Assembly: GCA_965228735.1 (NCBI GenBank)
Contig: OZ245838.1
Location: 6,656,001 to 6,720,000, forward strand
From: Planctomycetota bacterium
GTDB lineage: Bacteria; Planctomycetota; UBA1135; UBA2386
Reading direction: 5' to 3'
DNA: 64,000 bases
Shown here in pieces: positions 1 to 64,000 of the stretch (its first letter is position 1; every line of letters begins with the position of its first letter). A model generated the notes under the pieces. That model was not told the DNA's origin. It saw nothing but the letters and a program-made list of their open reading frames with translations, and ran no database searches. The translations under genes and the position numbers were made by a program.

Positions 1-175
1 TCGTCTGCAGCCAGACGACCTTGGCGATCCGCGGGAAGCCCTTCTTGAAGGCCTTCTCGGCGAACGAGTTCAGCGACTTGGCCTGGCGGGCGTTGAACGT
101 CGCGTCGTCGTCCTGGCCGAGGGCGGCAACGGTGACGGTCAGGGTGGTGAGGAGGGTCAGCAGGAAGCGGTGCAT
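1..175 (-). CDS. Secreted hypothetical protein, runs off the window start
   Basis: Manual translation from ATG 175: MHRFLLTLLTTLTVTVAALG|QDDDATFNARQAKSLNSFAEKAFKKG..., signal peptide-like, open to the window edge. Confidence 0.7.
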   Translation of the reverse strand, partial: MHRFLLTLLTTLTVTVAALGQDDDATFNARQAKSLNSFAEKAFKKGFPRIAKVVWLQT

Positions 176-263
176 TCGAGGCGGTATTCGGAGGCGGGCG
201 CGAATGTGTGCGGGGGGCCGGATGTCGGGGCGCAGAGCCTATCAGAATCGCGCCACCATTCCG

Positions 264-292
264 TTGGCCGGCGCGGGTCGGGACGCCATACT
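264..292 (+). promoter_or_regulatory. Putative sigma70 promoter of the dehydrogenase
   Basis: TTGGCC (264-269), 17 nt, CATACT (287-292); 13 nt before ATG 306. Confidence 0.45.
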
Positions 293-305
293 CGTTCGCC
301 CAAAT

Positions 306-1397
306 ATGAGCACTGTCTACGACATTGGAGTTCTGCCCGGCGACGGCATCGGTGAAGAGGTCGTCAACGAGGCCCTCAAGGTGCTGGACGCCGTCCAGTC
401 GGTCTACGGCTTCGAGACGAAGCGCGAAGCGATGCCGTACGGCGCAGAGCACTACCTCGCCACGGGCGAGACGATGCCCGATGCCGCGTTCGACCGGGTT
501 CGTGACATGCACGCGGTGCTGTTCGGGGCGATCGGCGATCCCCGCATCGAGGTCGGCAAGCTCGAGTTCGCGATCATCGCGGGCATGCGGCACAAGCTCG
601 ACCTGTTCGTCAACCTGCGCCCGGTCAAGCTCTACCACGAGTCGATGTGCCCGCTGAAGGGCAAGACGCCGGCCGACATCGACATCATGTTCTGCCGCGA
701 GAACACCGAGGACGCCTACGCCGGCATCCACGGCACGACCAAGAAGGGCAGCCCGAACGAGATCGCGCTGCAGCAGATGGTCTACACGCGCCGCGGCACG
801 GAGCGCATCATCCGCTACGCGTTCGAGCTCGCGAAGAAGCGCGGCCCGAAGCCCGGCAAGGACAAGCCGCAGGTCACCCTCGTCGACAAGGCCAACGCCG
901 TGCGCGCGCAGGACATCTGGACGCGCGTGTTCGCCGAGGTCGCGGCCGAGTATCCCGACATCGACACCGACCACGCCTACATCGACGCGGCGTGCATGTG
1001 GATGGTGAAGAACCCGGAGTGGTTCGACGTCGCCGTGACGACCAACCTCTTCGGTGACATCATCACCGACCTCGGCGCGATGCTGATCGGCGGCATGGGC
1101 ATCGCGGCTTCGGGCAACATCCACCCGGGGCAGGTCTCGATGTTCGAGGGCATCCACGGCAGCGCGCCGAAGTACAAGGGCCTCGACAAGGCCAGCCCGC
1201 TCGCGACCATCCTCGCGATGGCGCTCATGCTCGACCACATCGGCGAGGCCGAGGCGAGCACCGAACTCGAAGCGACCGTCGCGGAGCTGATCCAGGCGGG
1301 CAAGATCCGCAGCTTGCGGGCGGGCGAGCACAAGTGCTCCGAGCTCGGTGACATGGTCAAGGACGCGCTGCTCGAACGCGCCGCTGCCCGCAGCTGA
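306..1397 (+). CDS. leuB: Isocitrate/isopropylmalate (tartrate) dehydrogenase family, LeuB-like
   Basis: LPGDGIGEEV, NLRPVK, RENTE, DKANA, NLFGDIITDL, FEGIHGSAP motifs; start moved to MSTVYDIG. Exact substrate uncertain. Confidence 0.8.
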   Translation: MSTVYDIGVLPGDGIGEEVVNEALKVLDAVQSVYGFETKREAMPYGAEHYLATGETMPDAAFDRVRDMHAVLFGAIGDPRIEVGKLEFAIIAGMRHKLDLFVNLRPVKLYHESMCPLKGKTPADIDIMFCRENTEDAYAGIHGTTKKGSPNEIALQQMVYTRRGTERIIRYAFELAKKRGPKPGKDKPQVTLVDKANAVRAQDIWTRVFAEVAAEYPDIDTDHAYIDAACMWMVKNPEWFDVAVTTNLFGDIITDLGAMLIGGMGIAASGNIHPGQVSMFEGIHGSAPKYKGLDKASPLATILAMALMLDHIGEAEASTELEATVAELIQAGKIRSLRAGEHKCSELGDMVKDALLERAAARS

Positions 1398-1574
1398 CGG
1401 CGGCGCGCCCGTCACGCCGCTGGCCGCCGGCATCCGCTCGGGCGTAGACCCGGCGACGTCCGCGCCCCGGCGATTGCGGCAGGGTCGGTTTTCGGCAGGG
1501 GCTGGCCTGGGTTAGACTCCGCGGTCGCCGCCGCCCTCTCGCTGGCCTGCCCGCCGAAGCGAAGATTCGACCTC

Positions 1575-3347
1575 ATGCTGCAACCATTCCGTCCCGCTGT
1601 CCTTGCGGCCGCCGTGGCCGCGTTCGCCGCGTCCGTCGCTGCCCAATCCAACGGACTCCCGTCCGACACGACGACGCCGACCGCTCCCGCCTCGCAGGCG
1701 CCCACGGCCCACCCGGCGCCGCCGGCCTTGATGACGCAGTTCCACGTCGCATCCGCGACGGTGCAGAGTCTCACGGTCCCGGCCGGCAACCCGTTCAGCG
1801 CGACCATCCCGGTCGTTCTCGGCGGCCGGACGATGACGTTGCAGCTGGCGCAGCGCGAAGTCCGCGCGCCGTCGTTCCAACTCCTCGAACGCACCGCGAC
1901 CGGCCTCGTGACGCTCCCGAAGCCGGCGTGCGTGACCTACCGCGGTGACATCCGCGAGGATCCGGGCAGCGACGTCGCGGCCACGATTCGCGGCGGTTCC
2001 GTCACCGTGTTCGCGCGCTTGTCGGATGACAGCGTCTGGGGCATCCAGCCGGTCTCCGACGTCCAGCCGACCGCCGCACCGGCGCTGCACATCGCCTACC
2101 GCACCCGCGACAACGTCGCGCCCCCTCGTCAGTGCGGCGTGCAGGCCGTGGCGCCGCCCGTGCCCGCGCCGATCGGCGAAGACGTGATCTACGTGTGCGA
2201 GCTCGCGTGCGAGGCGGACTACCCGTTCTACCAGCAGAACGGCAGCAACGTGAACTCGACGCAGAGCGACGTCACGACCATCGTCAACGCGATGAACGTG
2301 ATCTACAACCGCGACGTCGACATCGACCTCTCGATCACTCAGATCATCGTCAACAGTTCGCCCGATCCGTACACGACGACCAGCGCGAACACGCTGCTCA
2401 ACCAGTTCGGCTCGCGCTGGAACACGACGTACTCCGGCGTGCAGCGCGACGTCGCCCACCTCTTCACGGGGCGCAACATCAACGGCGGGACGATCGGTAT
2501 CGCGACGCTGGGCACGGTCTGCAGCGTCGGCAGCGCCTACGGTCTGAGTCAGAGCCGCTACACCGGCAACTTCACCCTGCGCACGAGCCTCACGGCGCAC
2601 GAGATCGGGCACAACTTCGGCGCGAGTCACTGCAACACGAGTCCGCCGTGCTACATCATGTGTTCGGGCAACGGCGGCTGCGGCACCCCGACGCTGTTCG
2701 GCACGGCCGCGCAGAACCAGATCATCGCGTTCCGCCAGTCGATCAACTGTCTGACGATCCAGCCGACGACGCCCGTGATCGGTTCGATCTCGCAGGTCGC
2801 GATCCCGACCGTGTCGCCGCCGCAGATCGAGCTCACGGGCAGCGGCTTCCTCGGCGCGACGCACGTCTCGGTCGGCACCAACCAGGTGAGCGCGCAGGTC
2901 GTCAACGACTCGCTGCTGCGGTTCTACCCGCCGGTCGGGCTGCCGCTCGGCTTCGAGACCGTCACGGTGACGACGCCGGTCGGGACGAGCAACCCGAGCA
3001 CGCTCTGGTACCAGAACGCCAACCCGGCAATCCTCGTGACGCCGATCGCCGTGATCGGCGGCACGGACATGGAATGGCGGATGGGCGGCGTGGAGAACGA
3101 CTTCGCGTTCCTCGTGCTGAGTCTGCAGGGCACCACGAGTCCGTGGATGGGCTGGCCGCTCGTCGATGCGCCGATCATCTTCTGGACGGGTGGTCTCGAC
3201 GCGCGCGGCATGGCCGTGACGACGTTCCCGGTGCCGGCGAACACGCTGAGCGGGTTGCAGGTCTACTCGCAGCTCATCGACATCCAGAGCGGCGCGCTCG
3301 CCGTCCGCAGTCTGTCGGCCGTCAAGAACACGCTGATCTTCCTGTAG
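1575..3347 (+). CDS. Secreted M12B (reprolysin-like) zinc metalloprotease with IPT/TIG-like and C-terminal beta domains
   Basis: Signal peptide; HEIGHNFGASH zinc motif and YIM Met-turn; IPT-like IELTGSGFLGATHVSVG...VTVTTPVGTS. Confidence 0.9.
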   Translation: MLQPFRPAVLAAAVAAFAASVAAQSNGLPSDTTTPTAPASQAPTAHPAPPALMTQFHVASATVQSLTVPAGNPFSATIPVVLGGRTMTLQLAQREVRAPSFQLLERTATGLVTLPKPACVTYRGDIREDPGSDVAATIRGGSVTVFARLSDDSVWGIQPVSDVQPTAAPALHIAYRTRDNVAPPRQCGVQAVAPPVPAPIGEDVIYVCELACEADYPFYQQNGSNVNSTQSDVTTIVNAMNVIYNRDVDIDLSITQIIVNSSPDPYTTTSANTLLNQFGSRWNTTYSGVQRDVAHLFTGRNINGGTIGIATLGTVCSVGSAYGLSQSRYTGNFTLRTSLTAHEIGHNFGASHCNTSPPCYIMCSGNGGCGTPTLFGTAAQNQIIAFRQSINCLTIQPTTPVIGSISQVAIPTVSPPQIELTGSGFLGATHVSVGTNQVSAQVVNDSLLRFYPPVGLPLGFETVTVTTPVGTSNPSTLWYQNANPAILVTPIAVIGGTDMEWRMGGVENDFAFLVLSLQGTTSPWMGWPLVDAPIIFWTGGLDARGMAVTTFPVPANTLSGLQVYSQLIDIQSGALAVRSLSAVKNTLIFL

Positions 3348-3711
3348 CGGTGGGGCTCAGGCCGGCGGCGGGTCCGTCGGAACCGTCCAGCGCGGCGTCG
3401 GGGCGGTGGCCGGCTCGCAGAGCTCGCGCCAGCTCGCGGGTCGCCACTCCGAGCCGGTCGGCCACGGTCGCCGTTCGCGCGCCGGGTCGGCCCGCTCGCG
3501 CTCCGGCCGGCCAGGAAGATCTCCGATCGCCAGGCACTCCATGACCTCTTGGTGGGGGCGGCGGGGGAACGTCGGCGGATTCCGGTCCCCGGACCGACGG
3601 CCGCGACCAACCCGTGGGACCAATCCGTTACGTGGGCAGATGGCGGGTGCGTGCGTTACCCGTCCTACCCTGGCCACGTTCGATCCAGGTGGAACTCCAC
3701 AGGACCCAAGA

Positions 3712-4707
3712 ATGAAGACTCGTATCCTCTCCGCTCTCCTCGCCTGCGCGCTGCCAATGGCCCTGTCCGCGCAGGACGCCACGGCCGACGCCGAGGCGAC
3801 GTTCTACAAGGCCTACTACCTCGAGCGGGGCGCGCGGGACTTCGCCGGCGCGATGAACCTCTACGAGAAGTTCCTGGCCGCAGCTCCCGACCACAAGCTC
3901 GCGAAGGTCGCGGCCAAGCAGCAGTTCGGGCTGCTGACGAAGACGGGCAAGACCAAGGAGCGCGACGCGTTCCGGACGAAGTTCGCGAGCCTGCTCGGCA
4001 ACAACGCGCGCCGTTCGGACCGGGCGGAGCGCGCCGCCGATGCCGCGGGTGACGCCGGCGGCGAAGGTCGCGGTCGTCGTGGCCAGGGCGGGGAACGCGG
4101 CCAGCGCGGCGGCGATCCGGCCGAGCGCCTCAAGGCCATGGAAGCGCGCCTCGCCGAGGCCAAGGAGTCCGGCGACGAAGAGCAGGTCGCGCGCCTCGAG
4201 CGCATGCTCGAGCGCATGAAGCAGATGGGCGAAGGCGGCGAAGGTCGCGGTCGCCAGGGCCAAGGTGGTCGTCGCGGCGGCCGGGGCGGCATCTTCAGCG
4301 GCAAGCCGCTCGCCGAGATGAGTGACGAGGAGATGGAGCAGTTCAAGTCGGGCCTCACGCGCATGGCCGGCATGATCGACCGCATGCGTGACCGCATGGG
4401 CGAGGAGCGCGCCAAGGCGTTCGAGGACGGCATGGGCAAGATCCAGAAGGCACTCGACAGCGGCAAGACCGAAGAGGCCCAGAAGGCCGTCGACGCGCTG
4501 CGCGAGTCGTTCGGTCGCGGTCGCCGCGGCGGTGGCGGCGGCGAAGGTGAAGGTGACGCCGGCAACGGTCGTCGTCGTGGCGGCGGCGGTGGCGAGGAGC
4601 CGGCCGGTGGTCGGCGTCGCGGCGGTGGCGGCGGCGAAGGCGAGAACGGCGCCGGTGGCGCGCGCGGTGGCAACGGCCGGCGCGGCGGTGGCGGCGGCGG
4701 CCGCTGA
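3712..4707 (+). CDS. Secreted hypothetical protein: TPR-like N-terminus, helical middle, Gly/Arg-rich tail
   Basis: MKTRILSALLACALPMALSA|QD; FYKAYYLE...AMNLYEKFL helix pair; repeated GRRGGGGGEG segments. Confidence 0.8.
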   Translation: MKTRILSALLACALPMALSAQDATADAEATFYKAYYLERGARDFAGAMNLYEKFLAAAPDHKLAKVAAKQQFGLLTKTGKTKERDAFRTKFASLLGNNARRSDRAERAADAAGDAGGEGRGRRGQGGERGQRGGDPAERLKAMEARLAEAKESGDEEQVARLERMLERMKQMGEGGEGRGRQGQGGRRGGRGGIFSGKPLAEMSDEEMEQFKSGLTRMAGMIDRMRDRMGEERAKAFEDGMGKIQKALDSGKTEEAQKAVDALRESFGRGRRGGGGGEGEGDAGNGRRRGGGGGEEPAGGRRRGGGGGEGENGAGGARGGNGRRGGGGGGR

Positions 4708-4737
4708 GTCGAGCGGCACTCCCTCCCATTCCCTCGG

Positions 4738-4772
4738 CGGGCCGACCGGAGTAGTCTCCGGTCGGCCCGTTC
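4738..4772 (+). terminator. Perfect 14-bp hairpin, probable terminator
   Basis: CGGGCCGACCGGAG-TAGT-CTCCGGTCGGCCCG, 30 nt after the stop; only a weak U tract. Confidence 0.55.
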
Positions 4773-4791
4773 GCGTTCGCCGACCCCCGTC

Positions 4792-6429
4792 ATGCCTGCC
4801 GCCGTCGATCCGGTCCGACTCGAGGTCTTTCATCACCTGACGAGCGCGTTCTGCGAAGAGGCGGGCGCCCGGCTGCAGCGCTCCGCGGCGAGCCCCAACA
4901 TCCGCGAACGGCGTGACTTCTCGGTCGCGGTGTTCGACGCCCGGCAGCGCCTGGTCGCGCAGGCGGCGCACATCCCGGTGCACCTCGGCAGCGCCGGCGA
5001 CTCGGTCCGCGCGGCCTGCGCGGCGATCGACTTCGAACCCGGCGACGTCGCGATCCTCAACGATCCGTACGCGGGGGGCACGCACCTGCCCGACATCACG
5101 ATGGTGCGACCGGTGTTCGACCCGACGCGGCCGCGAACGTCGGGATCTGGTAAGTCGGGATCTGGCAAGTCGGGATCTGGCAAGTCGGGATCTGCCAAAC
5201 CGCGGGTGCTGTGGTATCTCGTCAACCGCGCGCATCACGCCGACGTCGGCGGCAGCACGCCCGGGTCGATGGGCATCGCGGTCGACCTGATCGCCGAGGG
5301 CCTCGTCCTGCCGCCCGTTCTGCTGCGGCGGCGCGGCGAGTTGCAGCAGGACCTGCTCGCGGTGTTCCAGAAGAACGTGCGCGGGCCGGCCGAGCGTGTG
5401 CTCGACCTGCGGGCGCAGGAGGCCAGCCTCGCGCAGCTCGAGGCGCGGCTCGCGGCGCACGCCGCCGAGGTCTCGATCGGGACGATGCAGCGGCTCACGG
5501 ATGCGTTGCTCGACTACAGCGAACGGGCCGGACGCGCGGTCGTGCGACGCATCGGGTCGGGTCCGTTCCGAAGCCACGACGTGCTCGAGGACGACGGACT
5601 CGGTTCGGGGCCGCTGCGGCTCGAACTCAGCCTGACGCGGCGCGGCGGGCGGCTCGTGTTCGACTGGCGCAACTGCTGCGCGGCGGCGCGCGGCGGCGTG
5701 AACTGCAACCGCGGCATCGTGACCGCGGCGTGCGTCTACGCGCTGCGGGCGCTCTGCCCGGACCGGTTGCCGACCAACGACGGGCTGTTCCGGCTCGTCG
5801 AGGTCGTGACCGAGCGCGGCACGCTCGTCGACCCCGAACCGCCGGCGCCGGTCGCGGGCGGCAACGTCGAGACCAGTCAGCGGCTCGTCGACATCGCGCT
5901 CGCAGCGCTGCGCCAGGCGCTGCCCGACGCGGTGCCCGCGGCCTCGGCCGGCACGATGTCGAACCTCACGTTCGGCGGCGGCGACGGCCGGGGCGGCCAG
6001 TTCTCGAGCTACGAGACGCTGCCGGGTGGCGCGGGGGCGGGGGCGACCGGCGCGGGGCAGGCCGCGATCCAGACGCACATGACCAACACCCGCAACACGC
6101 CGGTCGAGGAGTTCGAGCACCGTTACCCGCTGCGGATCCGCGAGCTGTCGGTGCGGCGCGGCAGCGGCGGGCGCGGCCGGCACCGCGGCGGCGACGGGCT
6201 GCGCAAGGTCGTCGAGGCCACGGTGCCGGTGGCCGTCTCGTTCCTGGGCGAACGCCACGAGCGCGGGCCGGCGGGTGCGCGGGGCGGCGGCGCGGGCAAG
6301 CCGGCTCGGATCCTGCACGAGCGCGCGGGGCGGCGCCGGCGCCTGCCGGGCAAGGTCACGTTCGAACTGGCGCCGGGGGAGCGCGTCGTCGTCGAGACGC
6401 CGGGAGGTGGTGGTCATGGGCGGGCGTAG
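4792..6429 (+). CDS. Hydantoinase B / 5-oxoprolinase family protein
   Basis: SPNIRERRDFS, HIPVHLG, NDPYAGGTHLPD, HHADVGG, GGNVETSQR, HMTNTRNTP, ETPGGGG. Confidence 0.93.
   Translation: MPAAVDPVRLEVFHHLTSAFCEEAGARLQRSAASPNIRERRDFSVAVFDARQRLVAQAAHIPVHLGSAGDSVRAACAAIDFEPGDVAILNDPYAGGTHLPDITMVRPVFDPTRPRTSGSGKSGSGKSGSGKSGSAKPRVLWYLVNRAHHADVGGSTPGSMGIAVDLIAEGLVLPPVLLRRRGELQQDLLAVFQKNVRGPAERVLDLRAQEASLAQLEARLAAHAAEVSIGTMQRLTDALLDYSERAGRAVVRRIGSGPFRSHDVLEDDGLGSGPLRLELSLTRRGGRLVFDWRNCCAAARGGVNCNRGIVTAACVYALRALCPDRLPTNDGLFRLVEVVTERGTLVDPEPPAPVAGGNVETSQRLVDIALAALRQALPDAVPAASAGTMSNLTFGGGDGRGGQFSSYETLPGGAGAGATGAGQAAIQTHMTNTRNTPVEEFEHRYPLRIRELSVRRGSGGRGRHRGGDGLRKVVEATVPVAVSFLGERHERGPAGARGGGAGKPARILHERAGRRRRLPGKVTFELAPGERVVVETPGGGGHGRA
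5140..5199 (+). repeat. In-frame 15-bp tandem repeat, 4 copies (SGSGK)
   Basis: TCGGGATCTGGTAAG, TCGGGATCTGGCAAG x2, TCGGGATCTGCCAAA. Confidence 0.95.
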
Positions 6430-6850
6430 TCGATCGTTGTCGGCGCGGCTCCTCGTCGCGGCCGGCTGCGCGGTGGTCGTCGGCTGCATGGTGCTGGCGG
6501 GCTGCGCGGTGCACCCGTACTCGGCGTGCCCGGTCGAGTTGCCCGCCGGTCGGGCGCTGCCGCCCGATGCGTTCGCGCGCTGCCGCGACGTGCTGCTGAG
6601 CAGCTACGGCGGGCTCACGATGCTCGACGAGGGCGAGTTCCTGCTCACGACCGACTGGACCGTGGTCACCGAGCCGCCCGGTCAGCGCCGCGCCTCGATC
6701 TTCCGCGACCGGGACGGCCTCGCGGTGATGGTCGAAGCCCGCTTCCTCGTGGAACCCCCGATCGGTCTGCCCTACTGGAGCAGCGTGCGCGGGGACCACG
6801 CCGCCGAACGCGAGCTCGCGGACCGCCTGATCGTCGCCCTCGCACCGTGA
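6416..6850 (+). CDS. Putative lipoprotein
   Basis: Basic N-terminus, hydrophobic stretch, LAGC lipobox; overlaps the upstream stop. Confidence 0.7.
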   Translation: MGGRSRSLSARLLVAAGCAVVVGCMVLAGCAVHPYSACPVELPAGRALPPDAFARCRDVLLSSYGGLTMLDEGEFLLTTDWTVVTEPPGQRRASIFRDRDGLAVMVEARFLVEPPIGLPYWSSVRGDHAAERELADRLIVALAP

Positions 6851-7980
6851 AACGCGCCCTTGCGGGCTCGTTGCAATGCGCGATGGAGCCGGCCCGCGCT
6901 CGGTCGTCTGGCCTGGGCGCGTTGCAGCAGGAACAACGCGGCGTCCGTTCGGCCGTTGGCTTCGAGCAGGCGCGCGCGGGCCAGCGCGATGCGGTCGCGC
7001 GGCGCGTTCGGAAGTCGCTGCGCGTGCCGCAGTGCGAGCAGCGCGCCGCCGCGATCGAACCGACACAGCCGCGCCTCGAACAGCCACAGCCAGGCCGGCG
7101 CATGATCGGGCCACAGCGTCGTGGCCTGTTCGAGCGCGGTGGCCGCGGGTTCGGCCGGCGGCGGGCTCGTGCGGTTCCAAGTGGCGCGCACGTGACGCAC
7201 GGCGGCCGGCATGCGGTGACGCGGGTAGCGAGCGCAGAGGCGGCGAACGCGACCGAGCCGCGCGCTCGGGTCCGGTCGCCCGCGCGTTCCGGCGCTCGGT
7301 GGCAGGAGCACGAGCTCGTGCCGGCAGCGGAGCAGGTCGGCGCCGAGGCCGACGAGCGCCTCGGCGAGTCGCCGTTGCCAGAAGATCCGGTTCTGCTCGT
7401 CGTTGCCGAGGCGTCGCGCGATGGCATCGAGGCGGCGTTGGACCGCGGCGATCGTCGAGCCGGCGCGGTCGGCGGTCGCCCGCAGGTTGCAGCGCCCGTT
7501 CTTGAGCCAGACGAACTCCGTCGCGACGTCGAGTTCCGCGACACGGGTGGCGCGGTGCTTCTGAGCGGTCGTCGCGGCGGGCGGCTCGGCGGCCAGATCG
7601 TCGGGCTCGACCGACCGGTCGCACTGCACCCCGCGGACCCGCTGCCGGTAGATCCAGCGCTCGGCGAGCCGGATCCAATGCTGGTGGCGATCGATCGGCT
7701 CGCGCCCGAGCACCCGCTCGGGCGCTTCGAGGCAATCGATGCACAGCTCCTGCACCACGTCGGCGAGGAGCTCGGGGTGCTCGGCCCGGGGTAGTTGTTT
7801 CCAGCGGGCGATGCGCCGCACGATCGCGGGGAGGACCCGGTCGGCGAACGCGAACAGCAGCGCGAGCGCCCGCTCGCGCTGGCCGGCCGCGGGGTGATCG
7901 CCGACCGGCGTGGTGGGATCCGCGGGTGCTGCGGGCGTAGCCGGCTGGCGGCCGATCACGGGTCTCCGGTCGTCGGGCAT
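6772..7980 (-). CDS. Hypothetical protein: degenerate ECF-sigma-like N-terminus plus TPR C-terminus
   Basis: LADVVQELCI (region 2-like); NLRATADRAGSTIAAVQRRL (HTH-like); ALEQATTLWPDHAPAWLWL (TPR-like). Start uncertain; 79-nt 3' overlap with the lipoprotein. Confidence 0.55.
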   Translation of the reverse strand: MPDDRRPVIGRQPATPAAPADPTTPVGDHPAAGQRERALALLFAFADRVLPAIVRRIARWKQLPRAEHPELLADVVQELCIDCLEAPERVLGREPIDRHQHWIRLAERWIYRQRVRGVQCDRSVEPDDLAAEPPAATTAQKHRATRVAELDVATEFVWLKNGRCNLRATADRAGSTIAAVQRRLDAIARRLGNDEQNRIFWQRRLAEALVGLGADLLRCRHELVLLPPSAGTRGRPDPSARLGRVRRLCARYPRHRMPAAVRHVRATWNRTSPPPAEPAATALEQATTLWPDHAPAWLWLFEARLCRFDRGGALLALRHAQRLPNAPRDRIALARARLLEANGRTDAALFLLQRAQARRPSAGRLHRALQRARKGAFHGARATIRRSASSRSAAWSPRTLLQ

Positions 7981-8120
7981 CGGGCTCGTTCCTCCACGTT
8001 CTCCGTGCGCAACGAGGGGGAATACGGGCCCGATTCTGCTCTGCCATATCCTCACCAACGACTGAGGCGATGGCCCGGCCACGGTGCTATGCTGCCGGCC
8101 TTTTTCCGCAGCCGAACCGC

Positions 8121-9389
8121 ATGCCCACTACCTGTGTCGTTGGCATCCTCTGGGGCGACGAAGGCAAAGGCAAGGTCATCGACTACCTCGCCGCTGACGC
8201 CGATTTCGTCGTTCGTTACGGAGGAGGACACAACGCCGGCCACACGCTCGTCCTGCCCTCGGGCAAGGTCGTGCTCCACCTCGTGCCGTCGGGCGTCGTG
8301 CGCGAGCACACCGTCAACGTGATCGGCAACGGCGTCGTCGTCGACCCGATCCACCTCTGCAGCGAGATCGAACGGCTGCGCACCCGCGGCCTCGAGCTCG
8401 AACTCGGGCAGAACCTGCTCGTCAGCGAGCGCGCCCACGTGATCCTCGACGCGCACCGCCAGCAGGAGCAGTGGGCGGAGGCGCAGCGCGGCGACACCAA
8501 GATCGGCACGACCGGGCGCGGCATCGGCCCGGCCTACAGCGACCGCACCAACCGCGTCGGGCTGCGGCTCGGCGACCTCGTGCGGCCCGAGCGGCTGCGC
8601 GCGGCGCTCACGGCGTTCGGCCAGCACAAGAACGCGTGGTTCCAAGCCGTCGGGCTCGAGCGCTTCGACGTCGAGCGGACCTACGACCAGCTCGCCGCCG
8701 CGGCCGAGACGTTGGCGCCGGCGATCCGCGACACGGGTGCGATCCTGCGCGACGCCCAGAAGGCCGGGAAGCGCATCCTGCTCGAGGGCGCGCAGGGTTG
8801 TCTGCTCGACGTCGAGCACGGCAGCTACCCGTTCGTCACGAGTTCGCACGCTAGCACGGGCGGCGCGTTCAGCGGCACGGGGCTGCCGCCGCACTCGATC
8901 GAGGTCGTCGGCATCGCCAAGGCCTACGCGACGCGCGTCGGCGAAGGCCCGTTTCCTACCGAGATCGACGGCGACGTCGCCGATCGCCTGCGCGAGGCCG
9001 GCAACGAGTTCGGTTCGACGACCGGGCGGCCGCGGCGCTGCGGCTGGTTCGACAGCGTCGCCGTGCGCTATTCGGGTGACGTCGCGGGCGTCGACCGGCT
9101 CGTCCTCACCAACCTCGACGTGCTGCGCGGCTTTCCGCTGCGCATCGCGACGAGCTACGCGCTGCCGGGCGGCGAGCGCGTGACGGCCATGCCCGCGTTC
9201 GACCTCGAACGAGTCGAACCCGACTACGTCGAGCTGCCGGGCTTCGACGAGGACATCACGGGTGTGCGCGCGTGGGACGACCTGCCGAGCAACGCGCGGG
9301 CCTACGTCGAAGCGATCGAGCAGCACACCGGCCTGCCGGTCGGGACGATCTCGGTCGGACCGGGCCGCGAGCAGGTCATCGTCCGGTGA
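8121..9389 (+). CDS. purA: Adenylosuccinate synthetase
   Basis: WGDEGKGK, GGHNAGHT, IGTTGRGIGPAY, EGAQG, TRVGEGPFPTE, TTGRPRRCGWFD. Confidence 0.98.
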   Translation: MPTTCVVGILWGDEGKGKVIDYLAADADFVVRYGGGHNAGHTLVLPSGKVVLHLVPSGVVREHTVNVIGNGVVVDPIHLCSEIERLRTRGLELELGQNLLVSERAHVILDAHRQQEQWAEAQRGDTKIGTTGRGIGPAYSDRTNRVGLRLGDLVRPERLRAALTAFGQHKNAWFQAVGLERFDVERTYDQLAAAAETLAPAIRDTGAILRDAQKAGKRILLEGAQGCLLDVEHGSYPFVTSSHASTGGAFSGTGLPPHSIEVVGIAKAYATRVGEGPFPTEIDGDVADRLREAGNEFGSTTGRPRRCGWFDSVAVRYSGDVAGVDRLVLTNLDVLRGFPLRIATSYALPGGERVTAMPAFDLERVEPDYVELPGFDEDITGVRAWDDLPSNARAYVEAIEQHTGLPVGTISVGPGREQVIVR

Positions 9390-10114
9390 GTTCGCCCGCG
9401 GGCGAAGGCGATCTCGTCGTCCCGCGCAGCGTCGCGGTGATCATGGACGGCAACGGCCGCTGGGCGAAGCGCGCGGGTCTCGAACGCATCCGCGGACACG
9501 AGCGCGGCGTCACGGCCGTTCGCACGACGGTCACCGAATGCGCGCGGCTCGGCGTCGAGGCGCTCGTGCTCTATGCGTTCTCCGAGGAGAACTGGGAGCG
9601 GCCGCAGCGCGAGATCAAGCTGCTGTTCGGGCTGCTCAAGCGTTTCCTCGTCGACGAACGGTCGACGCTCATGGACAACGACGTGCGGCTGCTCCACAGC
9701 GGGCGGCGCGCGCGGTTGCCGGCCGACGTGCTCGACCTGCTCGACGAGACGGTCGAGCTCACGAAGAGCAATAACGGTCTGCACCTCGGGCTCGCGATCT
9801 CGTACGGCGGCCGCCAGGAGCTCGCGGACGCGGCGCGCGCGCTCGCGGAGGACGTCGCGGCCGGCAAGGTCGCACCGGGTGACGTCGACGAAGCGGCGCT
9901 GAGCCAACGCCTCTACCTGCCGCAGCTGCCGGATCCGGATCTGCTGATCCGCACGGCGGGTGAGTTGCGCGTCAGCAACTTCCTGCTGTGGCAGATCAGC
10001 TACTCCGAGATCTTCGTCAGCGACGTGTGCTGGCCGGAGTTCGGGAAGGACGAACTACACGCGGCGTTCCGCGAGTTCGGCCGCCGCACGCGGCGCTTCG
10101 GTAAGGTGTTCTGA
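9386..10114 (+). CDS. uppS: Undecaprenyl diphosphate synthase
   Basis: IMDGNGRWA, YAFSEENWERP, YGGRQE, DPDLLIRTAGELRVSNFLLWQ; GTGA overlap with purA. Confidence 0.97.
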   Translation: MSSPAGEGDLVVPRSVAVIMDGNGRWAKRAGLERIRGHERGVTAVRTTVTECARLGVEALVLYAFSEENWERPQREIKLLFGLLKRFLVDERSTLMDNDVRLLHSGRRARLPADVLDLLDETVELTKSNNGLHLGLAISYGGRQELADAARALAEDVAAGKVAPGDVDEAALSQRLYLPQLPDPDLLIRTAGELRVSNFLLWQISYSEIFVSDVCWPEFGKDELHAAFREFGRRTRRFGKVF

Positions 10115-10117
10115 GGA

Positions 10118-10969
10118 ATGGCGGGGGACCTCAAGACGCGCGCCGTCCTGGCGCCGACGATGCTGCTCCTCATCGGCCTGCTGTATTGGGCCGACTACAC
10201 CGAGCAGCTCGGGTTGCGGCAGGGTTCGCTCTGCGCCGGCGTCCTCGGGTTGTTCGGAATCGGCGGGGTCTACGAGTTCATCGCGTTGATGCGCGGCGGC
10301 GGCTTCTCGGTGTCGCGACGCACGCTGCCGCTGATGACCGCGCTGCTGCTCGTGTCGCCGTTCTTCTTCGCGTGGGGCAGCGTCGATCGCGAGCTCTATC
10401 CGCTGGTCGCCGCGACGCTGCTCGTGCTGTTTCCGATGGCGATGCAGTCGCTCGGGCGCGCGGACATGCGCGTCGGGCTCGAGAAGCAGGGCGCGACGCT
10501 GCTCGGCTTCATCTGGATCGCGTGGCCCATGTACCTCGCGATGGGCACGTGCTTCCGCCACCTGCCGTCCGTGCTCTACGTCGTCCTCGTCTGCAAGGGC
10601 GGCGACATCGGGGCCTACTGCTTCGGCCGGTTGTTCGGGCGGCACAAGCTCATTCCGCACATCAGTCCCGGCAAGACGATCGAGGGCGGTGTCGGCAGCC
10701 TCGTCGTGTCGGTCCTGCTCGCGGTTTATCTGCGCGATCCGCTGCTCGAACCCGAGGTCCAGCTGCCGCTCTGGCTCGCGATCGCCGTCGGCATCGCGCT
10801 CAACATCACGACCCAGGCGGGCGACCTCGTCGAGTCGCTGCTGAAGCGGCGGTGCGACGCGAAGGACAGCTCGACCTTGCTGCCGGCGCACGGCGGAATT
10901 CTCGACCTCGTCGATTCGCTCGTGTTCTCGTTCTCGGTCTGGTTCCTCGTGCTCGTGTGGCTGACCTGA
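10118..10969 (+). CDS. cdsA: Phosphatidate cytidylyltransferase
   Basis: Polytopic; DIGAYCFGRLFGRHKL, SPGKTIEG, KDSSTLLPAHGGILD. Confidence 0.95.
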   Translation: MAGDLKTRAVLAPTMLLLIGLLYWADYTEQLGLRQGSLCAGVLGLFGIGGVYEFIALMRGGGFSVSRRTLPLMTALLLVSPFFFAWGSVDRELYPLVAATLLVLFPMAMQSLGRADMRVGLEKQGATLLGFIWIAWPMYLAMGTCFRHLPSVLYVVLVCKGGDIGAYCFGRLFGRHKLIPHISPGKTIEGGVGSLVVSVLLAVYLRDPLLEPEVQLPLWLAIAVGIALNITTQAGDLVESLLKRRCDAKDSSTLLPAHGGILDLVDSLVFSFSVWFLVLVWLT

Positions 10970-10986
10970 GCGTATCCTCGCGCGCG

Positions 10987-11952
10987 ATGACCGATGCCGA
11001 TGTCCAGATCCCGCTGCAGTCCGTCGACGAGGCGCGCACGCTCCTCGGTCCGCTCGACAGCAACGCGCGCCTGATCCGCGAGCTGCACGGCGTCAGCGTG
11101 CTCGCGCGGGACGGCAGCCTGCGCCTGCTCGGCGAGACGGACAAGGTGACGCTCGTGCAGCAGGTGCTCGAGGAGTGCCTGCTGACGATCCGCAGCGGTC
11201 GCAAGCTCACGACCCAGGACGTCGGTTCGCGGTTGCGCGGCGGCAGCGCGGTCGAGGTGGGCGACGCGGACCTCGGAGGGGACGACGGAGCCGGTCGGGC
11301 GCCCGGCGGGGGCCACATGGGCGTGAAGGCGCGCACCGAGGGCCAGAAGCGCTACCTCGATGCGATCGGCGAGCACGAGGTCGTGTTCGGCGTCGGGCCC
11401 GCGGGCACCGGCAAGACCTATCTGGCGGTGGCCAAGGCCGTGCAGGCGCTCAAGCGCGGCGACGTTCGGCGCCTCGTGCTCGTACGGCCGGCGGTCGAGG
11501 CCGGCGAGAAGCTGGGGTTCCTGCCGGGTGACTTCCAGGCCAAGATCGATCCCTACCTGCGGCCGATGTACGACGCCTTGCAGGACCTGCTCGACGCCAG
11601 GACGCGGGAGCGCTGGCTCGAGAGCGACGTCGTCGAGGTCTGCCCGCTGGCCTACATGCGCGGCCGCACGCTCAACCGCGCGTTCGTGATCCTCGACGAG
11701 GCGCAGAACACGACGGTGCCCCAGATGCTGATGTTCCTCACGCGCCTGGGCGAGGGTTCGCGCATGGTCGTCACCGGTGATCCGTCGCAGAAGGACCTGC
11801 CACCCAACGTCAAGTCCGGGCTGTCGGACGCGGTGTCGCGCCTGCGGCAGGTCGACGGCATCGGCGTCGTCGAGCTGCACTCGAGCGACGTGGTCCGGCA
11901 CGCGGTCGTGAGCCGCATCGTCGACGCATACGGCGAAGGGCCGCGCGGATGA
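10987..11952 (+). CDS. phoH: PhoH family ATPase
   Basis: [39 protein letters not shown]. Confidence 0.96.
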
Positions 11953-12398
11953 GCGCGCGCCGGCCGCCGCTCGCGCTCGAGGTCCTCGATCACGGCCGGC
12001 CGCGCACGGCACGCGCGTTCCTCGAGAAGGTGGTGCGCGCGGCCTTGCAGCACGGCGGCCGCGAGGGTCTGCCCGTCTCGATCCTGCTCACCGACGACGA
12101 AGAGATCGCGCGCGTGCACGCTGACCACCTCGACGATCCGACCGCGACCGACGTGATCTCGTTCGACCTCGATGACTCCGCGGAGCTCGTCGTCAGCGTC
12201 GAGACCGCGCGTCGCACCGCGAAGGAGCTCGGTCACACGGTGCGTGCCGAAGTCGCGCTCTACGTCGTGCACGGGTTGTTGCACGTGTGCGGCTACGACG
12301 ATCACGCGCCGAAGGATCGCGCGCGCATGCGTGACGCCGAGCGCGCGGTGATGCGTCGACTGCGACTGCAGGTGTCGGAAGTCGATGGTGAGAACTGA
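11949..12398 (+). CDS. ybeY: rRNA maturation RNase YbeY
   Basis: TDVISF, HGLLHVCGYDDH; follows phoH. Confidence 0.95.
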   Translation: MSARRPPLALEVLDHGRPRTARAFLEKVVRAALQHGGREGLPVSILLTDDEEIARVHADHLDDPTATDVISFDLDDSAELVVSVETARRTAKELGHTVRAEVALYVVHGLLHVCGYDDHAPKDRARMRDAERAVMRRLRLQVSEVDGEN

Positions 12399-12406
12399 CT
12401 ACACCG

Positions 12407-12436
12407 TTGCACACTCCTAACAACTCGTGCTACCTT
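12407..12436 (+). promoter_or_regulatory. Putative sigma70 promoter of the FliA/WhiG-like gene
   Basis: TTGCAC (12407-12412), 18 nt, TGc-TACCTT extended -10 (12431-12436). Confidence 0.5.
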
Positions 12437-12510
12437 TCCGGCGCATGCGACCCGCGGACGAGCGTGTTCTTCGTTCGCCGCGGCGAGAACAGAGCCACGG
12501 GGTGGTGCCT

Positions 12511-13347
12511 ATGGTCAGCAACACAACGGTCACCGCGAAGCGCAAGCGCGGCCAACAGCAAGCGACGAGTCGCGAGGCGAACGTCGGTGACGCGACGGTT
12601 GGGAATACTGCGAAGGCGGATCGCGACAGCACGGAGGAGCTGCTGAAGCGCTACCAGCGGCGCCAGACCCAGGCGCTGCGTGACCGCCTCGTGGAGCGGC
12701 ACCGGCCGATCGTCGAGTCGATGGCCCGCACGCTGGCCTCGCGGTTGCCGCCGACGGTCGATGCGCGTGATCTCGAGCACGCGGGCATGTGGGGCATGAT
12801 GCAGGCGTTCTCGACCTACGAGGCCGAGCGCTGCGATCGATTCACGGCGTTCATGCGCATTCGCGTGCGCGGCGCGATGCTCGACGAGCTGCGGAACATG
12901 GATTTCCTGCCCCGGCTGATCCGGCGCCGGCTGCGCCAGCACAACGACGCGGTGGCCCGGCTGCGGATGCAGCTCGAGCGCGAGCCGACCAACGACGAGG
13001 TGGCGGTCGAACTCGGGATCTCCTCGGCTGCACTCGTGCGCTGGCAGGAGCATTCTCAGGTGCGCGCCGCGCCAGCGCTCGACGAGGACTCGCAGATCGT
13101 CGATCAGCTCGTCGACGAGGGCAACGAGTCGCCGATCGAGCCGATCGCCCGGCGCGAGCTGCTCGAGGCCGTGCGCGCGGCGCTGCAGCCGATCGAGTGG
13201 AAGGTGTTGCGCCTGCTCTACCTCGAAGGGCTGACCGGCAAGCAGGTCGCGCGCAAGCTGCGGCTGTCCGCGTCGCGCATCTGCCAGATCCACGGCCGGG
13301 TGCTCGACCGCCTCAAGGTCGAGCTCGCGACGCTCGTCGCGGGCTGA
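12511..13347 (+). CDS. FliA/WhiG family (sigma-28-like) sigma factor
   Basis: DLEHAGMWGM, RIRVRGAMLDELRNMDFLPR, LEREPT..EVA, GLTGKQVARKLRLSASRICQIH. Confidence 0.9.
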   Translation: MVSNTTVTAKRKRGQQQATSREANVGDATVGNTAKADRDSTEELLKRYQRRQTQALRDRLVERHRPIVESMARTLASRLPPTVDARDLEHAGMWGMMQAFSTYEAERCDRFTAFMRIRVRGAMLDELRNMDFLPRLIRRRLRQHNDAVARLRMQLEREPTNDEVAVELGISSAALVRWQEHSQVRAAPALDEDSQIVDQLVDEGNESPIEPIARRELLEAVRAALQPIEWKVLRLLYLEGLTGKQVARKLRLSASRICQIHGRVLDRLKVELATLVAG

Positions 13348-13365
13348 GTTCGAGACGGCTTGCCG

Positions 13366-14670
13366 ATGACCAGTCCGACGCCCTGCGACGAATCCGGCAC
13401 CGCCGCGTTCCACCGTGGCGTGCCCGGAGCTGCGGGGGCCGGCGAGCTCTGGTGCGAGGGCGTGCGCGTGGCGGAGCTCGCCGATCGCTACGGCACGCCG
13501 CTCTACGTCTACAGCGACGCGGCCATCACCGAGCGGGCAACTCGACTGCGGCGCGCGTTCGGCGATGACGCGGTGATCTGCTACGCGGTCAAGGCCAACA
13601 GCAACGTCAACCTGCTGCGACGCGTGCACGAACTCGGGCTCGGGTTCGACCTCGTGAGCGGCGGCGAACTCGAGCGGCTGCAGGCCGTCGGGCTCGCGGC
13701 GACCCAGGCCGTGTTCGCCGGTGTCGGCAAGGAACCGTGGGAGGTCGAGGCCGCAGCGCGGGCCGGCATCCTGTTCTTCAACGTCGAGTCCGAACACGAA
13801 CTGCCGCTCCTCGCCGAGGCGGGTGCCGCAGCCGGTCGTCCGTTGCCCGTCGCGCTGCGCGTCAATCCCGACGTCGAGGCCGGCACGCACGCCTACATCA
13901 CGACCGGGAAGCGCCAGAACAAGTTCGGCATCGGGCTGGATCGCGCTCCCGCGGTCGTCGCCGAGATCGTCGCGAACCCATGGCTCGAGCTGCGCGGCTA
14001 CCACGTGCATCTCGGCAGTCAGCTGCGTTCCGTCGACCCCTACGTCGCGGCGTTCGAGCGCATCGCCGAGTTCGCCGACAGCGACGCGCGGCACCGTGAT
14101 GGCGTGACGCACTACGACCTCGGCGGCGGCTTCGGCATCGCGTACGGCGAGGGCGAGGAGCTCGACGTCGGGGCCGTGGCGGCGGCGCTGCTGCCGCGGC
14201 TGCGCGAGCGCGGCTGGACGCCGGTGCTCGAGCCCGGGCGCTATCTCGTCGGCGACGCGGGCCTGCTCGTCACGCGGGTCATCGGCCAGAAGGGGCAGGG
14301 CGGCGCCGAGTTCGTGCTCGTCGACGCCGCGATGAACGATCTGCTGCGGCCGGCGCTCTACCAGGCGGAGCACCCGATCGCGCCCGTGCTGCCGGCGCGG
14401 CCGGGCGCGCCCCGGCCGGTCGACGTCGTCGGGCCGGTCTGCGAGACGGGCGACTTCCTCGCGCGCGGGCGGGCGCTGCCGCCGCTGGAGCGCGGCGACC
14501 TCCTGGCGGTCCTCGCCGCGGGGGCGTACGGTGCGAGCATGGCGTCCAACTACAACAGCCGCCGGCGACCGGCCGAGGTGCTGGTGCGCGGCGACGGGGC
14601 GCGACTCATCAAGAAGCGCGAGACGTTCGCGCAGCTCATCCAGAACGAGGTCGATGCCGATGATTCTTGA
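13366..14670 (+). CDS. lysA: Diaminopimelate decarboxylase
   Basis: YGTPLYVY, YAVKAN (PLP lysine), HLGSQ, DLGGGFG, EPGR, GPVCETGD, MASNYN. Confidence 0.97.
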   Translation: MTSPTPCDESGTAAFHRGVPGAAGAGELWCEGVRVAELADRYGTPLYVYSDAAITERATRLRRAFGDDAVICYAVKANSNVNLLRRVHELGLGFDLVSGGELERLQAVGLAATQAVFAGVGKEPWEVEAAARAGILFFNVESEHELPLLAEAGAAAGRPLPVALRVNPDVEAGTHAYITTGKRQNKFGIGLDRAPAVVAEIVANPWLELRGYHVHLGSQLRSVDPYVAAFERIAEFADSDARHRDGVTHYDLGGGFGIAYGEGEELDVGAVAAALLPRLRERGWTPVLEPGRYLVGDAGLLVTRVIGQKGQGGAEFVLVDAAMNDLLRPALYQAEHPIAPVLPARPGAPRPVDVVGPVCETGDFLARGRALPPLERGDLLAVLAAGAYGASMASNYNSRRRPAEVLVRGDGARLIKKRETFAQLIQNEVDADDS

Positions 14671-14866
14671 ACGGTCGAGGTCAGAGCCGTGGCGGAAGGT
14701 CGGGCGGTCGGGTCAGCGCGCGCGCCGACTGGTCGCATGGTTCACCGTCCTCTGCTGCCTGCCACTGTCCGGCTGCGGTCTGCTGTGGAACGAGTTCTCG
14801 TTCCTCGACGTCCAGGCGCCGCCACCGGTGACCGCCGGCGACGCCGACGACCCGGCCGGGTCCTGA
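14660..14866 (+). CDS. Small putative lipoprotein
   Basis: RARRLVAWFTVLCCLPLSG|C lipobox; fills the gap after lysA; start uncertain. Confidence 0.5.
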   Translation: MILERSRSEPWRKVGRSGQRARRLVAWFTVLCCLPLSGCGLLWNEFSFLDVQAPPPVTAGDADDPAGS

Positions 14867-14894
14867 CGCGGCGCCAGGCCGACGGTGACGTGAC

Positions 14895-15262
14895 ATGGTC
14901 AGTGAGCGCCTGCGCGACGTGATGCTCGCGGCCGATGGGGCCGGCGCATTGACCGGTGACGACGTTCGGCGCGGCGCCGCGACGCATCCCGTGTGCGGCG
15001 ACGAGGTCGAACTGTTCGTTCGACTCGACGGCCGGGTGATCCGAGACCTTGGTTGGCTCGCCGCCGGTTGTCCCGCGACGATGGCGGTCACGGCGCTGTC
15101 TCGTTCGGCGTTGGTCGGCGCGCCGATCGACGACGCCGAGGCCCGACTGCACGCGGCGATCACCGCGCTGGGCGGGCTCGCACGCCAGGAACGCCACGCG
15201 GCCGCGATCGTGCTGCGGGCGCTCGCGATGGCGGGCGGCAACGACGAGACGGCGGCGCGCTG

Positions 15263-15263
<1 letters not shown>
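14895..15263 (+). CDS. IscU/SufU-like (NifU_N) protein lacking the third Cys
   Basis: HPVCGDEV and AGCPATMA present; RHA where IscU has xHC. Confidence 0.8.
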
Positions 15264-16885
<1,622 letters not shown>

Positions 16886-16892
16886 CCGAGAG

Positions 16893-16927
16893 TGTGCGAA
16901 ATCTGCACAGAGTGCGGATCCCGCGCG
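16893..16927. promoter_or_regulatory. Tandem palindromic activator-binding sites (UAS)
   Basis: TGTGC-N7-GCACA (16893-16909) and a degenerate copy AGTGCGGATCCCGCGCG (16911-16927). Confidence 0.65.
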
Positions 16928-16991
16928 CCTCGCCGGTTGCGAAGGTGTTCGTAAAGCTATGGAATAAAGATGCTTATGGATTCTCTCATCG

Positions 16992-17007
16992 TGGTACCGG
17001 GATTGCG
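16992..17007 (+). promoter_or_regulatory. Sigma-54 (-24/-12) promoter
   Basis: TGGTACCGGGATTGCG: GG-N10-GC spacing, matches TGGCAC-N5-TTGC; predicted +1 near 17018. Confidence 0.8.
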
Positions 17008-17020
17008 ATGGAACGGCTCG

Positions 17021-18853
17021 ATGACGCCCCTCACCCAGCAACTGCGCACCGGCCTGCTCGCCATCGGGTTCGGCGCTGCGGGCCTGCTGGGGGATGCACG
17101 CGGACAGTCGCCCGCCGCCTCCGGCCCGCAGGCTGCACCGCGGCTCGTCGACTCGATCGAAGCGCCGTTGCTCTACCTTGCTCTCGGCGGCAAGACCCGC
17201 GGCGGTGGAGCCCTCGGCGGCGGGGCTGCTGGCGCGGCATCTACGGGTAGGGCGGCCGTGCAGCGGCTGCTCGCCGACCCGGCGCTCGATGCGCTGCTCG
17301 ACGAGTCCCTGCGCGATGAGCCCGCCGCGACGCGGAGCAGCTCGACCGGCCGATCGCTCGCGCTCGTCCGCGGCGTTCTCAGTCGGTGCGCTGGCGAGAT
17401 CGAAGTCGCGATGACGGGCGTCGTGCCCGGGATCGGTCGACCCCTGCTCGTGCTGCGCGCCGAACTGCAGCCGGAACAGGCGAAGAACCTCGACGCCGCG
17501 CTGCGGCCGCAGCCGCAGGTCAGCGGGGGCGGCAGCCGGCTCGCGGCGAACCACCGCAAGATTCGTGGGCAGCAGACCTACGCGATGCTCGGCGAGGACG
17601 GTCGGCTCGCGACCGGGATCGGCCGCCAGGTCGAGCTCGCGGTCGTCGGCAGCGACCTGCTCGTCACGAACGACGCGACGGCGATGGAAGAGTTGCTCGC
17701 GCCGCAGCGCACGACGGCCAGTCCGCGCGCGCTCTCGGGCAACGATCGCTTCGTCGCGCTGAAGCAGCGCATCGCCGCGCCCGCGGGCTCGTTGCTCGTC
17801 TACGGCGACTGGGCCCGGCTCGGCCGGCGCCTCGGCGGTTCGGGGCTGACCGCCCAACTGCTGCTCGACTCCGGTCTCGGTTCGGCGCGCAGCGTGATGG
17901 CTGCGTTGAGCTGCCAGCCGACCGAGAACCGAGCTGCAGCCGATCGCTCGACGGCTGCCGGGACGCGCTTCACCGCGACCGTGCTGCTCGATTTCGAGCA
18001 GGACAACCCCAACGTGCGGGCGCTGCGTGCGCCGGGTCGCAAGGCGCCGCCGTTCTGGGATTCGCCGGGCATCGACGGCTGGCTCACGGCCGCGCTGTCG
18101 GTCAAGCCGCGGCAGCTCGCGCGTGATCTGCCGGGTGGTGGCCTCGGTGGGCTCGTGCTCGCGATGGACCTGCCGGTCGTCGCGACGCGTTCGCCGCGCG
18201 GCGCGCGGCTGTTGCGTGACCTGCGCAACTCCCTCGAGGCCTTCGGTCTCGACTTCAAGCGCAACGTGCTCTCCCGGCTCGGCACGCGGGGCACGGTGCA
18301 GCTGCTGTTCCGGCGCGGCGCCGACGGCGAGGCCGCGACGCGTATCGAGTCGATCTACGCCGTGCGCGCCACGAGCCGCACGGCGGCGAGCAACCTCTTC
18401 ACCGATCTGCGGCGCGCGGCCGAACAGCACGGCATCGGCAAGGTGCTGGCGGGTCGCGACCGGCCGGGTCGTGACAACGTCGACGTGCTCGAGCTGCGCG
18501 TGCACCCGGAAGACGAGCCGACGTGCGTCGCGGTCGCCTCCGACGCGGTGCTCGTCGCGTTCGACGCGACGTCCATCGACGAGTTCCTCACGGAACACCG
18601 CGCCGTCGCGCGGCAGCGCGGCAAGCGGAACTCGCAGGTGGGTGCAGTCGTAGAACGAATCGGAGGGCGAGAGGTCAGCGGCCTCTTCGACCTCGACTTC
18701 ACGCCGTGGCTCGAACGCTTTGCCGACCTGCTCGGGGAACGTGGTGTCGCGGTCGATCTCTCCGGCATTCCGTCGCGGCACGTCGGCTACCTCGACCTGC
18801 AGCCGCGGGACGGCGGAACCATCATTCGAATCTGTGTGCTGTCGTCGCGGTAG
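17021..18853 (+). CDS. Secreted hypothetical protein (possibly DUF3352-like)
   Basis: Signal peptide ending ARG|Q; host-like codon usage; family call tentative. Confidence 0.75.
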   Translation: MTPLTQQLRTGLLAIGFGAAGLLGDARGQSPAASGPQAAPRLVDSIEAPLLYLALGGKTRGGGALGGGAAGAASTGRAAVQRLLADPALDALLDESLRDEPAATRSSSTGRSLALVRGVLSRCAGEIEVAMTGVVPGIGRPLLVLRAELQPEQAKNLDAALRPQPQVSGGGSRLAANHRKIRGQQTYAMLGEDGRLATGIGRQVELAVVGSDLLVTNDATAMEELLAPQRTTASPRALSGNDRFVALKQRIAAPAGSLLVYGDWARLGRRLGGSGLTAQLLLDSGLGSARSVMAALSCQPTENRAAADRSTAAGTRFTATVLLDFEQDNPNVRALRAPGRKAPPFWDSPGIDGWLTAALSVKPRQLARDLPGGGLGGLVLAMDLPVVATRSPRGARLLRDLRNSLEAFGLDFKRNVLSRLGTRGTVQLLFRRGADGEAATRIESIYAVRATSRTAASNLFTDLRRAAEQHGIGKVLAGRDRPGRDNVDVLELRVHPEDEPTCVAVASDAVLVAFDATSIDEFLTEHRAVARQRGKRNSQVGAVVERIGGREVSGLFDLDFTPWLERFADLLGERGVAVDLSGIPSRHVGYLDLQPRDGGTIIRICVLSSR

Positions 18854-18910
18854 CGCGTTGCACACCTGACGACCCGCTCGCGCGGGGCTCTTTCACAACA
18901 ACAGGCATTC

Positions 18911-19264
18911 GACGTCCACGCCGGGCAACCGGCGCGTTCGTCACGGGTGCATGGCTGGTGCTCGTCACACGCCGCTCGAGATCTGGGGCAGGCAGGGCGG
19001 TGTGCGTCGGTCTTTCGCGTGTGTTGCGCGAACCATGCATCCGTTCCTTATTTGGCGCGTGACCTTCGGGGGTCCGATCGGCGTCCCGATTCTGGGGCAG
19101 GCTAGGGACAACGGTCGACCAGTCGCACAAGTGGTGCGAGGGGGTCACGCGCCACATTTCTCATTCTCGGCTCGTCCTTCGAGCCCTTCATCATTCCAGC
19201 TCGGTCTTCCAGCTCGGGGACTTCGTCGCGAGGACAGGCGCGGCGGGGTCCCCGGCTACTTTTT
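18911..19264 (+). ncRNA. Candidate structured ncRNA: two 102-nt three-way junctions with a shared TCTGGGGCAGGC loop, ending in a terminator
   Basis: Units 18943-19044 and 19053-19154 have the same architecture but different stem sequences; wobble pairs are G-U on the + strand; 450-nt gap with no credible CDS. Confidence 0.7.
19211..19264 (+). terminator. Intrinsic terminator
   Basis: GGGGACTTCGTCGCG-AGGACAGG-CGCGGCGGGGTCCCC stem (with G-U) followed by GGCTACTTTTT. Confidence 0.75.
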
Positions 19265-19303
19265 GGGCGTTGATCGTCGGCCGCGATCGCGACAATCGTC
19301 GGC

Positions 19304-20764
19304 ATGTTCCTCGCACTGGATCAGGGCACGACGAGCAGCCGCGCGATCGTCTTCGATGCGGGCGGTGCGATCCGCGGTTCGGGTCAGCAGGAGTTCGCGC
19401 AGCACTTCCCGGCGCCGGGGCACGTCGAGCATGACCCCGACGACATCCTGCAGAGTCAACTCGCGGCCGTAGCCGCGGCGCGGCGCGAGGCCGGCGAGCC
19501 CGCGATCACGGCCATCGGGATCACGAACCAGCGCGAGACGGTCGTCGTGTTCGATCGCGCGACGGGGCGGCCGATCCACCGCGCGATCGTCTGGCAGGAT
19601 CGGCGCACGGCAGGGGAGCTGCAGGCGCTCGCCGAGCGCGACGGCGCGGCCGAGCTCGTGCGCACCCGCACCGGGCTGACCCTCGATCCCTACTTCAGCG
19701 CCAGGAAGATCGCCTGGATCCTCGATCACGTGCCCGGGGCGCGCGCGCGGGCCGAGCGCGGCGAGCTCGCGGCCTGCACGGTCGATTCGTGGCTGCTCTG
19801 GCATCTGACGAAGGGCGCCGTGTTCGCGACCGAGCCGAGCAACGCGTCGCGCACGAGTCTGTTCGACCTGCAGACGGGCGACTGGAGCGATGCCCTCTGC
19901 GAACTCTTCGCCGTGCCGCGCGCCGTGTTGCCCGAGGTGCGCCCGTCGGCGGGCGAGTTCGGCGCGGGCGAGCTGCTCGGCGGCGCGCCGGTCTGCGCGA
20001 TGCTCGGCGACCAGCAGAGCGCGTTGTTCGGTCACGCCTGCACGAACATCGGTAACAGCAAGTGCACCTACGGCACCGGCGCGTTCGCGCTCACGAACGT
20101 CGGGACGGCGCCGGCCGATCCGGCGCCCGGCGTGCTGTCGACCGTCGCGTGGCGGCTCGGTGACGTGACGACGTTCGCGCTCGAGGGCAGCGTGCTGGTG
20201 TGCGGCGCGGCGATCCAGTGGCTGCGCGACCAGCTCGGTCTCGTCGCGAGCGCCGCGGATACGGAAGAACTCGCGCGTTCGGTGCCGGACAGCGGCGGGA
20301 TCGTGTTCGTGCCCGCGTTCGCCGGCCTCGGCACGCCGCACTGGGATCCGACCGCGCGCGGCGCGATCGTCGGAATCACCCGCGGGACGTCGAAGGCGCA
20401 CCTCGTGCGCGCGGCGCTCGAAGCGCTCGCGCTGCAGGTCGACGACGTGCTCACGGCGATGGCGGACGGCGGCGGCAGCGGCGAACTGCACGTCGACGGC
20501 GGCGCGACGAGCAACGGCCTGCTGCTCGAGATCCAGGCCGCGTTGCTCGGGCGCCCCGTCGTGCGTCCGGCGCTGCTCGAAGCGACCGCGTTCGGCGCGT
20601 TCCGCATGGCGATGCTGGGAGCCGGCGCCGCGGCGCTCGACGAACTGCCGCGATTGCCGGGCGAGCCGACCCGCGTCGCCCCGGGCGATGGTGTCGCGAT
20701 CGACATCGCGGAACTGCGCGCGCGCTGGCAGAAAGCGGTGCCGCGCACGCGGGGTTGGGTCTGA
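19304..20764 (+). CDS. glpK: Glycerol kinase
   Basis: LDQGTTSSRA, GITNQRET, AIVWQDRRT, GDQQSALFG, KCTYGTG, VDGGAT. Confidence 0.96.
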   Translation: MFLALDQGTTSSRAIVFDAGGAIRGSGQQEFAQHFPAPGHVEHDPDDILQSQLAAVAAARREAGEPAITAIGITNQRETVVVFDRATGRPIHRAIVWQDRRTAGELQALAERDGAAELVRTRTGLTLDPYFSARKIAWILDHVPGARARAERGELAACTVDSWLLWHLTKGAVFATEPSNASRTSLFDLQTGDWSDALCELFAVPRAVLPEVRPSAGEFGAGELLGGAPVCAMLGDQQSALFGHACTNIGNSKCTYGTGAFALTNVGTAPADPAPGVLSTVAWRLGDVTTFALEGSVLVCGAAIQWLRDQLGLVASAADTEELARSVPDSGGIVFVPAFAGLGTPHWDPTARGAIVGITRGTSKAHLVRAALEALALQVDDVLTAMADGGGSGELHVDGGATSNGLLLEIQAALLGRPVVRPALLEATAFGAFRMAMLGAGAAALDELPRLPGEPTRVAPGDGVAIDIAELRARWQKAVPRTRGWV

Positions 20765-20816
20765 GCGCCGAGCCGATGCCTTCCCTCGCAGGTCGGCGTG
20801 GCCTACAACGGCAGCC

Positions 20817-23573
20817 ATGGCTGCCCACGACGACGAGTCGCGTGATCCGAAGACGGTGGATCCCGACGCGATGGATCCGGCACGTGATCCGGCTGAAGAC
20901 CCGCTGACGGCCGACGATTCCGACGAGCTGCCCGAATTCGGCGCGGGGACCGACGCGGATGAGGTCGAGTCGGACGACTCGCAATCCAACGAGTCGATGT
21001 CGGACGGCCCGCGCGTGGAGTTGAACGAGGCGGACAACCCGCTCAAGGGCGCCGTCGTCCTGCAGGACCAGGTGCCGGACACGATGTTCGTGTTCCCGCT
21101 CCGGACGGCCGTGCCGTTCCCCAACCTGACGATGCCGCTGCTGCTCGACACCGAGGATGCGCGCGACATCATCGCCAAGGCCGAAGCGCACAACGGGCAC
21201 GTCTTCCTCGTGCTGCAGAAGGACCCGGAGGCCGACGCGGAATCGGCGGACGACGTGCACGAGGTCGGCGTCGTCGCCAAGATCCTCAAGACGCTCAGGC
21301 TGCCGGACGGCGGGTTGTCCGCGATGACGCAGGGGCTCTTGCGGTCACGGCTCGTTCGCGTCGTTCGCAAGAAGCCGCGCCTCGTCGGCCGGGTGCGCGA
21401 GGTCGTCGAGGTGCCGGCCAGCGGCGCGCGGTCGGAGTCGCTCATGCGGCTGCTGCGGCAGCAGATGCAGCGGCTCGCCGAGATGCAGGACACCGCGGAC
21501 CCCGGGTTCACGATGGCGGTGCTCAATGTCGAGAGCCCGTCGCAGCTCGCGGACTTCACGGGCAGCATCGTGCGCAAGGTCGAGGACCGGCAGCGGCTGC
21601 TCGCCGAGGCGGACGTCGAGAAGCGGCTCGAGCTCGCGCTGCAGTTCGCGACCGCCGAGACGGAACTCGTCGAGCTCGACAAGAAGATCCACGGCGAGAT
21701 CCAGAAGAAGACCGAGAAGGCCCAGAAGGACTACTTCCTGCGCGAGCAGATGAAGCTGATCCGGCGCGAGCTCGGGGAGGAACAGGATCCGCGGCTCGCC
21801 GAGCTGCACCGGCTCGAGGAGGCGATCGCGAAGGCCGACATGCCGGAGGCGGCGCTCGCGCGCGCGCAGGAAGAACTGACGCGGCTGCAGACGACGCCCG
21901 TCGAGTCGGCCGAGTACGGGGTGATCCGCAACTACCTCGACTGGCTCACGACGTTGCCATGGTCGCACTCGACGGCGGATCAGCACGACCTCGCGCACGC
22001 CGAACGCGTGCTGCACGACGACCACTACGGCCTCGAGGAGGTCAAGCAGCGCATTCTCGAGTTCCTCGCGGTGCGCAAGCTGCGGCCCGGGCATCAGGGT
22101 TCGATCCTGTGCTTCGCCGGCCCTCCCGGCGTCGGCAAGACGAGCCTCGGTCGCAGCATCGCGCGCGCGATGGGGCGCGAGTTCTGGCGCTTCTCGCTCG
22201 GCGGACTGCGCGACGAGAGCGAGATCAAGGGGCATCGCCGCACCTACATCGGCGCGATGCCGGGTCGCATCCTGCAGGGCCTCAAGACGACGGGCAGCAA
22301 CAACCCGGTCATCCTGCTCGACGAGATCGACAAGCTCGGCAGTGACTTCCGCGGCGATCCGAGCTCGGCGCTGCTCGAGGTGCTCGATCCGGAGCAGAAC
22401 CACGCGTTCCTCGATCACTACCTCGACGTGCCGTTCGACCTGTCCAAGGTCATGTTCCTCGCGACGGCGAACGTGCTGTCGCAGATCCCGGAGCCGCTGC
22501 GCGATCGCATGGAGATCCTCGAGATCCCGGGCTACCTGCTCGAGGAGAAGGTCGAGATCGCGCGGCGCCATCTGCTGCCGCGGCAGCTCGAACGCCACGG
22601 TCTGCTGGGCAGGCACCTGTCGATCACGCAGCCGGTCTGGCGGCGCGTCGTGGCCGAGCACACGCGTGAGGCCGGCGTGCGCGGACTCGACAAGGTCGTG
22701 CAGCGGCTGTGCCGCAGGACGGCGCTCGCGGTTGCGAAGAAGAGCAAGGCGCCGGGGCGGCTGAGCTTCGCGGAGATGGAGGAGCTGCTCGGGCAGCCGA
22801 AGTTCAAGGCGGACGAACGGCGCAAACACCACTTCGCGGGTGTCGTGCAGGGGCTCGCGTGGACGCCGTTCGGCGGCGACGTGCTCTACATCGAGGCGGT
22901 CGGGAGTCCGGGGTCCGGGCGGCTGCAGCTCACGGGCAGTCTCGGGGACGTCATGAGCGAGTCGGCGCGGCTCGCGATGAGCTACCTCAAGAGCCGGGCC
23001 GAGCGCTTCGAGCTCGATCTCGAGGCGGTCGCCAAGACCGATCTGCATCTGCACTTCCCCGCGGGCGCGATCAAGAAAGACGGGCCGTCGGCGGGGATCG
23101 CGATCGCGAGCGCGTTCTACTCGTGTCTCACCGGCCGCACGGCACCTGGCGACATTGCGATGACGGGCGAGCTGACCGTGGTCGGTGAAGTGCTGCCGAT
23201 CGGCGGCGTGCGCGAGAAGCTGCTCGCCGCGAAGAACTTCGGCCTGCGTCGCGTGCTGCTGCCGAAGGGCAACGAGCCCGACATCGTGGAGTTGCGGCCG
23301 GACCTCCGAGAAGGCATCGAGATCACGTTCGTCGCGACGTTCGACGAAGTGTTCGAGATCTTGTTCGAGCCGGGCGGGCGCGCGCGCGCGAAAACCGCGA
23401 CGAAGCGACCCGCGAAGAAGAGGCCCGCGAAGAAGAAGCCGGCAAAGAAGAAGCCAGTGAAGAAAGGGCCAGCGAAGAAAAAGCCGACGAAGGTCGCCAA
23501 GAAGGCCAAGAAGAAGTCGGCGAAGAAGAAGCCGGCCAGGAAGAAGGCGCCAGCGCGCCGCCGCGCGCGCTAG
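20817..23573 (+). CDS. lon: ATP-dependent Lon protease with acidic N-terminal extension and Lys-rich tail
   Basis: GPPGVGKTS, GHRRTYIGAMPG, LLDEIDK, KDGPSAG (catalytic Ser), IGGVREK. Confidence 0.98.
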   Translation: MAAHDDESRDPKTVDPDAMDPARDPAEDPLTADDSDELPEFGAGTDADEVESDDSQSNESMSDGPRVELNEADNPLKGAVVLQDQVPDTMFVFPLRTAVPFPNLTMPLLLDTEDARDIIAKAEAHNGHVFLVLQKDPEADAESADDVHEVGVVAKILKTLRLPDGGLSAMTQGLLRSRLVRVVRKKPRLVGRVREVVEVPASGARSESLMRLLRQQMQRLAEMQDTADPGFTMAVLNVESPSQLADFTGSIVRKVEDRQRLLAEADVEKRLELALQFATAETELVELDKKIHGEIQKKTEKAQKDYFLREQMKLIRRELGEEQDPRLAELHRLEEAIAKADMPEAALARAQEELTRLQTTPVESAEYGVIRNYLDWLTTLPWSHSTADQHDLAHAERVLHDDHYGLEEVKQRILEFLAVRKLRPGHQGSILCFAGPPGVGKTSLGRSIARAMGREFWRFSLGGLRDESEIKGHRRTYIGAMPGRILQGLKTTGSNNPVILLDEIDKLGSDFRGDPSSALLEVLDPEQNHAFLDHYLDVPFDLSKVMFLATANVLSQIPEPLRDRMEILEIPGYLLEEKVEIARRHLLPRQLERHGLLGRHLSITQPVWRRVVAEHTREAGVRGLDKVVQRLCRRTALAVAKKSKAPGRLSFAEMEELLGQPKFKADERRKHHFAGVVQGLAWTPFGGDVLYIEAVGSPGSGRLQLTGSLGDVMSESARLAMSYLKSRAERFELDLEAVAKTDLHLHFPAGAIKKDGPSAGIAIASAFYSCLTGRTAPGDIAMTGELTVVGEVLPIGGVREKLLAAKNFGLRRVLLPKGNEPDIVELRPDLREGIEITFVATFDEVFEILFEPGGRARAKTATKRPAKKRPAKKKPAKKKPVKKGPAKKKPTKVAKKAKKKSAKKKPARKKAPARRRAR

Positions 23574-24232
23574 GCCGATTTGCCCGCGCGGCGTTCCTGT
23601 GTTCGTCGCGCCTTGCTCATCCCCCAGCTGCAGATCGGACAGGCGTCCACGTCGTGCCGCATTGCGGGGCAGAACGAGCGGCCGAAGTAGATGATCTGCA
23701 GGTGCAGGTCGTTCCACCGATCTGCGGGGAACGTCCGCTTCAGGTCGCGCTCGGTCTGCGTGACGTTCCTGCCCGAGCTCAGGCCCCAGCGCCACGCGAG
23801 CCGGTGGATGTGCGTGTCGACGGGGAACGCGGGCACGCCGAACGCCTGCGCCATCACGACGCTCGCGGTCTTGTGGCCCACGCCCGGCAGCGATTCGAGC
23901 GCGTCGAGGTCGCGCGGCACTTCGCCGCCGAACTCCGTGACGAGCAGTTGCGACAGGCCGGCGATCGCCTTGGCCTTCTGCGGCGCGAGGCCGCACGTGC
24001 GGATCGCGTGCTGGATCGTGCTCACGGGCAGCCGCGCCATAGACTCGGGGTCGCTGGCCAACTCGAACAGACCAGGCGTGACGAGGTTGACGCGCTCGTC
24101 GGTGCACTGCGCCGACAGCACGACCGCGACGAGCAGCGAGAACGGGTCGTCGTGATCGAGCGGCACCGGCGGATCCGGGAACTCGCGGTCGAGGATCGTC
24201 TGGATCCGTTCGGCCTTCTCGGAGCGCTTCAT
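23570..24232 (-). CDS. nth: Endonuclease III
   Basis: LSAQCTDERVN, HhH LPGVGHKTA, VDTHIHR, C-terminal Cys cluster. Confidence 0.96.
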   Translation of the reverse strand: MKRSEKAERIQTILDREFPDPPVPLDHDDPFSLLVAVVLSAQCTDERVNLVTPGLFELASDPESMARLPVSTIQHAIRTCGLAPQKAKAIAGLSQLLVTEFGGEVPRDLDALESLPGVGHKTASVVMAQAFGVPAFPVDTHIHRLAWRWGLSSGRNVTQTERDLKRTFPADRWNDLHLQIIYFGRSFCPAMRHDVDACPICSWGMSKARRTQERRAGKSA

Positions 24233-24315
24233 CGGAGCCGGAGAATAGGAGGAGTGGATCGGGCCGAAGTACGGAAAGTGCTTGCGGCCACTGCTGGCGG
24301 CGGAACGTTGGGGGC

Positions 24316-25632
24316 GTGAAGCTCGCGCCGACCTCGCGTCTCTCGAACCTCGCCGATCACGTGCGCTCCAGCCTCTGGTTCCTGCCGGCGGTCGCGATGG
24401 TCTGCGCGCTGCTCGTGGCGTGCGGAATGGTCCTCGTCGACACGTGGCTGGAGGACTCCCCGCTGGGGTCCTTGCCGTGGATCGCGAACCTCGGTGCCGG
24501 CACGGCGCAGCTCATCCTGTCGACGCTCGCCGGGTCGATCATGACCGTCAGCGGCGTCGTCTTCTCCATCACGGTCGTGAGTCTGACGCTCGCGTCGTCG
24601 CAGTTCGGGCCGCGGCTCCTGCGCAGCTTCATGCGTGACCGGATGACGCAGGGCTGCTTCGGGATGCTGCTCGGCACGTTCCTGTACTGCCTCGTCGTCC
24701 TCGTCACGATCGGCGACGGCGGGCGGAACGGCGGCCGACCGTTCGTCCCGGAGCTCAGCGTCGTCGTCGCGGTCGGGCTGGCGATCGGCAGTGTCGGCGT
24801 CGTGACCTACTTCGTTCACCGGGTCGCGAGCAGCATTCAGGTGGCCAACATCATCGCGAGCGTCGCCGACGAACTGTGCGACGCGATCGAGGTCATGTTC
24901 CCGGAGCCGATCGGTGACCCCGAACACGGTGGCGACAGCGGCGCTGGCGGCGACGGCGGCGGCGAGAATGGCGATCCGATCTCGGCAGGGCTCGAGCGTG
25001 GTCCCGTCGTCGAGGTTCGGGCGGAGTGCGAGGGCTACGTTCGGGTCGTGCGCTCGGAGCTGTTGCTCGACCTCGCCCGTGAGCACGACCTCGTGATCGA
25101 TCTGCTCGAGCGGCCCGGCAGCTTCGTGGTGCGAGGCATGCCGATCATGCGGGTTGCGACGGCCCGGGCGGGGACCGTTCCCGACGAGGTCGCGCCGCGG
25201 TTGGCCGAAGCACTGATCACCGGCCCGGAGCGGACGGCGGTGCAGGATCTGGCGTTCCCGATCGACCAGATCGTCGAGGTCGCCCTGCGGGCGCTGTCGC
25301 CCGGCATCAACGATCCGGAGACCGCCGTTCGATGCGCGGACCGACTGTCGCAAGCGATGGCGCGGCTCGCGAACCGCCGCTGGCCGACGCCGGTGCGCGT
25401 CGATTCCGACGGCAACCCGCGAGTGCTGGCGCCCGTCGCCGAGTTCGGGGCGCTCCTGCGCAGCGGCTTCGAGCGGATCGCGCGCGCCGCGACCCGCGCC
25501 GATGCGCGCGAGGTCAGAGCTGCGATCGCGCGGGCGTTGCGGCGGGTCGCGGCGGTCGCGAAGAACGGCGAACGGCGAGAACAGGCCGAGGAACTCGCGC
25601 GCGAGCTGACGGCCCGCGCGGATCCGGAGTAG
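24316..25632 (+). CDS. DUF2254 family membrane protein
   Basis: SLWFLP, TLASSQFGPRLLRSF, RALSPGINDPETA. Confidence 0.9.
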   Translation: MKLAPTSRLSNLADHVRSSLWFLPAVAMVCALLVACGMVLVDTWLEDSPLGSLPWIANLGAGTAQLILSTLAGSIMTVSGVVFSITVVSLTLASSQFGPRLLRSFMRDRMTQGCFGMLLGTFLYCLVVLVTIGDGGRNGGRPFVPELSVVVAVGLAIGSVGVVTYFVHRVASSIQVANIIASVADELCDAIEVMFPEPIGDPEHGGDSGAGGDGGGENGDPISAGLERGPVVEVRAECEGYVRVVRSELLLDLAREHDLVIDLLERPGSFVVRGMPIMRVATARAGTVPDEVAPRLAEALITGPERTAVQDLAFPIDQIVEVALRALSPGINDPETAVRCADRLSQAMARLANRRWPTPVRVDSDGNPRVLAPVAEFGALLRSGFERIARAATRADAREVRAAIARALRRVAAVAKNGERREQAEELARELTARADPE

Positions 25633-25675
25633 CGGCACCCTTGCAAACGTCGGCGGGGCCGGCGATGACGAGGGC

Positions 25676-26281
25676 GTGCTTCAGGCCCTCGAGTTCGTGG
25701 CGGTGATCTCCGGCGCGCTGTTCGGTGTGCTCCTCGCGCGCAGCAAGGGGATGGACGTGATCGGTGTCTTCGCGGTCGCGTTCGTCGTGGCGTTCGGTGG
25801 CGGCACGCTGCGCGACGTGCTGCTCGATCGTGCGCCGTTGTTCTGGATCCAGAACGAGCACTACGTGTGGACGGTGTTCGGGATCGCGTTCGTCGGCGCT
25901 TTCGTGCCGCGCTTCCCGCGGCGTTTCGAGCGCTGGCTCGAGGTGCCGGACGCCATCGGGCTCGCGCTGTTCGGCATCGTCGGGGCCGGGGTCGCGAGCA
26001 GATACGAGATGACGTGGTTCCTCGCGGTCCTGTTCGGCGTCGTCACCGCGACGTTCGGTGGCGTGATCGCGGACATCATCTGCAACGATCTGCCCCGGCT
26101 CTTTCGTCCGACGACCCAACTCTATGCGAGCTGCGCGTTCGTCGGCGCCGCGCTCTACCTGCTGCTGCGCGGCACCGTCCTCGGGGAGGCGTGGGCGCAG
26201 GGGCTCGGTGTCATCGCCGTCCTCACGCTCCGTTTCGTCGCGCTCCGCTTCGACCTGCGGCTGCCCGCGTCACCGGCGTGA
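25676..26281 (+). CDS. TRIC channel / UPF0126 membrane protein
   Basis: MDVIG...FGGGTLRDVLL, DAIGL, FGGVIADI internal duplication. Confidence 0.92.
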   Translation: MLQALEFVAVISGALFGVLLARSKGMDVIGVFAVAFVVAFGGGTLRDVLLDRAPLFWIQNEHYVWTVFGIAFVGAFVPRFPRRFERWLEVPDAIGLALFGIVGAGVASRYEMTWFLAVLFGVVTATFGGVIADIICNDLPRLFRPTTQLYASCAFVGAALYLLLRGTVLGEAWAQGLGVIAVLTLRFVALRFDLRLPASPA

Positions 26282-26316
26282 CCAGCCAATCGGTGAACGG
26301 GCGAAACCCGGTATCT

Positions 26317-26345
26317 TTGTCTCGCCAGCGCAGAGCCACTACAGT
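26317..26345 (+). promoter_or_regulatory. Putative sigma70 promoter, short leader
   Basis: TTGTCT, 17 nt, TACAGT; 10 nt before ATG 26356. Confidence 0.55.
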
Positions 26346-26355
26346 CCGCGCACGC

Positions 26356-27045
26356 ATGGCCGACACTCCGCCCGCATCCTCCAACGGACCGTTCTCCGAC
26401 TGGTTCGAGCAGCTCTGGACCCATCGTGAGGAGAAGGTCTACACCGCGCTGTTCGGTGACCTCGGTGAGGGCATCTACACCGCGCAGGCGTCGACGTACG
26501 AGCGCTTCGGCAAGCAGCCGCATCCGGGCTGGCTCAACCACGGCGTGTTCGCGAGTCCGCCCAACGACGACCGCCAGAGCTGGCTCTACGTGACTTCGGG
26601 GCTCAGTAACCCGTGGAATCTCGATGCGCCGGGCAAGGATCCCACGGGGTTCTCGGGGGTCGGGTTCGAGCTGGCCATCGAGACGCCGGATCCCGCGAGC
26701 TGGGCGGTCGCTCTGCTGCACAACCTCATGGCGTACGAACTGCTCGTCGCCGTCGGCAGCTACGAGAACGCGGAGCTGCTCGAATACGGCAACCGCGTGC
26801 CGCTCGAGAACTCCGTGACACCCGACTTCGAGTCCGCGATCCGCTGGCTGCTCGTCACGCAGCCGCAGCACTACGAGTCGGCGTTCTCGCTGGCCTCGGG
26901 CCGGGTCGACATCTACCACCTCGTCGGCGCGACGGATGCGGAGGTGCAGTTCGCGCGCGAGAAGGACCAGGACCAGCTGCTCGCGCTGCTGCAGCAGCGC
27001 GGTGCCGCGCCCGTGACGAACGTGGCCCGGGAGAGCGTGCGGTGA
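26356..27045 (+). CDS. Suppressor-of-fused (SUFU) domain protein
   Basis: WLYVTSGLSNP, SGVGFEL, GRVDIYHLVGATDAE. Confidence 0.85.
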   Translation: MADTPPASSNGPFSDWFEQLWTHREEKVYTALFGDLGEGIYTAQASTYERFGKQPHPGWLNHGVFASPPNDDRQSWLYVTSGLSNPWNLDAPGKDPTGFSGVGFELAIETPDPASWAVALLHNLMAYELLVAVGSYENAELLEYGNRVPLENSVTPDFESAIRWLLVTQPQHYESAFSLASGRVDIYHLVGATDAEVQFAREKDQDQLLALLQQRGAAPVTNVARESVR

Positions 27046-27050
27046 CGGCG

Positions 27051-27284
27051 ATGCGCGGGCCGAACGAGCAGCGGCCGCGCGCCGGCCAGGTCGCGACGCC
27101 GTGCATCAACGTCTGCGTCGTCGATCGCCATGGCTACTGCTCGGGTTGTCGCCGCAGTCTCGACGAGATCGCGCGGTGGGGCAGCATGACGGACGCGGAA
27201 CGGCAGGCCGTGATGGCGTTTCTGCCGGGGCGAGTCGCCGGCGGGGCGGCTGGCCCGAACGGCGGCGAGAAGCGGCGCGGCTGA
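27051..27284 (+). CDS. DUF1289 family Cys-rich small protein
   Basis: TPCINVC...YCSGCRRSLDEIARW. Confidence 0.9.
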   Translation: MRGPNEQRPRAGQVATPCINVCVVDRHGYCSGCRRSLDEIARWGSMTDAERQAVMAFLPGRVAGGAAGPNGGEKRRG

Positions 27285-27318
27285 CCCGCTGCGGCCGGAT
27301 CTCGGCTACGATCGTGCA

Positions 27319-29802
27319 ATGCTCGCTCGTTCGCTCTCGTGGTCCGCGACCGTTCTGCTCGTCGCCGTTGCCAATGTGCCGGTCGCTGCCCAGGACTTCG
27401 TTCAGGATGGGCCGCCCAGGCGCCACCTCGTTGCCGTTCGGACCACGGGGCCGGCGCAGATGCAGGCGCTGCTCGCGCTCGAGCTCGACCTCGCCGCGTG
27501 CCGCACGCCGCTGCCGGCGCAGCGCCGCATCGAGGTGATCGTCGACGATGCCGAGCTCGCCACGCTGCAGGCGAACGGCTTCGCGACCCGCGTGCTGCAG
27601 CGCGACCTGGCGGGTTGGTACGAGGCTCGGGCGCGGGCGGCGATGCCGGTCGGCGGCTACCCGGACCAACCCAACCCGCCGCTCGGTCAGGGCGCGATGG
27701 GGGGGCACTGGACGTTCGCCCAGATGGAATCGATCCTCGACGAGCTGCACAACGACAACCCGGCGATCTGCGCGGCCAAGGTCTCGATCGGCACCTCGAT
27801 CGAGAACCGTCCGCTGTGGATGGTCAAGATCAGCGACAACGTCAACGTCGACGAGAACGAGCCCGAGGTCCTGTTCGATGCGCTGCACCACGCGCGCGAG
27901 CCGCTGTCGATGGAGACGACGATCGTCTTCATGGAGTGGCTGATCGACAACTACGGCATCGATCCCGACGCGACGCTGATCGTGGACGAGCGTGAGCTGT
28001 TCTTCGTGCCGTGCGTCAATCCCGACGGCTACGTCTACAACGAGACGACCAACCCGAACGGCGGCGGGCTGTGGCGCAAGAACCGGCGGCTCAACGCCGA
28101 CAACACCTACGGCGTCGATCTCAATCGCAACTACGCGACGCAGTGGATCGCACCGAACGGCGGCAGCTCCACGACGCCGAACAACCAGACCTACCGCGGG
28201 ACCGCCCCGTTCAGCGAGCCGGAGACGACCGCGATGGAGGCGTTCTCCGCGGCGCGCAATTTCGTGAGCGTGTTCTCGACGCACACCTATGCCGACATCC
28301 TGCTGCGGCCGTGGTGCTGGGAGGTCAACGACCCGGCCAACGTCGCCGACTATCAGGCGCTCGGAGACTATCTCACGATCGAGAACGGCATGCCGCACGG
28401 CCGCTGGTCGACGCTGCTCTACATCTCCGGCGGCACGTCGGTCGACCATCATCACACCGCGCGCGGGTCCTACAGCTGGACGGCCGAGCTCGGCCGCAGC
28501 AGCGAGGGCGGGTTCTGGCCGTTCGGTCAGGCGATCCTCGACGTCGCCGAGCGCTACCAGCCGATGTTCCGCAAGGTCGCGCTGACCGCGGGCGCGACGC
28601 TGACGATCGCCGACGTCGCGGTCACGGAGGGGCCGGGCGGCAACGGCAACCAGACGGTCGAAGCGGGCGAGACCGGTCACGTCGTCGTGAACGTCGACAA
28701 CGCCGGACTGCTCGCAGCGACCGGCGTCGCCACGTTGCAGGCCGTCACCCCGGGAGTGGCCATCGGCGTCGGCAGCGCGCCGCTCGGCAGCGTGGCGTCG
28801 TTCGGTTCGGCGTCCAACGCGAGTGTGCCGCTCACGTTCTCGACCGCGGTGAGCATCGGCGTTCCGGTCGTGCAGCTGCGCGTCGCGGTGACGGGCGGCG
28901 GTCGCACGATCGAGCAGACCGTCGCGATCGAGCTCGAGCCCAGGCGTCCGGTGCTCGTCGACGACTTCGAGGCGGACCATGGTTTCGCGCGCGCGGCGGT
29001 CGGCACGGCGACGACAGGGCTCTGGGAACGCGCCGCGCCGCAGCAGACGACCAACGGCGGCACGACCTATCAGCCGGGGTTCCAGACGACGCCCGGCGGC
29101 TCGCTGTGCTGGGTCACGGACGGTCGCGCGGGCACGAGCGTCGGCAGCTGGGACGTGGACTCGGGCTACACCGATCTGCTGTCGCCGATCATGGACCTGT
29201 CGCATCTGACCGCGGCCCGCGCGGAGTTCGCGTTGTGGTACGCGGAGAGCGCGAGCAACGACGCGCTCGCGATCGACGTGAGCCGCGACGGCGGCGCCAA
29301 CTTCACGCCGCTGCTCTCACGCAACACGTCGACGAACGGTTGGGTCACGGTCGACCTCGATCTCGGCGCGCCGCTCACGGCGACGATGCAGCTGCGCGTG
29401 CGCGCTCAGGACCTGTCGCCGTCGCTCGTCGAGTGCCTCGTCGACGACCTCGTGATCAGCGGCTTCCCGCGGAACGGCGCGATGACGCTGCTCGGATCGG
29501 GCGCGCCGAGCACGACGATCCAGGCCGCGATGCACGGCCCGGTCGGTGCGCTGCTCGCGCCGATCGTCGCATTCGGATCGGGGCCCGGCACCACGTTCCC
29601 GGGCGTCGCCGGCACGCTGCTCCTCGATCCGGGCAGCGCGTTCCTGCTGCCGTTCGTCGTGGCGGATGGCGACGGCCGTGGCGTCACGACGGTGGCGCTG
29701 CCGCCGGCGGGCTTCGCCGGCGTGGTGTTGCACTTCCAGGCCGGAGTGCTCGGCACGAATGCGATGTTCGGCGGCAACGCGCAGGCCCTCGTGCTGCAGT
29801 AG
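27319..29802 (+). CDS. Secreted M14 zinc carboxypeptidase (carboxypeptidase T-like) with C-terminal beta domains
   Basis: Signal peptide; HHARE, NPDGY, WRKNRR, GVDLNRNY, PFSEPET, STHTY. Confidence 0.93.
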   Translation: MLARSLSWSATVLLVAVANVPVAAQDFVQDGPPRRHLVAVRTTGPAQMQALLALELDLAACRTPLPAQRRIEVIVDDAELATLQANGFATRVLQRDLAGWYEARARAAMPVGGYPDQPNPPLGQGAMGGHWTFAQMESILDELHNDNPAICAAKVSIGTSIENRPLWMVKISDNVNVDENEPEVLFDALHHAREPLSMETTIVFMEWLIDNYGIDPDATLIVDERELFFVPCVNPDGYVYNETTNPNGGGLWRKNRRLNADNTYGVDLNRNYATQWIAPNGGSSTTPNNQTYRGTAPFSEPETTAMEAFSAARNFVSVFSTHTYADILLRPWCWEVNDPANVADYQALGDYLTIENGMPHGRWSTLLYISGGTSVDHHHTARGSYSWTAELGRSSEGGFWPFGQAILDVAERYQPMFRKVALTAGATLTIADVAVTEGPGGNGNQTVEAGETGHVVVNVDNAGLLAATGVATLQAVTPGVAIGVGSAPLGSVASFGSASNASVPLTFSTAVSIGVPVVQLRVAVTGGGRTIEQTVAIELEPRRPVLVDDFEADHGFARAAVGTATTGLWERAAPQQTTNGGTTYQPGFQTTPGGSLCWVTDGRAGTSVGSWDVDSGYTDLLSPIMDLSHLTAARAEFALWYAESASNDALAIDVSRDGGANFTPLLSRNTSTNGWVTVDLDLGAPLTATMQLRVRAQDLSPSLVECLVDDLVISGFPRNGAMTLLGSGAPSTTIQAAMHGPVGALLAPIVAFGSGPGTTFPGVAGTLLLDPGSAFLLPFVVADGDGRGVTTVALPPAGFAGVVLHFQAGVLGTNAMFGGNAQALVLQ

Positions 29803-30000
29803 ACGGCGCTCGTCGACCTCTCGCCCGCCGGTGCGGCCGGAGCGGCTTACGGACCACCGGCAACCGCGCCGGGGTTCGTGTGACCCCGGGGGCTTCGGTG
29901 ACTACGAGAGCACGCTACATTGCCCCACGCCCCCAACGCGGTCGGGGTCTTCTGCGTCGGCCGCACCACCACTCGCCTCCGCCACACCCTCAGGGAATCC

Positions 30001-31524
30001 ATGTTCCGACTTCTGCTCCCGCTCGTTCTCGCGGGCTCGCTCTCCGCGCAGGTCTCGTACTACGTCGCCACGCTCGACGGTGCCCAGGAAGTGCCGCCCG
30101 TCGCGACCAACGGTGGCGGCTACGCGGTCGTTCGCCTGCAAGAACCGGCGAACACCGTGCGGATCTTCATCCACTACTTCGGTCTCACGACGACGCCGAC
30201 CGCCGGTCACCTCCACGCTGGCACGTTCGGCAACAACGGGCCGATCGTCGTCGGGCTCGGCGGTCCGGCCGGCAACGGCACGTTCGTCGGCACCGGCACG
30301 CTGACGGCGGCCGAGGTCGCCGCGCTCAAGACCGGTGGCCACTACATCAACGTCCACACCCCGGCAGTGCCGAGCGGTGAACTGCGCGGGCAGGTCGTGA
30401 CCGCTGACAGCACGCGCTTCAACTCGATGCTCGACGGTTCGCAGGAGGTTCCGGCGACGACGAGTGCGGCGACGGGCAGCGCGATCGCGTTCCTGCACGA
30501 GCCGGACAACCGCCTCGTGTATTGCCTCGAGACGACCGGGATGGCCACGATCAACGCGGCGCACCTGCACTTCGGCGCGGTCGGCAACAACGGGCCGATC
30601 CTCGCGGGTCTCAACGGCGGGGTCGGCGGCACGTTCTGCGGCGTCACCGATCGCCTGACCGCGGCCGAGATGACGGCGATCACGTCGGGCGCGACCTACT
30701 TCAACGTCCACACGCCGACGTTCCCGGGCGGCGAGATTCGCGGTCAGCTGCTGCGCGATGCGGGTTCGGACTTCGCGGCGCGCTGCAACGGCGCCGAGGA
30801 AGTGCCGCCCGTCGCGACGAGCGGCGTCGCCACGGCATCGGTGCACATCGACAAGGACGGCGTCCTGAGCATCGAGGTGTCGCACACCGGTCTGACCGGC
30901 ACGCTGAACGCGGCGCACATCCACAACGCGCCGTTCGGCTCGAACGGCCCGATCGTGCTCGGGCTGGCCCCGAGCGGGAGCAAGTTCGTCGGCACGATGA
31001 CGCCGACCCCGGCCGAGCTCGCGCAGCTGCGGAACGGCGATTGGTACGTCAACCTGCACACGAGCGGGTTCCCGAGCGGCGAGGTTCGAGGGCAGCTGCG
31101 CGGCGTCAACCTGCCGGCCACGTTCGGGCCGAGCTGCGCGAGCGGGACCGGCACGCGCCTCGAGATCGGCGCGACCGGCTTCGCCGCGGTCGGCGCTTCG
31201 GTCGACATCGACCTCTACGGCGCGACGCCGGGCAGCGTCGGATTCCTCGCGCTCGGCTTCAACCGCGACCTGAGCGGTCTCGGCGCCCTGCCGCTCGCGT
31301 TCCCCGCGATCGGCCTCAACGCGCCGTGCTTCGTGCTCGTCGATCCCGTCAGCTCGCTGCTCAACTTCGCCGATGGCAACGGCTGCGCGACGCAGACGCT
31401 GTCGTTCGGCTACGTGCCGAGCCTGTCGGGCCTGCTGGTCTACGGCCAGTGGTTCGTCGCCGACCCGGGGGCGAACCCGGCCGGGCTCGCGGCGAGCAAC
31501 GGGCTCGAACTCGTGCTCCTGTAG
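30001..31524 (+). CDS. Secreted protein with three CHRD domains and a C-terminal beta domain
   Basis: Three repeats of LxGxxEVP...AHLH...NGPI...YxNxHT...GExRGQ. Confidence 0.92.
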   Translation: MFRLLLPLVLAGSLSAQVSYYVATLDGAQEVPPVATNGGGYAVVRLQEPANTVRIFIHYFGLTTTPTAGHLHAGTFGNNGPIVVGLGGPAGNGTFVGTGTLTAAEVAALKTGGHYINVHTPAVPSGELRGQVVTADSTRFNSMLDGSQEVPATTSAATGSAIAFLHEPDNRLVYCLETTGMATINAAHLHFGAVGNNGPILAGLNGGVGGTFCGVTDRLTAAEMTAITSGATYFNVHTPTFPGGEIRGQLLRDAGSDFAARCNGAEEVPPVATSGVATASVHIDKDGVLSIEVSHTGLTGTLNAAHIHNAPFGSNGPIVLGLAPSGSKFVGTMTPTPAELAQLRNGDWYVNLHTSGFPSGEVRGQLRGVNLPATFGPSCASGTGTRLEIGATGFAAVGASVDIDLYGATPGSVGFLALGFNRDLSGLGALPLAFPAIGLNAPCFVLVDPVSSLLNFADGNGCATQTLSFGYVPSLSGLLVYGQWFVADPGANPAGLAASNGLELVLL

Positions 31525-31560
31525 CGCGACGCCGGGCCGAACCGTTACAACGGCGCGGCC

Positions 31561-34074
31561 ATGTCGACCGTTCGAGCCCTGAGTGCCGCGCTCGTCCTCG
31601 CGAGCGCGGCAGCGGCGCAGCAGACCGGGTCGAAAGGCGCCGCGGCGTGGGCCTACCGGGCGCCGCTAGCGGCGAGTCCGCTGGCGACCGAAGCCGACGG
31701 CTGGTGCCGCGACCCGATCGATCGCTACGTCCTCGCCGGTCTCCGGGCGGCCGGCCTGCAGCCGTCGCCCGCGGCCGATCCCGCCGTGCTGCTGCGACGG
31801 GCCTGCCTCGCGCTCACCGGTTTGCCGCCGTCACCCGCCGAGGTGACCGCGTTCCTCGCGGATGAACGCATCGACGCCTTCGAGCGACGTGTCGACGAAC
31901 TGCTCGCGAGCGTCGCGTGCGCGGAGCACCTCGCGAGCACGTGGCTCGACCTCGGTCGCTTCGCCGACACCTACGGCTATCAGGCGGACATGGAATGCCG
32001 CACGTGGCCGTGGCGCGACTGGCTGATCCGATCGTTCCACGACAACAAGCCGTGGCCGCGCTTCGTGCGCGAGCTCGTCGCCGGTGACCTGTTGCCCGAC
32101 GCGGACCTCGAGAGCCGGACGGCGACCGCGTTCTGGCGCCTGCATCGGCAGACGAACGAGGGTGGTTCGATCGAAGCCGAGTGGCGCCACGAGTACATCG
32201 CCGATCGCGTCGACACGTTCGGGACCGCGTTCCTCGGGCTCACGGTGGGCTGTGCGCGGTGTCACGACCACAAGTCCGACCCGATCACGCAGCGCGACTA
32301 CTACGCGCTCGGCAGCTTCTTCGCGATCGACGAGTCCGGCGTCTATCCGTACTCGACGGGCGGGGTGCCGCAGCCCACCGTGCGCCTCGCGTCGCCGGCC
32401 GACGAACGCGAGGTCGAAGAACTCGCGGTGCGCGCCGGGTTGCTCGCGGCTAGGTGGGGCAACCCGCGGCCACTCGCCGAGTCGCCGACGTGGACGCGGT
32501 CGGCGCTCATCGAGTGTGACGGCGATCGCCGGACGACGGCCAGCGACGCGCCGAAGTTCACCCGGGCCGACCCGTTCCGGATCGGCCTCGAACTCTGGTG
32601 TCCGCAGGACCAGGCCGGCACGCAAGAACGCGCCGTCGTGCTGCACACGAGCCGCTACACGCTCGATGCCGACGCGCAGGGCTACCAGGTGCTGCTGCGT
32701 GACGGTCACCTGTGCTGGGAGATCGTGCACCACTGGCCGGGTTCGGCGATCGCCGTGCGGACGAAGGAGCCGCTGCCGTTCGGAGAATGGGTGGACGTCG
32801 TCGTCGGCTACGACGGCAGCTCGCGCGCGAGCGGACTCACGGTCACGTTCGACGGGCGCTCGGTGCCGCTCGAGATCGTGCGCGATCACCTGCGCGGGCC
32901 AGCTATGGTGCGCACGTTCGAGCTCGGCGCGCGCGACCGCGATCGGGGGTTCACCGGCGGTCGGATCCGCAACGTCCGCGTGTTCGACGACTGCACGACG
33001 GCGAAAGAGCAGGAACTGCGGGATGCGCGCCGGGCGCACCATGCGCGGCTCGAGAAGATCCCGGAGCTCATGGTCATGGCGGAGCACGGATATCCCCCGG
33101 CGCGCTACGTGTTGCGGCGCGGGGCCTACGACATGCCCGACGAGGAGCAACCCGTCGAACCCGACGTGCCCGCGAGCGTGCTGCCGTTCGGCGACCGTCC
33201 GCGCGACCGGCTCGGGCTCGCCGACTGGCTGCTCGCCGACGACAATCCGCTGCCGGCACGCGTCGTCGTCGATCGGTTGTGGCGCACGTGCTTCGGGCGC
33301 GGCTTCGTGCCGGCACCCGACAACTTCGGCGTGCTCGGGCAGAGGCCGCGGCAGCAGGCGCTGCTCGATGCCCTGGCGCGCGACTTCCAGAAGAGCGGCG
33401 ACATCCGGGCCCTGCTGCGGCGCATCGTGTGTTCCGCGACGTTCCGGCAGAGCTCGCGCGCGGGCGCGGCGCTGCGCGAACGCGACCCCGACAACGAACT
33501 GCTCGCGCGCGGCCCGGTCTCGCGGCTCGCCGCGGAGACGCTGCGCGACCTCGCGCTCGCCGCGTCGGGCCTGCTCTGCCGCGACGCCTACGGCCCGAGT
33601 CGCAAGCCATGGCAGCCGCCGGGTCTCTGGCGCGATGCGGGCGCGGGCTGGGGCGGGGCGGACTACGAGCCGGATGAGGGGCCACAAGGGCACCGGCGCA
33701 GCCTCTACACGTATCGCAAGCGCACGGCGCCGCCGCCCGACATGACGATCCTCGACGCGCCGAGCCGCGAGGTCTGCGTCGCATCCCGGCAGTCGACCAA
33801 CACGCCGCTGCAGGCGCTCGTGTTCTGGAACGATCCGGTGTTCGTCGAGTGCGCCGAGGCGCTCGCGGATCGTGCGTTGCGCGAACGGGCAGACGGCGCG
33901 GTGGCGGATCGGCTCGAGTTCGTCTTCCTCGCGCTCGCTGGCCGGCGGCCGCGCGCGGCGGAGCGGTCGGCGCTTTCAGTGCTCCTGCGCGACGCCGCCG
34001 GCGAAGAACGACACGGCCTCGCGCTCGCGGCATCGACGCTCATGGCGAGCGACGCGGTGGTGGTGGTGCGATGA
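31561..34074 (+). CDS. DUF1549 - LamG-like - DUF1553 protein
   Basis: PIDRYV, WLDLGRFADT, GCARCHDHK (CxxCH), ARVVVDRLW, RRSLY, TPLQAL. Confidence 0.92.
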   Translation: MSTVRALSAALVLASAAAAQQTGSKGAAAWAYRAPLAASPLATEADGWCRDPIDRYVLAGLRAAGLQPSPAADPAVLLRRACLALTGLPPSPAEVTAFLADERIDAFERRVDELLASVACAEHLASTWLDLGRFADTYGYQADMECRTWPWRDWLIRSFHDNKPWPRFVRELVAGDLLPDADLESRTATAFWRLHRQTNEGGSIEAEWRHEYIADRVDTFGTAFLGLTVGCARCHDHKSDPITQRDYYALGSFFAIDESGVYPYSTGGVPQPTVRLASPADEREVEELAVRAGLLAARWGNPRPLAESPTWTRSALIECDGDRRTTASDAPKFTRADPFRIGLELWCPQDQAGTQERAVVLHTSRYTLDADAQGYQVLLRDGHLCWEIVHHWPGSAIAVRTKEPLPFGEWVDVVVGYDGSSRASGLTVTFDGRSVPLEIVRDHLRGPAMVRTFELGARDRDRGFTGGRIRNVRVFDDCTTAKEQELRDARRAHHARLEKIPELMVMAEHGYPPARYVLRRGAYDMPDEEQPVEPDVPASVLPFGDRPRDRLGLADWLLADDNPLPARVVVDRLWRTCFGRGFVPAPDNFGVLGQRPRQQALLDALARDFQKSGDIRALLRRIVCSATFRQSSRAGAALRERDPDNELLARGPVSRLAAETLRDLALAASGLLCRDAYGPSRKPWQPPGLWRDAGAGWGGADYEPDEGPQGHRRSLYTYRKRTAPPPDMTILDAPSREVCVASRQSTNTPLQALVFWNDPVFVECAEALADRALRERADGAVADRLEFVFLALAGRRPRAAERSALSVLLRDAAGEERHGLALAASTLMASDAVVVVR

Positions 34075-35489
34075 GTGAGCTCCTGCCGCTGTATCGGTCG
34101 CTGAATCGTCGCGCGTTCCTGGGCGGGTCGGGCGCGGGCCTCGGCGCGATCGCGATGCGGTCGCTGGTCGGTGACACCGCGGGGCCGCGCGGACCGGACT
34201 TCGCGCCGCGCGCGCGTCGGGTCGTCTACCTGTTCCAGGCGGGTGGACCGTCGCCGTTCGAAACGCTCGATCCCAAGCCCGTGCTGCAGCAGCGCCACGG
34301 CGAGCAGCTGCCGGCGTCGGTGCTCGGCGACCAACGCCTGACCGGCATGAGCGGGTTCCAGGCGAGCCTGCCCATGGCCGGTGCGTTCACGAAGTTCGCG
34401 CGGTGCACGGATGCCGGTCTCGAGGTCAGCGAGCTGCTGCCGCACACGGTGAGGATCGCCGATCGCCTCTGTGTCGTGCGTTCGATGCACACGGAGGCGA
34501 TCAACCACGACCCCGCGATCACGTTCCTCTGCAGCGGCAGCCAGATCAGCGGGCGGCCGTCGATGGGGGCGTGGGCGAGCTACGGCCTCGGCAGCGAGAA
34601 CGCCGACCTGCCCGCGTTCGTGGTGCTCGTGAGCAAGGACGCGCGCCGCGATCAGCCGCTCTACGCGCGACTCTGGGGCACGGGTTTCCTGCCCGGTGAA
34701 CACCAGGGCGTGCAGTTCCGGCCCGGCAAGGCGCCGGTCCTGTTCCTCGACCGGCCCGACGGGGTGTCGGCGGGGGACCGCCGCGCCCAGCTCGCGGCGC
34801 TGCAGGCGCTGCACCGCGATCAGTTCGCGCGCGAGCTCGACCCGGCGATCCAGGCGCGCACGGCCCAGGCGGAGCTCGCGTGTCGCATGCAGGCGAGCGT
34901 GCCCGAGGTCGCGGACTTCGGTGACGAACCCGAGTCGACGTTTCGGCTCTACGGCGAGGGCGCGCGCGACTCGGGCACGTACGCGAGCAACTGCGTGCTC
35001 GCGCGGCGACTGCTCGAGCGCGGCGTGCGGTTCGTGCAGCTGTTTCATCAAGGTTGGGATCAGCACGGCAACCTGCCGAAGGGGATCACGCAGCAATGCC
35101 GGCAGACGGACCAGGCCACGGCGGCGCTCGTGCTCGACCTCGAGCGCCGCGGTCTGCTCGCCGACACGCTCGTCGTCTGGGGCGGCGAGTTCGGCCGCAC
35201 TGCCTACTGCCAGGGTCGGCTGCAGAAGACGAACTACGGCCGCGATCACCACCCGCGGTGCTTCCCGATCTGGCTCGCGGGTGCCGGCGTCCGCGCGGGC
35301 CACGTGCACGGCGCGACCGACGACTTCGGCTACAACATCGCGCACGACCCGGTGCACGTGCACGACCTGCACGCGACGATGCTGCACCTGCTCGGCTTCG
35401 ACCACGAACGCCTGACCTACCGCTTCCAGGGTCGCGACTTCCGCCTCACGGACGTCGCCGGCAAGGTCGTCCGCAACCTGATCGCGTGA
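34071..35489 (+). CDS. DUF1501 family protein with Tat-like signal
   Basis: NRRAFL, GGPSPFETLDPKP, ARRLLERGVRFV, WDQH, GEFGRT, GRDHHP. Confidence 0.93.
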   Translation: MSELLPLYRSLNRRAFLGGSGAGLGAIAMRSLVGDTAGPRGPDFAPRARRVVYLFQAGGPSPFETLDPKPVLQQRHGEQLPASVLGDQRLTGMSGFQASLPMAGAFTKFARCTDAGLEVSELLPHTVRIADRLCVVRSMHTEAINHDPAITFLCSGSQISGRPSMGAWASYGLGSENADLPAFVVLVSKDARRDQPLYARLWGTGFLPGEHQGVQFRPGKAPVLFLDRPDGVSAGDRRAQLAALQALHRDQFARELDPAIQARTAQAELACRMQASVPEVADFGDEPESTFRLYGEGARDSGTYASNCVLARRLLERGVRFVQLFHQGWDQHGNLPKGITQQCRQTDQATAALVLDLERRGLLADTLVVWGGEFGRTAYCQGRLQKTNYGRDHHPRCFPIWLAGAGVRAGHVHGATDDFGYNIAHDPVHVHDLHATMLHLLGFDHERLTYRFQGRDFRLTDVAGKVVRNLIA

Positions 35490-35499
35490 ATGCCGGCTG

Positions 35500-35564
35500 G
35501 AACCGGGTACCGTACGCCGGGTGCCGCGGGAGGGCACCGTACGGTACCGCGTTCGTTCTGCCGA
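35500..35564. repeat. REPIN-like inverted pair of the GTAC-core repeat
   Basis: GAACCGGGTACCGTACG...CGTACGGTACCGCGTTC; 35537-35564 matches 59678-59705 at 25/28; 35500-35522 matches 59908-59930 at 22/23. Confidence 0.9.
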
Positions 35565-35565
35565 G

Positions 35566-37416
35566 CTACCGCACCTGCCGCCGGACCTCCTCGATGATCT
35601 GCGCGAGCATCGGATCGACCTGACCGCGGTCCACGAGCGGTTGCCACGTCGTCAGCGCGCGGCGGAGGTCGCCGAGTTGGTAGTGCGCGATGCCGAGATT
35701 GCGGCGGGCTTCGACGAAGTCGGGTTGGAGTCTCAGCGCGATCTCGAGCTGGTCGCGGGCGCGGGCGACCTGGCCCGTGACGTTGAGCAGTACCGCGTAG
35801 GTGTTGCGAACCTCGGGCTTGTAGGGCGCGAGCTCGCAGGCGCGTTCGGCGTATGCGAACGCCTCGTCGAAGAGGGGCTTGCTCGCGTGCTCCGGCAGGT
35901 CCATCGCCCGGTCGCGCAGCAGGCCCGCGAGATTGATCATCACGGCCGGGTCGTCGGGGTAGTCGCGCAGGATCGCGCGATAGAGCGACTCGGCGCGCTC
36001 GGTATCGCCGAGCGCGTGCACGAGGTTGGCGTGCGCGTTCCGTTCGTGCGCGCCCGGCGCTTCGCACTGCATCGCGCGCTCGAGCGCGGACTTCGCCGCG
36101 GCCAGGTTGCCGCTCGCGAACTCGTGGCTGCCGAGTGCCGTGAGGATCTTGCCGCTGAGGTAGCTGCCGTTCTGCAGCTCGTTGCTCGCGGCCGCGTGGC
36201 GGTCGAAGGTCTCGGCGTCCCGGTACGCGGCGGCTTCGACGTGGGTGCGCCAGGCGAACACGCCGATCACGAGGCCGGTGAGCCACGGGAACGCGCGGCC
36301 GAGTCGCCGTTCGCCGAGCATCGCGACCGGCACGACGATCGCGAGCAGCGGCAGGTACATCCGCCGGTCGGCGCAGAGCTCCGTGATGATCGGATAGACG
36401 CTCGAGGTCGGCGCGAGCAGCAGGAAGAACGCGGCGCCCGCGACACCGAAACGCGGGCGCTTCACGAGCAGCACCACGGTGGCCGCGATCGCAGCGACGA
36501 TTACAACGCCCGGGAGCACGGCGGGGCCGATGTCACGGATCACGCCGAAGTCGTACATGCCGCGCAGATCGGCCGGCACGAACGCGTTCTGCACGTAGTG
36601 CGCGAGGCACTGCGTCTGCGTGAGCAGCCACTCCCACGCGGTCGCGGGCGGGTTGGTCGCGTAGCCGACCGTCGGGTTCTTCGGACCGAGCGCGACGCAC
36701 GCGAGCAGGACGAGCCAGTTCGATGCGATCGCGAGGTGGAATCGCCAGCGGCCGCGGAACTCCTGCCAGCTCGACGTGCCGAACGCGCGGTCCATGAGCA
36801 CGAGCAGGATCGGCAGGCCGGCGCTCTCCTCCTTGCTCGCCAACGCCAGCGCGGCTGCGGCGACGCAGACCAGCCGCCATCGCGTCCGCGCAGTGCCTTC
36901 CGCCGAGTGCGATCGCAGCAACGCGATCGTCGAGGTCAGCGCGAAGAGCCCCATGAGCAACATGGACCGCTGCGTCAGATACGCGACCGCGTCGACGGCC
37001 AGCGGATGCACGGCCCACAGCGTCGCGGTCAGGCTCGCGAACATCAGGCTCGAGGCCCGGCGCGGCCGCGCGAGCAGCCGCACGAGCACCATGACGAGGA
37101 CGGCGTTGCACGCGTGCAGCGCGAGGCTCGAGAGGTGCATGAAGCCCGGGCCGTGCGAGAGCTCCAGCGCGAGCATCAGGCACGCGAGCGGCCGGTTGCT
37201 CAGCGAGTTGTAGTCGCCGAACGCCGCGGCCCACCAGTCACCCTGACGCAGCGCGTGACTCTCGAGGATCGCGCCGTGGTCGTCGAAGACGAAGTCGAAC
37301 CCGTGGACCTCGTGATACGCGACGATCGCGAGGACGACGGGCAGCGCCCACAGCACGAAGCGGTGGAGCGGGGCGGGCGCCGGCGGCGCACCGGCTACTT
37401 GGGCAGCTTGGACCAC
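35566..37416 (-). CDS. TMTC-like multi-pass membrane protein (putative GT-C glycosyltransferase) with TPRs
   Basis: FVFDD, RPL, WAVHPLAVDAVAYLTQR, SKEESA, ADRRMYLP, TPR tail; start moved to GTG 37416. Confidence 0.8.
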   Translation of the reverse strand: MVQAAQVAGAPPAPAPLHRFVLWALPVVLAIVAYHEVHGFDFVFDDHGAILESHALRQGDWWAAAFGDYNSLSNRPLACLMLALELSHGPGFMHLSSLALHACNAVLVMVLVRLLARPRRASSLMFASLTATLWAVHPLAVDAVAYLTQRSMLLMGLFALTSTIALLRSHSAEGTARTRWRLVCVAAAALALASKEESAGLPILLVLMDRAFGTSSWQEFRGRWRFHLAIASNWLVLLACVALGPKNPTVGYATNPPATAWEWLLTQTQCLAHYVQNAFVPADLRGMYDFGVIRDIGPAVLPGVVIVAAIAATVVLLVKRPRFGVAGAAFFLLLAPTSSVYPIITELCADRRMYLPLLAIVVPVAMLGERRLGRAFPWLTGLVIGVFAWRTHVEAAAYRDAETFDRHAAASNELQNGSYLSGKILTALGSHEFASGNLAAAKSALERAMQCEAPGAHERNAHANLVHALGDTERAESLYRAILRDYPDDPAVMINLAGLLRDRAMDLPEHASKPLFDEAFAYAERACELAPYKPEVRNTYAVLLNVTGQVARARDQLEIALRLQPDFVEARRNLGIAHYQLGDLRRALTTWQPLVDRGQVDPMLAQIIEEVRRQVR

Positions 37417-38438
37417 GCGGACATGATGTCCACGTCGACGGTGACGGGCCACGGCTTCTTCGCAGCCTTCGCGGCAGCCAGCTGCTCGCGCTGGCGCGGC
37501 GACAGGAAGCGCTCGGCCGCGCCCTTGCTCGCGGTGGCCGTGCCCTTCGGCGCCAACGCGGCGTTGATGCGGGCCGCCTGGGTCGCCGTCATCGCCACGT
37601 GCTTGAACGGCGTCTGCAGCAGGTAGTACTTCGGTTCCTTGTCGGGCCGCGGCTCGCTCTCGAACTTCTGCACGTTGTCGCCCAGGGCCTTCTTGGCCGC
37701 CGCCATCTGCGCCGCAGTCGTCGCCCACGCGCGGCGTGCGCAATCGGTGCTCTTGCCGTGCGCCAGGAGCTTCTCGAACTTCAGGCGCGCGGGGTCGAAC
37801 CACACTTCGGTGACCTCGTGGCCATCGAGCCAGCCGGCGCGCGTCCGGTGAACGCCATCGAGGAGGCCGAACTCGGCCTCGCCGACCCAGAATCAAGTCT
37901 GGGAGAACACGGCCCGTTCGAGGCCGCGGCGCTGCGCCTGTTCTTCCTGGGTCAGCAGCCGAAGCCACTCGGGCACGGGTCGCTCGGTCGCCTCGAGCGC
38001 GGTCGCCATCCGGGTGACCACGCCGTGCACGCTCCAGTCGCGCGTGAGCTTCTCGGCGAGCGGCCGTTCGTCAGCATCGATGCAGTAGACGACGGGGTTG
38101 TTCCACGCGCGTTCTCCGAAGTGCGCCAACACCTCGGCGTCCGCATCGCCCTTGCTGTTGTTCTTGATCGCGAGCGGGACGAACAGGGTCTCGGCGGCTT
38201 CCTGCACGAGTGGGTGGCTCAGCACGTGAGTCCCGAAATCGACGCAGGTCTTTCAACCGGGCACTTCCTGGAAGAGCAGCAGGATCGGCTTGCCGGTCCG
38301 CTGACTCGCGGCCTTCGCCGCCGCGAAGTCGCGTTGCCAGGCGATCGCGCCGAACTCGGTCGGGGGCGCGTCCTGGGCGCTGCCTGGAGCGGCTGCGCAG
38401 GCGGCGAGCACAAACGGGGTGAGGTGCCGGTGGGCCAT
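37395..38438 (-). CDS. Exported thioredoxin-like + MsrA-like selenoprotein with two Sec (347 aa; VPG-U-xx-C type)
   Basis: One frame from ATG 38438 to TAG 37395 with TGA at 38253-38255 (FQEVPG-U-KTC) and 37893-37895 (SQT-U-FWVGE). Confidence 0.85.
37857..37886 (-). other. Candidate bacterial SECIS for the second UGA
   Basis: mRNA: UGA UUCUGG GUCG GC GAGGCCG AGUU CGGCCUC CU CGAU; 7-bp upper stem begins 12 nt after UGA, G in loop. Confidence 0.65.
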
Positions 38439-38577
38439 GGTCGGATCGTCGGCGGTGGAGCCGGGTCGCGCAAGCCGCTGCGCCCAGTCGGAACTGCGAG
38501 CCGTGGCGAGGCAGAGGTTGACGTCCCAGGCGAGAACAGGCGGGTCCAGGCACCGAGACGAGGGTCTGCGGCGTGCG

Positions 38578-40326
38578 CTACCCTCCGATCTCGACGCCGA
38601 GTTGTCCCGCCATCTGCATGGCGCGCGCGTTGCTCGGATTGCTCCGCAGCGCCTCGCGGACGCAGCGTCGTGCGTCGTCCAACTGGCCGAGCTGCTGATG
38701 CAGGAACGCGCGGTTGAACCATGCCTCGGAGTGGTTCGGATCGAGTTCGATCGCGCGGTCGAGCGCCTGCCCCGATTGCTGCGGGTTGCCGAGCATGCCG
38801 TGCGCGACGCCGAGCCCGACCCACGCGGCCGGGTTGTCCGGGCCGGCGCGGACCGCGGCTTCGAACGCATCGATCACCTGCTGGCGGTCGGGGCGGCGCT
38901 GGTTGGGTCCGAGCAGCAGGCACCACGCGAGGCCGAGGCGGCCGGCGGAGAGGGTCACGCGCACCGGCCCGTCGGCGTTGCTCGGCGTGTGTTCGACGGC
39001 GCGCCGGTAGTGCTCGTTCGCTATGGCCCACTGCGACGCGTCGCCGGCCTGCGCGCGCTGCAGCGCTGCGTCGGCGACCATGACGAGCGCGCTCGGTTGC
39101 TCGGGGAAGTGCTGCACGGTGTGTTGGCCGAGGCTCTCGTCGTCACGCCAGTGGTCGAACTGCAGGAACGTGATCCCGGCGAACGCGATCGGCAGCAGCC
39201 ACGGTGCCACCGACCCGAGTCGCCACAGCCACGCACGCGTGCCGAGCGCGAGCGCGAGGCCGAACGCGGCCAGATAGAGGTAGCGGTCGTTGAGCGGGTG
39301 GGCGCCGATCGCGCGCCAGTTCACCAGCGGCGGCAGCAGCGGGAGCAGCACGAGCGCGACGCCGAAGCGCAGGGCGCCCCCGTCCTGCCGGTCGCGACGC
39401 CAGAGCACGACGGTGATCGCGACGGTCATCGCCAGCAGTGGCAAGGTCAGCCACGCGGGCCAGTCCGGCGCGGGGCGCAACGGCGTCGCGGGCAGCGGCC
39501 ACGCGAGCAGGCCGAGGTGCCGCAGCAGCAACGTCGCCGGCTGCAGCAGGCTGCCCTCGGTGGCATCGTCCGCGGCCGTCGCCGTCAGACTGCTCAGCAC
39601 GAGAATACGCAGGCCGAGCCAGGCGATCAGGGTGATCCCGAGAACGATCACGGCGCGCCCGAGCCGGGGCCGCCGTGGCGTTCCCGCACCCGGGCTCGCC
39701 GGCACGAGGACGAATGCGAGCAGCGCGAGCGGCGCGATCGCGACCGCGGTCTCCTTCGCCACGAGTCCGCCGAAGAACGCGAGGCCCGCGAGCCACGGCC
39801 AGCCCACGTTCCCGTCCCAGGCACGGCGATCCCGCCAGCGCACCGTCGCATGGATCGCGAGCAGCGTCGCGGTGGCCCACAGCGGATCGTTGATCGCCGC
39901 GCACCAGCCGACGGCCTCGGCCTGCACCGGGTGCAGCGCGAATACGAGCGCGACCCAGGCCGCGCGCGGACCCGGCAGCCAGCGTTGCGCGAGGCGCAGC
40001 ACGAGCACGGCGTTACCGGCGTGCAGCAACAGCGCGATCGCATGCACGCCGGCGGCGCCACCGAGGTGGTGACCGATCGCCAGCGTCAGCAGCGTGAGCG
40101 GGCGCCAGAGCCCCTCGGATTCGCCGTAGAGCGGTGACGTCAGCAGGTCGCCGATATCGCCGGCGAGCAACGCCGGATTGCGCAGGACTAGCGTGACGTC
40201 GTCGTAGACGTAGTTGCCGAGCAGCGCGGGCCAGCACACCGCGAGCGTCGCGGCGAGGACCACGAGCGGCAGCGTGGTCGGGCGCTGCGTCGCAGCGTCG
40301 GTCGAGCGGGTTGGAGCGGCGGTCAT
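38578..40326 (-). CDS. TMTC-like multi-pass membrane protein (putative GT-C glycosyltransferase) with TPRs
   Basis: YVYDD, LWRPL, FALHPVQAEAVGW, AKETA, NDRYLYL, WRDDESL, TPR tail. Confidence 0.85.
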   Translation of the reverse strand: MTAAPTRSTDAATQRPTTLPLVVLAATLAVCWPALLGNYVYDDVTLVLRNPALLAGDIGDLLTSPLYGESEGLWRPLTLLTLAIGHHLGGAAGVHAIALLLHAGNAVLVLRLAQRWLPGPRAAWVALVFALHPVQAEAVGWCAAINDPLWATATLLAIHATVRWRDRRAWDGNVGWPWLAGLAFFGGLVAKETAVAIAPLALLAFVLVPASPGAGTPRRPRLGRAVIVLGITLIAWLGLRILVLSSLTATAADDATEGSLLQPATLLLRHLGLLAWPLPATPLRPAPDWPAWLTLPLLAMTVAITVVLWRRDRQDGGALRFGVALVLLPLLPPLVNWRAIGAHPLNDRYLYLAAFGLALALGTRAWLWRLGSVAPWLLPIAFAGITFLQFDHWRDDESLGQHTVQHFPEQPSALVMVADAALQRAQAGDASQWAIANEHYRRAVEHTPSNADGPVRVTLSAGRLGLAWCLLLGPNQRRPDRQQVIDAFEAAVRAGPDNPAAWVGLGVAHGMLGNPQQSGQALDRAIELDPNHSEAWFNRAFLHQQLGQLDDARRCVREALRSNPSNARAMQMAGQLGVEIGG

Positions 40327-40743
40327 CGTGAACGGGCCGCGCCGGACACTACTCGCCGCCGCGCTGCTATGACACCGCGGGCAAGAGTGGAGGCCGGGCC
40401 GCGTCACCGAACGTGACCAGACGCTGCCCTACCGCTCCGACAAGTGCAACGCCGCCGGCATCCGCGGCCCGGCTCCGGTCGAGGTATCCGGTCGATCTCC
40501 GAAGGTAACGAAACACGCGCAAACGGGCCGATTCCGTGCGTCCGCGCGTTTCGAAACCGCTCGCCCGTCGAGCGCGACCGCTCGTGCGATTGCGCCCACG
40601 CGACGCCGAGCGCGGCGCTCCGGGCAGCGCCGGATCGGTCACGATCCGCTGCGTTCGCCCCTGGTCCTCGCACTTCCGTTGTCGATCTCGCCTGACCTGC
40701 GCTGGATCCGCGCGGCCCGTTGGCGCACGATGCGCGCCGACCG

Positions 40744-41694
40744 ATGGCCGAACCCGACCGACCGCTGCGCATCCGCCCGCTCGACGAGCGTCGCAATCTC
40801 GTCACGAAGGACCAGTTCGCGAGCGTGTTGCCGCCGGTCGACGGGTTCCTCTCGTGGTTCGACGCGCTGCCCGATATCTACGGCAGCCGATCGCTGAAGC
40901 AGATCGTGCGGCGCATCGTCGATGCCCGTGCGGACGGTCGCGAGGTCGGCATGGCGCTCGGCGCGCACGTGCTCAAGGTCGGCCTGTCGCCGCTGCTCAT
41001 CGACCTCATGCGGCGCGGGTTCATCACCCACGTCGCGACGAACGGCGCCTCCGCGATCCACGATTGGGAGACCGCGTATCAGGGCGCAACGAGCGAAGAC
41101 GTCGGCGAGAACCTGCCCGACGGCTCGTTCGGGTTCTGGCAAGAGACGTTCACGGGCCTCAATGGTGCGGCGGCGGACCCGGCCAGCAAGGAGCGCGGGC
41201 TCGGTCGCGCGCTCGGCGACCGCATCCTGGCGGACGGACTGCCGCATCGCGAACTGTCGGTCTTCGCCGAAGCCGCGCGGCTCGACATCCCCGCGACGAT
41301 CCACGTGGCGTTCGGTTGCGACATCACGCACATGGACCCGGCGCTCGACGGCGCGGCGCTCGGCGCGGCGACGCAGCGCGACTTCTGGATCCTCTCGGAT
41401 ACCGTCGGCCGGCTCGATCAGGGCGTCTGGTGCAACATCGGGTCGGCCGTGATCATGCCCGAGGTGTTCCTCAAGGCCGTGTCCGTCGCGCGCAACCGCG
41501 GGCAGCTCGGTGACGATTTCCTCACCTGCAACTTCGACATGATCTCGCACTACCGCGCCATGACCAACGTCGTGCAGCGCCCGCCCAAGGAGGGTCGCAA
41601 CGTGATCGCGATGCACGAGATCGTGCTGCCGCTGCTGCACCAGGCCATTCTGTGCACCGCTGCCGATCGCGGCAGTCTCTCGGAGCCGCGCTGA
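40744..41694 (+). CDS. Conserved hypothetical, deoxyhypusine-synthase-like fold (resembles GSU2086-type proteins)
   Basis: GAHVLKVG, VATNGASAIHD, TSEDV, NIGSAVIMPEVFLKA, HEI; TGATG overlap with hldE. Confidence 0.75.
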   Translation: MAEPDRPLRIRPLDERRNLVTKDQFASVLPPVDGFLSWFDALPDIYGSRSLKQIVRRIVDARADGREVGMALGAHVLKVGLSPLLIDLMRRGFITHVATNGASAIHDWETAYQGATSEDVGENLPDGSFGFWQETFTGLNGAAADPASKERGLGRALGDRILADGLPHRELSVFAEAARLDIPATIHVAFGCDITHMDPALDGAALGAATQRDFWILSDTVGRLDQGVWCNIGSAVIMPEVFLKAVSVARNRGQLGDDFLTCNFDMISHYRAMTNVVQRPPKEGRNVIAMHEIVLPLLHQAILCTAADRGSLSEPR

Positions 41695-43202
41695 TGAGCA
41701 GCGACCGGACCACGCCGCCGCTCGACAGCGAGTCGCACCGGTTGACGGCAGCGCTCGCGGGCCTGCCCGACACGCGCATCCTCGTCGTCGGTGACCTGAT
41801 CCTCGATCGCTACGCGGACGGCAACGCGAATCGCGTGTCGCCCGAGGCACCCGTTCTGGTCTTCGACTTCACGAGCGAACGCTACCTGCTCGGCGGCGCG
41901 AGCAACGTCGCGGCCAACCTCGCCGCGCTCGGCGCGTCGGCGTCCGTGCTCGGCGTCATCGGTGACGACGAGGGCGGTCAGCGGCTGCGAAAGCTGCTCG
42001 AGGACGCCGACATCGACACGCAGGCGCTCGTCGTGGATCGCACGCGACCGACGACACGCAAGACGCGGTACGTCGCGAAGACGATGCAGGTGCTGCGGGT
42101 CGACGAGGAGAGTCGGGTGCCGGTTTCCGGTGAGGCGGAGCAGCGCATGCTCGATCTGCTGAACCAGCGGCCGTTCCCGTGGAAGTCGGTGCTGCTGTCC
42201 GACTACGGCAAGGGCGCGTTGACACGCCCCGTGATCGCTGCCGCGGTCGAGGCCGCGCGGTCACAGGGCGGCGTCACCGTCGTCGATCCGAAGGGCACGG
42301 ACTACTCGATCTACCAGGGCGTCGACCTGCTCACGCCCAACCGCGAAGAAGCGGAGAAGGCCACGGGCGTGACGATCCGCGGCAGCGAGGATCTGCACCG
42401 GGCGGCCCAGCGGCTGCGCGAGATCACCGGTGTGCGCACCGCGGTCATCACGCTCGGCAAGGACGGCATGTTCTTCGAACGGGAGGACGGGTCGCATCGC
42501 ATCATTCCGACCGAGGCGCGGCAGGTCTTCGATGTCACGGGCGCCGGTGACACGGTCGTCGCCGTGCTGACGCTGTGCCGCGCGTGCAACGTGCCGCTCG
42601 AGGACAGCCTGCGGCTCGCGAACCACGCCGCGGGCGTCACGGTCGCCAAGCTCGGCAACTGGACCCCGAGCCGGGACGAGGTCGCGGCCAAGATCCGCGG
42701 CGGTTCGGACCGCCCCGCCGGCACGGTCCTCACGCGCGAACAGGCCATCCAGGTCGGCTCGCACATGCGCGCCGAAGGTCGCCGTCTCGTCTTCACCAAC
42801 GGTTGCTTCGACATCCTGCACGCGGGCCACTGTGACTACCTCCAGAAGGCGCGGTCGTACGGGGACGCGCTCATGGTCGGACTCAACACCGACCAGTCGG
42901 TGCAGCGGCAGCAGAAGGGGCCGGGCCGCCCGTTCAACGGTCTCGAGGATCGCGCCGCCGTGCTCGCCGCGCTGCAGGCCGTCGACTACGTCGTGCCGTT
43001 CGACGAGGACACGCCGGGTGAGCTCATCGAGGCCGTGACGCCGCACGTGCTCGCCAAGGGCGAGGACTGGCGCGACAAGGGCGTCGTCGGCCGCGAGTGG
43101 GTCGAGTCCAACGGCGGCCAGGTCGTGCTCGTGCCGCTCGTCGCCGGGCGGTCGACGACGAACGTCGTGGAGAAGATCCTCGCGAGCCGGCGGGGCGAGT
43201 AA
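41694..43202 (+). CDS. hldE: Bifunctional heptose-7-phosphate kinase / heptose-1-phosphate adenylyltransferase
   Basis: RVSPEAPV, SDYGKG, DVTGAGD, FTNGCFDILHAGH. Confidence 0.96.
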   Translation: MSSDRTTPPLDSESHRLTAALAGLPDTRILVVGDLILDRYADGNANRVSPEAPVLVFDFTSERYLLGGASNVAANLAALGASASVLGVIGDDEGGQRLRKLLEDADIDTQALVVDRTRPTTRKTRYVAKTMQVLRVDEESRVPVSGEAEQRMLDLLNQRPFPWKSVLLSDYGKGALTRPVIAAAVEAARSQGGVTVVDPKGTDYSIYQGVDLLTPNREEAEKATGVTIRGSEDLHRAAQRLREITGVRTAVITLGKDGMFFEREDGSHRIIPTEARQVFDVTGAGDTVVAVLTLCRACNVPLEDSLRLANHAAGVTVAKLGNWTPSRDEVAAKIRGGSDRPAGTVLTREQAIQVGSHMRAEGRRLVFTNGCFDILHAGHCDYLQKARSYGDALMVGLNTDQSVQRQQKGPGRPFNGLEDRAAVLAALQAVDYVVPFDEDTPGELIEAVTPHVLAKGEDWRDKGVVGREWVESNGGQVVLVPLVAGRSTTNVVEKILASRRGE

Positions 43203-43219
43203 CCGGTCGCCGTCGCTCG

Positions 43220-43963
43220 ATGTTCCGCAAGCTTCGCCGTCTGTTCCGCAGCGTCTTCGGCCCCGGGCCGACCGAGGGCGAACGGCGCAACGCGCGCTAC
43301 GACGCCGAGACGGTCGAGGTCATGCGCCGCGTCCTGTCCGACGACAGCGGCTGCGTCGACGTCGGCTGTCACCGCGGCACGATGCTCGACGAGATGCTGC
43401 GCTGCGCGCCGAACGGCCGCCACTTCGGCTTCGAGCCGATTCCGGAGCTGGCCGCCCAACTCGAGAAGCGGTACGGCAAGCGCGACAACGTGACGATCCA
43501 CCGCGTCGCCCTGAGCGATTCAGCCGGTCGATCGACGTTTGCGCACGTCGTGACCAACCCGGGCTACAGCGGCCTGCGCGAGCGGCGCTACGACCGCGAC
43601 GACGAACGGGTCGAGACGATCGAGGTCGAGACCGCGAGACTCGACGATCTGCTCCCCGACGGCGTCCGCATCCGCTTCGTCAAGATCGACGTCGAGGGCG
43701 GCGAACTCGGCGTCCTGCGCGGGGCGGCCAGCATGCTGCGCCGGGACCGCCCGGTCATCGTGTTCGAGCACGGCGTCGGGTCAGCGGACCGCTACGGCAC
43801 CGAGCCGGACCACGTGTTCGACGTGCTGACCGACTGCGGTCTCGAGGTCACGACGATGCGCCGTTGGCTGGCCGGTGAACCGCCGCATTCCCGCGACACC
43901 TTCTGCGAGGCGTTCCGGAAGGTCGAGGACTTCTACTTCCTTGCCGGCCCGAAGTCGGGCTGA
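43220..43963 (+). CDS. FkbM family methyltransferase
   Basis: VDVGCHRG, FEPIP, RLDDL, KIDVEGGE. Confidence 0.92.
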   Translation: MFRKLRRLFRSVFGPGPTEGERRNARYDAETVEVMRRVLSDDSGCVDVGCHRGTMLDEMLRCAPNGRHFGFEPIPELAAQLEKRYGKRDNVTIHRVALSDSAGRSTFAHVVTNPGYSGLRERRYDRDDERVETIEVETARLDDLLPDGVRIRFVKIDVEGGELGVLRGAASMLRRDRPVIVFEHGVGSADRYGTEPDHVFDVLTDCGLEVTTMRRWLAGEPPHSRDTFCEAFRKVEDFYFLAGPKSG

Positions 43964-43984
43964 ATGTGAGGTCGGTCGTCGCCA

Positions 43985-45460
43985 TCAGCGTCGCTGCAAC
44001 CCGGCCGGCACCGCCGCGATGCCGCGCTCGCGCATCAGCGCCTCGATCGCATCGGGCGACGACGGCAGGTGCCCCGACAGGTTCTCGTGACCGTCCGCGG
44101 TGACGAGCACCGTGTCCTCGATGCGGCAGCCCATGCCCTGCTTGCGCAGGTACGCGCCGGGCTCGACGGTGATCACCATGCCCGGCTGCAGTTCGTCGGT
44201 CGACGGGTCGTGCACGGCCAGCCCCACGTGGTGGCACGGGCCGTGGTCGACGCGGTAGCCCTTCGCGCGCAGGAGCTCGCTGCAGCGCCGCCCGATCACG
44301 CTGAGGCGCGCGCCGGGCTTCACCATCGCGAGCAGCTGCTGCTGCACTTCGTGTACGTCCTCGACGAGCTCGCGCTGCTCGTCGCTGAATTTGCCGGACG
44401 CCGGGAACGTACGTGTCACGTCGCTCGCGTAACCGTGCAGCGTCGCGGCGTAGTCCATGACGATGAGGTCGTCGGCCTGCAGCTTCCTCGTGCACGCGTT
44501 GTAGTGCAGGATGCAGCCGTTGGGCCCGCCGCCGACGATCGCGCCGTAGGCGTCCGGGCCGCAGCCGCGCAGCGAGAACACGTAGCGCGCGACGGCCGCG
44601 ACCTGGTACTCGAACATCCCGGGGCGCACGCTCTTCATCGCCTCGGCGATGCCCTCAGCGGCGATGCGCGTCGAGGCGCGCAGCAGTTCGAGTTCGTGGG
44701 GGCTCTTGACCGTCCGCATCGTGCCGAGCAGGCGTTCGACGCCGTGGATCCGCAGGCCGTCGAAGCGTTCTTCGAGATGCTGCTTCAGCATCGACTCGCG
44801 CGGCTGACGGCCGTCGAGCGGGTCGCGCGTCACCGCGCGCGCGGCGGTCGCGGCCTTGCTCGGTGTGCTGCCGGTCGCGGGTGACGGCCGGACTGCGGTG
44901 TAGAGGTGGGGGCGCGCGCCGGTGTCGTCCTTGCCGAGCAGTTCGTCGAGTCGGCGGTCGAGCGCGCGCACGTTGCCGGCGATGCCGAACCCGGTGCGTT
45001 CGGCGGTCTGCTCACCCGGCGCGAGGAAGTTGCCGTCCCAGACCGCGGCGAAGCGCGAGAACGGCGGTACGAGCAGTTCGTCGCGCGTCAGCTTGCCCTC
45101 GCCGTCGATCTCGAGCAGCACCGCGACGTTGGGCTCCGTGATGCCCGCGAGGTAGAGGAAGTCCTGGTCCTGCACGAACGAGCCCATGTCCGGCGTCTGC
45201 AGCGCGCCGCGCACGAGCACGACGGCGCGTTCGCCGGGATGGCGCAATGCGATCGCCGCGGCGAGTGCGAGGCGGCGCTCCCGGTGTTCTTCGATGCTCG
45301 GTGGCGCGGGCGGTTCCGGCAGCTCGGCCTCCCGGATGGCCGCGGCCGCCGGCCCCTGCGCCAGCAGTGAGGTCGCGGGCAGCGCGAACGCGCCGAGCAT
45401 CACGACCAGCGGCAGCGCGCCGGCGACGGGGGCAGGGATCGAACGGTCGGTCTGTGCCAT
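43985..45460 (-). CDS. Exported Xaa-Pro aminopeptidase (M24B)
   Basis: Signal peptide; DFLYLAG, LHY, YASDVTRT, HHVGLAVHD, TVEPG, RIED. Confidence 0.92.
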   Translation of the reverse strand: MAQTDRSIPAPVAGALPLVVMLGAFALPATSLLAQGPAAAAIREAELPEPPAPPSIEEHRERRLALAAAIALRHPGERAVVLVRGALQTPDMGSFVQDQDFLYLAGITEPNVAVLLEIDGEGKLTRDELLVPPFSRFAAVWDGNFLAPGEQTAERTGFGIAGNVRALDRRLDELLGKDDTGARPHLYTAVRPSPATGSTPSKAATAARAVTRDPLDGRQPRESMLKQHLEERFDGLRIHGVERLLGTMRTVKSPHELELLRASTRIAAEGIAEAMKSVRPGMFEYQVAAVARYVFSLRGCGPDAYGAIVGGGPNGCILHYNACTRKLQADDLIVMDYAATLHGYASDVTRTFPASGKFSDEQRELVEDVHEVQQQLLAMVKPGARLSVIGRRCSELLRAKGYRVDHGPCHHVGLAVHDPSTDELQPGMVITVEPGAYLRKQGMGCRIEDTVLVTADGHENLSGHLPSSPDAIEALMRERGIAAVPAGLQRR

Positions 45461-45522
45461 GCCTGCAACATACGGGTGAAGCCAGCTTGTCGTTGGCGGC
45501 GCAATCGTCGACATTTCGTCCC

Positions 45523-47856
45523 ATGACCCGTCGCCATGCCGCCCTCCTGGCCTCGTTGTTCGCCGCGACCGCGCTCACCGCGCAGGACGCGGCCACGGAC
45601 GACGCCAATTCCTACGGCCACTCCCGCCACGGCGAGGCGTTCGACGAGGGACCGCGGCAGGCCGCGTATCGGATGCCGGGACTCGGCGACCAGGTGCATC
45701 TGCCGGTCGCGGGTCTGAGCCCGGAGGCGCAGGCGTTCTTCGACCAGGCGGTCACCCAGCAGCACGGCTTCTGGTACTACGAATCCGAGCGCAGCTTCCG
45801 GCAGGTCCAGAAGCTCCATCCCGACTGCGCGATGGCCTACTGGGGCATGTGCGTCGCGAACATCGACAACGCCGAACGCGCCGCGGGCTTCATCTGCAAG
45901 GCCGTCGAGCACGAACAGGGCATCCCGGCGCGCGAGCAGCTCTGGGTCGACGCGTGGGCGACCTACTACGGCGTGACGGACAAGGTGCGGAAGGAGCTGC
46001 AGTCGGGCGACAAAGAGCGCGTGGAGGCGGCGACGAAGAAGCTCGTCGAGCAGGTGAAGGGCTGGGGCGACGAGAAGGATCGTGGCAAACGGCGCGCGGC
46101 GAAGGGCAAGCGCGAGAAGAAGCTCATCAAGGATCTCGGCACGCTCGTCTACGAGCATCCGGACGACCTCGAGGCCAAGGCGTTCCTCGCGATCCAGAAC
46201 TGGCACGCCTACGCGTGGGGCGGCGGCGTCGAGATCGTCTCGCACACCGCGGTCGACGCGCTGCTGCACGAGGTGCTCCGCGAGAAGCCCCTGCACCCGT
46301 GCCACCACTATCGCATCCACCTCTGGGATCGTGAGGACGCGCGGCGGTCGCTCGACTCCGCGAGCAAGATCGGGTTCTCCGCGCCGGCGATCGCGCACCA
46401 GTGGCACATGGCCGGTCACATCTACGCGAAGCTCGACCGCCACGCCGAGGCCGCGTGGCAGCAGGAGGCGTCGGGCCGCGCCGATCACGCCCACATGCAT
46501 CGGGATCGCGTGATGCCGTTCGACATCCACAACTACGGGCACAACCAGGAGTGGCTCTGTCGCAGCCTGTCGCTCGTCGGGCGCTGGCAGGAGGCGCTCG
46601 CGATCGCGAAGAACCTCGCCGAGCTGCCGCGGCACCCGAAGTTGAACATGCCGGGTTCGCGCGGCGACATCGCCTACTACGGCCGCCAGCGCCTGCTCAG
46701 TGTCTGCGAGGATCACCGGCTCTGGGAGCAGGCCGTCGACATCTGTCGCGCGGGCTACTTCGAGGCCGAAGCCGACGTCCATGGCGAGGCTTCGCGCCTC
46801 GGTCTGCTCGGGCGCGCGCTGTTCCAACTCGGTCGGCGGGACGAAGCCGAGCGCGTCGTCGCCGATGCCGAGAAGCTGCTCGACCGAGCGCGCCGCGAAC
46901 GCGCCGCGGGAATGGACGAGGCCGAGCAGGAGGCGATCGATGCGGACAAGAAGCGCACGGAAGTCGACGACGCGCTCGCCGAGGCCAGCCGCGAAGGCAC
47001 GGACGCCGTGCGCCGCGTGCGCGATCTGCTGAAGGAGCTCGAGGCCGAGCGACTGCTCGCCGACGGCGACGGCAAGGCCGCCGTCGCGTTACTCGAGGAT
47101 GTCAACCGCTTCCCGAAGACGTTGCTGGCGGACGCCAAGCTCGCGGCCGGTGACATTGCCGGTGCGGTCGAGTTGCTCGAGCAGGAGGTCGAGTCCCGTC
47201 CCGCCCGCGTGCCGACGCTGCGCCGGCTGCTGACCGCGCTGGAGACAGCCGAGGAGAAGGACGCCGACCGCATCGCCGAGGTGCAGGCCGCGCTCGCCGC
47301 GATCCCGAGTTCGATGGCCGGGTTCGGCGACGACTTCGGCGAACGCCCGCCGCTCGCGGACCTCGGCCCGTTCCGCTGGCAACCACAGCCGGCGCGCCCG
47401 CTCGATCTGCCGATCGCAGGCCGCGACGGCGAGCGCTTCCGCCTCGCGGACGCGGGTGGTCCGACCCTCGTCGTGTTCTACCTGGGTTTCGGCTGCCTGC
47501 ACTGCGTCGAGCAACTGCAGGCGATCGCGCCGCAGGCCGAGGCGTTCGCCGACCTCGGCATCCGGATCGTCGCGGTCGGGACCGATACCGCGCCGAAGGC
47601 CAGCAAGTCGCTGGCGAACATGGGCGAGGGCGCCTTCCCGTTCCCGCTCGTCGCGGACCCCGAACTCGCGGCGTTCAAGGAATGGCGCTGCTACGACGAC
47701 TTCGAGGCGATGCCGCTGCACGGCCTGTTCCTCGTCGATGGCGACGGCCGCGTGCGCTGGTCGGACATCAGCTACGAGCCGTTCGTCGAGATCGAGTGGC
47801 TGCTCGACGAGAGCCGTCGCCTGCTCGCGCTGCCTGGCGTCGCCGGCTCGCGCTGA
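45523..47856 (+). CDS. Secreted TPR protein fused to a C-terminal AhpC/TSA redoxin domain
   Basis: Signal peptide; HGFWYYESERSF, CAMAYWG, HYRIHLWD, HMAGHIY; C-terminal FYLGFGCLHCVEQL. Confidence 0.88.
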   Translation: MTRRHAALLASLFAATALTAQDAATDDANSYGHSRHGEAFDEGPRQAAYRMPGLGDQVHLPVAGLSPEAQAFFDQAVTQQHGFWYYESERSFRQVQKLHPDCAMAYWGMCVANIDNAERAAGFICKAVEHEQGIPAREQLWVDAWATYYGVTDKVRKELQSGDKERVEAATKKLVEQVKGWGDEKDRGKRRAAKGKREKKLIKDLGTLVYEHPDDLEAKAFLAIQNWHAYAWGGGVEIVSHTAVDALLHEVLREKPLHPCHHYRIHLWDREDARRSLDSASKIGFSAPAIAHQWHMAGHIYAKLDRHAEAAWQQEASGRADHAHMHRDRVMPFDIHNYGHNQEWLCRSLSLVGRWQEALAIAKNLAELPRHPKLNMPGSRGDIAYYGRQRLLSVCEDHRLWEQAVDICRAGYFEAEADVHGEASRLGLLGRALFQLGRRDEAERVVADAEKLLDRARRERAAGMDEAEQEAIDADKKRTEVDDALAEASREGTDAVRRVRDLLKELEAERLLADGDGKAAVALLEDVNRFPKTLLADAKLAAGDIAGAVELLEQEVESRPARVPTLRRLLTALETAEEKDADRIAEVQAALAAIPSSMAGFGDDFGERPPLADLGPFRWQPQPARPLDLPIAGRDGERFRLADAGGPTLVVFYLGFGCLHCVEQLQAIAPQAEAFADLGIRIVAVGTDTAPKASKSLANMGEGAFPFPLVADPELAAFKEWRCYDDFEAMPLHGLFLVDGDGRVRWSDISYEPFVEIEWLLDESRRLLALPGVAGSR

Positions 47857-47995
47857 GCATTCTCACGAGAACGGCACGGGAACGGCGCGGGATTACCGCC
47901 GTATCGTTGCCGCTGGGGCGGCCGCGTGGCATCCTACCCAGCGAATATGCCGGCGCGGCAGGGCTCGCGTCGGTCACGCAATCAGGGAGGCTCGA

Positions 47996-48613
47996 TTGGT
48001 CGTTACACCCCGCAAGCAGCGGTCGAAAGACAAGGTCATCGCCGATCGGCGCGCACTCGCACTGATCCTCAACGGGCTGCGCACGAGCGGCAAGAACGTC
48101 GTGCTGACCAACGGTGTCTTCGACCTGATGCACGTCGGCCACATGCGTTGCCTCGAGGATGCGCGCTCGCGCGGCGACTACCTCGTCGTCGCCGTCAACA
48201 ACGACAAGTCCGCGCAGGCGATCAAGGGCAAGGGGCGTCCGATCGTGCCCGTCGCGGAGCGGATGGAGATGCTCTCCGCGCTGTCGTTCGTCGACTACGT
48301 GACGACGTTCGAGGACGAGACGGCGGACGCCCTGCTCGAGCAGCTGCAGCCGAGCCTCTACGCCAAGGGCACGGACTACACGCTCAAGACTCTGCCGGAG
48401 CGCGACACGGTCAAGGCGCTCGGCATCAAGGCCGTGTTCGTCGGTGACAAGAAGGGGCACTCGACGGCCAAACTGATCCAGAAGGTGCAGAAGCTGCCGG
48501 CTGGCAAGGCGGCGGCGGCGGGCAAGAAGCCCGCGGCGAAGAAGGCTGCCAAGAAGGCACCCGCGAAGAAGCCGGCGAAGAAGGCCGTCAGGAAGAAGGC
48601 CGCGAGCCGTTAG
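47996..48613 (+). CDS. Stand-alone RfaE domain II-type adenylyltransferase with Lys/Ala-rich tail
   Basis: TNGVFDLMHVGH, KGKGRP, KGTDY, HST; TTG start after SD AGGGAGG. Confidence 0.88.
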   Translation: MVVTPRKQRSKDKVIADRRALALILNGLRTSGKNVVLTNGVFDLMHVGHMRCLEDARSRGDYLVVAVNNDKSAQAIKGKGRPIVPVAERMEMLSALSFVDYVTTFEDETADALLEQLQPSLYAKGTDYTLKTLPERDTVKALGIKAVFVGDKKGHSTAKLIQKVQKLPAGKAAAAGKKPAAKKAAKKAPAKKPAKKAVRKKAASR

Positions 48614-48682
48614 TCGACCGGTTCGTCGACCGGCGACGGGCCCTCTGTGACGCTGCGGGCGCCGCCGGCTATGGTGGGCGCC

Positions 48683-50152
48683 ATGCCGAGCCCGTTCCGC
48701 GTGTCGTTCCTGCCCGTCCTGCTGCTCGCGGCCACGGCCGCCGGCCTGACGGTCGTGACACCGGCGCAGTCGGCGCGCGATCGCAACGTCAAGGCCTACG
48801 AGAAGGCCCGCAAGCTCGAGCTCATCGAGATGGGGCAGCGCCACGTCGACATCGGCTGGTCGATGCGCAAGAGCGGGCTCAACCAGCAGGTGATCTACCA
48901 GTTCGTGCGCGCCAGGGAGCTGTCCGAGGGCGAGCACCTGATGGCGGGCCGGATGATCGGCATCGTGCGCGCCTACGGCGACGCGTTCTGGCGCAAGGCG
49001 CGCAAGAAGGCGACGCGCAAGGCGCTCGTCTACTACACGAAGCGCGCGGCCGACGCCGAGGAACGCGATCAACGCGCGCACGCCAAGCTCGCGCGGCTCG
49101 CCGAGCGCGCGCACATGGACGACACCGCGCGCCACCACTGGCGGCGCGCGCTCGAGCTCGGGGCCGAGCTCGAGATCACGAGCCGTGGCGCGAAGATCGG
49201 CCGCCAGAAGGTCGGTGAGGCGCACGTCGAGTGGCTGACGGCGCAGACGATCGAGGTCGACGGCGAGCGCAAGTTCGACTACGCGAGCGTGATGGCGACC
49301 GGGGGTGGAGCGCCGCCGGGGCCGAACGGCACGCCGCGCGCGCCGCAGTTCCGGCCGCTGCCGAAGCTCGCGGGCTTTCGCGAGGCGAGCACGGACGCGG
49401 TCGTTCTACGGACCGACCTGCCGAAGGCCCGGGCGGAAGAGCTCTGTGCTCTCGGCACCGCGCTGTGCGAGCCGCTCGCCGAGCGCCTCGAGGGTCTGCC
49501 GGTCGGCAAACTGCACGTGCTCGTGTTCGGGAAGCGCAGCGACTACGACGCCTACCTGCAGGCGCGCGGGCACGGCGACGCGACGGTCGCGCGCGGGCTG
49601 TGTGACTACGGTGGCCGCCAGGCGATGCTCTGTGCCGAGGGGCTCGAAGCCGCGGACCTGCACGCGTTGCTGCTGCACGAGCTGACGCACCTCTACTTCT
49701 GGTGCTGCTCGCCGGTGCGGATGCCAGACTTCTACGCCGAAGGCCTCGCCGAGACGTTCGGTGGGCAGGGGACGTTCGTCTGGGACGGCAAGGCTCTGAC
49801 GGTCGGCGGTCCGATGCGCCGCGACCGCGTCGATGCGGTGAAGAAGGCGCCGCTGCCGCTGCGTGATCTCGTCGCGGCGAACGCGCTGCAGTTGCTCGGT
49901 TCGGACCACGACAAGGCGATGGTCTTCTACACGCAGGCGCAGCTGCTGCAGCGCTTCCTCGCCACCCCGGACTGTCCGTGGCGCGCGCGATTCGGCTGGT
50001 GGGAGGACGAGTGCCGCGGTGCGCTGCGCGGCACGGAGTCGACGTTGCGTCAGGGCAGCGTCGCGCCGGCGGAGCAGTCGTTCCAGCGGCTGTTCGGCGA
50101 GGACCTCGGCGACCTCGAGAAGGCGTTCTTCGCCTGGCTCGCCGAGCAGTAG
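48683..50152 (+). CDS. Secreted protein with gluzincin-like zinc site (DUF1570-like)
   Basis: Signal peptide; LLHELTH followed by YAEGLAE. Confidence 0.75.
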   Translation: MPSPFRVSFLPVLLLAATAAGLTVVTPAQSARDRNVKAYEKARKLELIEMGQRHVDIGWSMRKSGLNQQVIYQFVRARELSEGEHLMAGRMIGIVRAYGDAFWRKARKKATRKALVYYTKRAADAEERDQRAHAKLARLAERAHMDDTARHHWRRALELGAELEITSRGAKIGRQKVGEAHVEWLTAQTIEVDGERKFDYASVMATGGGAPPGPNGTPRAPQFRPLPKLAGFREASTDAVVLRTDLPKARAEELCALGTALCEPLAERLEGLPVGKLHVLVFGKRSDYDAYLQARGHGDATVARGLCDYGGRQAMLCAEGLEAADLHALLLHELTHLYFWCCSPVRMPDFYAEGLAETFGGQGTFVWDGKALTVGGPMRRDRVDAVKKAPLPLRDLVAANALQLLGSDHDKAMVFYTQAQLLQRFLATPDCPWRARFGWWEDECRGALRGTESTLRQGSVAPAEQSFQRLFGEDLGDLEKAFFAWLAEQ

Positions 50153-50276
50153 GTCGCGGTCGACGGTCGACCGGCGATTCGTGGCCGGGAATCTCCTGAG
50201 CCGACCCGCGCGCTGGCACGGCGCGGTCGCCGTCGCCGTCAAGCGCGCCCGCGTCACGGGCCGATCGCTACCGGAG

Positions 50277-51200
50277 ATGGCTACGGCCCTCGACAAGCAG
50301 GAGGCCCGCGCGGAGGGGTATTCCGCGGTTCCCGTGATGGGATTGGCAGCGGATCGTCCGCTCGGTTTCCCGCTGTACCTCAGAACGGCCGAACGGACCT
50401 GGGTGCTCTACCGCCCGGCGAGCGCGGAGATCGACGCGGCCCAGGTCGGGCGGCTGTACGCGGAGGGTGTGGTGGAGCTGTTCATCCGCAATGCGGACCG
50501 GAGTCTCTACTTCAACCGGGTTCGAGACTCGCTGGATCGGGTGCTGCTCGAACGGGACGTGCCGCTCGACGTGCGCGCCGACGTGCTCGTCGGCGTTGCG
50601 ACGCGCATGGCCGACGAGCTGCTGGCCGCGCGCCCGGACCGCGCCGGCGTGCAGCGTGCGCGCAAGGTGATGATGGCGACGAGCGGGCTGATGCTGCGTG
50701 AGCCGAAGGGATTCTCCGCGGTGCGCAAGATGCTGTCGCATAGCAATGCGCTGTCGAAGCACGCGCTGACCGTCGGGTTCTTGAGCATGGGGCTCGCCAA
50801 GGTTGCCTACGGGGCGGACGCGAACGGGTTGATGCTTGCGGGGCTCGCGGGCCTGCTGCACGACATCAGCCACATCGGCAACACGGGTGGCGACGACGAT
50901 GACATGCACGCGATTCGCAGCGCCGACTACCTCGCGGAGCTCGGGCTGCCCGAGCCGATCGTGCTCGCCGCTCGCCATCATCATGAGCGCTGGGACGGCT
51001 CGGGCACGCCGCATGGGTTGCGCGGCGAGGACATCCCGAAGCTCGCGCGGGTCGTCGGTCTCGCGGACACGTTCGACAAGGTCTACGGCGCGCAGCGTCC
51101 GCGGGTGTCGGTGTTCGACGCGCTGCGCATCGTCGCGACGGCGTACCGCGACTGCTTCGACCCGCGGCTCGCGCCGGCGTTCGTCAAGCTGTTCCGGTAG
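50277..51200 (+). CDS. HD-GYP domain protein with degenerate motifs
   Basis: LLHDI, HHHERWDGSGTPHGLRGEDIP, ADTFD. Confidence 0.88.
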   Translation: MATALDKQEARAEGYSAVPVMGLAADRPLGFPLYLRTAERTWVLYRPASAEIDAAQVGRLYAEGVVELFIRNADRSLYFNRVRDSLDRVLLERDVPLDVRADVLVGVATRMADELLAARPDRAGVQRARKVMMATSGLMLREPKGFSAVRKMLSHSNALSKHALTVGFLSMGLAKVAYGADANGLMLAGLAGLLHDISHIGNTGGDDDDMHAIRSADYLAELGLPEPIVLAARHHHERWDGSGTPHGLRGEDIPKLARVVGLADTFDKVYGAQRPRVSVFDALRIVATAYRDCFDPRLAPAFVKLFR

Positions 51201-51247
51201 CCGGCAGCGCGCCCTCGGTACCGTACGGGCGCGGTACTGTACGGGCG
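51201..51247. repeat. Degenerate GTAC-core repeat plus 16-bp tandem duplication
   Basis: 51201-51228 matches the reverse consensus at 21/28; CGGTACCGTACGGGCG (51216-51231) and CGGTACTGTACGGGCG (51232-51247). Confidence 0.85.
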
Positions 51248-51916
51248 TTACGGGGCGCTGACGCCGAACGCGGTCCAGTAGTCGTCGGCGCCTTCGGCCC
51301 GCAGTCGGTCCGTCGGGGTGAAGCCGAACAGGCATGCGATCGCGCGGCAGCCGAATGCCCTGCTCGCGCGCAGGTCCTGCACGCCGTCGCCGACCATGGT
51401 CACCGTCCGAGGCTCGACGTCCCGGAGGCCGAGTTGGTCGAGCGCGTGCCGCAGGGGGGCCGGGTCGGGTTTCTTCACGGCGAGCGTGTCGCCGCCGACG
51501 ACGACGGGCAGCAGATCGCGCAGGCCGAGGTGATCGATGATCGGGTCGGCGAAGCGGGCCGGCTTGTTGGTGACGACGGCGAGCGGATGGCCGGCCGCGC
51601 GCAGGTGCTCGAGGTGCTCGCGGACCCCGGGATAGGTGGTCACGGCTGCCGTGCAGCGGGTGCGGTGGTCTTCCGCGTAGATCGCGAACGCCTCGTCGAT
51701 CGCCCGTTCCGCGGTGGTGCCCTCGGGCAACCGGCCCTGCAGCGCCCGACGCAGCAGCATGCGGGCGCCATCACCCACGAACCCACGGACCTCGGCCTCG
51801 GTCACGGCCGGCAGACCGTAGGCCGCCCGCACGTGATTGGTGCTCGCCGTGATGTCGGGCAGCGTCGCTGCCAGTGTGCCGTCGAGGTCGAAGAGGAATG
51901 CGTGCGGGTGGGCCAC
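51248..51916 (-). CDS. gph: HAD hydrolase, phosphoglycolate phosphatase-like
   Basis: FDLDGTL, VTNKP, KKPDP, MVGDG. Confidence 0.88.
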   Translation of the reverse strand: MAHPHAFLFDLDGTLAATLPDITASTNHVRAAYGLPAVTEAEVRGFVGDGARMLLRRALQGRLPEGTTAERAIDEAFAIYAEDHRTRCTAAVTTYPGVREHLEHLRAAGHPLAVVTNKPARFADPIIDHLGLRDLLPVVVGGDTLAVKKPDPAPLRHALDQLGLRDVEPRTVTMVGDGVQDLRASRAFGCRAIACLFGFTPTDRLRAEGADDYWTAFGVSAP

Positions 51917-51945
51917 GGGCCGCGCCGGTATACTGGTCGCCCCGC

Positions 51946-52389
51946 ATGAAGTCGAAACGCCTGCTGCTCGTGTCCCCTCTCCTGTTCGCCGCCTGCGGCG
52001 TGTCGCGACAGTGGCAGGAGGTCGTGACGGCGCCGATGTCCCGCGCGGAGGCCTACGAGGGGCTCGTGTTCGTCGCGACGTCCGACCGCTACGCGCCCGA
52101 CATCGCGGAGTGCGACCGCGGGCTCGGCACGTGGCAGTCGCGCTGGCGCGTCATCACGCGGGAGCGGTTCGCGCTCTACCGCAGCCGGCTCAAGGCCGAG
52201 ATGCTCATCGACGACGGCTCCTCGACCGAAGGCTGGACGATCCGTTACATCGTCGAGCAGCAGCGGGTCAAGGACATGCGCAAGGACCGCGATCCGAAGG
52301 AGAACGACTGGTCGGACGCCGGTCAGGACCGCGAGGCCGAGGCGATCCTCGGCGCGCGGCTGCAGCGCAAGCTGGCGCCCGAGTCGTGA
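51946..52389 (+). CDS. Putative lipoprotein
   Basis: MKSKRLLLVSPLLFAA|C. Confidence 0.8.
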   Translation: MKSKRLLLVSPLLFAACGVSRQWQEVVTAPMSRAEAYEGLVFVATSDRYAPDIAECDRGLGTWQSRWRVITRERFALYRSRLKAEMLIDDGSSTEGWTIRYIVEQQRVKDMRKDRDPKENDWSDAGQDREAEAILGARLQRKLAPES

Positions 52390-52485
52390 GGGAGTGGCTC
52401 GTTTCGACCATGCCACCGACGTCAGAAGGGCGCAGCTGTGGCTACTGGCCCGCGAAGGTCGATTCAGGGATGGGGGAACCCACCG

Positions 52486-53802
52486 ATGCCTGAGCTGTCC
52501 GTCCTGATCGTCAACTACAACACGTGGCGCGAGTGCATCCAGGCGGTGCGGACGCTGCGGCAGAACGGTCCGACGCGCCCCGATGGCTCCCCGATGCCGT
52601 TCGAGTGCATCGTCGTCGACAACAACTCACCCGCGACGGTCCCGGGGCAGCCCGAGAGGCTGCGCGAGGAGCTGCGGGCGCTCGCGGAGGAGCAGGGCGA
52701 TCCGGAGTCGGGCCGCCTGATCATGCACGACGAGAACGGCGGCTACAGCAAGGGCATGAACCTCGCGTTCGCGCACAGCCGTGGCCGTTGGATCCTCGTG
52801 AGCAACCCGGATCTCGTGTTCACGCCGGGGTTGATCGAGAAGCTGCAGCGGCACCTCGAGAACGATCCGAAGGCCGGCATCGTCGTCCCGAAGGGCTTCT
52901 GGGACACCGGCTTCTCCGGGCGGCTGCCGCCGAACACGTTGCCGACGCTGCGCGACCTCGTCGTCACGACGTTCGGCGCGTTCTCACGGCGGCTCAGCCG
53001 TTGGCACGCGCGGCGGCTCGCGCGCAGCTGGCTCCGGGTCTGGGAGGCGAACGAGCCGCAGGCGCTGCCGATGATGTCGGGCTGCCTGTTCCTCGTAGAG
53101 CGGTCGTTCTTCGAGTCGATCGGGCTCTTCGACGAGCGCTACCCGCTCTACTACGAGGACGCGGATCTCTCGGTGAAGATCCGCAAGGCCGGCCGTACGG
53201 TCACCCAGGTTCCCGACGCCGAGCTCGCGCACTTCGTGAACCGCTCCGGCATGAGCGACCCGAAGACGATGTGGGAGCGGCACGACACGAGCCGCGGGTT
53301 GTACTACCGCAAGTGGTACGGCCGGCTCGGCAAGTGGCTGCTCGGGTGGCAGCAGTGGATGTGGTCGACGAAGCGACTCGCGCGTTTCCGCAAGCAGGCG
53401 CCGCACGGCCCCGTGACCGACCTCGGCGAGAGCGCGCTGCGGCCCGTGATCGAGCTGCCGCGGCACTGCGACAAGTTCCTGCTGCTGATGTCGCTGGACC
53501 CGCGCTTCTACCTGTCCGGCGGGATGATCCTCAGCGGGGACCGCTGGACGCCCGACGACGAGATGTGGAGCAACTTCCACTACTCGACGTTCTTCTACAA
53601 GGTCTACGACCTCAGCGACGGCCGGTTCGAGGAGCTCGGGCAGTGGCGCTACAGCAGCCTGTCGCACCTCGGAGAGCTGACCGAAAAGGGGCGACAGTGG
53701 CTGGCCGACCGCGGGCTCGGGGTCGACGGCCAACCTGTCGAGAGCGACGCCGATGACGATGCGCCGAACACGTCGGCAGCGTCGGCCGGAGGGTGTGCAT
53801 GA
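52486..53802 (+). CDS. Glycosyltransferase family 2 with C-terminal extension
   Basis: SVLIVNYN, VVDNNS, NPD, YYEDADL. Confidence 0.92.
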   Translation: MPELSVLIVNYNTWRECIQAVRTLRQNGPTRPDGSPMPFECIVVDNNSPATVPGQPERLREELRALAEEQGDPESGRLIMHDENGGYSKGMNLAFAHSRGRWILVSNPDLVFTPGLIEKLQRHLENDPKAGIVVPKGFWDTGFSGRLPPNTLPTLRDLVVTTFGAFSRRLSRWHARRLARSWLRVWEANEPQALPMMSGCLFLVERSFFESIGLFDERYPLYYEDADLSVKIRKAGRTVTQVPDAELAHFVNRSGMSDPKTMWERHDTSRGLYYRKWYGRLGKWLLGWQQWMWSTKRLARFRKQAPHGPVTDLGESALRPVIELPRHCDKFLLLMSLDPRFYLSGGMILSGDRWTPDDEMWSNFHYSTFFYKVYDLSDGRFEELGQWRYSSLSHLGELTEKGRQWLADRGLGVDGQPVESDADDDAPNTSAASAGGCA

Positions 53803-54734
53803 CGGACGGCGCGCCGGTCCTGTCGGTCGTCGTGCTCAGCTGGAACACGAAGGCGCTGACGCTCGCGTGTCTGCGTGCGCTGCACGACGAGTCGCCGGCA
53901 CCCCGACACGCGCGCGAGGTCATCGTCGTCGACAACGGCAGCGAGGACGGTTCGCCGGACGCGATCGCGAGCGAGTTCCCGGACGTGCGGCTCCTGCGGA
54001 ACCCCGACAACCGGCTCTACGCGGCGGCCAACAACCAGGGGGCCGCGATCGCGACCGGCGAGTTCGTCTGCACGCTCAACTCCGACACCGAGGTGCGCGC
54101 GGGCGCGCTCGATGCGCTCGTCGACTTCCTGCGCGAGAACGCGGACTACGGCGCGGCGGCGCCCAGGCTCGTCGATCCCGACGGCACAGTGCAGCACGCG
54201 TGTCAGCGCTTTCCGACGCTGCTCACCGCGCTGTGTTTCGACTCGTGGTGGGGGACGTTCTGGCCCGGCAAGGGGATCCAGGACCGGTACCTGATGCGCG
54301 ACTTCGACCACCTCGGTTCGTGCGACGTCGATCAGCCGCCGGGGGCGTGCTTCCTCATGCGGCGCGCGGAGTGGGCGGAGCTCGGCGGCCTCGACGAGGA
54401 CCTGAGCCTGTTCTACAACGACGTCGACCTCAGCAAGCGGCTCCGTGATCGCGGGCGCAAGACGCGCTACGTCGCGGACGTCGAGGTGATGCACCACCGC
54501 GGCGCGTCGACGAAGAACTTCGCGCGCATGCTCGTGATCTGGCACAAGAACCGCTTCGCGTACTACGGCAAGCACTACGGGCTCGTAGGGCGGCTCTGGA
54601 TCCGCGTTTGCGTGCGACTGCGGATCTGGGAGGAGTGGTGGAAGATCGGTCGGCGTCACAAGCGTGATGTGGGGCTGCGGCGCGCCGAGCGCGCGCACCT
54701 GAAGAAGGCGACCGCGGAGCTCTGGTCGTCGTGA
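53799..54734 (+). CDS. Glycosyltransferase family 2
   Basis: VVDNGSEDG, LNSD, FYNDVDL. Confidence 0.93.
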   Translation: MTDGAPVLSVVVLSWNTKALTLACLRALHDESPAPRHAREVIVVDNGSEDGSPDAIASEFPDVRLLRNPDNRLYAAANNQGAAIATGEFVCTLNSDTEVRAGALDALVDFLRENADYGAAAPRLVDPDGTVQHACQRFPTLLTALCFDSWWGTFWPGKGIQDRYLMRDFDHLGSCDVDQPPGACFLMRRAEWAELGGLDEDLSLFYNDVDLSKRLRDRGRKTRYVADVEVMHHRGASTKNFARMLVIWHKNRFAYYGKHYGLVGRLWIRVCVRLRIWEEWWKIGRRHKRDVGLRRAERAHLKKATAELWSS

Positions 54735-55936
54735 AGGTCTGCTTCCTCACGAGCAACCACCTGCCCGAGGCGCGCGGCGGCACGGAGCAGGTCGTGCACG
54801 CGTTGGAGATGGCGTTCGGCGACCAGGGCGTCGAGGTCGTCGCGATCACGAGCAGCGACGTGCCGCACCGGGGCACCGACGTCGCCGAGGAGACGTTCGA
54901 AGGCGTGCGGATCCGCCGCGTCTTCAAGCTCGCCGACGAGTGGGATCACCAGGGGTTCGTTCGCCCGCGCATCCTCGACCTCGTGCGCGGACTGCTCGTC
55001 GAGGAGGATCCCGACGTCGTGCACATCCACTCCACGGCGGCGCTCGGCACGGGTTGCGCGGCGATCGCGACGGAGCTCGGCGTTCCGGTCGTCATGACGT
55101 TCCACGATCTCTGGGTCACGTGCGCGCGCTACTTCCGGTTGCCGGTCGGTGGTGTGACGTGTCCGACGGGCACGGCTCGCGAGCCGTGCCTCACGTGCAT
55201 CGACAGCGAACTCGGGGTCGGCCACGCGCACGTCGCGCAGGCGCTGAGGGAACGCGATGAACGGATTCGGGCCGACGTCGCGCACGCCCGGATCTACACG
55301 GCGCCGAGCCACACGACGGCACGAACCGTCCGCGAGTGCCTGCCCCTCGATCGCGCGATCGAGGTCGTGCCGCACGGTTTGCTGCGGGCCGTGCCCGCGG
55401 ACGATCGGGCGACCGGGCCGCGCGCGGGAGCGCCGCTGCGGGTCGGGACGTTCGGTGGGCTCGGAGCAGAGAAAGGTCTGCTCGAGCTCGTCGCCGCCGT
55501 GGCCGGGCTGCCGTGCGAGCTGCACCTCGCGGGGCGCCATTACGGGCAGCAGATCAGCGATGCCGTGGCCGAACTCAAACGTGCGGGAACGACCGTGGTG
55601 AACACGCTCGAATACGGGCCGCTCGACCCGCATCCGGCGCGTTCGTTGGATCTCGCGGTGTTCCCGTCCAAGTGCCAGGAGACCTACGGCCTGGTCGTCG
55701 ACGAGGCCCTCGCGCATGGCGTGCCGTGCGTCGTGTCGGATCGAGGCGCGCTCGCGGAGCGCGCGCACCAGCCGGGCGTCGTCGTCTCGCCGCTCGCAAA
55801 TCTGCGCACCACGCTGCACGATCTCGTCCACGACCCGGAACGTCTCGCCGGGCTCCGAGCCGCGATTCCGAGCGCGCTGCCGAGCGTGCGGGATGCTGCC
55901 GCGCGTTACCTCGACCTCTACCGGCGTCTGTCATGA
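54731..55936 (+). CDS. Glycosyltransferase family 4
   Basis: GGTE, TFHDLW, EKG, ETYGLVVDEA. Confidence 0.92.
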   Translation: MKVCFLTSNHLPEARGGTEQVVHALEMAFGDQGVEVVAITSSDVPHRGTDVAEETFEGVRIRRVFKLADEWDHQGFVRPRILDLVRGLLVEEDPDVVHIHSTAALGTGCAAIATELGVPVVMTFHDLWVTCARYFRLPVGGVTCPTGTAREPCLTCIDSELGVGHAHVAQALRERDERIRADVAHARIYTAPSHTTARTVRECLPLDRAIEVVPHGLLRAVPADDRATGPRAGAPLRVGTFGGLGAEKGLLELVAAVAGLPCELHLAGRHYGQQISDAVAELKRAGTTVVNTLEYGPLDPHPARSLDLAVFPSKCQETYGLVVDEALAHGVPCVVSDRGALAERAHQPGVVVSPLANLRTTLHDLVHDPERLAGLRAAIPSALPSVRDAAARYLDLYRRLS

Positions 55937-56667
55937 ATCACCTCTTCACCCCGCTGTTGCCGAAGGACGCGCTGGAGCCGCCCGTCCTCGTGCTCGCGGC
56001 GCACCCCGACGACGAGGTGATCGGCGCCGGGGCGATGCTTGCGTGGCACGCGCAGCAGGGCCACGCCGTGACCGTGGTGCACATCACCGACGGCGCCGGG
56101 GGCGATCCCGGCGCGCGCGAGGCCGGCGACATCCGTGACGTGCGGCGGGCGGAGGGCGCGGAGGCGCTGCGGCGCCTCGGGCTCGGCGCGCCGCGGCACT
56201 GGGATCTGCCGGATGGGCAACTGCCGGAGCACCTCGACGATCTCACCGCGCGGTTGCGCGAGCTGTTCGCCGAGGTGCAGCCCGCGACGCTGTACTCGTT
56301 CTGGTTCGGCGAAGCCCATCGCGATCACCGCGCGGTCGCTCGCGCGACAGCGGTCGCGAGCGCTGCGCTGCCGGCGGAGTGCCGGTGCCTGCTCTACGGC
56401 GTCAACCACGTCGTGCCGGGCGGCGCTTTGTTCGACACGAGCGCGACCTACCCGGCGAAATACGAAGCGCTCAAGGCCTACGTCTCGCAGAACGCCTACA
56501 TCGATCTGCCCGGCATGAGCGAGCACCGCGATCGCGCCGCGACCGTCAATCTCGACATCGGCGGAGTGATGTACGGCGAGATGTTCGCCGACCTCCGATC
56601 GGGCGATCTGCCGCGCGCGAGCGAGCTGGCCGTCGACCTGCATCGCATGTTGCTGAGGGATTCGTGA
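55933..56667 (+). CDS. PIG-L / LmbE family deacetylase
   Basis: AHPDDEVIG, HRDH, YVSQ. Confidence 0.93.
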   Translation: MNHLFTPLLPKDALEPPVLVLAAHPDDEVIGAGAMLAWHAQQGHAVTVVHITDGAGGDPGAREAGDIRDVRRAEGAEALRRLGLGAPRHWDLPDGQLPEHLDDLTARLRELFAEVQPATLYSFWFGEAHRDHRAVARATAVASAALPAECRCLLYGVNHVVPGGALFDTSATYPAKYEALKAYVSQNAYIDLPGMSEHRDRAATVNLDIGGVMYGEMFADLRSGDLPRASELAVDLHRMLLRDS

Positions 56668-57602
56668 GCAGCAGTGGCAACACGGCGCCGACCGTCTCGC
56701 TCGTAATCTCGGTCTGGAATCGCAAGGACGACCTGCGCGAGAACCTGCAGGCCATCGCGCGGCAGACCCGACCGGCGGAGCAGGTCATCGTCGTCGACAA
56801 CGACAGCACGGACGGCACGCCGGAGATGGTGCTCGGTGAGTTCCCGGACGTGCAGCTGATCCGGATGCCGCACAGCAACTACGGCGCATGCGAGACGTTC
56901 AACGTCGGGTTCTCGAGCGCCCGCGGCGACTTCGTTGGGATCCTCGACGACGACGTCGTGTTGCCGGCGACGTTCGTGCAGCAGATGGTCGACAAGTTCG
57001 CGGCGGAGCCGGAGACGACCGCGATCCTGTCGCCGAAGGTCATCGAGCCCGAGATGCCCGAGTGGTACAAGGACTCGCCGGCGGTCAACACGGAGCGCTA
57101 CCTCGCGACGTTTCGCGGCTGCGGTTCGATGGCGCGCGCCGAGGCGATCCGCAAGGCGCGGTGGTACGACATCCGCTTCTTCATCTTCGGCAACGAACGC
57201 GACCTCACGACCCGTCTGCTCAACCTCGGCTATCGCGTGAAGATGTTTCCCGCGGTCGAGGTGTTTCACAAAGCGCCGTTCGGCATGCGCCACGGCAAGC
57301 GCAGCCTCTACTACCACGTGCGGAACTTCTGGCTCTACGCCTACAAGTACCTGCCGTGGAGCCAGGTGCTCGGCTTTCCGTTCCGGTTCTTGCGGAAGGG
57401 CCTCGGCGGCAAGAAGAAGCAACAGGGCGGCGAGGTCGCGGACGCGGTCGGGACGATCGGCCTGTTCGACAACATCAAGGGCGTGAAGGGCGGCTATTGG
57501 ATCTGCCTGAAGGCCACGCTCGCGTCGTTGTGGCATCTGCCCTACTGCCTCCGGCAGCGGCACGTTTGCACGCACGAGGACTTCGAGCCGCCGCTGAAGT
57601 AG
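56664..57602 (+). CDS. Glycosyltransferase family 2
   Basis: VVDNDSTDG, LDDD; GTGA overlap with the upstream gene. Confidence 0.92.
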   Translation: MSSSGNTAPTVSLVISVWNRKDDLRENLQAIARQTRPAEQVIVVDNDSTDGTPEMVLGEFPDVQLIRMPHSNYGACETFNVGFSSARGDFVGILDDDVVLPATFVQQMVDKFAAEPETTAILSPKVIEPEMPEWYKDSPAVNTERYLATFRGCGSMARAEAIRKARWYDIRFFIFGNERDLTTRLLNLGYRVKMFPAVEVFHKAPFGMRHGKRSLYYHVRNFWLYAYKYLPWSQVLGFPFRFLRKGLGGKKKQQGGEVADAVGTIGLFDNIKGVKGGYWICLKATLASLWHLPYCLRQRHVCTHEDFEPPLK

Positions 57603-57618
57603 GCGCCGCATTCGCCCC

Positions 57619-58719
57619 GTGACCGTCAGCCCCTCGACCGAACTGAGCGCGATCGTCGTCAACTGGAACGGCGCGGAGTACCTGGCTGGGTGCGTCGATG
57701 CGCTGCTCGCGCAGGAGCCGCCGCCCGCCGAGATCCTCGTCGTCGACAATCACAGCACGGACGGCTCGCGCGAGCTCCTCGCCGAGCGCTATCCCGCGGC
57801 CGAGTTCCCGACCGTGCGCGTGATCGACAGCGGGAGGAACGGCGGGCCGTGCTTCGCGCGCAACGTCGGCATGCTTGCGGCGCAGAACGAGCTGTGCCTG
57901 CTCATCGACAACGACGTCATCCTGCGGCCGGGTGCGCTCGCCGAGCTGCGGCGCTGTCTCGAGAGTGACCCGCGTTGCGCGATGGTGCAGGCGCGTTCGG
58001 TGTGCGGCGACGATGAGTCGGTCGTGCATTACGACGGCGGTGATCTGCACTTCCTCGGCACGCTCGTTCTGCACAACTGGTATCGGCCGCTCAGTGAGGC
58101 CGCGGACCACGACGGGCCCGTCGGCGCGGCTGTGGCGCTCTGCTTCCTCACGCGGAAGAGCGCCTACCACGAGATCGGTGGCTTCGACGAGAACCTGTTC
58201 ATCCTCTACGAGGACAACGAGTTCTCCTACAAGCTGCGGATGCGCGGCTACACGATCCGGCTGTGCGCCGCCGCCGTCTGCGTGCACCTCGCGGGGACGG
58301 CGGATCTGTCCATTCGGGGTGCTGGGGCCGGGGCGCGGTATCCCGGGCGACGCACCTATCTGCACAGCAAGAACCGTTGGTACGTGCTGCTGACCTGCAT
58401 GCGTTGGCGCACGCTGCTCCTCACGATCCCGGCCCAGCTCGTCTACGGTGCGGTGTATGCGGCCTTCGGGCATCAGCGTGGGCACGTGTCCGATTGGTGG
58501 CGCGGCAAGTGGGAGCTGTTCAAGTTGCTGCCGGCGGCCGTGCGCGCGCGGTCGGCGGCGCAGCGCGGTCGCACCGTGCCGGATCGTGAGCTGCTCACGA
58601 GCGCGGCGATGACGCTCAACCCGGGGCTCGCGGAGCGCGGGTTCAAGGGCTGGCTGAGGCGCAGTCTGGATCGGTTCTTCGCGGGTTACTGGCGGCTGCT
58701 GCGAGGGCTGTGTGGCTGA
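57619..58719 (+). CDS. Glycosyltransferase family 2
   Basis: IVVNWNG, VVDNHSTDG, IDND, GGFDE...YED. Confidence 0.92.
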   Translation: MTVSPSTELSAIVVNWNGAEYLAGCVDALLAQEPPPAEILVVDNHSTDGSRELLAERYPAAEFPTVRVIDSGRNGGPCFARNVGMLAAQNELCLLIDNDVILRPGALAELRRCLESDPRCAMVQARSVCGDDESVVHYDGGDLHFLGTLVLHNWYRPLSEAADHDGPVGAAVALCFLTRKSAYHEIGGFDENLFILYEDNEFSYKLRMRGYTIRLCAAAVCVHLAGTADLSIRGAGAGARYPGRRTYLHSKNRWYVLLTCMRWRTLLLTIPAQLVYGAVYAAFGHQRGHVSDWWRGKWELFKLLPAAVRARSAAQRGRTVPDRELLTSAAMTLNPGLAERGFKGWLRRSLDRFFAGYWRLLRGLCG

Positions 58720-59653
58720 GCGCACGCGCGGGTCCGGCGGCGAGGTCGCTGTCCTGCTGCTGAACTTCCGGCGGCCGGAGCTCACGCTGCGTTGCCTGGA
58801 CGATCTGCTCGCGGTCGTTGGGGTCGAGCTCGCCTTGCTGGTGATCGACAACGGTTCGGGCGACGGCAGCGCGGAGCAGCTGCGCCAAGGAATCGCCGAG
58901 CGGGCGGGTGCGAGTGACGCGACGATCGAACTGCTCGAGCTCAGAAGCAACCTCGGCTTCGCCGGCGGCATGAACCGCGGCATCGCGTGGGCCGGCGAAC
59001 GGGGGCTGCCGTTCTGCCTCGTGCTCAACAACGACGTGCGCGTGCCCGCGGCCGCGATCGCGCCGCTTCGCGACGTCTTGCAGAACGATCCGCGCGTCGT
59101 GGCCGTCGGCCCGACGATGGTCACGCCCGACGGTCGCGTGTGGGCGGAGGGCGGCCGCACCCGCTTCGGGCCGAACGCGCTGACGCTGCGGCACCAGGGG
59201 GCCGAGCCGCGGCCACGAGAGCACGGGCCGGAGGCGGTCGAGTTCCTGCCCTGCGCGTGCGTGCTCTTTCGGACCGCGGCGCTGCAGGCCGTCGGCGGGT
59301 TCGACGAGCGCTACTTCATGTACTGGGAAGACGTCGATCTCTGCACGCGCCTGCGCGAGCGCGGCGGTCGCATCGTCTGGCTGCCCTGGACCCGCATCGA
59401 ACACGACAGCGGCGGCTCCAGCGGCGGCGGCAGATCCCGGCTCCGCAAGTTCCTCATGGCGCGCTACGCCGTGCGCTACCTGCGCGACCACGGCCGCCCG
59501 TCGACGTGGGCCGGCTGGCTGCTCTTCGACATCCTGCTCTGGCCCCTGACCCTCGTCACCAACCCGACCACCGCGATCGCCAAACTCCGCGGCACGTTCG
59601 CCGGCCTGACCGACCGAACGATCACGAGCAAGGACATCGACGCCTGGCAGTGA
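58712..59653 (+). CDS. Glycosyltransferase family 2
   Basis: IDNGSGDG, NLGFAGGMN, LNND, FDERYFMYWEDVDL. Confidence 0.93.
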   Translation: MAERTRGSGGEVAVLLLNFRRPELTLRCLDDLLAVVGVELALLVIDNGSGDGSAEQLRQGIAERAGASDATIELLELRSNLGFAGGMNRGIAWAGERGLPFCLVLNNDVRVPAAAIAPLRDVLQNDPRVVAVGPTMVTPDGRVWAEGGRTRFGPNALTLRHQGAEPRPREHGPEAVEFLPCACVLFRTAALQAVGGFDERYFMYWEDVDLCTRLRERGGRIVWLPWTRIEHDSGGSSGGGRSRLRKFLMARYAVRYLRDHGRPSTWAGWLLFDILLWPLTLVTNPTTAIAKLRGTFAGLTDRTITSKDIDAWQ

Positions 59654-59672
59654 CACCGCCGCCCCTTGATCG

Positions 59673-59756
59673 GGGCCCCGTACGGAACCTGGTTCGTTCT
59701 GCCGACGTCGTCAACCGGGCCCCGTACGGAACCTGGTTCGTTCTGCCGACGTCGTC
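59673..59756 (+). repeat. Two identical 40-bp direct repeats (period 44) containing the 28-bp core
   Basis: GGGCCCCGTACGGAACCTGGTTCGTTCTGCCGACGTCGTC at 59673-59712 and 59717-59756. Confidence 0.97.
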
Positions 59757-59891
59757 GACACTCCCGTCTGGGCTTTGTGTGCCCGGCTGAGTTCGAGGAC
59801 AACTTCCATGCTGCAGGAGCAGCGTAACCTGGCTGTCCACTCCGCCGGGGGAAGGTCAGGTTGATCGCGGGGAGAGAAGCGCGGCGCGGAG

Positions 59892-59930
59892 GTCGGCATG
59901 CCAGCACGAACCGCGTACCGTACGCCGGGT
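59892..59930 (-). repeat. Degenerate inverted copy of the repeat upstream of the transposase
   Basis: GTCGGCA...ACGAACCGCGTACCGTACGCCGGGT. Confidence 0.8.
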
Positions 59931-59990
59931 CACGTCGGGATTTGCGTGTGATCTCAGGGTCTGCGTTCCACTTGGGGAGGAGGTGACCTC

Positions 59991-61019
59991 ATGGTGCGAA
60001 AGCCGCGAGCGGATGGGCCCGGCAAGTGGTTTCACGTGGTGAACCGAGGCGTTTCCCGGCGCTCGGTCTTCGAGAACAGGGCAGATGTAGAGTTCTTCCT
60101 GGACGGTGTTCGCGATGTCGTTGAGCGCGGTTGGCTCGAGGTGCACGCCTATGCGGTGCTGACGACCCACTATCACTTTCTCGTCCGCAGTCCGGCTGCG
60201 GAGCTGTCTCGGGCGATGCATCACGTTCAGCTGCGCTACGTCCGATACTTCAATAGGACCCGTCGGCGGGACGGGTCTCTGCTGCGCGGCCGGTTTGGCT
60301 CGAAGCACGTGGACTCGGTTCGCTACCGGCTTGCCGTCGTCGGCTACATCGACACCAACGCGCCCGCGGCGGGCCTCGCGCGGTGTGCGTCCGACTATCC
60401 GTTCGGTAGCGCAGCCGCATACCTGTCGGGTGGCGGTCCGGAATGGCTCTGCCGTGACTGGGTCCACGACGAACTCCGGCTCTGCACAGGCGAGGTCGCA
60501 CCGTCGGGAACAGCGTATGCAGATGTGTTCGCGCGTGGGTTCACGGATGCCCAGCGCGCGATCGTGGAGCGCCGGTTGGCGTTGCCGGACGCGGCGAATG
60601 ATCCGATCGACGAACTGATGCGGGGTGGAGCACTGGCGCTTCGCGAGTGGTTTCACAAGAAGGCCCTGCTGGCTGACGGCACCAAACCGGGACTTCCGAT
60701 CGCGGCACCCGAAGAGATCCAGCGAGCGCTGGCCGTCGAGTTGCCGGCAGCGATCGAGCCGGTCGTGAAGCACCTCCGGCAGGGCTCCGCCGATTGGCGC
60801 GCGGCGCTCACAGCGCTGCTTCTGCGTGAGGCATGCGGACTGACGCAGGCGGAGATTGGCGAGCGGCTCGGACGGTCGCGGGAGACCGCCAGGAGTCTGG
60901 TTGCCCGAGCGCGTCGGGTGGCGGCCGAGCACCCTGCGATCGGCGACTTCGCCGCGGCGGCTATCCATCGCGCGTTGGCTGCGACGTTCCCGCCACCAGG
61001 ACACACTTCGGCAGACTGA
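59991..61019 (+). CDS. REP-associated tyrosine (Y1/HUH) transposase with C-terminal HTH
   Basis: WFHVVNRG, HAYAVLTTHYHFL (HUH), YFNR...GRF, GYIDTNA (catalytic Tyr), DYPFGS; HTH GLTQAEIGERLGRSRET. Confidence 0.92.
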   Translation: MVRKPRADGPGKWFHVVNRGVSRRSVFENRADVEFFLDGVRDVVERGWLEVHAYAVLTTHYHFLVRSPAAELSRAMHHVQLRYVRYFNRTRRRDGSLLRGRFGSKHVDSVRYRLAVVGYIDTNAPAAGLARCASDYPFGSAAAYLSGGGPEWLCRDWVHDELRLCTGEVAPSGTAYADVFARGFTDAQRAIVERRLALPDAANDPIDELMRGGALALREWFHKKALLADGTKPGLPIAAPEEIQRALAVELPAAIEPVVKHLRQGSADWRAALTALLLREACGLTQAEIGERLGRSRETARSLVARARRVAAEHPAIGDFAAAAIHRALAATFPPPGHTSAD

Positions 61020-61054
61020 ACCAGGTACCGTACGGCCAAGGTACCGTACGGCCA
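61008..61054 (-). repeat. Inverted 28-bp repeat overlapping the transposase stop, plus 16-bp tandem duplication
   Basis: 61008-61035 reverse complement matches 59678-59705 at 25/28; AGGTACCGTACGGCCA at 61023-61038 and 61039-61054. Confidence 0.93.
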
Positions 61055-61096
61055 CAGCCGGGTTCAGTACCGCCATGATCGGACGGCTTGCAGCCG

Positions 61097-62527
61097 TCAG
61101 GGGAGTTGGGTCAGGAGCGTCGTGTTGTCCGGGGTCTGGCGCAGGAGGTCGACGACGTGGTCGAGGCGTTGGCGTGAGGTGAGGGGGGCGAGGTGCTCGC
61201 GCAGGCGGCGGAGGGCCTGGATCTGGGATTCGGGGAGCAGGGTGTCTTCGCGGCGGGTGCCCGTGCGGAGGACGTCGAGGGCCGGGGCGACGTGTTGGTC
61301 GGCGAGGTCGCGGTCGAGGACGATGTCGCTGTTGCCGCGGTTGTGGAACTCGTCGAGGATCGCGGTGTCGAGGCGCGAGTCGGCGTCGGTGATCGCCGTC
61401 GCGATGAGCGTGAGGGAGCCGCCCTCTTCGCACTTGCGCGCCGCGCCGAACAGGCGTTTGGGCCGCAGCACGGCACCGGCGTCGAGGCCGACGCAGATGA
61501 GGCGGCCGGTCGGGATGATCTCGAGGTTGAGGGCGCGGACGTAGGCGGTCAGCGAGTCGAACAGCAGAACGACGTCCTCGCCCGCCTCGACCATGCGCTG
61601 GGCGCGCGCGAGCGTCATGTCGGCGAGCGCGACATGGCGCGCCGGCGGTTGCTCGAACGTCGTCGCGACGATGTCGGCGTCGCCGCTGCCCGCCGCGTGA
61701 ATGCGGCGCCGGATACCCGTCAGTTCCTCGGGCCGCTCGTCCAGCAGGCACATGTGGACGAACAGGTCCGGGTGATTGAGCCGCAGCGCCACGGCGATCT
61801 CCTCGAGCAATCGGGTGCGGCCGGAGCCGGGCGGCGCGGCGATGAGGACGCGCTGGCCGAGCCCCCAGGGCGCGAGCAGGTCGATCGCGCGCAGGGCCAG
61901 CGACGCGTTCTCGTGGTCCAGCCGCAGGCGGTCGGTCGGCAGGATCGGCGTGCGAGCGCCGAATGGCACGCGCCGGCGCTGCGTCGCGATGTCGCCGCCA
62001 TTGACCGAGTCGACGTGCAGCAGCGCGAAGAAGTTCTCACCCCGCCGCGGCGGCCGCACTGGGCCAGCCAGTCGATGCCCGCTCTTGAGGTTGAGGCGGC
62101 GCACCTGACTCGGGCTCACGTAGACGTCGTCGGGACCGGGCTCGAAGTCGTTGCGGATCGAACGCAAGAATCCGAAGCCGTCGGGGAGCACGTCGAGGAC
62201 GCCCTCGGCCCAGCCGAGTCCCGAGCGCTCGAAGCGGTGCTGCAGGATCGCGAACACGAGCTCGCTCTTGCCGAGGTTGGGAACGACGTCGAGGCCTTCG
62301 TCGTGCGCGAGGTCGAGCAGTTCTTTGGCGGAACGCGCCTGCAGCGCGGTGATGTCGCCGCCGTGGTCCCGCCGCGCCTGCTTCAGCAGTTCTTCGCGCT
62401 CCTCGGCGCTCATGGTCTCCAGGTCCGTCCCGTCGGATCGGCCAGCCGCCGGCTGCCCGTCGGCCTGCGGCCCGCTCGCACGGGACCCTTCTCGGCGCGG
62501 GGCGGGGTTGCGGGACGAGTCGTGCAC
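61097..62527 (-). CDS. rho: Transcription termination factor Rho homolog with degenerate ATPase motifs
   Basis: EGVLDVLPDGFGFLRS, YVSPSQVRR, DERPEE, KRLFGAAR, GGSLT, GTRRE; start could be ATG 62413. Confidence 0.9.
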   Translation of the reverse strand: MHDSSRNPAPRREGSRASGPQADGQPAAGRSDGTDLETMSAEEREELLKQARRDHGGDITALQARSAKELLDLAHDEGLDVVPNLGKSELVFAILQHRFERSGLGWAEGVLDVLPDGFGFLRSIRNDFEPGPDDVYVSPSQVRRLNLKSGHRLAGPVRPPRRGENFFALLHVDSVNGGDIATQRRRVPFGARTPILPTDRLRLDHENASLALRAIDLLAPWGLGQRVLIAAPPGSGRTRLLEEIAVALRLNHPDLFVHMCLLDERPEELTGIRRRIHAAGSGDADIVATTFEQPPARHVALADMTLARAQRMVEAGEDVVLLFDSLTAYVRALNLEIIPTGRLICVGLDAGAVLRPKRLFGAARKCEEGGSLTLIATAITDADSRLDTAILDEFHNRGNSDIVLDRDLADQHVAPALDVLRTGTRREDTLLPESQIQALRRLREHLAPLTSRQRLDHVVDLLRQTPDNTTLLTQLP

Positions 62528-62563
62528 GGGATCGCCGGGAAGTGGCCGAGGAGGAGCGCCGCA

Positions 62564-63229
62564 TCAGCCCGCGCCGGTTGCGGCCAGCTCGTCGAGCACG
62601 GCCGCGACCTGCTGCGCGGTGACCGTGAGGTCGCCATCGTTCTGGATGGTATGGCGCGCGTGCGCCTTTTTCACCGCGAGGTCGACCTGCGCGGCTTCGC
62701 GGCGCGCGAGCTCGCCGTCGCTCCAGCCGCGCGCCGCGGCCCGTTCTCGCCGCGTGGCCGCACTCGCATCGACGAACACCGTGACGTCGCAGAACTCGAC
62801 GAGACCGGTCTCGTGCATCAGCGGGGCATCGAGGAGAACGGAGTGACCGGCGGCCTTCGCAGCGTGGAGGTCCGCGAGGATCCGGGCCCGGATCGGCGGG
62901 TGCAGGATGGCCTCGAGGCGGGCGCGGCGGTCCGGCGCGGGGAAGACCACGTCGGCCAGCGCCTGGCGGTCGAGGGCCTGCCCGCTGGCGTCCAGGACGT
63001 CCGGGCCGAACTCCGAGCGCACCGCGGCGACGATCTCGGGGGTCCCGGCGACCTCCCGGGCGACCGCGTCGGCGTCCACCGGCACCAGCCCGTGGCCGCA
63101 AAAAAGCTCCGCCACGGTGGATTTCCCCGCGGCTACGCCGCCCGTGATACCGACGACAACGGGCCGCGCGGGCCGGAAAGGCGGCCCGGCCCTGGGGTCT
63201 TGCGGGGGCTTCCGCGCCATGTCGGCCAT
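62564..63229 (-). CDS. coaE: Dephospho-CoA kinase
   Basis: GITGGVAAGKS, DAD, LDRQAL, LEAILHP, DAPLMHE. Confidence 0.95.
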   Translation of the reverse strand: MADMARKPPQDPRAGPPFRPARPVVVGITGGVAAGKSTVAELFCGHGLVPVDADAVAREVAGTPEIVAAVRSEFGPDVLDASGQALDRQALADVVFPAPDRRARLEAILHPPIRARILADLHAAKAAGHSVLLDAPLMHETGLVEFCDVTVFVDASAATRRERAAARGWSDGELARREAAQVDLAVKKAHARHTIQNDGDLTVTAQQVAAVLDELAATGAG

Positions 63230-63275
63230 CCTGGGGTAGTCTATGGACGATGGCAAGTCGAAGCGAGGCGCCGCC

Positions 63276-63305
63276 TTGACCGAGACTCGCCTGCCTACCT
63301 AAGAT
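63276..63305 (+). promoter_or_regulatory. Putative sigma70 promoter
   Basis: TTGACC, 18 nt, TAAGAT. Confidence 0.55.
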
Positions 63306-63416
63306 CCCGTCCCTCGCGAACCTCGGGTTTCGGCCCGGTCCGGCGTGCCCTCGCCCGGATGCGCGATTCCCTCTCCGTCCGAATCCCGACAGACCCCACC
63401 CTTGGAGCACGTTCCA

Positions 63417-64000
63417 ATGCAAACCCGCCAGAGCGGTGCCGCCCACGTCCCGATCATGTTCTTCCTCATTCTCCTGGTGATCTTCCTGGGGACGTTGGGG
63501 TTCGCCTACGTGACGCTGACCGAGAACGGCGAGCTGATCCAGGAGCGCGATGAAGCCGTCGCCCTCGCCGACGCCGAGAAGGCCAAGGCGCTGCTCGTCG
63601 AGCACTACATCGCCGACATCGGTGCGAAGGTCGGGATCCCGGCTTCCGAGTACCAGGGCCGCGCCGGGAGCTCCGGGCTCTACAACGGCAACACGCTGAC
63701 CAGCGAAGGCGTGATGGACCCGGACGCGATCAAGGCGGCGATCGACAAGGCCTGCCAGGACGCCGGCGTGTCGGTCGGCATCGGCCTGCCGAACGTCCTC
63801 AACTCGATGGTCACGAAGATCAGTCAGCTCGAGCAGGCGGCCAAGGACGCCCGCGCGGAGCGCGACGCGATCACTGCGAAGAACGCGCAGCTGCAGAGCA
63901 GCTTCAGCACGGCGACCGCGGACGCCGCGGCGAAGGGTCGTGACTTCGACCAGTCGCTCGAGACCGCGCGTTCGACGTTCGCCGCCGACGTGCAGCGTCG
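63417..64000 (+). CDS. Membrane-anchored coiled-coil protein, runs off the window end
   Basis: Manual translation MQTRQSGAAHVPIMFFLILLVIFLGTLGFAYV... open to the edge; GGAG SD upstream; absent from the ORF track because it has no stop. Confidence 0.8.
   Translation, partial: MQTRQSGAAHVPIMFFLILLVIFLGTLGFAYVTLTENGELIQERDEAVALADAEKAKALLVEHYIADIGAKVGIPASEYQGRAGSSGLYNGNTLTSEGVMDPDAIKAAIDKACQDAGVSVGIGLPNVLNSMVTKISQLEQAAKDARAERDAITAKNAQLQSSFSTATADAAAKGRDFDQSLETARSTFAADVQR

Follow-up and report, generated by a model that had tools for sequence, protein, structure and literature searches.

Between the gene for a DUF3352-like protein of about 610 aa (17021..18853, + strand) and a gene for glycerol kinase that begins at 19304, a Planctomycetota genome carries two tandem structured units with the same loop. 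What kind of RNA is this array, and what may it do? The window, i.e. the whole stretch of DNA analysed, comprises 64,000 nucleotides. A first-pass annotation placed the feature at 18943..19154, proposed selection on RNA structure, and suggested a protein sponge, an array processed into unit RNAs, or a tandem aptamer. In this study, we describe an RNA family that is real, seems not to have been described before, and has an architecture of known type; its boxA-like leader is unusual, and its junction form is confined to one subgroup.

The coordinates, the stems, and both 12-mers (18982-18993 and 19091-19102) were as annotated. The extent of 18943..19154 was right for the units; the full feature is longer, with a boxA-like element ahead of the units and a third hairpin after them. 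All parts lie on the + strand. The array is likely located in the 3' extension of the upstream gene. A short predicted hairpin (18873..18886), apparently in a boxB-like position, lies directly 5' of the boxA-like element GCTCTTTCACAAC (18887..18899), which was assigned from the RYTCTTT pattern and its likeness to 23S leaders. Hairpins similar to that at 18873..18886 were noticed by eye in some homologues. A leader hairpin of variable sequence (18911..18942), supported by the predicted fold and by homologues, touches unit 1. Unit 1 (102 nt, 18943..19044), delimited by its fold and by an alignment of homologues, is composed of the closing stem P1 (18943-18954/19033-19044), the long arm P2 bearing the motif loop with its conserved core GGGGCAGGC (18985..18993), and the hairpin P3 (19014-19032). 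It is followed by a pyrimidine-rich linker (19045..19052), a predicted processing site; linkers of this type, 8-11 nt in length, follow the units in homologues. Unit 2 (102 nt, 19053..19154) folds as unit 1, with P3 at 19123-19139 and the loop core GGGGCAGGC at 19094..19102. A third hairpin (17 bp, 19214-19255) carries the variant loop AGGACAGG and is followed by a U-run; the element as a whole (19214..19264) is predicted to be both the terminator and a third copy of the motif. The -10-like hexamer GACAAT and the start codon of the glycerol kinase gene (19291..19306) are outside the RNA. The array is single-copy: of the 150 candidates scored in the 7.19-Mb genome, the homologue-built covariance model matched only the two units. 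Two sequencing runs of DNA type contain the region without change.

The + strand folding z-scores were -3.6 for unit 1 and -5.6 for unit 2; that of the region 18865-19270 was -5.7. The proposal that both units share one fold was supported by an alignment of 63 homologous units, but the single-sequence MFE structure of unit 1 lacks the three-way junction. For the junction formed by P1 (11 bp), P2, and P3, 93.8% of the 1509 cells in the alignment were paired and 20/24 pairs displayed double-sided changes, both counts being inflated by kinship among the units. The observed pairing was matched by 0/500 shuffles, and slid controls reached at most 46.6%. RNAalifold independently yielded a nearly identical structure with 19/24 pairs compensated. 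As had been noted, the wobbles favour the + strand (102 G-U against 32 A-C cells), and this strand folded better than the other in 57 of the 63 units. Unit spacings were 108-113 nt regardless of reading frame, which argues against overlapping ORFs. Selection on RNA structure is hence backed by covariation, strand asymmetry, and frame-independent spacings, and the covariation that the first-pass annotation had wished to see in homologues was found in the 63-unit alignment. The three-way junction is not the conserved core of the family. The core is a loop on a stem, and the three-way-junction unit is the form of one subgroup; distant genera have 1-4 plain hairpins of 13-18 bp with the same loop and pyrimidine linkers between them.

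The 12-mer had been regarded as invariant. This is true for the present genome only, and the sequence that is invariant across homologues is GGGGCAGGY. Retrieval by P3/P1 sequence alone, blind to the loop, gave 46 distinct stretches; 3 were unrelated, and the remaining 43 units contained GGGGCAGGC in 41 cases and GGGGCAGGU in 2. Most loops were 13-20 nt in size; their 5' part varies, and the core abuts the 3' strand. The two bases 5' of the core were pyrimidines in 102/103 and 94/103 hairpins (3 of these rows being stray matches); hence, pairing to two invariant Gs is kept. The loop is probably an RGGRCA hexaloop (GGGGCA in the main form) closed by two pyrimidine-G pairs, a model from which ViennaRNA differs in favouring another register with a GGG triloop. 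The last hairpin of G025, a member of the family, is reduced to a plain AGGACA hexaloop. Both genus relatives and G025 also have hairpins of the 19214..19264 type; three other loci carry a variant of the terminal hairpin with CGGGCAGGC. GGA is restricted to the variant terminal hairpin of 4 loci. Among 65 loci, one motif copy was present in 10, two in 48, three in 5, and four in 2.

The array is conserved within one Planctomycetota family. When 61 relatives were searched at the DNA level, 11 other genomes had matches, and in 8 of these the match was a true syntenic array. A pattern scan of the genome contig collection returned 39 loci, comprising 33 arrays, mostly labelled Planctomycetota, and 6 loci discarded as chance. 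Under strict filters, the covariance model matched 20/32 genomes of the host family, 0/88 genomes in the other families of the order, and 0/148 other genomes of the phylum. With the addition of a synteny search beside the upstream gene and beside lon, the array was detected in 29 of the 37 family genomes (G000-G036, G000 being the genome studied here). It was not found in G006, whose contig ends inside lon, or in G007, G016, G022, G028, G033, G034, and G035. The hairpin model matched 17/131 non-family genomes weakly, and the 14 matches inspected were single hairpins without an array. A loose tandem pattern applied to 17/64 parts of the contig collection gave 120 loci as candidate arrays outside the family; among the 32 of 122 rows considered, the best-folding loci were family members and the others were repeats or chance. 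Eight viral matches were unrelated repeats.

The first-pass annotation recognised no known family, and this holds against Rfam 15. The covariance models gave no match at gathering score over the window, only 4 sub-threshold ones locally (E 0.95-5.9), and none at E<=0.5 in 7 homologous loci. ARAGORN reported nothing in the window, and SRP RNA, RNase P RNA, tmRNA, and tRNA-Sec are all encoded elsewhere in the genome. No description of this RNA was found in the literature, in which the supplements of motif-discovery papers could hold one; Planctomycetes are not mentioned in the main text of PMC11109978.

The upstream protein had no Pfam match, and its atlas features match DUF3352 clusters of Planctomycetota. 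A palindrome, TGTGC-N7-GCACA, is located between a sigma-54 activator gene and the DUF3352-like gene (16893-16909 of the window) and is a possible regulator site. The downstream glycerol kinase contains FGGY domains. In the 65 loci, the gene upstream of the array was DUF3352-like in 50, nifU-like in 8, and other or none in 7. On the downstream side, lon was found in 36 loci and glpK in 21, while the remaining 8 had another gene or none, some of these loci being short. Either flanking gene can thus be lost without loss of the array, which therefore likely acts in trans. A hexamer of the form xAnnnT/C precedes the ATG by a few bases in 18/18 glpK starts read by eye. Both glpK and lon seem leaderless, with relaxed -10-like hexamers 4-12 nt before the ATG (19291-19306 of the window and homologues). 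In G014, G021, and G027, the next gene is convergent.

As a list of features, the first-pass annotation was incomplete on the upstream side, the boxA-like signal (18887..18899) being absent from it. This element has the form of the two 23S-leader sites of the genome. RYTCTTT was present in 30/50 array leaders compared with 0.43% of random 155-nt windows, and a looser boxA form in 43/50 leaders compared with 13% of random windows. A stricter pattern had 19 genomic sites, including both 23S leaders and the array site. In E. coli, the boxA consensus reads UGCUCUUUAACA; rrn, suhB, and CRISPR operons are known to be preceded by boxA (PMC13753749). What is expected of a boxA/Nus target was found here: a boxA-like sequence stands before an untranslated RNA, and NusB and two Rho genes are encoded in the genome; NusB binding itself is a prediction. 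The two genes with a Rho RNA-binding domain are located at 61991-62209 (-) of the window and at G000:C1:681875-682102. In most loci, boxA and the first hairpin begin 8-60 nt past the stop codon, and no sigma-70-like promoter was found in 16700-19400. We infer that the array is transcribed by read-through from the upstream operon under Nus protection.

As the candidate role of the array, we tentatively propose a Nus-protected, processed stable RNA that titrates an RNA-binding protein. The locus is likely a multivalent decoy, which presents GGGGCAGGY loops to its protein on long, sequence-variable stems. RNA polymerase would read on from the upstream operon, and NusB/NusE would load at boxA just beyond the stop codon, shielding the untranslated array from Rho. 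The transcript would end at the last hairpin, and cleavage at the pyrimidine linkers would then release stable units; in this subgroup, the pairing of their 5' and 3' ends in P1 would make the units resistant to exonucleases. Each loop would bind one protein copy and keep the protein off its mRNA sites in the manner of CsrB. Two of the functions suggested in the first-pass annotation, the protein sponge and the processed array, are plausible candidates. In the closed, 93%-complete genome, no match was obtained for Hfq, CsrA (PF02599), TROVE/Ro60 (PF05731), or 6S RNA (RF00013, genome-wide). The CsrA and TROVE profiles matched 3/14 and 2/14 control genomes, respectively. With CsrA, TROVE, and Hfq not found, the array is not a CsrB, and a Y RNA is unlikely. 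The ANTAR profile PF03861 had no match in the genome or in any control genome. The motif was not enriched near start codons (GGRCAGG, 54 observed against 51.7 expected at -60..0), which counts against a sequestered repressor, whose natural sites might lie there. A constant 9-nt core within a loop of 13-20 nt is a trait typical of base-pairing sRNAs too, a point against the decoy.

A base-pairing sRNA of the cuckoo/CcsR kind, with the G-rich loop as the seed for C-rich sites (R-CCUG-Y-CC-Y) in mRNAs or another sRNA, is possible, although we consider it unlikely. The architecture speaks for it, since cuckoo RNAs, too, are transcribed together with a conserved gene ahead of them and consist of 2-4 hairpins that present one 9-nt loop motif on differing stems (PMC4615179; PMC8034643). 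The loop variants (G to A at positions 1 and 4; C to U at position 9) all fit wobble pairing to one 9-mer. In the first 60 coding bases, the complement was mildly above expectation (23 against 16.2 +/- 3.9; 6/100 codon shuffles reached this number). It was not in excess over a Markov background at -60..0 or -30..+30, however, and no conserved pairing target was found in the one genome scanned with home-made gene calls. Pairing targets were sought in rRNA, tRNA, other stable RNAs, mRNA starts, and intergenic loops, and each candidate was eliminated by a shuffle or conservation test. A peptide transporter gene contains a perfect 17-nt match that was gone in 3/3 orthologues, so that this candidate was rejected as not conserved, and no accessible intergenic partner stood out among the top 16 of 62 sites. 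The best duplexes with rRNA, RNase P RNA, SRP RNA, and tmRNA were equalled by 20, 32, 22, and 3 of 60 shuffles, respectively, the last requiring a bulge. Pairing to 23S helix 68 or to tRNA-Asp was not borne out by the genome's own sequences. The motif was absent from the leaders of 2 RRM genes.

Pairing to the initiator tRNA was rejected because the T-stem of this tRNA differs from one array-bearing genome to another, whereas the loop of the array is constant. The genome encodes a second initiator-like tRNA-Met (G000:C1:1865974-1866049 (-)), in which the acceptor stem and anticodon loop are altered. Flagellin leaders were rejected as well: the motif was present in 2/46 and in 1/20 further leaders including orthologues, and arrays also occur in 6 genomes in which no flagellin was found. 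G000 has six flagellin paralogues. Upstream of a flagellin orthologue (G000:C1:3928387 upstream; L460-L471, L477), a strongly conserved element, CCTGAAG...CTCAAG...GCCGAT, was observed; it resembles a sigma-28-type promoter.

The failure to find a surviving pairing target or Hfq was counted in favour of a protein partner. Together with the repetition on rigid stems, the intolerance of change, and the probable hexaloop, the lack of a target leads us to lean towards protein titration over base pairing.

A cis-acting role as 3'-UTR punctuation, in which the hairpins stabilise or process the mRNA of the upstream operon and the loop is a site for a nuclease or stabilising factor, is improbable. Its position 8-60 nt after the stop codon in most loci and the DUF3352-like gene upstream in 50/65 would suit such an element. 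Yet the array remains where that gene is deleted (nifU-like gene upstream in 8/65), is single-copy unlike REP-type elements, and has an invariant loop and closed three-way junctions, neither of which a stabiliser needs.

A selenocysteine mimic, in which P1 copies the acceptor/T helix of tRNA-Sec, P3 copies a SECIS hairpin, and the RNA buffers SelB, is very improbable. A P1 3'-strand matrix ranked tRNA-Sec first of 46 tRNAs, at the 3' strand of the T-stem/acceptor (post hoc p of about 0.003-0.2, depending on the test), GU is frequent in P3 loops, and the genome has 13 UxxC selenoprotein candidates. A changed anticodon stem is common to the 8 junction-type genomes with tRNA-Sec read, but this may be one inherited event. 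The simple-hairpin arrays have no P1 and P3, SelA is present in 60/61 relatives, including all families without the array, the selenoprotein genes have downstream hairpins of their own, and loop pairing to tRNA-Sec ranked only 5th-17th of 46. Two observations on this system stand apart. The tRNA-Sec of these 8 genomes (in G000, C1:2825088-2825186 (-); L342-L369) shows two departures, a U-U mismatch within the anticodon stem and C instead of G at acceptor position 7; in most plain-hairpin genomes and all other families read, the anticodon stem is paired and acceptor position 7 is G. The 13 in-frame TGA codons in UxxC (window ~38255 (-) and 12 G000 sites), mostly in thioredoxin-like contexts, are in most cases followed by a hairpin with a G/GU loop, which predicts a large selenoproteome.

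A tandem ligand-binding riboswitch for glpK/lon, or a self-cleaving ribozyme, is the least probable reading: riboswitches can have tandem hairpins with conserved loops, and lon or glpK follows in 57/65 loci, but the terminal U-run, the leaderless-looking downstream genes with their own -10-like hexamer, and the three convergent neighbours also disfavour the cis-acting tandem aptamer of the first-pass annotation, and there are too few conserved bases beyond the loop and no Rfam match.

Protein titration may be extended to a stronger proposal, to which we give a low probability in its full form. The lineage-wide array would be a new class of Nus-antiterminated, processed stable RNA, in which one subgroup has converted the simple motif hairpins to three-way-junction units with protected ends; the array would titrate a global regulator that binds RNA and has no relation to CsrA, Hfq, or Ro60 (at the outside, SelB), and thereby reveal a further post-transcriptional control system in Planctomycetota. 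In a genome with no detected CsrA, Hfq, Ro60, or recognisable 6S RNA, a family-wide RNA with an invariant loop offers bait with which the missing partners, protein or targets, may be sought. It would also place a small-RNA array among the few transcripts listed as boxA-protected. The family also presents one loop on two carriers: depending on the genus, a plain hairpin or a closed three-way junction.

Several known RNAs resemble the array in part. 6S RNA is a rod of about 190 nt with a central bubble, distinct from an array of separate units. CsrB and RsmZ are protein-sequestering sRNAs with repeated identical loops on variable stems and a terminator at the end. The array shares the repeated loop on variable stems and, by prediction, the terminator, and one of its variant loops has GGA. 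It differs from them in that its main loop is devoid of GGA, CsrA was not found in the genome, and its 1-4 stems are much longer. Yfr1/Yfr2 of cyanobacteria, also lineage-wide with a short conserved motif and with sRNA-sRNA crosstalk as one mode of action, are a looser analogue (PMC6778093); their motif differs, the array copies are in tandem at one locus, and no complementary partner sRNA was found. In rRNA operons and CRISPR arrays, a boxA-like element likewise precedes untranslated repeated or structured RNA (PMC13753749). The array is none of the rrn, suhB, or CRISPR operons described there; its stems vary and its loop is constant, in contrast to repeats with unique spacers.

The closest likeness in architecture is to cuckoo/CcsR of Alphaproteobacteria, in which 2-4 hairpins share one 9-nt loop motif on stems of differing sequence; the cluster is co-transcribed with a preceding conserved gene of unknown function and ends at a terminator (PMC4615179; PMC8034643). 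Processing into units is shown for cuckoo/CcsR and predicted here; release from a 3' UTR by RNase E is a further trait of the cuckoo/CcsR group. The cuckoo/CcsR motif is CCUCCUCCC (anti-Shine-Dalgarno), compared with GGGGCAGGY in the array, and the neighbouring gene encodes a small DUF1127 RNA-binding protein (CIN1 subgroup) instead of a large DUF3352-like protein. The two also belong to different phyla, and Hfq was not found here. A boxA-like leader and three-way-junction units are features of the array that the available portions of the cuckoo/CcsR reports do not mention (PMC4615179; PMC8034643). The array is built like cuckoo/CcsR and would work like CsrB, and it departs from each in the defining motif or partner.
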